Below, piece after piece: positions 1-36,136 of a stretch of 36,136 nt of DNA. Numbering within the stretch: the first letter of the stretch is position 1; every line of letters begins with the position of its first letter. Below the pieces are notes generated by a model, which was given only the letters and a program-made list of their open reading frames with translations, did no database searches and was not told where the DNA came from. The translations under genes were made by a program, and so were the position numbers. The stretch is from a virus (Duplodnaviria > Caudoviricetes). The DNA lies in the IMG/VR virus record IMGVR_UViG_3300037311_000019, positions 1 to 36,136 of that record. One strand, given 5' to 3'.

Positions 1-143
1 GGTCTGGACGACAAAGAGCGAACCGAGAAGATTTTAGGGCAAGAGTACGCGACAATTTATCTTAATGAGTGCTCGCAGATACCGTTTAACTCGCGCGGCA
101 TTGCGGTGACTCGTCTTGCGCAGCAAGCAACGCAAGTAATAGA
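1..143. repeat. Terminal direct repeat, left copy (circular overlap)
   Basis: Identical to 35994-36136 except A17 versus G36010. It lies inside terL, so it is most likely an assembly overlap of a circular or permuted genome. Confidence 0.95.
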
Positions 144-1035
144 GGGGGCGGAAGACAAGCCTCTTAAACCGCGAATGTACTATGACTGCAACCCTCCGCC
201 TAAGAGTCACTGGACATATAAGTTGTTTCGCCAAAAAGTCGATCCTGATTCGGGTTTGCCATTAAATAACCCAGACAACTACGTTTCGTTTCAGATTAAT
301 CCAGTCGACAACGTGAGCAATCTAGCAGATGGTTACATTGAGACGCTAAAAGCGTTGTCGCCTAGGCTTCAGAAACGATTCCTTGCGGGTGAGTTTGGTG
401 ACGCAACGCCTAATCAGTTATTTGCTGATGAGTGCATTGATACATGGCGCGTAAATGATGGCAAAACGCCAGACTTTGTGCGTGTAATTGTAAGCGTTGA
501 CCCGTCAGGGTCTGGCGACACTGACAATGCAGACAATGATGCGATTGGCATCAGTGTAACCGCTCTCGGCACCGACGGTAATGCTTACGTACTAGAAGAT
601 TTAACCGTGAAAGCAGGTCCAGCGACGTGGGGCCGTGTGGCTGTCTCGGCTTACGAAAGGCATAAAGCCGATGTAATAGTCGGTGAGGGCAATTACGGCG
701 GTGATATGGTGCGATTTACTGTGCAAACGGCCAATCCTCGCGTTAATTTCAAGCTGGTTAGCGCAACGCGGGGCAAGGTTGTCCGAGCCGAGCCTATCAG
801 CGCGCTTTATGAAGTGGGCAAAGTGCGCCACGTTGGACGATTCCCAGAGCTTGAAGATGAAATGTCCGGCTTTAGCACAAACGGATACACCGGCAGTAAA
901 AGCCCGAACCGAGCGGATGCGCTTATCTGGGGGCTCACTGAATTGTTCCCCGGCGTTGTTAAACAACCAAAAGCCGCCGAGCCTGCAAACGATGAGCATG
1001 ACGAGTGGTACGCGAATGCAGGATGGATGGCATGA
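1..1035 (+). CDS. terL: Terminase large subunit, 3' part (continues from 35676 across the join; about 450 aa in total)
   Basis: Frame is open from base 1 (GLDDKERTEKILGQEYATIYLNECSQ). It has the coupling motif DCNP, an RNase H-like nuclease motif VSVDPSGS and a C-terminal SPNRADAL. It lies upstream of the portal. Confidence 0.93.
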   Translation, partial: GLDDKERTEKILGQEYATIYLNECSQIPFNSRGIAVTRLAQQATQVIEGAEDKPLKPRMYYDCNPPPKSHWTYKLFRQKVDPDSGLPLNNPDNYVSFQINPVDNVSNLADGYIETLKALSPRLQKRFLAGEFGDATPNQLFADECIDTWRVNDGKTPDFVRVIVSVDPSGSGDTDNADNDAIGISVTALGTDGNAYVLEDLTVKAGPATWGRVAVSAYERHKADVIVGEGNYGGDMVRFTVQTANPRVNFKLVSATRGKVVRAEPISALYEVGKVRHVGRFPELEDEMSGFSTNGYTGSKSPNRADALIWGLTELFPGVVKQPKAAEPANDEHDEWYANAGWMA

Positions 1036-1340
1036 AGCGCAAGTATGAGACCGCGACATGCCACATCGACGAAGCATGGGACGGCGTTCCTAGCGATATC
1101 CGCGATCGTGTGACGTTCGTGAAAGACGTGAAGTCAACCATTAAACGTGCTGGTCACGCTTCTGGACTGATGGATATGGTTATGTCAGAGGCTAAGCGTA
1201 AGGGGCGCATGCTTGTCCTAGAGCCTAGAGCGTTTGACGACGGTATGACCGATGATGAGCTTGTCAGATGGTATGAGCGTTTAGGGTTCACGGTTTTTCA
1301 ACCAAAAAGTGACACACACCCATGTCTGATGCGGGCGTAA
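1032..1340 (+). CDS. GNAT-like acetyltransferase
   Basis: KRAGHASGLM and LVRWYERLGF resemble GNAT acetyl-CoA-binding motifs. ATGA overlap with the terL stop. Confidence 0.65.
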   Translation: MKRKYETATCHIDEAWDGVPSDIRDRVTFVKDVKSTIKRAGHASGLMDMVMSEAKRKGRMLVLEPRAFDDGMTDDELVRWYERLGFTVFQPKSDTHPCLMRA

Positions 1341-3400
1341 ATACCAAAGACGTTATTGCCGACGCAAAAGCCTTCTATGAGGCGGTGTCGGCTTACGAGT
1401 CAGAGAATCGTGCGGAAGCCCTCGATGATAAGCAATTCATTAAAGGCGGTGCTGGACAATGGGACCCCAATGCACGTCGTTTACGTGAGATTGAGCAGCG
1501 CCCATGTCTGACGTTTAACGTCCTGCCGACATTCATTCAACAAATTGTCAACGACCAACGCCAGAACAAAACCAACATCAAGACGCATCCCGTTGAGGAA
1601 GGCGATAAAGAGTTAAACGAAGTCGCGCAAGGGCTGATTAAGCATATCGAGTATGAGTCGAATGCGGATGTGGCGTATGACCGGTCTCTCGGTAATGCTA
1701 CGGAGATTGGTTTCGGTTATTGGATTCTGGAGACCGACTATGAGTCTCCTAAGTCGTTTGATCAGGTCATTCGATACAAGTCAATCCGTAACCCGTTCAC
1801 AGTCTATTTTGACCCTCTTTCCACAGAGCCAGACGGCAGCGACCAGCGTAAATGTCTCATCGCGATTGATGTCGCAAAAGAGGACTATAAGAAAGAGTAC
1901 CCCAAGAGCGAACTAAGCTCCGCTGATTGGGTATCAGCAACTGGTAACGGCCAAGACGGATGGGTAACTGATGAGACTATTCGTGTCGCGCAGTTCTATC
2001 GCATTGAGGAAACTGAAGCTACCCTTTACCAACTCCCTGATGGTTCCGCCGCATGGGAAGAGGATTTAGGAGAGTTTGCGTCTGCAAAGTCCATCCTTAA
2101 AAGCCGGAAGTCTTGTAAGCGTAAGACGATGCTTTACAAGCTAAACGGCTTTGAGGTATTGGAAACGACCGAAATTAAATGTCCGTGGATTCCCGTATTC
2201 CCTGTATGGGGAACGGAAATTGACATTAACGGTAAGGTCTACCGTCAAGGCATGATTCGCGCCGCTAAAGACCCTGCACGCATGTATAACGTGCTGATGA
2301 GCGCCGCGACCGAGGAAGTGGCGTCTCGGACTAAATCGCCGTGGATTATGGCGGAAGGCCAAGCCGAAGGTCATGAGAAGAAATGGCGTCAGGCAAACCA
2401 AAGAAACTTTGCCTATCTTGAATACAAGCCTACAACCGTAGAAGGCCAACTCGCCCCACCACCCCAACGTCAGCCAATGGTAGACGTTCCTGCCGGGTTC
2501 CTCACAATGGCAGGTCATACGCGAGATGACATCAAGGCCACGACGGGTGTATTTGACGCCTCAATGGGTGCCGCAAGCAACGAAACGTCAGGGAAGGCGA
2601 TTCTCGCGCGCGAGCGTCAAGGCGACATCACCAATTTCCATTATCGAGACAACCTTACCCGCACGCAAAAGCATTGTGGGCGCTGCATTCTCGCCATGAT
2701 TCCCCATTATTACGATGCCACACGCATTGTGCGAATCATGGGAGAGGACGAATCGGTCAAGAGCGTGGAAATCAACAAGCCAAAAATGGGCGCAGTAGGC
2801 CAGTTTGTGAACGATATGTCCCAAGTGGCCGAGTTTGATATTACGGTGTCCGCTGGCCCAGCTTACCAAACGCAACAACAAGAAGCCACCGAGGCAATGG
2901 TGCAGCTATCCCAAACAAATCCAAACATCATGGCCGTTGCTGGGGATGTGGTGGTGCGTAACCTTCCTTTCCGTGGTGCGGACGAGATTGCCGACCGTCT
3001 AAAAATGGCGCTGCCTTCAAACATCCAAGAAATGATTCAGGATGACAAGGCAGACCCACAGGTCCAGATTATTAAAGCGCAGGCTAACCAAGCTATCGAC
3101 CAACTTCAACAACAAATTCAAGCCGCCGAAGCGGGGATTGCAGAGAGGGACGCCGCGTTAAGAGATGCGGAAGAAAAGGCCGCTAACGAAGCCAGAAAAA
3201 TAGAGATTGACGCCTACAAAGCCGAAACCGAGCGCATGAAGGCGCTTGCTCCGGCGATTGACCCCGGACTACTTCAGCAAGTGGCTACACAAGCCGCTAT
3301 GGCCGCGCTAGAAATGGCGCAGCCGCAAGTGCAGCAAGCGGTAATGCCGCCCGAAGAAATGCCCCAGATGCCCCCTGATTTTGCAACACCAATCGACTAG
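1322..3400 (+). CDS. Portal protein, P22 gp1-like
   Basis: 692 aa with GQW, RPCLTFN, NETSGKAILARERQG and a coiled-coil C-terminus. Sits between terL and the scaffold gene. Confidence 0.92.
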   Translation: MSDAGVNTKDVIADAKAFYEAVSAYESENRAEALDDKQFIKGGAGQWDPNARRLREIEQRPCLTFNVLPTFIQQIVNDQRQNKTNIKTHPVEEGDKELNEVAQGLIKHIEYESNADVAYDRSLGNATEIGFGYWILETDYESPKSFDQVIRYKSIRNPFTVYFDPLSTEPDGSDQRKCLIAIDVAKEDYKKEYPKSELSSADWVSATGNGQDGWVTDETIRVAQFYRIEETEATLYQLPDGSAAWEEDLGEFASAKSILKSRKSCKRKTMLYKLNGFEVLETTEIKCPWIPVFPVWGTEIDINGKVYRQGMIRAAKDPARMYNVLMSAATEEVASRTKSPWIMAEGQAEGHEKKWRQANQRNFAYLEYKPTTVEGQLAPPPQRQPMVDVPAGFLTMAGHTRDDIKATTGVFDASMGAASNETSGKAILARERQGDITNFHYRDNLTRTQKHCGRCILAMIPHYYDATRIVRIMGEDESVKSVEINKPKMGAVGQFVNDMSQVAEFDITVSAGPAYQTQQQEATEAMVQLSQTNPNIMAVAGDVVVRNLPFRGADEIADRLKMALPSNIQEMIQDDKADPQVQIIKAQANQAIDQLQQQIQAAEAGIAERDAALRDAEEKAANEARKIEIDAYKAETERMKALAPAIDPGLLQQVATQAAMAALEMAQPQVQQAVMPPEEMPQMPPDFATPID

Positions 3401-3432
3401 CCGAAAGCTAGGATTCCTTCTAAGGAAAAATC

Positions 3433-4218
3433 ATGTCAGATGTAATTGAAGCTCCTGTAGTCGAAACGCCAGTCACTGCGGAAGTGACGCCACCGGAGAC
3501 GGCCACTCCGCCTGAAAAGGAAGCAACGCCGGACAAGCCAGAAAAGACATTTTCTCAGGCAGACCTTGACAAAATTGTCCAGAAACGGCTCGCACAAGAA
3601 TCCCGACGTATTGAGCGCGCTGCGCGCGCCGAAGCCGAAAACGCATTGCTCCGAGAGCAGATGCAGCGGCAAGCGCCAAAGCCTCAAGAGTCAGGGGAAC
3701 CAAAACGCGACGATTTCCAATCATGGGATGAATGGAATGAGGCGCGGGTGGAATGGAAAGCAAACGCAGTGGTCGAGCAACGCCTAAAAGCGGAGCGCGA
3801 AAACTATCAACGGTTAGAAGCCGAGCGTTCGCAAGCCGAATTTAAGCGGCAAGCCTCGCAGCGACTGAATGAAGGTCATACCAAATATGACGATTTTGCC
3901 GAAGTAGCTTTATCGGAAGAAGTGCCGGTGACAGAAGTAATGGCCGACGCAATTGCCGACAGCGAAAAGGCCGTTGACATTGCTTACTGGCTTGGTAAAA
4001 ACTTGGCCGAGGCAAAGCGTATTGCGTCCCTTAACCCAGCTTCGCAAGCCCGAGAAATTGGCAAGATCGAAGCGCGTCTTGAGTCCCCACCAAAAACCAC
4101 CAGCGCCCCACCGCCGCTTAAATCTGTTGGTTCTGGCTCTGCGTCAAAAAGCGCAGATCAAATGTCAACAGAAGAGTGGATGGCGTGGCGAAACAAACAA
4201 CTCAAGAAAGGTAAGTAA
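3433..4218 (+). CDS. Capsid scaffolding protein
   Basis: Acidic, Pro-rich N-terminus, TFSQADLD, coiled coil, AYWLGKN, REIGKIEARL and C-terminal MSTEEW. SD AAGGA. Lies between portal and coat genes. Confidence 0.85.
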   Translation: MSDVIEAPVVETPVTAEVTPPETATPPEKEATPDKPEKTFSQADLDKIVQKRLAQESRRIERAARAEAENALLREQMQRQAPKPQESGEPKRDDFQSWDEWNEARVEWKANAVVEQRLKAERENYQRLEAERSQAEFKRQASQRLNEGHTKYDDFAEVALSEEVPVTEVMADAIADSEKAVDIAYWLGKNLAEAKRIASLNPASQAREIGKIEARLESPPKTTSAPPPLKSVGSGSASKSADQMSTEEWMAWRNKQLKKGK

Positions 4219-4220
4219 TC

Positions 4221-5447
4221 ATGTCTAATACCATCCTCACTCCACAGATGGTCACGCGTGAAGCGCAGCGAATTTTGGAAAACAATCTCGTTGCCGCTAA
4301 AAACGTTGACCGTCGCTACGATGACCAATTTGCCCAATCTGGCGCAAAAATTGGCGCTACGTTGACTATCCGCCGTCCCGCTCGTTACACCATTTCCACT
4401 GGCGCGGCGTTGGCAATTCAGGATTTCAACGAAACCATCGTGCCGTTGGTTATTAACACTCAGCGTCACGTTGATACCAATTTCACGTCGCAAGACCTAA
4501 CGTTGTCACTGGATGACTTCTCTCGTCGCGTTTTGAAGCCAAAAATGGCGGCGCTTGCAAGCCAAATCGACTTTGACGTTTTGAGTTTGTATGCAGACGT
4601 AAATAACTGTGTAGGCACTCCCGGCACAGTATTTGGCACGTCAGCGGTAGCCCTTGCCGCAGGCCAACGGCTTAACGAAGAAGCCGCGCCAGTGGACGAC
4701 GACCGCGCGTTGATTACCTCGTCAGCGTCCAACGCTGCGCTGGTAGAAAACCTTAAAGGCTTGTTCCAATCGTCCGACAAAATTGCCGACCAGTACGAGT
4801 CTGGCAACATGGGCACGGCGCTGGGCTTTAAGTTTTCGATGGATCAAAACATCAACACACACACAGTTGGCCCGCTTGGTGGCACGCCTTTGGTCAATGG
4901 TGCTAACCAAGGCATTTTGACTGGTTATGCTGCCACAACGTCGTTAGTTACCGATGGCTGGACAGCTTCCGCTGCGCTCCGCTTAAATCGCGGCGATGTG
5001 TTCACTATTGCGGGCGTGTTCGCAGTAAATCCACAAAATCGTCAATCTACTGGAGCATTGCGTCAATTTGTTGTGACGTCAAATACTTCGTCTGATGGCT
5101 CTGGCAATGCAACGGTTGTTATTTCTCCGGCAATTATTGCGGGCGGCCAGTTTCAAAATGTCACTGCTCGCCCTGCTGATAACGCAGCTATTACCGTTCT
5201 TGGTGCAGCCAATACGCTAACTCCTCAAAATCTTGCTTTCCATCGTGACGCATTTACGTTGGCCACAGTGGATTTGGAAGATGTGTCGAAATACGGCGCA
5301 TGGGGTTCGCGTGACAACTACAAAGGCATTTCGCTTCGTGTTGCGCGTCAGTATCGTATTGGCACTGATGACGTCCCATGTCGTGTTGACGTGCTTTATG
5401 GTGTCCGCACAATCTATCAGGAGCTTGCATGTCGAATTGCGGGATAA
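4221..5447 (+). CDS. Major capsid protein, P22 coat (gp5) family
   Basis: 408 aa with MSNTILT, KIGATLTIRRP, GDVFTIAGV, NLAFHRDAF and CRVDVLYG motifs. Confidence 0.93.
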   Translation: MSNTILTPQMVTREAQRILENNLVAAKNVDRRYDDQFAQSGAKIGATLTIRRPARYTISTGAALAIQDFNETIVPLVINTQRHVDTNFTSQDLTLSLDDFSRRVLKPKMAALASQIDFDVLSLYADVNNCVGTPGTVFGTSAVALAAGQRLNEEAAPVDDDRALITSSASNAALVENLKGLFQSSDKIADQYESGNMGTALGFKFSMDQNINTHTVGPLGGTPLVNGANQGILTGYAATTSLVTDGWTASAALRLNRGDVFTIAGVFAVNPQNRQSTGALRQFVVTSNTSSDGSGNATVVISPAIIAGGQFQNVTARPADNAAITVLGAANTLTPQNLAFHRDAFTLATVDLEDVSKYGAWGSRDNYKGISLRVARQYRIGTDDVPCRVDVLYGVRTIYQELACRIAG

Positions 5448-5710
5448 ATCCGATTGGTTACGGGGAGGCTTCGGCCTCCTCGTATTCTTATCAAGCGTTT
5501 CCTAAATGGAAATATCATCAAACGCAAGCGCCCATCATTGTCAATTCAATTGAAGAGGAGTCTGCCCTTGTCGGGTGGAACGACACACCATGCTTAGAGT
5601 CACAGACCGTCGAGTTGCCGTCACCCCCCTCCCCCAAATTGGAGCTAGCGAAGCCCTCTGGACGCCGGGGCAGACCACCACGTTTGACCGAAACCGAGAA
5701 GGTGAAGTAG
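5429..5710 (+). CDS. Small head-associated hypothetical protein
   Basis: SD AGGAG 5 nt before ATG inside the coat 3' end. Has YQAFPKWKYH, GWNDTP and a basic RRGRPP tail typical of small genes after capsid genes. Confidence 0.6.
   Translation: MSNCGINPIGYGEASASSYSYQAFPKWKYHQTQAPIIVNSIEEESALVGWNDTPCLESQTVELPSPPSPKLELAKPSGRRGRPPRLTETEKVK
5459..5489 (+). terminator. Rho-independent terminator-like hairpin after the coat gene
   Basis: CGGGGAGGC-TTCG-GCCTCCTCG followed by a weak T tract (TATTCTT). Confidence 0.6.
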
Positions 5711-5886
5711 AGGCGTGCACTAGAGGCAAGGTAATTGCTAAAGGCCCAAAGTGCCGAATGGATTTCGAGATTGGCGACGTCGTTCAATTCTCAGATTCGT
5801 GCAGTAATGAATTTGAGAAAGGCGGTCAAAAGTACCGAATTTTGACCGAGTTTGACATCTTAGGGGTTGAGGAATGGCCGCAGTAA
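5590..5886 (+). CDS. GroES/Cpn10-like co-chaperonin
   Basis: 98 aa: MLRVTDRRVAVTP, GKVIAKGP, FEIGDVVQF and YRILTEFDILGV follow the GroES pattern. Start inferred at ATG 5590. Confidence 0.8.
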   Translation: MLRVTDRRVAVTPLPQIGASEALWTPGQTTTFDRNREGEVEACTRGKVIAKGPKCRMDFEIGDVVQFSDSCSNEFEKGGQKYRILTEFDILGVEEWPQ

Positions 5887-6593
5887 TTGCGCAAGTGCTA
5901 CTTAACGCCGCCGCGCAAACCGCTCAATTTATTGAGTCTGGAGAGTCATTGACGGCGCAAGAGTCGGCGGACGCCCTTTATTTACTGAATGACCTTCTTG
6001 AATGGTTTAACCTTCAAGAATTGATGATTTACGCGAACGTAAATCAAACCTTCAACATGACAGCCGGTGTTGGGACGTACTCAATCGGAACTGGACAGAC
6101 GTGGGACACTTTGCGTCCTATTAACATTCACGATGGATTCACGTCTATCGGGGTCATTGATTACCCATTTGAATTGGTTTCCGACGTTGAATACAACTCG
6201 GTGAACTACAAAACCCTTACGAGCGCGTGGCCGCAAATAGCCAAATACAACGCGTCGTATCCAAATGCGTCAATTACGTTTTGGCCTGTGCCCGGTCAAG
6301 CGATGACGGCCACGCTCAATTTGAGCGCTCTTTTAACATCCGTCCCAAGTTTGGCAACAACGATCAATTTGCCGCCCGGTTATGGCCGCCTTTTACGGTA
6401 CGCGCTTGCCGATGAAATGGTGACCAACTGGAATATCCCTGCGTCTCAAAACACCGATAACATCAAAAAAATCAAAGCCGAGACGATGGGGAAAATTAAG
6501 GTTGTTAATTCGGAAGCTGATGTTCTTTCATTTGGCTCTGAATGGTCAGACCAGCCCGATTGGGGCACGTACTTTTACGCTCCGTTGATATGA
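5874..6593 (+). CDS. Head-to-tail adaptor (P22 gp4-like, extended)
   Basis: GESLTAQESADALYLLNDLLEW and LPPGY motifs, plus gene position. Confidence 0.65.
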   Translation: MAAVIAQVLLNAAAQTAQFIESGESLTAQESADALYLLNDLLEWFNLQELMIYANVNQTFNMTAGVGTYSIGTGQTWDTLRPINIHDGFTSIGVIDYPFELVSDVEYNSVNYKTLTSAWPQIAKYNASYPNASITFWPVPGQAMTATLNLSALLTSVPSLATTINLPPGYGRLLRYALADEMVTNWNIPASQNTDNIKKIKAETMGKIKVVNSEADVLSFGSEWSDQPDWGTYFYAPLI

Positions 6594-9148
6594 GAATCCC
6601 TATCGCAGTCGATATGGCGTCACGCGATGGCCTCCTAAACAAGGATGCCAAGGTCGTGAACGCCCTTATCGAAGCAAAAGGTGATTCCCTCGCGGTAAGA
6701 AAACGTCCGGGGCTGACTCAGGGCGCTCTAATTCAGGTGGGCACGGCGCAAGCTCTTACGCATTGGCGCGGCACGCTTAGAAGCATCATCGCGGACATTT
6801 ACAACGGCACGAACCTTACGCCATCAAGTGCTGGGTTGCCGTTTCAGTTTCAGGATAATGGCGCAGATGCGGGAACGCCGTTATTGATGATGAAAAACGC
6901 TTCCCAAGCATGGACGTCAGTTCCGGGTGGGGCAGTGACGCAAATTACGGATGTTGACTATCCGGGGACATACACCGTTACGCTCACGAGTCTTACGCGC
7001 TCAGGAAGTGTGGCGACAGCGACAACGCCGACTGACACCAATTTTCAGGTGGGTTCTACAGTTGTTATCGCGGGTGCGACGCCTTCAGCTTACAACGGCC
7101 CACAAGTCATTACGAGCGTAACGCCGTCGTCTACTGTTTCGGGGAAAACAGTTTCAGGCACTATTGTCCGCTCGGGAACGACGGCGACCTTTACCACCTT
7201 GACAGAACCACACGGCGTGACAAATGGTCAGTCGGTAACGATTACTGGTGCTTTGCAACCAGAGTACAACGGGACTTTCGTTGCAGCGTATATTTCCCCT
7301 ACGCAGTTTTCATTTACGGTTGTAGTTACAAACTCCCAAGCAATTTCAGGGACAGGGTTTTTTGCTTTAGCGCCCGTTGTTTGCTCTGTGCAAAACACAC
7401 CGGGAGCGTTAAACACATTTACCGCAACGATTGCGGGGGCGATTCAAGATATTTTTGTTGTTGGTGAAGTCGTAACACTTTCAGGTGGAGATGTGAATGT
7501 CACAGGTTCGAGAACAGTTGCGACTGTTTCTGCCGCAGCAGGACAATTTACTTTCATAACATCAGGCATTACTAGCGTAATTACCGCCACATGCTCTGTG
7601 GTAAGGGCGGCTCTAGGTGCGAGCGCTTCTTCTTGGGTATCTGGCACCAATACATTTAGCGGCATATACAGTGGTGCAATTACGCAAAGATTTGCCGCAG
7701 GCAAGCAACTGACAATATCAAACTATTCGACGCCAACATCTTTGCAAAATGCGTTAGTAACGGTTCTAAGCGTCAATGCCTCAACAAATGGGTTTACGTG
7801 CATAGTGCCTTCTCAGGGAGTGGAATCGCCTATTACGCCAGCAACAGGAAACATCACGTCAACGGTGAACACCACCACTCAAGTAGGCGCTTCCTTTACG
7901 TTTAATATCGGCGGCTCGCCCGCCACCCCGGCCACGGGCACAATCACCGCTGCGGGCGGAAGGAACACTGTGCCCGGAATTGCCTACATCAACGGCTATT
8001 TTTGTGTGATGGACGAGAACGGGGTGATTTACAACTCCGACCTTGATAATCCCCCCTCATGGAGTGCGTTGGACTACACGACCGCTCAATATGAGAACGG
8101 TTCAGGGGTTGCTATTGCCAAGTCACAGAATTACCTTGTCGCGTTTAAGCAATATTCAACCGAGTTTTTCTACGACGCGCAAAACCCCGTTGGTTCGCCA
8201 TTTTCTCCCGTAGAGAACGGATTTACACAGATAGGATGTGCTTCTGGGTTCTCGGTGGCGGAAACAAACGGCGGTTTGTGTTGGGTTGCCCAAGTCAAAG
8301 GACAAGGACGTTCTGTCTATTTTATGCAAGGCACCCAACAAGCAAAGATTTCGAGTGCTGATGTTGACCGCGTAGTCAATCGGGACAATTTAGTTACCGT
8401 TTATGCTTACGGAATCAATGTCGAAGGCCATGACCTCTACATTTTGACTTTGGTGTCGTCAAACATTACCCTTGTTTACGACTTTCAATCTAAGGCATGG
8501 TCTCAGTGGTCAAGCCTTACCGAAAATGCCCCGGTTTCCGTTTCAAGTATTACTCGCGTTGACCAAATTGCCACGGTAACGACCGCTGCGCCTCACGGTC
8601 TTGTGGACGGTGACCCAGCAACTATTGCGGGCGCGATTCAGGCTGAATATAACGGCCTAAAGCAGATTACCTATATCTCACCTACGTCTTTTAGCTTTGA
8701 AGTCACTGGAAGCCCCGTAAGCCCCGCCACGGGCACGATTACATGTGCGGGATACACCGAGTCTTACTTCAAGATGACCAAGGCGACTAATGCGGCGGGT
8801 GTTTTGACGTTTTTGCATGAATCAAACGGATTTCAGTACACCATGAGTCCCACGGTGTATTTAGACGCCGCTGTGCCCGTTTCCGTATTTACCAGAACCC
8901 AAAGGCTTGATGGGGGCTCAACAGAGCGAAAAACCATTGCAATGACGCAGGTGATTGGCGATACTGCTAATACCAAAGTCGCATTAAGATGGTCTGATGA
9001 TGACTGCCAGACATTTACAAAATATCGCCCTGCCGACCTCTCCCAACAAAGACCAATGGTTAGGCGTTGTGGAGCCTTTCGCAGGCGCGTTATTGAGATG
9101 AAACACATTGAAAACCAACCCATTAACTTAACGGGGTTTGAGCTATGA
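6590..9148 (+). CDS. Tail hub / packaged-DNA stabilisation protein (P22 gp10-like) with inserted beta-rich repeat domains
   Basis: RKRPGL, IAYINGYF, STEFFY, IGCASGFSV, GHDLYIL, TLVYD and LRWSDD motifs. ATGA overlap with the previous gene. Confidence 0.8.
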   Translation: MRIPIAVDMASRDGLLNKDAKVVNALIEAKGDSLAVRKRPGLTQGALIQVGTAQALTHWRGTLRSIIADIYNGTNLTPSSAGLPFQFQDNGADAGTPLLMMKNASQAWTSVPGGAVTQITDVDYPGTYTVTLTSLTRSGSVATATTPTDTNFQVGSTVVIAGATPSAYNGPQVITSVTPSSTVSGKTVSGTIVRSGTTATFTTLTEPHGVTNGQSVTITGALQPEYNGTFVAAYISPTQFSFTVVVTNSQAISGTGFFALAPVVCSVQNTPGALNTFTATIAGAIQDIFVVGEVVTLSGGDVNVTGSRTVATVSAAAGQFTFITSGITSVITATCSVVRAALGASASSWVSGTNTFSGIYSGAITQRFAAGKQLTISNYSTPTSLQNALVTVLSVNASTNGFTCIVPSQGVESPITPATGNITSTVNTTTQVGASFTFNIGGSPATPATGTITAAGGRNTVPGIAYINGYFCVMDENGVIYNSDLDNPPSWSALDYTTAQYENGSGVAIAKSQNYLVAFKQYSTEFFYDAQNPVGSPFSPVENGFTQIGCASGFSVAETNGGLCWVAQVKGQGRSVYFMQGTQQAKISSADVDRVVNRDNLVTVYAYGINVEGHDLYILTLVSSNITLVYDFQSKAWSQWSSLTENAPVSVSSITRVDQIATVTTAAPHGLVDGDPATIAGAIQAEYNGLKQITYISPTSFSFEVTGSPVSPATGTITCAGYTESYFKMTKATNAAGVLTFLHESNGFQYTMSPTVYLDAAVPVSVFTRTQRLDGGSTERKTIAMTQVIGDTANTKVALRWSDDDCQTFTKYRPADLSQQRPMVRRCGAFRRRVIEMKHIENQPINLTGFEL

Positions 9149-9546
9149 ACGATTACGTAAACTATATGCGCGGACGAGACCAATATTCTCGTGCTTTTGG
9201 CTATGTCCCGCAGGGCGGCAACAGCGGGATGTCTATATCTATGCTGCCAACAGCATCAGACCCCGGTTTTCAAAACAGAATTGATACGGGATATGAAGCT
9301 TTTCTAAATAACAAACTCGCACAAAGAATGCGTGAGGCAGAAATAAAGGAAGCAGAAGGACGTGCAGCAGCATGGGGCCGTTTTGGGCAAATGCCTGATT
9401 TTTTTATTCAGACGCAAGCGCAGCAATATGCCGCGCCCCAATTTCAAGCCCCACAGTATCAGCAGCCGACAAATCCTTACCAACGGCAGAGCGGCTCAAA
9501 CGCTATGCAAATGCCCGGTAACGCTCTAAATCGGATGTTCAAATGA
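9145..9546 (+). CDS. Hypothetical virion or ejection protein (Q-rich)
   Basis: 133 aa ORF translationally coupled at both ends (ATGA overlaps). Confidence 0.55.
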   Translation: MNDYVNYMRGRDQYSRAFGYVPQGGNSGMSISMLPTASDPGFQNRIDTGYEAFLNNKLAQRMREAEIKEAEGRAAAWGRFGQMPDFFIQTQAQQYAAPQFQAPQYQQPTNPYQRQSGSNAMQMPGNALNRMFK

Positions 9547-10424
9547 TTGCTCAATCAAAGCTGAATCAGTATTTGACTGACCCCGGCTCGTTTCAGGCGA
9601 GTCCGGGCTTTCAATTCGCGCTGAATCAGGGACTTCAAGCGACGCAAAGACAAAACTCAAGTCAACGCGGCTCTGGTAATGCTTTGGCGGCGCTTGCGAA
9701 CTACGGCACTGGTCTAGCCTCTCAGGAATACGGCGCAACGATTGACCGCCTTGGTCGCCTCGCGGGACAAGACCAACAATTCCAGCTAGGCCAAGAGCAA
9801 AATCGCACTGCCGCCACGCGCGCGGCCAACGATTTCACGCTTGGCACACAGCAAAATCAAAACACAGCGCAGCGTAATGCTTTTGACTACTCGCTTGGTT
9901 CCGAGCAGAACAGAAACACCGCAACGCGAAACTTGTTTGACTACTCTCTTGGACGGGAATCAAACTTTAATACGCGGTTGAACAATCAGAACCAATATGG
10001 TCTTGGGATGTTCCGCGCACAGAACGATTTAGCCCTTGGTCGCCAACAAAACGACATTACTGGCCAACGTGACTATTGGAACTACGATTTAGGTTTGCGT
10101 AGAAATGCACTTGACTCTTCAAATGCGCTCAATGATTTTAACTTGAATAACCGTCGTATTGACCTTGATTGGTACAACGCAAATACCAATCGCGGCCGTT
10201 CTCAATACGATGCGTACTACAACAATTTGCGCGCATTTAATGACGCAATGGGCACTTCAAACCAATATGACATTGGACGGCGAGGCGCAGATAATCAGTC
10301 ACAAGCCAACGCAAATAGCGCAGCGGCTTCAATGCGCGCCGATGCTACCGCTCGTCGACAGCAAGACATTACCGCTCAACTTGAACGGGAAAGAATGAAT
10401 CGTATGTACGGTGGTGGCTCATGA
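9543..10424 (+). CDS. DNA pilot/ejection protein (P22 gp7-like)
   Basis: SPGFQFALNQG and SGNALAALANYGTGLASQEY motifs, N/Q-rich composition, gene position. Confidence 0.7.
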   Translation: MIAQSKLNQYLTDPGSFQASPGFQFALNQGLQATQRQNSSQRGSGNALAALANYGTGLASQEYGATIDRLGRLAGQDQQFQLGQEQNRTAATRAANDFTLGTQQNQNTAQRNAFDYSLGSEQNRNTATRNLFDYSLGRESNFNTRLNNQNQYGLGMFRAQNDLALGRQQNDITGQRDYWNYDLGLRRNALDSSNALNDFNLNNRRIDLDWYNANTNRGRSQYDAYYNNLRAFNDAMGTSNQYDIGRRGADNQSQANANSAAASMRADATARRQQDITAQLERERMNRMYGGGS

Positions 10425-11677
10425 ACCTAAACAAACTTCGTCAGCTATACGACAAAGGACTTATCACTGAGGCAGACCTTGCTGGGCGCATCTCTGGTTC
10501 GTTTGAATCGCCAAAAAACGCCCTGAAACAGTATGCAGAGCCTACCCTCGTTGATTCGTTGCGTGACGCGACTAGAGATACTGACAACTTTGGGAAATCG
10601 GTGTATGACGCTCTGTACGACGAAAAGACGGGACGCTTTCGTTCTGGCGGGGCTATTCGTGACGAACAAACCGGCAAAGTTACCGTGTTTGGCTCTCCCG
10701 AATCGCAGCCTTCCCGCGTGCGCGTGGTTGGCGTAGGCAGTTCAGGTGTAACCGACCTAGGCGAAGAAAAGGCAAACGACTTTCAGCTTGATATGTCGCG
10801 CCCCGCTATTGAAATTGGCGGTCTAGGTAAAGGCTATTACACCAAAGATGGACGCTCCGCAATTATCCAAAATGCGGACGGTTCAAAAACACGCGCCATT
10901 CTTGGCTTTGACCGCGAAGCGACAAACCGCAATCGTATGATGGACATGAAGATGCGGGAAGGCGAAGCCGATATTGCGTACAAACAAGCGAGAATGGCGG
11001 AGATGCTTGCGCCGCGCGCGGACGGCGATAGAAAACTCTCTCTTACAGAAGTAGTCGACCCATCCGACCCTACGCGATTGCTTCGTATTGACGCAAATAC
11101 CTATCGCGGCGGCTCTGTAGGTTCGCCGGGCGTCATTGGTGCTTCTGGTAAAGAGCCGGTCGCTGCAAAACGCGAAGAAAAGGCCGCAGAAGGTAAAGAT
11201 TTGTTAGCCGCAGGTTTAGACAGAATGCGTCAAAACTACATGCTTTTGAATGAGCGTGACGGTATCGTGTCTAACCAACGTAGCGGGCCAGAAAACGTTG
11301 TGTCTGCTATTCGCTCCTCTGCGCTCGGTCAGTTCGTAGGCGGTGTCGTCGGCACCGAAGAACAAACGGCACGCAAAGAGCTTGATGCGTCCAGAATGCA
11401 ACTTTTGAATGCTATTAAAAGTGCGACGGGCATGAGCGCACAACAGATGAATTCAAACATCGAATTGCAAACTTGGTTGAAAGCGTTGGGCGCGCCTAAT
11501 AGTGATTATGAGTCAAACATGGCAATTCTGGACGCTTTGGAAAACGCTTATGTAAAAGGCACGGGCAAGCGTCAAAGCGCAGGCCCCATGAAAATTTCAA
11601 GCGATGCTGAATATGCCTCACTTCCTTCTGGGGCAACCTTTATTGCACCTGATGGCTCTACACGGAGAAAGCCATAA
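10421..11677 (+). CDS. Putative ejection protein (gp20 position)
   Basis: 418 aa with C-terminal LPSGATFIAPDGSTRRKP typical of internal virion proteins. Confidence 0.55.
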   Translation: MNLNKLRQLYDKGLITEADLAGRISGSFESPKNALKQYAEPTLVDSLRDATRDTDNFGKSVYDALYDEKTGRFRSGGAIRDEQTGKVTVFGSPESQPSRVRVVGVGSSGVTDLGEEKANDFQLDMSRPAIEIGGLGKGYYTKDGRSAIIQNADGSKTRAILGFDREATNRNRMMDMKMREGEADIAYKQARMAEMLAPRADGDRKLSLTEVVDPSDPTRLLRIDANTYRGGSVGSPGVIGASGKEPVAAKREEKAAEGKDLLAAGLDRMRQNYMLLNERDGIVSNQRSGPENVVSAIRSSALGQFVGGVVGTEEQTARKELDASRMQLLNAIKSATGMSAQQMNSNIELQTWLKALGAPNSDYESNMAILDALENAYVKGTGKRQSAGPMKISSDAEYASLPSGATFIAPDGSTRRKP

Positions 11678-13569
11678 TGGGGTGGCAGGATGCACCTGTT
11701 GTAGGCTCTAGCGAGTCTTGGAAATCCGCGCCTGTTGTGGGCGGGAAACCTGCGAAGCTAGGCCGCGAAGGCTTCAAAGAAGCTATGGCAGAAGCCTTAA
11801 AAGAGGCTGATTGGGGAACCCGTCAAGTCGCAGGTTTTGGCACGTTTGCGCGCGGGGCTTACGAAGGTATGAAACAGTTATTTGGTCAAGGCGACCAAAC
11901 TTCAATTGAAGCCAACAAACAAATTGCCGAATCTGCGCCTGTGGCGGCCATTGCCGGAGGCGTTGCTGCTACCGCTCCCGCTTTTGCGTTGCAGACGGGA
12001 TTAAGGGGTGCTGCGGCGCTTGGTGCTGGCATCGGTGCGCTTGACCCCGTGGAAGGAGAGCAGACGTTTGAAAACATCGCTAAAGGCAAAGCGGTAAATG
12101 CGGCTCTTGGTGGCGCTTTGGGCGCTGGCGGGCAAAAGATTGCAAACGTGGCTAGTAACGCAATGGCTCGTCGTCTTGCCGCTGGTGCGGAAGACGCTTC
12201 ACGTAACGCGGTTAGAAACGCAGAATTACAAGCTGGTTTAGACGCCGGGTTTGTAGCCGACCCTAGCATGTTCAATCGCGGGCTTGGTAGTAATGTATTG
12301 GGAAGCATTGCTGGTAAAACGGCGACAGAGCGTCAAGGCTCAATTCAGAATGCGGAAGTGGTAGAAGGTTTAGTCAGGAAGGTTTTGGGGGTTCCATCGG
12401 ATACGCCACTTTCGCCTGAATTATTTGACCAAGTGGCGAAAGATGTTATTGCGCGCGGATACACGCCTATTCGTGAATATGGGCGCGTTCCAGCATCCAA
12501 CGAATATGTGCGCGCGCTGAATGCTATCCCAGAGTCTCGCCTGAATGCTGCGGAATCGTTCCCTGCCGCAAGAAGCCCGCAGCTAGAAGCGCTTGTTGAA
12601 GGGTACAAACCGCCAATAGACGCATCAAGCATTGGCATAGAAAGAGCGCAAGCGCGCCAAACATTGGACGAAATGATGCGCGGTCGAGAGATGTCGCGCA
12701 TTGACGCTTTGCAGCAAGCGGGCAAGATGCAAACAGAAGCGGCGCAGCAAACCGTTAGAGCCGATAATTTTTTTCCTGTCTTGGGAATGCCGCGTGTATC
12801 TGGCCGTCTTAGCAACAATGCGGAAGTCGCTCCCGCGTACCAAAAGGCCGCAAGTGAGTTTGCGGATATTGCTAAATTGCGGGGCGAAGAATTATCAGTT
12901 TTACAAGACGCCGACAACATCCTTTTGTCTCTGAAAGATTTGCCCACTCGCTCCTTCGATACAAACCACGCCGTTACCGCTATTCAAAATCTTCGCCAAG
13001 AAGCCAAAGACGAATTTCGTAAAGGCGACAGCGTGCTGGGCTTTGCCAAGAAAAAGATTGCGGGAGAGATTGAAAACGAGATTGAACGGCAACTTTCTCG
13101 CGCTGGCAAAGATGGCGAATTGGCTCTTAAGCAATTTCGAGAGGCCAGAAAGAAGCTCGCGCAGATTAACGACATTGAAAAAGCCACAAAAAATGGTCGC
13201 GTTGATGCTCGCGCGCTTGCCCGCTCTGATTACCTTACTGATGAACTCGCCGTAATTGCTGGCTTTGCTCGTCAACAACCCCGCATGATGCAAATTCCTG
13301 AATCATTTGGCGCGAATACAAACGCAATGACTGCCGGTCTAGGCGCGGGCTTTGGTAGTGTGGGCGGTGGCGCGTTAGGCGGAATTGCCGGGACAGTGGG
13401 AACGCTTGGAACGCGTCTAGCAGCAAGAAATTACCTTCTTTCCAGAATGGGGCAACGCAATCTTATTCCTGAGTACCGGCCGTCTAATTCCTTGCAATTT
13501 GGAAATGCACTACTCCAATATGCTCCAGAGTTTGGCGCTACGTCCGGCGTTCAATACATGGGTGAATAA
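11677..13569 (+). CDS. Putative large ejection protein (gp16 position)
   Basis: 630 aa with N-terminal WQDAP and WKSAP repeats and Gly/Ala-rich hydrophobic segments. Confidence 0.6.
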   Translation: MGWQDAPVVGSSESWKSAPVVGGKPAKLGREGFKEAMAEALKEADWGTRQVAGFGTFARGAYEGMKQLFGQGDQTSIEANKQIAESAPVAAIAGGVAATAPAFALQTGLRGAAALGAGIGALDPVEGEQTFENIAKGKAVNAALGGALGAGGQKIANVASNAMARRLAAGAEDASRNAVRNAELQAGLDAGFVADPSMFNRGLGSNVLGSIAGKTATERQGSIQNAEVVEGLVRKVLGVPSDTPLSPELFDQVAKDVIARGYTPIREYGRVPASNEYVRALNAIPESRLNAAESFPAARSPQLEALVEGYKPPIDASSIGIERAQARQTLDEMMRGREMSRIDALQQAGKMQTEAAQQTVRADNFFPVLGMPRVSGRLSNNAEVAPAYQKAASEFADIAKLRGEELSVLQDADNILLSLKDLPTRSFDTNHAVTAIQNLRQEAKDEFRKGDSVLGFAKKKIAGEIENEIERQLSRAGKDGELALKQFREARKKLAQINDIEKATKNGRVDARALARSDYLTDELAVIAGFARQQPRMMQIPESFGANTNAMTAGLGAGFGSVGGGALGGIAGTVGTLGTRLAARNYLLSRMGQRNLIPEYRPSNSLQFGNALLQYAPEFGATSGVQYMGE

Positions 13570-13904
13570 TGAGCTTCCAACCCCCGCCACTAACCGCTAA
13601 TGCAGAGTTTGACCGCTGGATGCGCCTTTTTTATTTGAAGGCAATAAAAGGCGGACTAACCGACCATGCGGAACTGTCCAATCTCAATAGTCAGTTTTAT
13701 TCGCACTTGACCGGTGCGCAGAATGCGGCGCTAACAAGTGGTGGTGATACCGACCTTCATTTTCACTCGTCGGATCGTAACCGCGCGAACCATACAGGCA
13801 CACAGTCCGCATCAACTATTTCCGATTTTGCAATTGCAGTTTTAGGCGTTACTGGGCAGCCTTCTTCAAATGCTTGGTTAGAAGCTCAAGTGTACGGACG
13901 ATAA
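13569..13904 (+). CDS. Small tail-associated protein
   Basis: HAELSNL, HLT, LHFH and NRANHTGTQSASTISDF motifs seen in fibre-type proteins. Confidence 0.55.
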   Translation: MSFQPPPLTANAEFDRWMRLFYLKAIKGGLTDHAELSNLNSQFYSHLTGAQNAALTSGGDTDLHFHSSDRNRANHTGTQSASTISDFAIAVLGVTGQPSSNAWLEAQVYGR

Positions 13905-14264
13905 ATGCCAGTCTCAAAACAACTATTGTCAGGCTCTACAAGCGGACGGCCTATCGCGGTGGCGGCTACGGCCACACCCGGAACCATCATTCATACGGCG
14001 ACTTCAGCGACTGGCGCGCTTGACGAAATTTACCTCTATGCCAATAACGTAAGCACTTCTGATGTTGCCTTAACTATTGAATTTGGCGGAACAACGACGG
14101 CTGACCAATCGTTATCAGCAACGACGATTCCCGCCCGCGCGAACTCTTTTCCTATTCCCGTGGTTCCCGGTATTTGTTTGGGCGGCGGTTTGATTGTCCG
14201 CGCTTTTGCAGGAACGACCAACGTTATAAACATCACGGGCTTTGTAAACAGGATTACGCCATGA
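13905..14264 (+). CDS. Hypothetical beta-rich structural protein
   Basis: 119 aa ORF starting immediately after the previous stop. Confidence 0.55.
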   Translation: MPVSKQLLSGSTSGRPIAVAATATPGTIIHTATSATGALDEIYLYANNVSTSDVALTIEFGGTTTADQSLSATTIPARANSFPIPVVPGICLGGGLIVRAFAGTTNVINITGFVNRITP

Positions 14265-14755
14265 GCCATATGCCTTGGCAGACTGGTCAAGGGGGCATTT
14301 TGGGGGGAGGATTGCGCGCCGCCTTCTTTTCCACAAACGGTTATTGCTCTATTCAGACGTTTGGGCCAAGGCCGTCTGCAATGCCTTATTTTTTTGCTAA
14401 CTCAATTGCAACGGGAAGAAACACAATTCAGCAATTGGTAAATACGTCAGTAACAGTGACGTATTCTGCATCCATGACGATTAATGCGTCGCAAGGGAAT
14501 AGTTTTATCATCACCGCCACAAACGCAACCGCATTTACAATCAATGCCCCCACAAATGGGCGAGCCGGTCAGATTATTAGCGTGACCATACGGAACACAT
14601 CTGGCGGTGCTTTGGGTGCGGCGACGTGGAATGCTGTGTTCAAACTTTCCGCATGGGTAAACCCAGCCACCGCTTTTAGTCGCTCTATTCAATTCCGATA
14701 TGACGGAACAAACTGGATAGAGCGTTCACGAACCCCAGCAGACGTACCAAATTAA
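14261..14755 (+). CDS. Tail fibre/spike-associated beta-sandwich protein
   Basis: ATGA-coupled start. FTINAPTNG, GQIISV and FRYDGTNWIE motifs. Confidence 0.55.
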   Translation: MSHMPWQTGQGGILGGGLRAAFFSTNGYCSIQTFGPRPSAMPYFFANSIATGRNTIQQLVNTSVTVTYSASMTINASQGNSFIITATNATAFTINAPTNGRAGQIISVTIRNTSGGALGAATWNAVFKLSAWVNPATAFSRSIQFRYDGTNWIERSRTPADVPN

Positions 14756-14765
14756 GGAGACCATC

Positions 14766-15122
14766 ATGGGCTTTAGACCTCTAGCAAACGTAACGCAGGC
14801 CATTGACGTTACCGGATCATCAGCAGCGACCACGCTTACACCTTTTGCCTCTCAGTCGCAAGGCGAAAACATTGTCTATGAAATTCAAAACGCGGGCTCC
14901 GTTCAAGTGGCGTGTGTTTTTGGTGCCGCAGGTGTAACTACGACATTCCCAGCGGCGGGCGGAGCGCCGGGCGGATACATTGTCCAGCCCGGACAGTCAA
15001 AAATTGTTGACCCTCCTCAAAACACGCAAGCCAACCGACCAACGACGATAGCCTTAATTGGGCAATCTGCAGGGCCAACCCGCGTATACATCACGCCGGG
15101 TGTCGCTTCGGTAGGCGGCTAA
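14766..15122 (+). CDS. Hypothetical structural protein
   Basis: Strong SD AAGGAG. C-terminal VYITPG motif. Confidence 0.55.
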   Translation: MGFRPLANVTQAIDVTGSSAATTLTPFASQSQGENIVYEIQNAGSVQVACVFGAAGVTTTFPAAGGAPGGYIVQPGQSKIVDPPQNTQANRPTTIALIGQSAGPTRVYITPGVASVGG

Positions 15123-15123
15123 T

Positions 15124-16983
15124 ATGCTTCGCTCGACCGACAGAGCCATAAAGTGGCGAGGCTCTGCCTCTGTCCCGCCAAAGTCTCTATTCATAGACTT
15201 TGCCAACGGAATTACGCCTGAATTTGGCGGCACCTCCACCTTCACCCGCTCTACCATCCGCACGGTAACGACTGGCCCTGATGGGTTGGTCGAAACTCTA
15301 CTCTCGGGAGAGATGGGTATTCAGGGGGGGCGGAGAGTCGACAATCTGATTCGTGGTGCAATCAACGCGGGCGAGCAGCTGTCGGAAAATATCGCGGGCT
15401 ACTTAAAGCCGGGACTCGCCACAACAACCGGGGCCACACAGGTCAACTTTGGTAGCGCTGGTGTAAACGTCGTGTCTTCGACGCACACACTTGGAAACTC
15501 GCTGACCTATCGCGTGCGCTGCAAGATGCGTGGTACGTCGGGCAACTTGGTTAACCTGTACTTTGCCGACAATGCAACTGCAACAAAGGGCGGCGGCATT
15601 CAAATTACGCTAACCGCCGATTACCGCATTTACAGCTTTCTTGTCACGGTCGGCGCAGCGGTTGAGACCTATGGCCTTTTTGTAGACACACGCTCATTCT
15701 TTGCCCTTGGAGTCGCCACGCCCAATCAGTCGTTCGATTGGACTGATATTCAGTTTGAAAATGTCACGGGTAGAACCGTAACCGCGCCTTCAGAATACGT
15801 CCCTGTAGGTACAGGCCAAACACCCTTCGGTGTTGATGGTGTGCGGTACTTTACCTACGCAAACGGAAACACAGTTAATTCCAATGTTGTAACCGAGGCC
15901 CAAGGCGCTGCGCTTCCTAATGTGTTGGGATTTATTGCGGAACCGCAAAGAACAAACCCAATACTTCAATCGGCTAATCTCGGTGATGCGGCGTGGGCAA
16001 AAGTGGGCGTTACGGTTACAGATAACGTCAATACGTCCCCCGATGGCACAGTTAACGCTGACCAACTAAACGAGGATACGTCTACTGACAACCACTTTGT
16101 AAGCCAATCCGCAACAAAAGCCGCATCAAGTTTGACTTATGTCTGTTCTGCTTGGGTTCGTCAGGTCACCGGCTCTCGCAACACGGCGATTTTGTTGACC
16201 GATGCAGTAGGCGCTAATGGTGGACTAGTCATTATCAACCCGTCTACCGGAGCGGTTGTTAGTGCGCCTGCTACGTTTGGCGTAGGCTGGTCTGCGCCAT
16301 CTGTTTTGGTGGATTCGCCAGTAAACAGTTGGTATCGCATTCGATTTCAAATCACGTCAGATACCAGCGCAATTATTCGCTTTTATTGCCAACTTGCAAA
16401 CGGTGTTTCACGCACGTATACGGGCGATGGCACCTCCCGGGTCGGCATTTGGGGCGTCACAGTACAAGAGACAACAGCGTTAACCTACATCCCCACCACG
16501 TCCGCAGCGGTCACGCGAAATAACGACGTGCACCAGATTACGCACGGCGGCTCAATTGTGTCGTCTAACTGCACTTTGAGCTTCCCGCTGTGGACACCGT
16601 TGGTTGTCGGTTCGTTTGTGTCCGCAATTTGGGGCTCTTATGTTGACGCCAATAACTCCACCACTTTATTCCACGACGGGGCGACCAACACGCTGATTTT
16701 CCGTAAGAGAGTGGCGGGCGTGAACTATGACGCCACAACTGCCCTAACCCCGACCGCAGGAACGTCATACGACATTACGGCACGGCATTCAAGCGCCTTA
16801 GGAACAGACGTATTCCTAAACAACGTGCAAGGCACCACAAACGCGAACACGCTAGGCATGCAATTAGCCTCGACTTTCCAAGTCTCTACAGACGGAAACT
16901 CGATTACGTCCGGCTCGGTATGTAACCGCACAATGTTTGCATGGACAAGTGCTTTGACTAACGCACAAATTGCAACGATATGA
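15124..16983 (+). CDS. Fibre/spike (receptor- or carbohydrate-binding) protein
   Basis: 619 aa, Thr/Ser/Val-rich. TFTRS, EPQRTN, SPDGT, WYRI and YIPTTSAAVTR motifs of phage spike-fibre domains. Confidence 0.7.
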   Translation: MLRSTDRAIKWRGSASVPPKSLFIDFANGITPEFGGTSTFTRSTIRTVTTGPDGLVETLLSGEMGIQGGRRVDNLIRGAINAGEQLSENIAGYLKPGLATTTGATQVNFGSAGVNVVSSTHTLGNSLTYRVRCKMRGTSGNLVNLYFADNATATKGGGIQITLTADYRIYSFLVTVGAAVETYGLFVDTRSFFALGVATPNQSFDWTDIQFENVTGRTVTAPSEYVPVGTGQTPFGVDGVRYFTYANGNTVNSNVVTEAQGAALPNVLGFIAEPQRTNPILQSANLGDAAWAKVGVTVTDNVNTSPDGTVNADQLNEDTSTDNHFVSQSATKAASSLTYVCSAWVRQVTGSRNTAILLTDAVGANGGLVIINPSTGAVVSAPATFGVGWSAPSVLVDSPVNSWYRIRFQITSDTSAIIRFYCQLANGVSRTYTGDGTSRVGIWGVTVQETTALTYIPTTSAAVTRNNDVHQITHGGSIVSSNCTLSFPLWTPLVVGSFVSAIWGSYVDANNSTTLFHDGATNTLIFRKRVAGVNYDATTALTPTAGTSYDITARHSSALGTDVFLNNVQGTTNANTLGMQLASTFQVSTDGNSITSGSVCNRTMFAWTSALTNAQIATI

Positions 16984-17456
16984 AAACCGGTGCAAAGATA
17001 GGAATAGGGGCCGCTACCGCCGCGACAGTCGCTTTTGTTGTGATGTGGGAGGGTAATGAGATGAAGCCCTACCTAGACGTAGGAGGGGTGCCTACGGTAT
17101 GCGCCGGAGTAACGAAAGGGGTGTCGATGGATTTGATCCTTGCCCCCGAGGAATGTGCCAAGCTGAACGGGGCCGAGATTCAGCGGCATGCGGATGAGTT
17201 ATCAGCATGCATAAAGGTTCCGCTTTCAGAAGGCGAAAAGACAGCTTACATTTCTTGGGCATACAACGTGGGGACGAGGAATGCGTGTCAATCTACCCTA
17301 GTCCAACTATTGAACCAAGAAAAAAGGATAGAAGCATGTCACCAACTCCCCAGATGGAACAAAGTCAACCAAAAAGAGATACGCGGCCTTACGAACCGGC
17401 GTCTATCGGAGATGAAGGAATGTCTGAACGGCGTGAAAAAACAACTTGGCAGTTAG
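16980..17456 (+). CDS. Endolysin, GH24 (T4 lysozyme-like), probably SAR type
   Basis: E-x8-D-x5-T triad (WEGNEMKPYLDVGGVPT), YNVG and GLTNRR. Weakly hydrophobic Ala/Gly-rich N-terminus just before the catalytic Glu. Confidence 0.9.
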   Translation: MKTGAKIGIGAATAATVAFVVMWEGNEMKPYLDVGGVPTVCAGVTKGVSMDLILAPEECAKLNGAEIQRHADELSACIKVPLSEGEKTAYISWAYNVGTRNACQSTLVQLLNQEKRIEACHQLPRWNKVNQKEIRGLTNRRLSEMKECLNGVKKQLGS

Positions 17457-17686
17457 ACATTGAGAACCGCATTGACCAAAACACAGCCCTTACTGAGGAA
17501 GTGAAGGGCAAGGTTGATGAAGTTCACGAAACCCTTATTACTATCAAAGGGGCACTTAAAGTCTTTGAGTGGATTGCCACCGCTCTAAAACACGTCACTT
17601 GGATTCTGGGCGCGATAGGGGCGGCAATAGGCCTTTATAAATTTGGAGTAGACGGTACACCTCCAAAGATTGACCTACCTAAATGA
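17420..17686 (+). CDS. Putative holin or lysis membrane protein
   Basis: 88 aa coiled coil plus hydrophobic segment (WILGAIGAAIGLY), SD AAGGA, inside the lysis cassette. Confidence 0.55.
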   Translation: MSERREKTTWQLDIENRIDQNTALTEEVKGKVDEVHETLITIKGALKVFEWIATALKHVTWILGAIGAAIGLYKFGVDGTPPKIDLPK

Positions 17687-18174
17687 CTTTCCTTACTAAT
17701 CCCTTGGCCACCATCCTAGGAGCGCTTTTAACTGCCTTAGGGATATACACCCTTTTTCTAAAGGCAGAAAACACCGCCTTGACCCTTCAAAACTCAACCT
17801 TGAAGGCAATTGAAGCCGACCGAAAGACCCAAGAAAAAGCGGCAATCGTCAGAAACAAGGTTATCGAATCAATCGAGAAGCAGAAATTTCAGGAAATCCA
17901 AAAGGAGGCAGACCGTGCCAAAAAGACTGCTAACGACCAGCTTCATCGTATCAATGACCTTACTCGCAGGTTGCGCGAGTACCGTTGTGCCGTGCCCACA
18001 ACCCCAACCGCTCCCGAAGGCGGCGCTCCAACCAGTACCCCAAGAGAGCTACCTAACGAGGGCGGAACGCTTCTTGCAAGACTTGCTGACGAATACACCA
18101 GCCTCGCCGCCAGCGCCGAAGAAACCAGAATAACGGCATTGGCCTGCCAGCAGGCAAAAAAAAGCCCCGACTAG
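17683..18174 (+). CDS. Rz: Rz-like inner-membrane spanin
   Basis: N-terminal TM helix, coiled coil, Pro-rich linker and C-terminal ALACQ. Confidence 0.85.
   Translation: MTFLTNPLATILGALLTALGIYTLFLKAENTALTLQNSTLKAIEADRKTQEKAAIVRNKVIESIEKQKFQEIQKEADRAKKTANDQLHRINDLTRRLREYRCAVPTTPTAPEGGAPTSTPRELPNEGGTLLARLADEYTSLAASAEETRITALACQQAKKSPD
17915..18133 (+). CDS. Rz1: Rz1-like outer-membrane lipoprotein spanin, embedded in Rz
   Basis: SD AAGGAGG before GTG, lipobox LLAG|C, Pro-rich mature part, +1 frame inside Rz. Confidence 0.85.
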   Translation: MPKRLLTTSFIVSMTLLAGCASTVVPCPQPQPLPKAALQPVPQESYLTRAERFLQDLLTNTPASPPAPKKPE

Positions 18175-18180
18175 CGGGGC
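18156..18180 (-). terminator. Intrinsic terminator of the leftward accessory operon
   Basis: Minus strand GCCCCG-CTAGT-CGGGGC followed by T8. Confidence 0.8.
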
Positions 18181-18356
18181 AAAGGCGCGGGGAGGACGCG
18201 CTGAGGGTTTCACATGAAACATTACGCTTTGTTGGGCGGGATGTAAAGCCCCGTAGCTTCAATTGCAGTGAGCAGTTTACGCACACTGTTGGAGTTTCAA
18301 TGGAGCATGCAACGATTTACCGTTTTGCGGTACTTGCCGCAGATATGGTGTAGGTG

Positions 18357-18608
18357 TCACTTCCTTGCCTCCTCATATACAGCATTAACAAGAGCCAAGG
18401 CGCATTTTGCGCAGCCTTCCGGAGTAGCGTATTTAGCATCACTCTCTTTCGTCATGGCTGCAAGATTCGCCGCATACACCTCCCCCACTATCCTTAGTGC
18501 TGCATCAATGCGGGCTTCTGCGCAGACCAGTGTAGGAACGGATTGTAAGCTGTTGTTAGACATCAAACTTTTCATTGCTTCCAATGCGGGCTCGTCTTTG
18601 TCACTCAT
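18357..18608 (-). CDS. Hypothetical protein
   Basis: ORF with SD GGAGG, coupled to the upstream stop. Confidence 0.5.
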   Translation of the reverse strand: MSDKDEPALEAMKSLMSNNSLQSVPTLVCAEARIDAALRIVGEVYAANLAAMTKESDAKYATPEGCAKCALALVNAVYEEARK

Positions 18609-19057
18609 CACTTCCTCCAATCAGGGAACCGGCCGCGTGAACTAGACCAGATAGTAGGGCCGCCTTCTTCTATAATTGTTAAGAACAAAATGAGCCAAGT
18701 TACTGGCCAAAAAAAGACGGCAACAATCGTTCGTACGTTTACGACCCAATTACTCCCGAGGAGATGTTTGCACAAAATGACACCGTACTGCGTCACCACC
18801 CCCACCACCAAATACGCTATTAGCCATTCCATTTCAGACCTCTTTTTTTCAGATTGAAGAAGAGCGGCAGAAGCCATCAATTGCACAGGTAACGCCAAAG
18901 CTATTGAAAGCCGAGCACAAATCACTATGCTTGGCTCCGTTTTGCCTTGTTCAATCCCGTGTAAATGTGACTTACTGACCCCCGCTGCCAACGCAACATC
19001 ATCGAGAGTCATATCCAGCGACATGCGCTTTTTCTTTATTAGCTCACCGAGTTTCAT
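18608..19057 (-). CDS. XRE-family HTH protein with in-frame hydrophobic C-terminal extension
   Basis: LGELIKKKRMSLDMTLDDVALAAGVSKSHLHGIEQGKTEPS is a clear XRE HTH. It is followed by two TM-like segments from MEWLIAY. Confidence 0.75.
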   Translation of the reverse strand: MKLGELIKKKRMSLDMTLDDVALAAGVSKSHLHGIEQGKTEPSIVICARLSIALALPVQLMASAALLQSEKKRSEMEWLIAYLVVGVVTQYGVILCKHLLGSNWVVNVRTIVAVFFWPVTWLILFLTIIEEGGPTIWSSSRGRFPDWRK

Positions 19058-19268
19058 TTTCTGCCTTCAGTAGGCCATCCAAGCAATACTTGAACATGGT
19101 TTTTGCTTGCTCGTGGTTTAGCAAGTTTGTGCCAGTCGGCGCATAAACCATGCCGCGCCGATTGGTTACAGGCTAGTATGAAATACCGTTGTCTGGAGAA
19201 AAATCACGCGGCAAATCCCACGATAAAAAACGACTTGCTGCTTCTTTAATAATTTCGTCTCGGTTCAT
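19044..19268 (-). pseudogene. Conserved phage hypothetical gene interrupted by an in-frame TAG
   Basis: MNRDEIIKEAASRFLSWDLPRDFSPDNGISY*PVTNRRGMVYAPTGTNLLNHEQAKTMFKYCL. SD AGGAG, TAG at 19173-19175. Confidence 0.65.
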
Positions 19269-19269
19269 T

Positions 19270-19494
19270 TCACTTCTCCTTAAATTGGTGGGTTATTGCA
19301 CGAAGCTCTTTCGTAGACTGCCGAAACAAAGGCTTGTAGTCGCGAAGCGAAGCGTGGTGCAGCTTCCTCCCTTGCTTACCATCTTGCCTCATAGCAAGGA
19401 TGTAAATTTGACGCGTTACGTGTGCCCACGCTATTGCCTCGGCTTCGCCGTCTCGTGCTCTGACAAAGTTGAAACGCTCGATTTCGTGCATCAT
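19270..19494 (-). CDS. Hypothetical protein
   Basis: SD GAGG, 74 aa, fits operon packing. Confidence 0.55.
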   Translation of the reverse strand: MMHEIERFNFVRARDGEAEAIAWAHVTRQIYILAMRQDGKQGRKLHHASLRDYKPLFRQSTKELRAITHQFKEK

Positions 19495-19514
19495 TACCTC
19501 TCTATTGGTGGGTT

Positions 19515-19645
19515 AGTAGTGGTGATGTGCTATTACGCCAAAGACATTTCTAGCGTTTTACCCGCCGCCAGCCTCAGCCAACAGCGGCGCTGACAATTCA
19601 CTCTTTAATGGATGGCTGCTTCTAAGCCTACTGCTCACCACTACT
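19515..19645 (-). ncRNA. Candidate structured intergenic RNA
   Basis: Perfect 11-bp closing stem AGTAGTGGTGA/TCACCACTACT around about 110 nt. Shares short motifs with the 27100-27273 element. Confidence 0.45.
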
Positions 19646-19655
19646 TTCCCGTTGG

Positions 19656-20120
19656 TCAAAACTCGCCCGGCGCAACTTGGAAACACGCAACACCTTCGCT
19701 GCGCCACATCTGCACTACTCTGTCGCGGTCATCAAAAACAGCGACAAGCCTTTTACGATCATCGACCAGCATGTTTTGAAACCATGAGCGTTTCAAATCG
19801 TCATCGGCGGTGTAATCACCTTCAGCGCGCATCATAAGCATCGGCTCGTGCAGGTCTAGCGATAAAAAACTAGTGTGTTTTGCAAGCCAATCAACAGTTT
19901 TCTGTCGAACCTCGTCACTACGCCCGCTAAAAAACCAAATATCTGCACCCGATTGCCGCAAAAGCTCCATCGTTTTAATAACCGGTTGGTTGGGCAAATC
20001 CTCACTGCACGCGGCATAAAAGTACCGCCACTTGTTGGGGTCGCTACTTTCAAGAAAATGCTTTCGATGTTCTATAAGCGCAATCGTGCCGTCAACATCA
20101 AAGATGTACAGAGGTTTCAT
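19656..20120 (-). CDS. HAD-family phosphatase (polynucleotide 3'-phosphatase/PseT-like domain)
   Basis: IFDVDGT (motif I), FSGR (motif II) and VFDDR (motif IV), ending CFQVAPGEF. Confidence 0.88.
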   Translation of the reverse strand: MKPLYIFDVDGTIALIEHRKHFLESSDPNKWRYFYAACSEDLPNQPVIKTMELLRQSGADIWFFSGRSDEVRQKTVDWLAKHTSFLSLDLHEPMLMMRAEGDYTADDDLKRSWFQNMLVDDRKRLVAVFDDRDRVVQMWRSEGVACFQVAPGEF

Positions 20121-20413
20121 TTCTCCATCGCCTTCAACAATTCATCAACAATCACCGCCCATGCATCAGGGGAGATAAGCACGTCGCCTCTGAATTGATC
20201 GAGCATCTCTTGTGCCCGCTCTTTTGCTGATGGTGGGAGCATGTAGAGAGCATCGTTGGCAGTCAATGGCTTCCCATTGATGTCCCACGAACTGTCTGAA
20301 TTCTGGTCAGCCCAAGTCTTCGAGCTTGGAATCCACACGACACAAACCGGGCCTAGCTTGCCGCTTGTAACACGCGCCCCATTAAGCGCTTCTTCATGGT
20401 TAAAGGGTCTCAT
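20117..20413 (-). CDS. Hypothetical protein
   Basis: Starts MRPFNHEEALNG and overlaps its neighbours in operon fashion. Confidence 0.5.
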   Translation of the reverse strand: MRPFNHEEALNGARVTSGKLGPVCVVWIPSSKTWADQNSDSSWDINGKPLTANDALYMLPPSAKERAQEMLDQFRGDVLISPDAWAVIVDELLKAMEK

Positions 20414-20996
20414 CACTTTCCTTTCTATTGTCGATACGCTTAAATTCAATGACCCATACCCAAGGGTTTGCGGCCCATGCGCCTTCGCCGTTGATGGATT
20501 CCCAAAGCCCTGCAAACTCGGTGATGTGTGTGTTACCTTGCGCTTCGGATGCGGCAGTTAGAAACGTACCCTCGGCTATCGCGTCTACCTCGCTAATGTC
20601 GTTCAGGCGCTCGACGCGAACGCGCATCACTTCAAGCAGGATGCGAGATAGTCGGCGCGGCATATGAATAGCAGGCGTCCAGCCAATGCCCTTAGCGTTG
20701 CCGTTTAAGTCTAAATCCGCACGATAAGCTGTATGCTCCGGTCGCACTGGGATGCTGACGGACGCCTCCCGGCAATAGCCTGCCGGTTCGTGAATGAATG
20801 TCTCCCGCACCCACATCTGGTCGCCGGGCTGGCCGTAGGGGCACTCAAACCAAAGCCCTTCAACAAACGCGCCTCCTTTCAGGTGCATGACGTTACTTTG
20901 ATGCCGCTCTTTAATCACTCGCCGCGTCTGCGTCTTGCGACCGTCCAGAATCGCACGCGCCATCGGCGCGCTAAAAAGTATTGGGCGTTCTTTCAC
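20400..20996 (-). CDS. ASCH/PUA-like phage protein
   Basis: MKERPILFSAPM, ILDGRKTQTRR, CPYGQPGD, WVRET, IHMPR, RVERL and NPWVWVIEF signatures. Confidence 0.8.
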   Translation of the reverse strand: MKERPILFSAPMARAILDGRKTQTRRVIKERHQSNVMHLKGGAFVEGLWFECPYGQPGDQMWVRETFIHEPAGYCREASVSIPVRPEHTAYRADLDLNGNAKGIGWTPAIHMPRRLSRILLEVMRVRVERLNDISEVDAIAEGTFLTAASEAQGNTHITEFAGLWESINGEGAWAANPWVWVIEFKRIDNRKESDETL

Positions 20997-21439
20997 TTCT
21001 GATTCTCCAAGTTACACACACTTACTAAGCGCATACGGCTGTCGCTATACAACCCACAAGGCATATCCTCACCTTCGGTAATCCAGTAATACTTAGGCCG
21101 TGGTGCGGTTCTGCGAACGCAGGTCTCGCATTGTTCGTGTCCTCTGCCGTTACAGCGAGCAATGTCGTTTAGCATGGTGGTATCTCGATTGGTTCGCTCC
21201 ACCATTCGCCGCCAAGGTTTTGCGCTAAACGAGTCAATGCCATCGCCATCGAATACCACAACAACAGATTTGTGGTCGCCCCACTCGGCGTCAAAGCCAA
21301 TGTATCTTGCTTTCCAGAAGTAATACCGCGCCGCATCTTTCCTCACTTCTGCAAGCTGCGCCTCTAGCTCGACTATGCGCTGCTCCATTTCATCGTATAT
21401 TCCTGCAAAGTTACCCATCACCGCCCCCCCTTGGCTCAT
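20993..21439 (-). CDS. Hypothetical protein, possibly a fusion of two small genes
   Basis: N-terminal coiled coil (KDAARY) and a Cys-rich C-terminal part beginning MLNDIARC. Confidence 0.45.
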   Translation of the reverse strand: MSQGGAVMGNFAGIYDEMEQRIVELEAQLAEVRKDAARYYFWKARYIGFDAEWGDHKSVVVVFDGDGIDSFSAKPWRRMVERTNRDTTMLNDIARCNGRGHEQCETCVRRTAPRPKYYWITEGEDMPCGLYSDSRMRLVSVCNLENQK

Positions 21440-21638
21440 TTTCCTTCCTCCAACCTCAAGGCATATTGAGGCACCTTGAAACGATACATCGGTTATTTAT
21501 TGGGCTTCGGTATACTCAACTTCAATCGAGTAAATCTCACCTTCGTCCGAGTTAAAGACCTCCGGCATATACGCCGTCACTGGCAAGAGCGGGGAGTGAT
21601 GCGAAAGCGCCGTCCATGGGTTCATGGACGGTCATTGT

Positions 21639-23317
21639 CTATGACTCAAATGACGGGCAGTAATCTTCGGGCTGCTTAAAATGTAATGTCCCATCAGCGT
21701 TACGCCATGTTGATGCTAGGGCCGCAACCACCTTTTTCCCCGCTTGGCCGCCATACGCTTTAGGATCAACCAAAAGCATATAGCGTTTAGTCGTGCCGTC
21801 CGGCTCTGGCGTTGAATTGAGAACGTCTACCATGCAAATTGGCTCTCCGTCGCCAACATATTTAATGAGCAATCGACCAGTTCGCGCGCCCTTAAGCGGA
21901 TGGTCGTCCGCGCACTCATCGACCACCGTAGCGCCAGACTCCCTCAAATAGCGTTCATAGCCAAAACGCTCAAGCATAACACGCTTGATTTCGCTATTGC
22001 TTTCAGCTTCAATCAGGGCGACAGTAATGCGTTCTGGATGGGTAACAATCCACGACTGTTCAGGCTCAATTCGCACCCCATGCCAATGATATAGCTCCCA
22101 GCCGTCGCGCCACCGATGCGATGGCCCGCTTTCGCCATGCGGACGATTTTGGTCATCTTTTGTTAAGATTTCCGGGAAATCGCAGACCATGCAAAATTTT
22201 TCGTGCATGTAGCGAAACCCGCCATGAATCGCGCACTCTTCCCACGCTGCAAATTTTTCATGCTCTGGCAGACGCAGCCCAAGAATGTCGCGCGCAGCAG
22301 TCAAATAACAATTCCACGCCGCCAACATATTGCCGCCTTGATATTGCAGATACCAACATTGCGATGTACGCAGCGCAAACAATGCGTCGTCACGGTTGCC
22401 AAAAATGTCTAAGGCAATCTGATAAGGCCAATTGCGCGTGGCGTCGTATGTGGCTTTGTATGTGGCGTCGTCCATGGCTTCGTATGTGGCGTCGTCCGTA
22501 GCCTTGGCCGTGGCGGTGAGCATAGCGTCGTATGTGGCGTTGAGCGTGGCTTCGTATGTGGCGTTGAGCGTGGCTTCGTATGTGGCGTCGTCCGTAGCCT
22601 TGGCCGTGGCGGTGAGCATAGCGTCGTATGTGGCGTTGAGCGTGGCTTCGTATGTGGCGTCGTCCGTAGCCTTGGCCGTGGCTTCGTATGTGGCTTCGTA
22701 TGTGGCGTCGGCTGTGGCGTCGTCCGTGGCGTTGCGCGTAGCGTGGGCGTGGCGTCGTCCGTGGCGTTGCGCGTAGCGTGGGCCGTGGCGTCGTCCGTGG
22801 CGTTGCGCGTGGCGTCGTACACGGCAGAGCGCGTGGCGTCGTCCGTGGCGTTGCGCGTAGCGTGGGCCGTGGCGTCGTCCGTGGCGTTGCGCGTGGCGTC
22901 GTATGTGGCGTCGTATGTGGCGTCGTATGTGGCGTCGTATGTGGCGTCGTATGTGGCGTCGTATGTGGCGCGGTCCGTGGCGGTGAGCATAGCGTGGGCC
23001 GTAGCCTTGGCCGTGGCGTTGCGCGTGGCGTCGTACACGGCAGAGCGCGTGCCCCCTTTACTCAAGTGCCAAATCGCGCTTGCAAAGCCGCCAGCAAACG
23101 CCATTACGGCTGGTGACGGTACGATAACGACAATAGGTTCGGCCAGATTGGCCGAGGAATACAACGCCTTGATTGCCGGGACGATTTTGTCAGGCTCAAT
23201 GGGCGCGGTTCGCATTGCACGCGAAATCCATAGCTTTGCGTGGTCGTCCAGTTTCAAATTTTCTTCGGGCGTGGTGCCGCCGCCAGCAAATGCGGCGGTG
23301 CGAATAATATTTTTCAT
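21639..23317 (-). pseudogene. DUF6745-like protein with central tetrapeptide repeats, split by a 1-nt frameshift near 22748
   Basis: N-terminal half is ORF 22409-23317 and C-terminal half is ORF 21639-22619 (PHGESGP, WRDGW, YHWHGV, NSEIKRVM, NSTPEPDGT). One repeat unit lacks a base. Restoring it gives about 559 aa. Confidence 0.75.
22435..23050 (-). repeat. About 50 imperfect 12-nt tandem units encoding A-[T/M/V]-x-x
   Basis: Units ATYD, ATDD, ATRN, ATAH, ATAK, ATYE, ATLN and AMLT, with higher-order block duplications. Confidence 0.9.
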
Positions 23318-23679
23318 TAGTCGGCCACCTTCCGCAGACCCTCGGCGCGGTTGTAGCTCATTTGCGCGGGTAGCCGATAAATGGCAGGCTGCAACTTTGG
23401 CGCCAAATGCTCCTCATGGAGCAAGGGTGTTGCCACCAACACCTGCAAAAAACGTTCCGCTCCAGACCGCCACAATCGAACTGTAGGTTTGCCGTCGTCT
23501 GTTTTGGTTTCATAAATAGCATGAGCGTGGCCCGTGACTTCGCCGTATGACAGCACAACGCGGCCAGATTGAGGCGTGATGTCGATTGCGCCCGCCGGAA
23601 TTTCGGAGGCGGTATAAGCTGCATCGCCGTTTAGGAGCACATCACCTTGACGAATGATTTTTGAGTTGAGTTGTTTCAT
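23317..23679 (-). CDS. Conserved His-rich small phage protein (partner of DUF6745-like gene)
   Basis: RQGDV, GEVTGHAH and LHEEH motifs. SD AAGGA. Stop overlaps the next start. Confidence 0.75.
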   Translation of the reverse strand: MKQLNSKIIRQGDVLLNGDAAYTASEIPAGAIDITPQSGRVVLSYGEVTGHAHAIYETKTDDGKPTVRLWRSGAERFLQVLVATPLLHEEHLAPKLQPAIYRLPAQMSYNRAEGLRKVAD

Positions 23680-23729
23680 TTGATTTCCTTTTGGTTAGTT
23701 GTTAGTTGTTAAAACTTCGCTTCTGCCGC

Positions 23730-23861
23730 TCATTTAACCCCCGTAGCCCACCGAAGGAGAGAAATTTCTTCTTCGGTCATGTACTCAGAAAGGCGGATTA
23801 ACAGTTGGTCAATCCGCTCCATTACTTCGCTTTGGTCGTTATAGTCGCATCGCTCATCCAT
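23730..23861 (-). CDS. Small hypothetical protein (43 aa)
   Basis: Translated manually: MDERCDYNDQSEVMERIDQLLIRLSEYMTEEEISLLRWATGVK. Fills an operon gap. Confidence 0.35.
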   Translation of the reverse strand: MDERCDYNDQSEVMERIDQLLIRLSEYMTEEEISLLRWATGVK

Positions 23862-23943
23862 AAATCAGCCCCCAAACAAGAATCACAAAAAACACAGATG
23901 TGGCGATACCAACCCAAAACCCTCGTAAATATGCTTTTTCCAT
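23854..23943 (-). CDS. Small single-TM peptide (29 aa)
   Basis: MEKAYLRGFWVGIATSVFFVILVWGLIYG. TAATG coupling and SD GAGG. Confidence 0.45.
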   Translation of the reverse strand: MEKAYLRGFWVGIATSVFFVILVWGLIYG

Positions 23944-24287
23944 TATTTCCTCGGATGTGAATAACCCAACATTCCATGACAGACAACTTCATGGTTCCAT
24001 AGCGTTTCTGGTTCACCGATGCAGTTCAATTTTTGACCTCCAGTCGGCAAGCGTATGACGATTTTTTTGGCTTCATCTTCGGTATAGGTGCTGTAGACAA
24101 CAAAGGTGTTGTCGTTAGGAATGCGAATTACGCACGCCCCCACGGTCGGGACACGAAACCCGCAAACACGCTGAACCGTTTGCGCGTCAAGCTGATACCA
24201 GCCCGCATACTCCATGTTAGGAGCGTCCTTAACCAAGTCTGGGACGCACCCGACCAAAATTAGCAAGCAGAGACTAATCGCCTTCAA
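23943..24287 (-). CDS. Lipoprotein with HExxxH-like motif
   Basis: TTG start after SD GAGGAG, signal MKAISLCLLILVG|C, C-terminal NHEVVCHGMLGYSH. Confidence 0.6.
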   Translation of the reverse strand: MKAISLCLLILVGCVPDLVKDAPNMEYAGWYQLDAQTVQRVCGFRVPTVGACVIRIPNDNTFVVYSTYTEDEAKKIVIRLPTGGQKLNCIGEPETLWNHEVVCHGMLGYSHPRK

Positions 24288-24606
24288 ACTCAATCTCCTC
24301 AGTTGCCATTTGGGTTGCGCGCAGCCATAGCGCTTCGGCGGTGACTGCGATGATTTTCTCGCCAATTGACTTGCACGCATCAGGCGAAATAAAGCCGTTT
24401 GCATTTGCCTTAAACGCCGAATCAAGCGCATTTAATAACGCTTGGTTGGCATACATATCAGCATGCTCGATATACAACTCCAGCACGTTGTAATGGCGAT
24501 ACTCCTTACGCCAAATTTTCAAAATCTGTGCGTAGACTTGCTCATCCGTAGGCTCTGGCGCATCAGGCCGCGAATTGTGGACTAGCTCATCATTTTCAAT
24601 GCTCAT
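24274..24606 (-). CDS. Hypothetical protein
   Basis: Starts MSIENDEL and overlaps both neighbours. Confidence 0.5.
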   Translation of the reverse strand: MSIENDELVHNSRPDAPEPTDEQVYAQILKIWRKEYRHYNVLELYIEHADMYANQALLNALDSAFKANANGFISPDACKSIGEKIIAVTAEALWLRATQMATEEIEFEGD

Positions 24607-24970
24607 CGCCGAAGCCCAATCCGCGATAACCCGCAATCGCAATAGCCGACTCAAGCAAGCACCGTAACTCGATGCGGTCATCGTCTTGCATGTGTTTGAG
24701 CGCAGCCGACAATGTAAACCAACGACATCCTGCCCCGACGTATGCAACACCATTGACCTCAGCTACGCAAACGCGATAACCGTTAGCAGCACCAATATCA
24801 ATAGCCCAAGTCGCACGCTCGCCGATTATTGCGCCGTCGCCGAGGGTTGCTTGGTTGCCCATAACGATGATTCTTGCGCCCGCTTTACACCACTTAACGC
24901 CCGGCGATATTGACCAGCCCCAGCTATCCGTAGGCCAAGACGCAACTGCTTTTGAGATATTTATCATCAT
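24596..24970 (-). CDS. Hypothetical protein with three hexapeptide-like repeats
   Basis: MGNQAT-LGDGAI-IGERAT followed by a VGAGCRWFT..A..H domain. SD GAGG. Confidence 0.6.
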   Translation of the reverse strand: MMINISKAVASWPTDSWGWSISPGVKWCKAGARIIVMGNQATLGDGAIIGERATWAIDIGAANGYRVCVAEVNGVAYVGAGCRWFTLSAALKHMQDDDRIELRCLLESAIAIAGYRGLGFGDEH

Positions 24971-24983
24971 TTAATCCCTCACA

Positions 24984-25060
24984 GAAAAAGACCCCAACCG
25001 ATTCAAAGCGGAACATCAACAACGTGGCTTCCTACTGTTTCGTAGTGAAACGGGTTGGGG
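24984..25060 (-). terminator. Branched hairpin with U tract (terminator or attenuator candidate)
   Basis: Minus strand CCCCAACCCGTTTCA...TGAATCGGTTGGGG-TCTTTTTCT enclosing two sub-hairpins. Confidence 0.5.
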
Positions 25061-25088
25061 AGTGATACTCGGACAATATATGGCTTCA

Positions 25089-25340
25089 TTAGCCGTAGCC
25101 GTCGCCGTAGCCATAGCCGTAGCCATAGCCGTTGCCGTAGCCGTCGCCGTAGCCGTCGCCGTCGCCGTCGCCGTAGCTGCCGTAGCCATAGCCGTAGCCA
25201 TAGCCGTTGCCGTAGCCGTCGCCGTAGCCATAGCCGTTGCCGTTGCCGTAGCCGTAGCCGTCGCCGTCGCCGTAGCTGCCGTCGCCGTAGCCGTAGCCGT
25301 AGCCGTTGCCGTCAATCGGCAAAACTAAATTGCCGACCAT
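25089..25340 (-). CDS. Gly-X (GYGDGYGNG) repeat protein
   Basis: About 36 GGC-[TAC/TAT/GAC/AAC] hexamers, co-oriented with the operon. Confidence 0.65.
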   Translation of the reverse strand: MVGNLVLPIDGNGYGYGYGDGSYGDGDGYGYGNGNGYGYGDGYGNGYGYGYGYGSYGDGDGDGYGDGYGNGYGYGYGYGDGYG

Positions 25341-25645
25341 TTTTTTTGCTCAACATCAATCAACAAAATAACGGCTCGCAAAGGCACGGTTACGACACCA
25401 GCTCTATCAAGAACCGTTGACGCCAAAGGCCCATTTACTAATTCGCCGAGACCTTTGGTTGTACCCCAACGGCGAATGTTTTTTGCGTTATCAATCGTCA
25501 AAAAATTGCCGTCAATTGTTGTATGGCCAACGTATACAAAACCACGGTCAACAACAACAATTTTGATTGAGCCGCTTGGCGGTTGAATTGAATCGGCTCG
25601 GACATACTGCACATTGTCAATCTGAATTGTGTTTGGTGCCGACAT
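25325..25645 (-). CDS. DUF6948-like conserved phage protein
   Basis: IVVVDRGFVYVG and NIRRWGTTKGLGEL..GP motifs. Strong SD AAGGAG. Confidence 0.75.
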   Translation of the reverse strand: MSAPNTIQIDNVQYVRADSIQPPSGSIKIVVVDRGFVYVGHTTIDGNFLTIDNAKNIRRWGTTKGLGELVNGPLASTVLDRAGVVTVPLRAVILLIDVEQKKWSAI

Positions 25646-25786
25646 TCTTTCTCCTTTAACAGTTAATTTGCGTCCGGCTCTGGCCGCAGCGCTCGCCTTA
25701 GATTCCTAGCTCTTTCGAGATACGCTTGCGCCGTAGGAATCACGCTTATCGGTGGTTACTCAATATGAGATATGTGCCGATGGGTG

Positions 25787-25815
25787 TAATATGCTCCTAT
25801 TCTAACCCATTGTCA
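25787..25815 (-). promoter_or_regulatory. Sigma70-type leftward promoter
   Basis: TTGACA-17 nt-CATATT on the minus strand, upstream of the 25645-18357 operon. Confidence 0.7.
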
Positions 25816-25911
25816 ACCCCTTTACATGATTAGACGCATATATTTTTTCGCCGCGTGTTGCGCTCTTGTTGGAATGACGCTTGGCACGTTATTTGCATAC
25901 GTGGTGTTCTC

Positions 25912-26262
25912 ATGACCGAGAGCCAAGAACAAACCGCGTTTGTGGAGTGGTTCCGCCTTCAATATCCAAAAGAGATTGTTTTCGCCATTCCCAACGGCGC
26001 AAATAAGTCGATAGCCACGGCCATGAAATTCAAGCGAGAAGGGCTACGCCCCGGCGTTCCCGACTTATTTATCGCTACTCAACCCGGAATCTTTATTGAG
26101 ATGAAAGCAAAAACGGGAAGGGTATCCAAGAAACAAAAAGAGATGATTGCCGCCCTAAGAGGCAAGGGATATATTGCAGAGGTGTGTTTTGGGTTTGAGG
26201 AAGCTAAGGCGTTGGCAAATAAATATCTTAACCCCCTTGACAAACGAAACGAGAGAGAATAA
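25912..26262 (+). CDS. VRR-NUC domain nuclease (Holliday junction resolvase-like)
   Basis: ESQEQ, FAIPNG, GVPDLFI, FIEMKAKTGRVSKKQ (PD-(D/E)xK fold). Confidence 0.88.
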   Translation: MTESQEQTAFVEWFRLQYPKEIVFAIPNGANKSIATAMKFKREGLRPGVPDLFIATQPGIFIEMKAKTGRVSKKQKEMIAALRGKGYIAEVCFGFEEAKALANKYLNPLDKRNERE

Positions 26263-26265
26263 AGT
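26237..26265 (+). promoter_or_regulatory. Sigma70-type promoter for the RNA cluster
   Basis: TTGACA-17 nt-TAAAGT. Confidence 0.75.
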
Positions 26266-26271
26266 ATGAAT

Positions 26272-26338
26272 CACCTACTCCCCTTCGGTGACGTATAGGA
26301 GCGTTACCGGTCACTTGACGGGTTTGGGGGAGTAGGTG
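26272..26338 (+). ncRNA. Structured leader RNA before the tRNA
   Basis: Perfect 12-bp stem CACCTACTCCCC/GGGGAGTAGGTG enclosing hairpin CGGTGACG/CGTTACCG. Confidence 0.5.
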
Positions 26339-26343
26339 TCTAA

Positions 26344-26418
26344 CGCGGGGTAGCTCAGAGGAGGAGCGCTGGATTCATAATCCAGAGGTCGTGGGTTCGA
26401 TTCTCACCCCCGCAACCA
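26344..26418 (+). tRNA. tRNA-Met (CAU) with initiator-like acceptor stem
   Basis: Full cloverleaf, anticodon CAT at 26376-26378, GGTTCGA T loop, encoded CCA, C1:A72 mismatch. Confidence 0.93.
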
Positions 26419-26431
26419 ACTAAGGGAAATT

Positions 26432-26740
26432 ATGGTTGAAAACATAAGTTTTAATCTCGCAAAGCAAGAAACGCAGGCGTCAGAGCCGAAAAAATCACCC
26501 ATCGATGAAAGCTTGGAGAGCCAGCGCATCTCCATCACTCAGATCGGAGGTGCTGTACAAGCTCTTCGCCGCCGATTAGTTCCCGTGCTTAAAGAGGGAA
26601 CCCAAACAGTTCAAGAAGACGCGACAATTTCTACAAAGAAAAGTTGTTGCCCATTAGCAGATGAAATTGAATCAAACAGCCAATCGTTAGCCTATATTAA
26701 CGGGATGGTTATGTTGTTGCTGGAAGATTTGGCATTGTAG
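26432..26740 (+). CDS. Hypothetical protein
   Basis: 102 aa helical ORF (RRLVPVL, CPLADEI) with SD AAGGG. Confidence 0.6.
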   Translation: MVENISFNLAKQETQASEPKKSPIDESLESQRISITQIGGAVQALRRRLVPVLKEGTQTVQEDATISTKKSCCPLADEIESNSQSLAYINGMVMLLLEDLAL

Positions 26741-26921
26741 ACCCGCTCATCACACACGGCTGGCGTGTGTCACTCACGGGTAAATGAGTGATTCCCCAAC
26801 ATCAGACCGCCCGATGTTTTGACCAGCAGGCGGACTTACATTGAAAGTCTTTGCAAGCCAATTATGTCGCTTCATGTGGCGTGTTTGTAGAGGCTTTCAA
26901 TGTGGGTGAAGCTCCAAAGTA

Positions 26922-26975
26922 TCGAAACGGCTCTAAGTAGAGAAACGCTCGAAACGGCTCTAAGTAGAGAAACGC
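26922..26975. repeat. Perfect 27-nt tandem duplication
   Basis: TCGAAACGGCTCTAAGTAGAGAAACGC twice. Confidence 0.95.
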
Positions 26976-27099
26976 ACCTGAACCCACACGACCGACTCCC
27001 GTAAGGAGTCACTACACGCATGGAGATTGTTGGGGGAGTGGGGGTTGTGGCCCCTCCCTTAAACGATTGGCTGCCACCAGCGCCAGCAGTCTCCAGCCG

Positions 27100-27273
27100 T
27101 GTGGGTGAATGCGTAGGCTGATACGCAAGTAGCAAAAAAAGTAGTCGGAGGTTGCGCTACCGATGAAATTAATGCTGTTGTACGTGGCGAATGGGTAAAC
27201 GCGAGTGGCAAAACCACTTAGTTGCTGGTTCGAGTCCAGCCGTATATGCCGGAGATAGCACCGGCCACCCACA
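27100..27273 (+). ncRNA. tRNA-shaped RNA containing a nested tRNA-like element
   Basis: Outer stem TGTGGGTG/CACCCACA, hairpins TGCGTA/TACGCA and GCCGG/CCGGC, inner cloverleaf at about 27178-27248 with GCTGG-TTCGAGT-CCAGC. Confidence 0.65.
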
Positions 27274-27405
27274 ACCTAGAAAGCTAACGGTTCAGCGCCG
27301 ATAATACGCAAGCCTGCAAAGTACATGCGGGGACTGCGCGGGGAGCCGTTAGCTTTGTAGGCGCTTGTAGCCTAACTAGAGAAGCGCGAAATTAGGAGAA
27401 CAGAC

Positions 27406-27651
27406 ATGGGCTGCAATATGATGGGAGACGCAAGTAACGGCGATTTTGCTTGGAGTGCGGCGCAAGATGCGCAGAAAGATGTCAGCGAGCTAATGCGCCG
27501 TGTAGCTGAGTTAGAGCAGGCTTTATGCGGCGTTTGCCAGACATTGGAGCGCGACGGTTTGCCGTCCGAACTACAAAACAAGCATCCGTTGCTTCAGCAG
27601 TGCTTTGACAAGCACAAGCGGCAGCCGGGCTGTGAATTGCATGGTAGATAA
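27406..27651 (+). CDS. Hypothetical protein
   Basis: SD AGGAG, 81 aa, coiled coil plus LCGVC. Confidence 0.6.
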   Translation: MGCNMMGDASNGDFAWSAAQDAQKDVSELMRRVAELEQALCGVCQTLERDGLPSELQNKHPLLQQCFDKHKRQPGCELHGR

Positions 27652-27694
27652 TTTGCCTCTAGCCGGAACTACCAAGAATTTCTAGGGAGTTAAT

Positions 27695-27949
27695 GTGAAA
27701 GATTTTTATCTGGTGTACGTGTGGGGTATGGGCGAAATGCCTGAACGCCGCCACTCGACTCTTAAGAGTGCGGTAGATGAAGCGGAGCGTTTGCGCGGCC
27801 TTACAGACCATGCAATCTACATCATGAAGCCAGAGCATTGCCTCGAAGGCAAAGAGCCGCAGAAGTCCCTTAAAAAGCGGCAGAAGATGAAACAATGGCA
27901 TGCGAAACAAGGTTCGATTCAAAAGTCGCTTGCAGAAAAGGTGATTTAG
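27695..27949 (+). CDS. Hypothetical protein
   Basis: SD GGGAG before GTG, with RHSTLKSAVDEAERL motif. Confidence 0.6.
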   Translation: MKDFYLVYVWGMGEMPERRHSTLKSAVDEAERLRGLTDHAIYIMKPEHCLEGKEPQKSLKKRQKMKQWHAKQGSIQKSLAEKVI

Positions 27950-27958
27950 GTATACAGT
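27930..27958 (+). promoter_or_regulatory. Sigma70-type promoter for the replication block
   Basis: TTGCAG-17 nt-TACAGT. Confidence 0.55.
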
Positions 27959-27966
27959 TACTTTGT

Positions 27967-28272
27967 TGCTCATATAGTCAGGTGTGAGCAGAAAGCCGTT
28001 GTGAAGGTGTATGCAGGGGATTCCCCGACTAGCTGACTCTAGTGCATACATCTCCATAACGGCTTTTTCTTTGGCTAAACGAAACGTGCTGGTTGCGTGA
28101 ACAATGAGCCTAATGGGGCTGCTACCAAGAAAACCATACTGCGGGCATGGTGCAATTCCTTAACCGTGGGGACTGGCTGCATCGTCAAGTCCGGGGACTA
28201 TCGAAAGATAGCATGACGATCCCGAAAGGGGCTGAAACCCTCTAACTCACTTGTGGGGTAGGGGGAGGCTTT
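27967..28272 (+). ncRNA. Structured leader RNA with complementary loops and a terminator-like long stem
   Basis: Hairpin loop AGTCAG is complementary to loop CTGACT. About 26-bp stem ends in a U tract. GAAA-tetraloop hairpins follow downstream. Confidence 0.65.
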
Positions 28273-28306
28273 TGGCTGAAATTAACTTACGTTAGGGTAT
28301 GAGGTT

Positions 28307-28531
28307 ATGACCACAAAAGAAATCCTAATCGCGGCACGCGCTAAGGTAGCGCAAGGGTGGTGTCAGGGTGCGTATGCTAAAGATGCCTATGGTAATACAG
28401 AAGAGCAGGAAGATGCGCTGGCTTTGTTAGGCTATACCGGAGAAAGTGAGGTAATTGATTGGAACGACGCCCCCGGGCGCACCCAAGCGGAAGTATTGGA
28501 AGCCTTTGATAAGACTATTGCCAATGCTTAG
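28307..28531 (+). CDS. DUF6197-like small protein
   Basis: GWCQG and WNDAPGRTQAEVLEAFD motifs. SD GAGG. Confidence 0.7.
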   Translation: MTTKEILIAARAKVAQGWCQGAYAKDAYGNTEEQEDALALLGYTGESEVIDWNDAPGRTQAEVLEAFDKTIANA

Positions 28532-28892
28532 CGACTTTGACCAATTTTGGGCCGCCTACCCTCGAAAGATAGCCAAGGCTGATGCGCGCAAGGCATGGGC
28601 ACAAATGGCGCAGAAACTGCCACCTGTTGCTGAATTGCTATCCGCTATCTCCGTGGCAAAGGAGTCGGAACAGTGGCGCAAGGATTCTGGGCTGTATATC
28701 CCCTACCCTGCTACATGGTTACGAGGCGAACGGTGGGAGGACTGCTACGAGGCTGAAATAACCCCGCTTGCTCCTAAAGCGGCATGGTGGACAAGTGACG
28801 AAACCATCATGGCGTATGGGAAAGAAAAGGGAATCAACCCGAGGCCGGGAGAGACGATGAGAGACTACAAGGCTCGATTGGAGAACGCATGA
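28524..28892 (+). CDS. Minimal replication-initiator-like protein (C-terminal-type domain only)
   Basis: FDQFWAAYPRKIAKADARKAW and YIPYPATWLRGERWED, typical of the C-terminus of phage replication initiators. Confidence 0.7.
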   Translation: MLSDFDQFWAAYPRKIAKADARKAWAQMAQKLPPVAELLSAISVAKESEQWRKDSGLYIPYPATWLRGERWEDCYEAEITPLAPKAAWWTSDETIMAYGKEKGINPRPGETMRDYKARLENA

Positions 28893-29122
28893 AAACACTC
28901 ACTCTAAAGACGGCGTTTTTCAACGAAGGCCAGAAACCCATATACGGTGACGGCGTAACCTTCGTTGAAATCGAAGATGAATTGGGCGGCGGGTTTATCG
29001 TTCTGTCCCAAATCGGAGCGAGTGGTCATGAGGAAAAAATCAGGTTTAACGGAGGCGAGCTAAAGTTGATTGCAGAAGTGGCCGAGAAGATGCTTGCAGA
29101 CTATGACGAGGTGACGGCATGA
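28889..29122 (+). CDS. Hypothetical protein
   Basis: ATGA coupling, VEIEDELGGGFIVLSQ. Confidence 0.6.
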   Translation: MKTLTLKTAFFNEGQKPIYGDGVTFVEIEDELGGGFIVLSQIGASGHEEKIRFNGGELKLIAEVAEKMLADYDEVTA

Positions 29123-29349
29123 GACGAGGCGACGGCAAAAGTTTTGGTCACATAACAGCAGCACGAGAAGCGCGCACACGCGTAGACGAATTGCAGCGAG
29201 AGTTAGATGCGGCAACAGTCCGCGCCGAGAAGGCCGAGGCAAGGCATGTGCAAGCGCTTAACAGGAACAATCGGCTGTGGAATGCGCTGTCTACTATCAC
29301 CGGAGGTCTGGAGGCTGCGCGGAAATTAGGCGGCGAGGTAACAGCATGA
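29119..29349 (+). CDS. Hypothetical coiled-coil protein
   Basis: ATGA coupling and SD GAGG. Confidence 0.55.
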   Translation: MRRGDGKSFGHITAAREARTRVDELQRELDAATVRAEKAEARHVQALNRNNRLWNALSTITGGLEAARKLGGEVTA

Positions 29350-29675
29350 ACCTACAAACCGCAATAACACAGCGTAATGAAAGCATGGCGCGTGTGGCAG
29401 CCAAGGCTAATAAAGGGTGCCCTGAGTGGACTAACCTAGCCTTTGCCTTCCTTAAACTTTACACTCGGAACCATGCCGTATTTTGGCCGTGGGAAGTCAG
29501 AGAGGCGTTCAAAGATTGTGTCCAACCGCACGACCAGCGAGCATGGGGAATCGTCTACAAAAAAGCCATTAACGAAGGTTTGATCGTGAAATCGACCGAC
29601 CCTAAAGACTTAAGACAAGACCCTACACGGCATGCGACGTGGACAATGGGATGGAAGTGTGTTCGAAAAGACTAA
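29346..29675 (+). CDS. Hypothetical protein, possibly winged helix
   Basis: ATGA coupling, PHDQRAWG and GLI motifs. Confidence 0.6.
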   Translation: MNLQTAITQRNESMARVAAKANKGCPEWTNLAFAFLKLYTRNHAVFWPWEVREAFKDCVQPHDQRAWGIVYKKAINEGLIVKSTDPKDLRQDPTRHATWTMGWKCVRKD

Positions 29676-29970
29676 CTACTACCGCAACCCTCGAATGATG
29701 GAAGCGGTTAGACACCTTCCATGTTCACATTGTGGTCTTGACGAATATGGAAAAATCGTGGGAGCGCACCCTAACTGGTCATGGGCGGGCAACGGGAAGT
29801 CAATTAAAGCGCATGACCTTGTGGCGGCACTGTGTTTTGACTGCCACACAAAGCTTGACCAAGGGGCGGATTTAACGCGCGAGTAACGGGAGACGATGTG
29901 GCTAAAGGCGTTCTACCAAACCATCTTGGTGATGGCGCAGCGGGGCATGATTGAGGTGAGTAATGCGTAA
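29659..29970 (+). pseudogene. Zn-finger/HNH-like (DUF1364/NinG-type) gene with in-frame TAA
   Basis: PCSHCG, AH, KAHD and LCFDCH motifs, then LDQGADLTRE*RETMWLKAFYQT...EVSNA. The frame continues past the TAA to overlap the next gene. Confidence 0.7.
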
Positions 29971-30181
29971 AGACTTCCCCGATTCAATGCCAGTAGAGGA
30001 GCAGCTAAGGCTTTCAAACTTGCGAAAAAAGGTAGGCCGAAAACATAATCACACAATTGGCCCCGGCAAGAAAAAGAAAAAACTCGCTGACCAAAAAAAG
30101 TTAGCGGCTGAAAAGCGGCGCAAACAAAAAGTATCCGCATATTGGCGCGGCGATTCAGACAATTACCCGAAGGAAAAATAA
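29963..30181 (+). CDS. Basic hypothetical protein
   Basis: SD GAGG, Lys-rich 72 aa. Confidence 0.55.
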   Translation: MRKDFPDSMPVEEQLRLSNLRKKVGRKHNHTIGPGKKKKKLADQKKLAAEKRRKQKVSAYWRGDSDNYPKEK

Positions 30182-30193
30182 TTCTTGTTGGCG

Positions 30194-30349
30194 ATGAAAT
30201 TGCCTAAACACTACACCTGCTTACCTTGCGTGTCGTGTGAAGTCCCCAAGAAAGGGGAACCATTTTGCACGAACAAGAATGCCCAAAACTACAAACGCGA
30301 ATGCGCCGGTAAGTGCGCTAAGTACGTTTCAATCGGCTCAACAATTTAG
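30194..30349 (+). CDS. Small Cys-rich protein (51 aa)
   Basis: Translated manually: MKLPKHYTCLPCVSCEVP...FCTN...ECAGKCAKY. Confidence 0.35.
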   Translation: MKLPKHYTCLPCVSCEVPKKGEPFCTNKNAQNYKRECAGKCAKYVSIGSTI

Positions 30350-30482
30350 AGACGCGTTGCCGTGATATCCCCTGACGTTTCGCTAACTCAGACTGATTCA
30401 GTTTCTCGCGTTTCATAAGGGCCAATAGTTCGCGGCTGCGTCTTAGTCCTTCGCGTTTCAATTCTTTTTGGTGTTTGTACAT
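30318..30482 (-). CDS. Small HTH transcription regulator (54 aa), probably leaderless
   Basis: LNQSELAKRQGISRQRVSKLL HTH. ATG lies 7 nt after a perfect TATAAT. Confidence 0.7.
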   Translation of the reverse strand: MYKHQKELKREGLRRSRELLALMKREKLNQSELAKRQGISRQRVSKLLSRLKRT

Positions 30483-30489
30483 GGCGCGC

Positions 30490-30551
30490 ATTATACACAA
30501 ACAACCGCCAAAATCAAGGGGGTTGACAAAGTGTTGGGGATGGTGCAGAAT
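30490..30551. promoter_or_regulatory. Back-to-back divergent sigma70 promoters
   Basis: Leftward TTGATT-16-TATAAT and rightward TTGACA-17-CAGAAT, with the -35 boxes separated by GGGGG. Confidence 0.75.
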
Positions 30552-30576
30552 GAAAGTTCTTTTATAGGAGAAAAAA

Positions 30577-31179
30577 ATGCAATGGAAAGAAGAAGGCGGC
30601 AAAGACTTTACTCCGGCTCCAGTTGGGAACCATTTGGGCCGTTGCATCAAGTTGATTGACTTAGGGACTCAGTTTGGCGAGTACCAAGGTCAGCCGACAT
30701 CAAGTCGCAAGGTTGCTATCTCGTTTGAGCTTCCGAATGAGCTTATGGCCGAAGGGGAATTTGCCGGAAAGCCTTTCATTGTCACCAAGATTTACACCGC
30801 AAGCCTTTCGGAAAAGGCAAACCTCCGAAAAGATTTAGTGAACTGGCGCGGTCGTGAATTTACTCCCGAAGAGCTTTCTGGGTTCGAGTCAAAAAACATC
30901 CTTGGCAAGCCGTGCATGGTGAATGTGACGCACACTGACAAAGGGAAAGCCAAGGTATCGGGAGTTTCGGCTCTTCCGAGGGGTTTTGAGTGTCCACCCC
31001 AAGTCAACCGGTCAGTGTATTTTTCGCTTGAATCAAAAGAGTTTGATGGTCAAGTTTTGGAAACTCTCTCTAAATTTTACCGAGAAATGATTATCCAAAG
31101 CCCAGAGTACAAACGGCTTTTCTCGGTTGACCCTGTTAAATCACATGCTGTTGAAGTTGATGAGGATATTCCGTTTTGA
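30577..31179 (+). CDS. Single-stranded DNA-binding or annealing protein
   Basis: IDLGTQ, YTASLSEKANLRKDL and LGKPC motifs, with acidic tail DEDIPF. SD AGGAG. Confidence 0.75.
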   Translation: MQWKEEGGKDFTPAPVGNHLGRCIKLIDLGTQFGEYQGQPTSSRKVAISFELPNELMAEGEFAGKPFIVTKIYTASLSEKANLRKDLVNWRGREFTPEELSGFESKNILGKPCMVNVTHTDKGKAKVSGVSALPRGFECPPQVNRSVYFSLESKEFDGQVLETLSKFYREMIIQSPEYKRLFSVDPVKSHAVEVDEDIPF

Positions 31180-31883
31180 GCATTTACTTCGACATTGAAA
31201 CCATCGGCACCGAGAATCAAGCCGTCATTGACGAGCTAACGCTGCCAATTTTTGAGTCCGCAAAAGCCGAAGCTGAATCGGTAAAGCCGCCTGCTAACTA
31301 CAAATCACAAGACGTAATCGATAAGTGGTGGGCGGAATCAGGGGAGGCTAAAAAAGCCGCAACACTCCAAGAGGCCAAAGTCAAGGCAGACGAAGCCGTT
31401 AAACAAACTGCGTTCGATGGGGGCTATGGTCGAATTATTTGTATCGGCTATGCGTTCGGCAATGACGATGTTAAAACGATAGTCGGCAATGAGCGAGATA
31501 TTTTGGTCAAGTTCTTTCTCGATTTAACGGCGCACGCGGCATTAAAATTCATTGGTCACAACATCGCCAATTTTGACCTTCCTTTTCTGCATAAACGCGC
31601 GATTGTGTTGGGCATAAAACCACCGGAGTTAATACCCTTTGGGGCGAAACCATGGGACACCAAGATCGGCGATACGATGCAGATGTGGGATGCTCAGAAG
31701 CGAACCAGTCTCGATAAGTTATGCAAAATCTTGGGCATTGAATCACCCAAAGGCGACATGACTGGAGCAGATGTGTGGGACGCCTTCAGGCTCGGAAAGA
31801 TCGACGAAATCGCCGCATATTGCGCGAAGGATGTTCATGCGACGCGGACGGTCTACAAGAGGATTGTGTTCGGTGGACGCTAA
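31176..31883 (+). CDS. DEDD 3'-5' exonuclease (PolB-exo-like, stand-alone)
   Basis: ExoI FDIET, ExoII GHNIANFDLPFL and ExoII-adjacent DTM, ExoIII YCAKDV. Confidence 0.88.
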   Translation: MSIYFDIETIGTENQAVIDELTLPIFESAKAEAESVKPPANYKSQDVIDKWWAESGEAKKAATLQEAKVKADEAVKQTAFDGGYGRIICIGYAFGNDDVKTIVGNERDILVKFFLDLTAHAALKFIGHNIANFDLPFLHKRAIVLGIKPPELIPFGAKPWDTKIGDTMQMWDAQKRTSLDKLCKILGIESPKGDMTGADVWDAFRLGKIDEIAAYCAKDVHATRTVYKRIVFGGR

Positions 31884-32079
31884 CGAATACGCTCAACATA
31901 TGGCCTATTTCAATACCGAGATAGGCCAGATACCCAAGCGCATGGAAAAGGTGCCGCTATGGCTGCCTAGGTGGCTCAGAAGCCGAATCCTGAGATACAT
32001 GGCGCACCGCCTTCAGGATTTGAAAGAAAGGCGCGCGGATTTGATTGTTTGGAAGCGCCAGCGTGATCGAACTATTTAA
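31873..32079 (+). CDS. Hypothetical protein
   Basis: GTG start overlapping the exonuclease stop. Confidence 0.4.
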   Translation: MDANEYAQHMAYFNTEIGQIPKRMEKVPLWLPRWLRSRILRYMAHRLQDLKERRADLIVWKRQRDRTI

Positions 32080-32347
32080 CCTAGAAGACGCGCCCCTAAC
32101 GGACTGGTTTGACTCCCGATTCCCCGGCATGTCTGGGCGATTGGTCAAACTCGGGGACTACACGCACTCACTCAGTTATCCGAAGGGCCAATATTACGGC
32201 GTTTACATTTCGTCCTTGGACGACCCTGATAAAAAGCGGGTAGACCGATGCCTAAAAATGTGTCTGAAACGCTGGAGAGTAATAGAGGCGCGAACAGAGG
32301 CGGATGCAAAAGAGGTCTTAGAATGGTATTTAGAGAGGATGAGATGA
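32063..32347 (+). CDS. Hypothetical protein
   Basis: Operon packing, GTG start. Confidence 0.45.
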   Translation: MIELFNLEDAPLTDWFDSRFPGMSGRLVKLGDYTHSLSYPKGQYYGVYISSLDDPDKKRVDRCLKMCLKRWRVIEARTEADAKEVLEWYLERMR

Positions 32348-32562
32348 ACTGCGAACTAGACCGCGTGCAAAGCCTAACGACATGGGAACGAATTAAATTC
32401 GCGCTTGGATTTGGCCTTCCTGATTGGTATGTCTTGGATACAGAAATATCTGAGGAAGGTAATTCACAAACGTTTCACAAATTGATCGCGGCGGAAAGCA
32501 GGCTAAACGTTCTCCGCCAATACTACGATGTTCGCCGGATCGAGGCTAGGCTAGACAAGTGA
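32344..32562 (+). CDS. Hypothetical protein
   Basis: ATGA coupling and SD GAGG. Confidence 0.45.
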   Translation: MNCELDRVQSLTTWERIKFALGFGLPDWYVLDTEISEEGNSQTFHKLIAAESRLNVLRQYYDVRRIEARLDK

Positions 32563-32888
32563 ATCTCGCAGAACTCGAAAAAAAAGCAGAGGGCGCGCTA
32601 ATTTACCTGCACAAAAACGCAGAGGAGCACGCGGCACTAAGAGCGCAGGCAGACCACCTTGCGGACTATCTCAAAGTGGTGTTGGCAGAGGAAAAAGGGC
32701 GGTTTGTAGGGGCCTCTCAAGCCGTGGCTACCGACGAGGCCATGCGCTCGGAAAACTATAAATCGACCCTAGACGCCCTTAAAACCGCACGAGAATTGTG
32801 GTACACGGCGCAATTTAAACGCGCTGCGGCAGAGACCCACATTGAGGCATGGCGAACGTGCTGCAGTAACGCCCGGGCAAACGTCTAA
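32559..32888 (+). CDS. Helical protein, possibly a UvsY-like recombination mediator
   Basis: GTGA coupling, coiled-coil pattern with IEAWRT..SN.R, inside the recombination block. Confidence 0.5.
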   Translation: MNLAELEKKAEGALIYLHKNAEEHAALRAQADHLADYLKVVLAEEKGRFVGASQAVATDEAMRSENYKSTLDALKTARELWYTAQFKRAAAETHIEAWRTCCSNARANV

Positions 32889-33172
32889 ACTTTCTTGAGC
32901 TTCCCCGGACGATCCCGAGATGCGGGCAAAATCACAAACCCACGCGGCACAAACCACTGCCCCCCCTCAAAATACGCGCCAGGGATTCTGTTTTCCCGGC
33001 ACAACTTTTGGATGCGGGTAGGGGAAACATTTTTAGAGGCTGCCGCCGTCGCTGCGGATTGGTATCGGTACAAACTCCAATTTCCAAGGAGCCTCTCGCG
33101 CTCGGTGTCGGTAATCGCGCCATCTCGATAGGCTACCCAAATCTCCTCGTGCGAGATGGGGGTGTCACTCAT
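32885..33172 (-). CDS. HTH_17/excisionase-like DNA-binding protein
   Basis: AATAAASKNVSPTRIQKLCRENRIPGA..EGGQWFVP. SD GGAG. Confidence 0.7.
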   Translation of the reverse strand: MSDTPISHEEIWVAYRDGAITDTERERLLGNWSLYRYQSAATAAASKNVSPTRIQKLCRENRIPGAYFEGGQWFVPRGFVILPASRDRPGKLKKV

Positions 33173-33303
33173 GCTGTCTCCAAAAGGGTTTGCCACACGG
33201 ATTCTGCGGCCTGATTAAGAGTGGGGGAATCGGCGCGCTCAAGCAAGCTTGCGACGCCTTGTAATGCCGCGCGTAGGGCTTCGATTTTGTCGGCGTCGGT
33301 CAT
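33169..33303 (-). CDS. Small hypothetical protein (44 aa)
   Basis: MTDADKIEALRAALQGV..., ATGA-coupled at both ends. Confidence 0.5.
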   Translation of the reverse strand: MTDADKIEALRAALQGVASLLERADSPTLNQAAESVWQTLLETA

Positions 33304-33995
33304 GTATTCAACTCCACCAGCCTTGCAGCGCGTTCGCGCACGATCTGCGCTGGTTCCTGTGCTGGCGGGAGTATTGCATCAAGCAGGGCTAGACCACGGT
33401 CAAAGGTAATTGTTTTGTACTCGGCGTACTCGGCGGCGGACTCGGCGGCGTGCTTGGCGGCGTACTTGGCGGACTCGGCGGCGTACCCGGAGTACTTGGC
33501 GGCGTACTCGGCGGACTCGGCGGCGTACTTGGCCGAGTACTCGGCGGACTCGGCGGCGTACTCGGCGGCGGACTCGGCCGAGTACTTGGCGTGCTTGGCG
33601 GCGGACTCGGCGTACTTGGCGGACTTGGCGTGCTTGGCCGAGTACTTGGCGGACTCGGCGGCGTACCTTGCTTGCCAATTTGCAAACTCCACCAGCAGGC
33701 CAAGCCGTTTACTGATTTCCGCTTTATCATCCGTGGCGCTGCCCATCATCCGCAATACCAGCGGGAGCATTCGCTGACGCTGCTCGTCGTCGGCTAAGTC
33801 ATTTAAAAAAATCGCCATCGGACGAACCGTGTAGCACACGCATTCGGAGCGGTCGTTAATAAATTGCTCGCCATTTAGGTACGCTATCACATTCATCACG
33901 CAACCCTTGCCGGTCTGTGCTGTTTTAGCGTGGCTGCCGCGCAGTAATTTGATTGGCTCAATGTTCATAGTCGTTATTCTTTCGATTGCGTTCAT
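33300..33995 (-). CDS. Phage protein with Cys/His N-terminal domain and Ala-rich repeats
   Basis: LLRGSH, CVMN, ECVC and LND motifs, followed by AAESA/AKY/AEY repeats. Confidence 0.7.
   Translation of the reverse strand: MNAIERITTMNIEPIKLLRGSHAKTAQTGKGCVMNVIAYLNGEQFINDRSECVCYTVRPMAIFLNDLADDEQRQRMLPLVLRMMGSATDDKAEISKRLGLLVEFANWQARYAAESAKYSAKHAKSAKYAESAAKHAKYSAESAAEYAAESAEYSAKYAAESAEYAAKYSGYAAESAKYAAKHAAESAAEYAEYKTITFDRGLALLDAILPPAQEPAQIVRERAARLVELNT
33415..33666 (-). repeat. Low-complexity 9/12-nt repeat tract (AAES/AKY/AEY/AKH)
   Basis: Built almost entirely from GCC, GAG, TCC, TCG, AAG, TAC and CAC codons. Confidence 0.9.
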
Positions 33996-34030
33996 GATTT
34001 ACCCTTGTCGTTGTTGATGTTGATGATTGG

Positions 34031-34059
34031 AGTATGCGCCGAAGCGCATAGTAATGCAA
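34031..34059 (-). promoter_or_regulatory. Leftward promoter with a palindrome in the spacer and -10
   Basis: TTGCAT-17-CATACT containing TATGCGC-TTCG-GCGCATA. Confidence 0.55.
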
Positions 34060-34210
34060 GTGAGTTGTGGATGGTATCGAGATATGATGCTGGTGGTATT
34101 GAGGGGCGCTACTTATGCCCAGCTGCGGCTCAAAATATTGCCGTCTTGATCGATTAAGCTCAAGTGACCTGTAATTGTGTAAACCTTGCCGATTGGGAAT
34201 TTGAAATCAC

Positions 34211-34606
34211 TCATACCGCCTCCGCGCATTGAGCCAAATAGGCCGCATGATCGGCGTCCGTGTAGATGCCCCAGCGCCTTGTGTCATAGCGAACATTTTT
34301 AGCGGCGTCTTCAAGAAAGTTTGCCAGCGCGTCATCGTGATTTTTCCCCCGCGCAATTAGCTGAGATTTTTTGCCGCGCATGTTGGCAGACTCGCGAAAC
34401 CATACCTCGAATTCGAGGTCATCACCGCTAGTGGCCTGACGCTCACCAATTTCCTCGCCTGTTTCGCTGTCATAAACGGCCTCCATTTTTGGCTCCAACC
34501 AATACTCGCCGCCGTCATTCGTGTAAATCTCATGGATGCACTGTGCCAGTGTGAGGCCGCTGGTGGTGTCGTTGGTACCGTAATGTGTCAATGTGTAGGT
34601 TGTCAT
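34211..34606 (-). CDS. Hypothetical protein
   Basis: Likely start MTTYTLTHYG, acidic 131 aa. Confidence 0.55.
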   Translation of the reverse strand: MTTYTLTHYGTNDTTSGLTLAQCIHEIYTNDGGEYWLEPKMEAVYDSETGEEIGERQATSGDDLEFEVWFRESANMRGKKSQLIARGKNHDDALANFLEDAAKNVRYDTRRWGIYTDADHAAYLAQCAEAV

Positions 34607-34630
34607 TTCGTGATTCCCAAAATAAGCCGC

Positions 34631-34662
34631 GTGTCTTCGGAGGCAGGTGTCTTCGGAGGCAG
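34631..34662. repeat. Perfect 16-nt tandem duplication
   Basis: GTGTCTTCGGAGGCAG twice. Confidence 0.9.
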
Positions 34663-34685
34663 TTAGAGAGGCTAGACGCTGGAGA

Positions 34686-34874
34686 TTAGCAATAAACGTC
34701 TGCAAAACGACGCACAATCAATTTAGCGTTATCGACTTGGGCGCTGGCATCCATGGTCTCGCCAAAAATGTTAACAATAGGTGGCATATATTGACCGTTA
34801 GCAGCAGCGCTCAAAACAAGCGCTGCATGTATTAGCTGTGTATATGTTTCGTTGTGCAGGTTTTGCGTGCTCAT
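34686..34874 (-). CDS. Hypothetical protein
   Basis: SD GGAG, first gene after a leftward promoter-like sequence near 34918-34945. Confidence 0.5.
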   Translation of the reverse strand: MSTQNLHNETYTQLIHAALVLSAAANGQYMPPIVNIFGETMDASAQVDNAKLIVRRFADVYC

Positions 34875-35246
34875 TTGCTATCTCCAGTTAATGCAGCGAT
34901 GTGCTGCGATGTATGTAACTATACGCTAGCCAAAACAGTATGCAAGAGATTTAATGATGCAGCCGACGAACGGTAGTTTTCGACCGATGAACGGTAAAAT
35001 CTGCTTAAATAATAGGCAATAAGCTGGACGTATAAACAGTAATATGCATGTGTGTTGAGGTGCCCTCGATCCCGAGTTGTCTCAACGCCGGGGCCTAAAT
35101 CCAGCCCTCGCAAACGCTAGCACGGCGGATGCGGATAAACGTGGCGAGTTTCCGAGGCGCTCGGAATGCTGTACAAACAGTCAGCCTAGATAAACGATGG
35201 TGCGATGCACCGCCAAAAAATGCGGATGGGAATCTATTGTCTCAGC

Positions 35247-35385
35247 GTGTTGCAAAAATACAACACAATTAGCACAAAAGAGACAGTGTTGTAATAAAGC
35301 AGCAAGTGTTGTAAACGCACAACAAAAAAAAGAATAGTGTGGCGTATTGACAACATGAAAGGCTAAGTGTATCTTTTGCGCAACA
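35247..35385 (+). promoter_or_regulatory. terS/late promoter with an array of TGT-N12-ACA boxes
   Basis: TTGACA (35347)-17-TATCTT (35370), overlapped and preceded by five palindromic boxes. Confidence 0.75.
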
Positions 35386-35404
35386 TGGACTTGGAGCAAA
35401 ACGA

Positions 35405-35689
35405 ATGGCCGAACGTGGCGGACAAATTGGCAATCAAAACGCGGCAATAAGACGCGTCTGGAATCAGGCAATCCTAAATGCTCTGCAAAAGCGGCATCCG
35501 GATGGCCGCATGGCGGCGCTTGAAGAGTTGGCAGAAAAATTGCTTTTGGCCGTGGAAAGCGGCGATGTGAGCGCGATTAAAGAGCTTGGTGATCGTCTCG
35601 ATGGTAAAGCCGCTCAGCCTTTAATCGGCGACATGGAAAACCCGATCCGCGCAATCGTACAGGCAATGCCGCTCGATGACCGCATTTAA
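35405..35689 (+). CDS. terS: Terminase small subunit
   Basis: GGQIGNQNA and GDVSAIKELGDRLDGKAAQ motifs, directly upstream of and overlapping terL. SD GGAG. Confidence 0.75.
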   Translation: MAERGGQIGNQNAAIRRVWNQAILNALQKRHPDGRMAALEELAEKLLLAVESGDVSAIKELGDRLDGKAAQPLIGDMENPIRAIVQAMPLDDRI

Positions 35690-36136
35690 GCTTACGGCGA
35701 AACAACAAGACGCACAGGCGCTACTTGCTGGCAATGCGGCGCATTGCATGTTGTTTGGCGGCTCTCGAAGTGGCAAGACGTTTTTGTTGACGCGCAATGT
35801 AATCATGCGCGCACTTAAAGCGCCAAAGTCAAGGCATGCTGTGCTTAGATACAGATTTAACGCAGTAAAGCAATCAATCGTATTTGATACGCTCCCTAAA
35901 GTGATGGAGATGTGTTTCGCGTCCGTCCCGTACACGCTCAATAAATCAGAGTGGTTTATTGAGTTGCCGAACGGCTCTCAAGTGTGGTTTGGGGGTCTGG
36001 ACGACAAAGGGCGAACCGAGAAGATTTTAGGGCAAGAGTACGCGACAATTTATCTTAATGAGTGCTCGCAGATACCGTTTAACTCGCGCGGCATTGCGGT
36101 GACTCGTCTTGCGCAGCAAGCAACGCAAGTAATAGA
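35676..36136 (+). CDS. terL: Terminase large subunit, 5' part (not in the ORF track because it runs off the end)
   Basis: MTAFKLTAKQ and Walker A GGSRSGKT. In frame with base 1 through the terminal repeat. Confidence 0.92.
   Translation, partial: MTAFKLTAKQQDAQALLAGNAAHCMLFGGSRSGKTFLLTRNVIMRALKAPKSRHAVLRYRFNAVKQSIVFDTLPKVMEMCFASVPYTLNKSEWFIELPNGSQVWFGGLDDKGRTEKILGQEYATIYLNECSQIPFNSRGIAVTRLAQQATQVI
35994..36136. repeat. Terminal direct repeat, right copy
   Basis: Matches 1-143 with one mismatch. Confidence 0.95.

Follow-up and report, generated by a model that had tools for sequence, protein, structure and literature searches.

The structured non-coding region described here is an array of modules and not one large RNA. 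It lies in a window of 36,136 bases, the entirety of one virus record. The core of the array (27012-27273) is, as sequence comparison supports well, formed by two interlocked modules, a long stem (U2) and a tRNA-shaped scaffold (D2), which come from two widespread phage RNA families, and both families covary across phages. The flanking stem-plus-module pairs, which extend the array to 26835-27374, plausibly belong to the same design.

A first-pass annotation, made from the letters of the sequence, had taken the region for a polycistronic and uncatalogued RNA cassette, and it had proposed cmscan against Rfam and a search for homologues and covariation in IMG/VR as checks. Both came out in its favor. 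In the window cmscan matched only tRNA and left the RNA frames unmatched, while the search of IMG/VR found two widespread covarying families for 27012-27273; two modules of the proposed cassette thus belong to covarying phage RNA families that have no Rfam match.

Table 1. Features of the array, its surroundings and one distant gene
Feature	Position	Strand	Evidence and remarks
Polynucleotide-kinase-type HAD phosphatase, stand-alone domain	19656-20120	-	Pfam HAD_PNKP, E 2e-33
Sigma-70-like promoter, TTGACA-17-TAAAGT	26237-26265	+	10/12 consensus match only; overlaps end of VRR-NUC gene
Three-way-junction hairpin before the tRNA	26272-26338	+	z -6.0
tRNA-Met(CAU) with encoded CCA	26344-26421	+	62.5 bits over 26344-26418
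102-aa ORFan with AAGGGA ribosome-binding site	26432-26740	+	no PHROG or Pfam family
Small hairpin cluster	26741-26792	+	z -1.7; 13/200 shuffles as good (chance level)
Long stem U1, 24 bp with 7-bp apical hairpin, 9 G-U	26835-26906	+	z -9.0; 3' arm overlaps D1 5' arm
Module D1, 7-bp closing stem TGTGGGT/ACCCACA, then GAA as in D2	26901-26988	+	z -1.3; 23/200 shuffles as good
Spacer hairpin GACTCC/GGAGTC	26994-27010	+	fold prediction
Long stem U2, 7 bp, 2x2 internal loop, 9 bp, variable apical insert	27012-27104	+	z -4.3; model R2, 46.7 bits, E 1.5e-13
tRNA-shaped scaffold D2	27100-27273	+	model R1, 54.9 bits, E 2.8e-13
tRNA look-alike inside D2 cargo	27178-27248	+	cmscan 40.8 bits, E-value mode
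Long stem U3, 14 bp and 4 bp, branched apical insert	27275-27361	+	z -5.6
Possible minimal module D3, a 5-bp hairpin with TAGG in common with U3 3' arm	27358-27374	+	weak; pairing 0.7 upstream, 0.3 downstream
81-aa ORF with AGGAG site, first gene past the array	27406-27651	+	no family

Two RNA families at the core of the array

Taken whole, 26741-27361 folds with a z of -7.5 on the plus strand against -4.6 on the minus strand, and four domains (26272-26338, 26835-26906, 27012-27104, and 27275-27361) fold far better than shuffled sequences, with z from -4.3 to -9.0. The region had been described earlier as tiled by stems with many G-U pairs. All of these stems lie where they had been placed and the two long ones among them (26835-26906 and 27275-27361) stand out from shuffles, but the hairpin cluster at 26741-26792 and the domain at 26901-26988 fold at chance level. 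The wealth of G-U pairs is likewise real for the 24-bp stem (9 of 31 pairs) but not for the other long stems, which have 2-3 among 25-32.

The U2 family has a frame of 7-8 bp, a 2x2 loop, 9 bp, an insert of 10-40 nt, and a 3' arm common to the next module, and it occurs in approximately 240 IMG/VR stretches. On the window, model R2, which like model R1 was built without it, scores 46.7 bits on the plus strand against 10.9 on the minus strand. The free paired positions of the frame are both paired in 110 of 113 distinct members, with 37 G-U and three A-C combinations, where about 33 A-C would be expected from the counts if the positions were independent. Tolerance of G-U with few A-C points to an RNA of the plus strand, and the earlier claim of selection at the RNA level on that strand is borne out. 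Covariation in alignment A2, which holds the first 45 of 93 distinct U2 inserts, is 0.153 versus 0.105. Two to four copies are found in 28 of the 113 loci, with no extra copy in the opposite orientation in any of them (0/113), and the genes 3' of the copies differ widely. The one match among 185,579 prokaryotic genomes is in a Burkholderiales assembly, a weak hint that the hosts belong to this group. At least eight further recurring module types with conserved ends and a variable middle were seen 3' of U2 (L129, L152, L160, L149, L127, L157, and others); they had no Rfam match in the 20 loci scanned.

The frame of the scaffold family runs from a closing stem through a GAAU linker, hairpin A (D-like), a variable insert, and hairpin B (T-like) back to the closing stem. 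The acceptor-like closing stem and the 5-bp hairpin B follow each other without a gap and stack, as the acceptor and T stems of a tRNA do. The loops of A and B are complementary and form a kissing-loop elbow, with the cargo at the place of the anticodon arm. In the window these parts are the acceptor-like stem (27100-27107/27266-27273), the D-like arm (27111-27126), the T-like arm (27248-27265), and a cargo of about 120 nt; its own kissing loop has one C missing. The likeness to tRNA (RF00005) thus covers the acceptor-like stem on a 5-bp T-like stem, the D-like arm, the loop-loop elbow, and a location in or beside tRNA clusters. Unlike a tRNA, the scaffold has no anticodon arm, TPsiC loop, or constant CCA, and its elbow is made by Watson-Crick kissing. 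Its 3' tails are variable, with ACCA behind the stem in only six elements, and ARAGORN made no tRNA call on it. Inserts range from about 27 to 163 nt. A 20-nt pattern starting at 27106 was found in 121 stretches in 4 of the 64 parts of IMG/VR, or about 2000 in all, and the match of model R1 in the window spans 27098-27276, the next match there scoring 10.3 bits.

Pairing within the scaffold was measured with hairpin B located by motif alone, which succeeded for 100 of 118 distinct anchors, the window among them. The closing stem was paired at 93.6%, versus 64.0% with shuffled partners (maximum 70.6%), and at 90.3% versus 57.1% when each distinct arm was given one row (n = 31); most of its positions show four to six pair types. 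Alignment A1 retained 34 of the 39 elements of 95-125 nt (94 were found), after removal of three near-duplicates and two that were mis-delimited. It holds eight pairs with two-sided changes, a number reached by 0 of 500 shuffles; columns fixed by the search patterns were not counted as evidence, and kinship among phages was corrected in part only. A scan that left loop B free gave 67 distinct hits. An upstream closing stem was located for 50 of these; about half of the other 17 are chance matches. Matched changes in both kissing loops are present in five of the 50 (GUCGA/UCGAC, GAUGAU/AUCAUC twice, GCGAU/AUCGC, and ACUGA/UCAGU), the kissing pairs are broken or weakened in two, and one ordinary tRNA-type sequence among the 50 also fits the pattern.

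The two modules interlock through bases 27100-27104, which are common to the 3' arm of U2 and the 5' arm of D2 and pair either way. Across U2 loci, the 6 nt past the core find a downstream Watson-Crick partner in 70 of 98 cases (7.4 in shuffles), and such re-pairing occurs in 49 of 65 near sequences against 6 of 65 in the far control. Some of these partners may be the 5' arm of a following U2 copy. Among 80 scaffold loci, nine have a U2 that overlaps the scaffold's 5' arm, and a long helix of some kind terminates at the scaffold in 70 of 111 loci versus 7 of 75 controls. The modules are also mixed: 19 of 20 multi-member groups of U2 inserts are joined to differing groups of downstream sequence, in a grouping by common 12-mers that is crude and takes in some downstream sequences that are not modules.

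The scaffold is found in other phages as well. In the N4-like phage ZC08 it lies within a tRNA cluster, and next to tRNAs of the P1-like phage RCS47 it occurs as tandem pairs together with a different long stem. The ban leader of phage P1, at about 69816-70203 of its record, carries two copies that lack an RNA annotation and lie in part beneath upl, an antisense gene; the same leader has a region annotated as dicF-like. At L026 and comparable loci, the outer stem of the lambda N leader carries the scaffold in place of its apex. An enterobacterial example has a partial match in 638 of 5426 E. coli genomes, and among the 30 matches listed none has an RNA feature annotation. Protein genes are annotated antisense across both P1 copies; plp and upl run antisense across RNA modules at 24473-25204 of L381 (P1) and 2438-3049 of L122 (RCS47), and they may be shadow ORFs. 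The leader of P22 gene 24 (L383, 30690-30800) has an outer stem like that of the lambda N leader, with another apical insert and no R1 match.

With about 2000 and 240 IMG/VR stretches the two RNA families are common, yet neither Rfam nor the papers searched contain them. Rfam returned only tRNA in the window, at both gathering and E-value thresholds, and no match for the RNA frames in 20 scaffold and 20 U2 loci. In the literature, searched mostly outside subscription papers, no description of either family was found, and motif strings matched one unrelated paper. The files searched from the candidate-RNA supplements of PMC10690425 and PMC8040213, a set exclusive of their alignment archives, held no motif; the two frames may stand as unnamed candidates in those alignments. 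By eye, no hammerhead or hairpin ribozyme core in line with the consensus was seen in the array, and there was no Rfam hit for one. The tRNA cluster of ZC08 (L124, 2240-2300) has hammerhead-like core motifs, judged in the same manner.

Flanking elements and the tRNA look-alike

The elements that the first-pass annotation had listed upstream of the array were all recovered. The near-consensus promoter is present at 26237-26265, with 10 of 12 consensus positions; five sites of equal quality occur in 3.2 kb where 3.3 are expected, so the match alone is weak. The three-way junction behind it folds better than shuffles, and its two exact-pattern matches in IMG/VR are both unrelated repeats. The first pair of the tRNA-Met(CAU) is a C-A mismatch, a trait of initiator tRNAs. 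One ORF follows (26432-26740), which is probably a small gene; a search for its homologues gave itself alone among six candidates and one weak 32% match. Beyond it, the earlier statement that there is no convincing sense ORF agrees with a longest plus-strand inter-stop frame of at most 46 codons in 26741-27405, and the reverse-strand ORFs 26872-27135 and 27012-27272 have no Pfam family. The proposed transcript of about 1.1 kb was not confirmed. There is no terminator-like site on the plus strand in 25400-28600 and the ORF at 27406 follows with a strong ribosome-binding site (AGGAG), so a transcript of this length is not delimited.

The overlap of a stem with the module behind it is repeated at 26835-26906/26901-26988 and, weakly, at 27275-27361/27358-27374, with one sequence for each. 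D1 would belong to the array by its position and its common 5' motif: GTGGGTGAA occurs at 26902 and 27101 only in the genome. Model R1 does not match D1, which contains a perfect 27-nt tandem duplication (2 x 27 nt, 26922-26975). The pairing of D3 could be chance. Exact-pattern searches gave one match for U1, a chance match in a coding region, and none for U3. A blastn comparison of the array with the collected phage loci matched tRNA and T-arm sequences only and left U1, D1, U3, D3, and the junction without a homologue.

The cargo of D2 holds the nested tRNA-like RNA that had been noticed at first sight and that cmscan confirmed at 27178-27248. Its T-arm is canonical (GCUGG-UUCGAGU-CCAGC). 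In the cmscan alignment, a 5-nt loop, CAAAA, replaces the anticodon loop; the Phe(aaa) call by ARAGORN is a reading with a 7-nt loop and without U33. Moreover, the first pair is U-U, there is no CCA, and the 3' end runs into the T-like stem of the scaffold at 27248. With a 5-nt loop and neither U33 nor CCA, the look-alike is predicted not to decode. Its one exact-pattern match in public collections arose by chance. Hairpins with a T-loop are present in 4 of 127, 1 of 110, 3 of 83, and 6 of 47 inserts, with an average of at most 0.03 in shuffles. They are a small minority of 14 among 367 inserts in these four overlapping sets, and therefore a role as tRNA decoy cannot account for most of the cargo.

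Processing, cargo function, and competing readings

We propose that 26835-27374 is an interlocking array that RNase III and RNase P would process to stable small RNAs, with inserts serving as decoys or inhibitors, a proposal that by analogy we consider evenly poised as a whole. As to its parts, the architecture of interlocked modules is, from the sequence comparisons, very probable, processing into small RNAs is fairly probable, and a decoy or inhibitor role would, given processing, have about an even chance. The array would then work in the manner of processed phage small RNAs such as C4, DicF, and the RNAs of tRNA clusters. Transcription would begin at the 26237 promoter, within a longer early operon. 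Host RNase III would cut the long stems and free the shared strand. The downstream acceptor-like stem could then form, and trimming of the tRNA-shaped scaffold by RNase P would give stable small RNAs. The inserts, which would be exchanged by recombination between short conserved arms, would target RNA-binding or defense proteins of the host, either as decoys or as inhibitors.

A processing stem for RNase III is a helix of roughly two turns in which small internal loops are allowed. The candidates here are U1 with 24 continuous bp, U2 with 7 and 9 bp around the 2x2 loop, and U3 with 4 and 14 bp. At 9 bp, the inner helix of U2 would make a short substrate for the enzyme unless the 2x2 loop stacks through, and its sequence varies so little that it could instead be bound by a protein. 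The modeled geometry of the scaffold fits a 5' end made by RNase P. The stems resemble the lambda N leader and T7 R1.1 in their length, small internal loop, and place in a phage early transcript, and the lambda N-leader stem is itself presumably an RNase III cut site. Lambda RNA has several sites of RNase III action (PMC5371410, which cites the N leader paper), and the enzyme also acts on early RNAs of T7, whose R1.1 site is described in PMC8708148. The lambda and T7 stems are known as processing or translation signals, whereas the stems of the array are repeated, interlocked, and provided with exchangeable inserts.

A decoy or inhibitor role is favored by inserts that are self-folded, variable, and exchanged, and by T-loop hairpins that are enriched though rare. 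It is also favored by the tRNA mimic that forms the cargo of the window, by an RNA-repair-type phosphatase in the genome, and by phage tRNAs, which counter tRNA-cutting defenses (PMC11555353).

The main rival to the decoy reading holds that the inserts are antisense guides which pair with phage or host mRNAs, as in C4, CI, and DicF, with the modules still processed. C4 is described in PMC5320573 as a phage RNA processed by RNase P whose variable loops set target specificity. Like C4, the modules are small phage RNAs presumably cut from a longer transcript, with a closing stem, two hairpins, and variable parts on a fixed frame, and the processing by RNase P that the same paper reports for C4 would apply to the array as well. 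In contrast to C4, the loops here are conserved and mutually kissing and the variable part is an insert of 27-163 nt; in P1, moreover, the scaffold lies elsewhere, in the ban leader. The parallel with P1 C4 drawn earlier does not extend to membership: the Rfam model of the C4/CI antisense RNA (RF01695) has no match in the window or in 40 homologous loci, although it finds the P1, P4, and N15 controls at 68.8-78.8 bits. In the reverse test, the scaffold model misses P1 C4 and its P4 and N15 equivalents. An icd/ant antirepressor operon is absent behind the array, where the next ORFs have no family. DicF, from the Qin prophage, has no match in the window, and no terminator-ended Hfq-type module was seen. 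The sharing of the P1 ban leader by a dicF-like annotated region and two scaffold copies speaks for guides, but the inserts are strongly self-paired, and 26741-27400 has no complement longer than 14 nt elsewhere in the genome, which looks complete. With 100 shuffles the values were 11-16 nt, in a test that C4-type targets of 7-8 nt and host targets escape. We regard antisense guides as improbable, with an appreciable chance remaining.

A different proposal makes the array a cis-acting leader, in which a strand switch or an RNase III cut frees a ribosome-binding site and times translation of the gene at 27406. The scaffold does sit in an N-leader stem in L026 and similar loci, the shared strands are able to pair either way, and about 20 nt separate the end of U3/D3 from the AGGAG site. 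However, copies in tRNA clusters and tandem runs lie far from start codons, the downstream genes differ widely, and a switch needs neither tRNA geometry nor a kissing-loop elbow nor hypervariable inserts, which leaves a leader function unlikely.

That the hairpins act as DNA, in recombination or mobility, or are decaying tRNA remnants without present function is very unlikely. Cassette-like variability, the fresh 27-nt duplication, the degenerate tRNA, and the C missing from one kissing loop would fit, but tolerance of G-U with avoidance of A-C on one strand, compensated kissing loops, and extra copies that never lie in the opposite orientation (0/113) all run counter to it, as does the absence of an integrase or transposase among the 55 proteins scanned.

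GOLLD and ROOL, also named earlier as precedents, resemble the array in that a long structured non-coding stretch adjoins a phage tRNA (here tRNA-Met, 26344-26418) and in their kissing loops (10.1101/2024.12.08.627333). The array differs in being modular and reshuffled, with no single conserved fold and no Rfam match, and since its modules occur separately and reshuffled, it is not a single large RNA of this type. The chance that 26741-27361 is nonetheless one large ornate RNA is slimmer still: the z of the whole region, the tRNA neighbor, and an 11-nt long-range complement of 26753 with 27093 point that way, but one such complement per 2.8 kb is expected by chance, Rfam has no match, modules occur alone and in other orders, and no record covers 80% of the region.

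A broader reading could be entertained tentatively, and we think it doubtful at present. Phages would run a widespread, diversifying library of small-RNA effectors, with constant processing frames and swappable inserts including tRNA mimics, as the RNA counterpart of anti-defense gene clusters, left unannotated in P1 and lambdoid phages. Were the inserts effectors, this would be a modular phage RNA arsenal invisible to protein-centered anti-defense screens. The RNA segment that sits atop the N-leader stem of lambdoid phages would gain a function as well, and a natural tRNA-like scaffold for stabilizing arbitrary RNAs would be available.

Genome context

The genome carries P22-like head genes along with lysis and replication genes. 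Its own classification is linear and 54% complete. A terminal overlap of about 140 nt (1-140 versus about 35995-36136, one mismatch) falls within the gene of the terminase large subunit, so the genome is probably complete despite the 54% estimate, and it is probably circularly permuted. No integrase or transposase was detected among its 55 scanned proteins, and no close relatives of the phage were found, the matches being one at 32% plus nine at 34-40%.

The rightward early or replication arm begins with the RNA array, which lies 3' of the VRR-NUC gene; the next ORFs past the array have no family and are followed by DUF6197 and a replication initiator. The HAD_PNKP phosphatase, encoded in another part of the genome, suggests RNA end repair by its domain. 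In the gap of a leftward operon at 19514-19645, a 10-bp closing stem surrounds about 110 nt and matches model R1 weakly on both strands; it may be another module. An 83-aa ORF on the minus strand (25089-25340), directly behind a 106-aa ORF, consists nearly entirely of Gly-Tyr-Gly-Asp/Asn repeats and has no family. A second non-coding block (27990-28300) precedes the replication genes; it contains a branched hairpin of 24 bp (z -7.7) that has a U run behind it. Rfam has no match at 27990-28400. The stretch behind the hairpin has matches of 66-80% in L131, L158, and L092, and the block is probably another conserved phage leader RNA.
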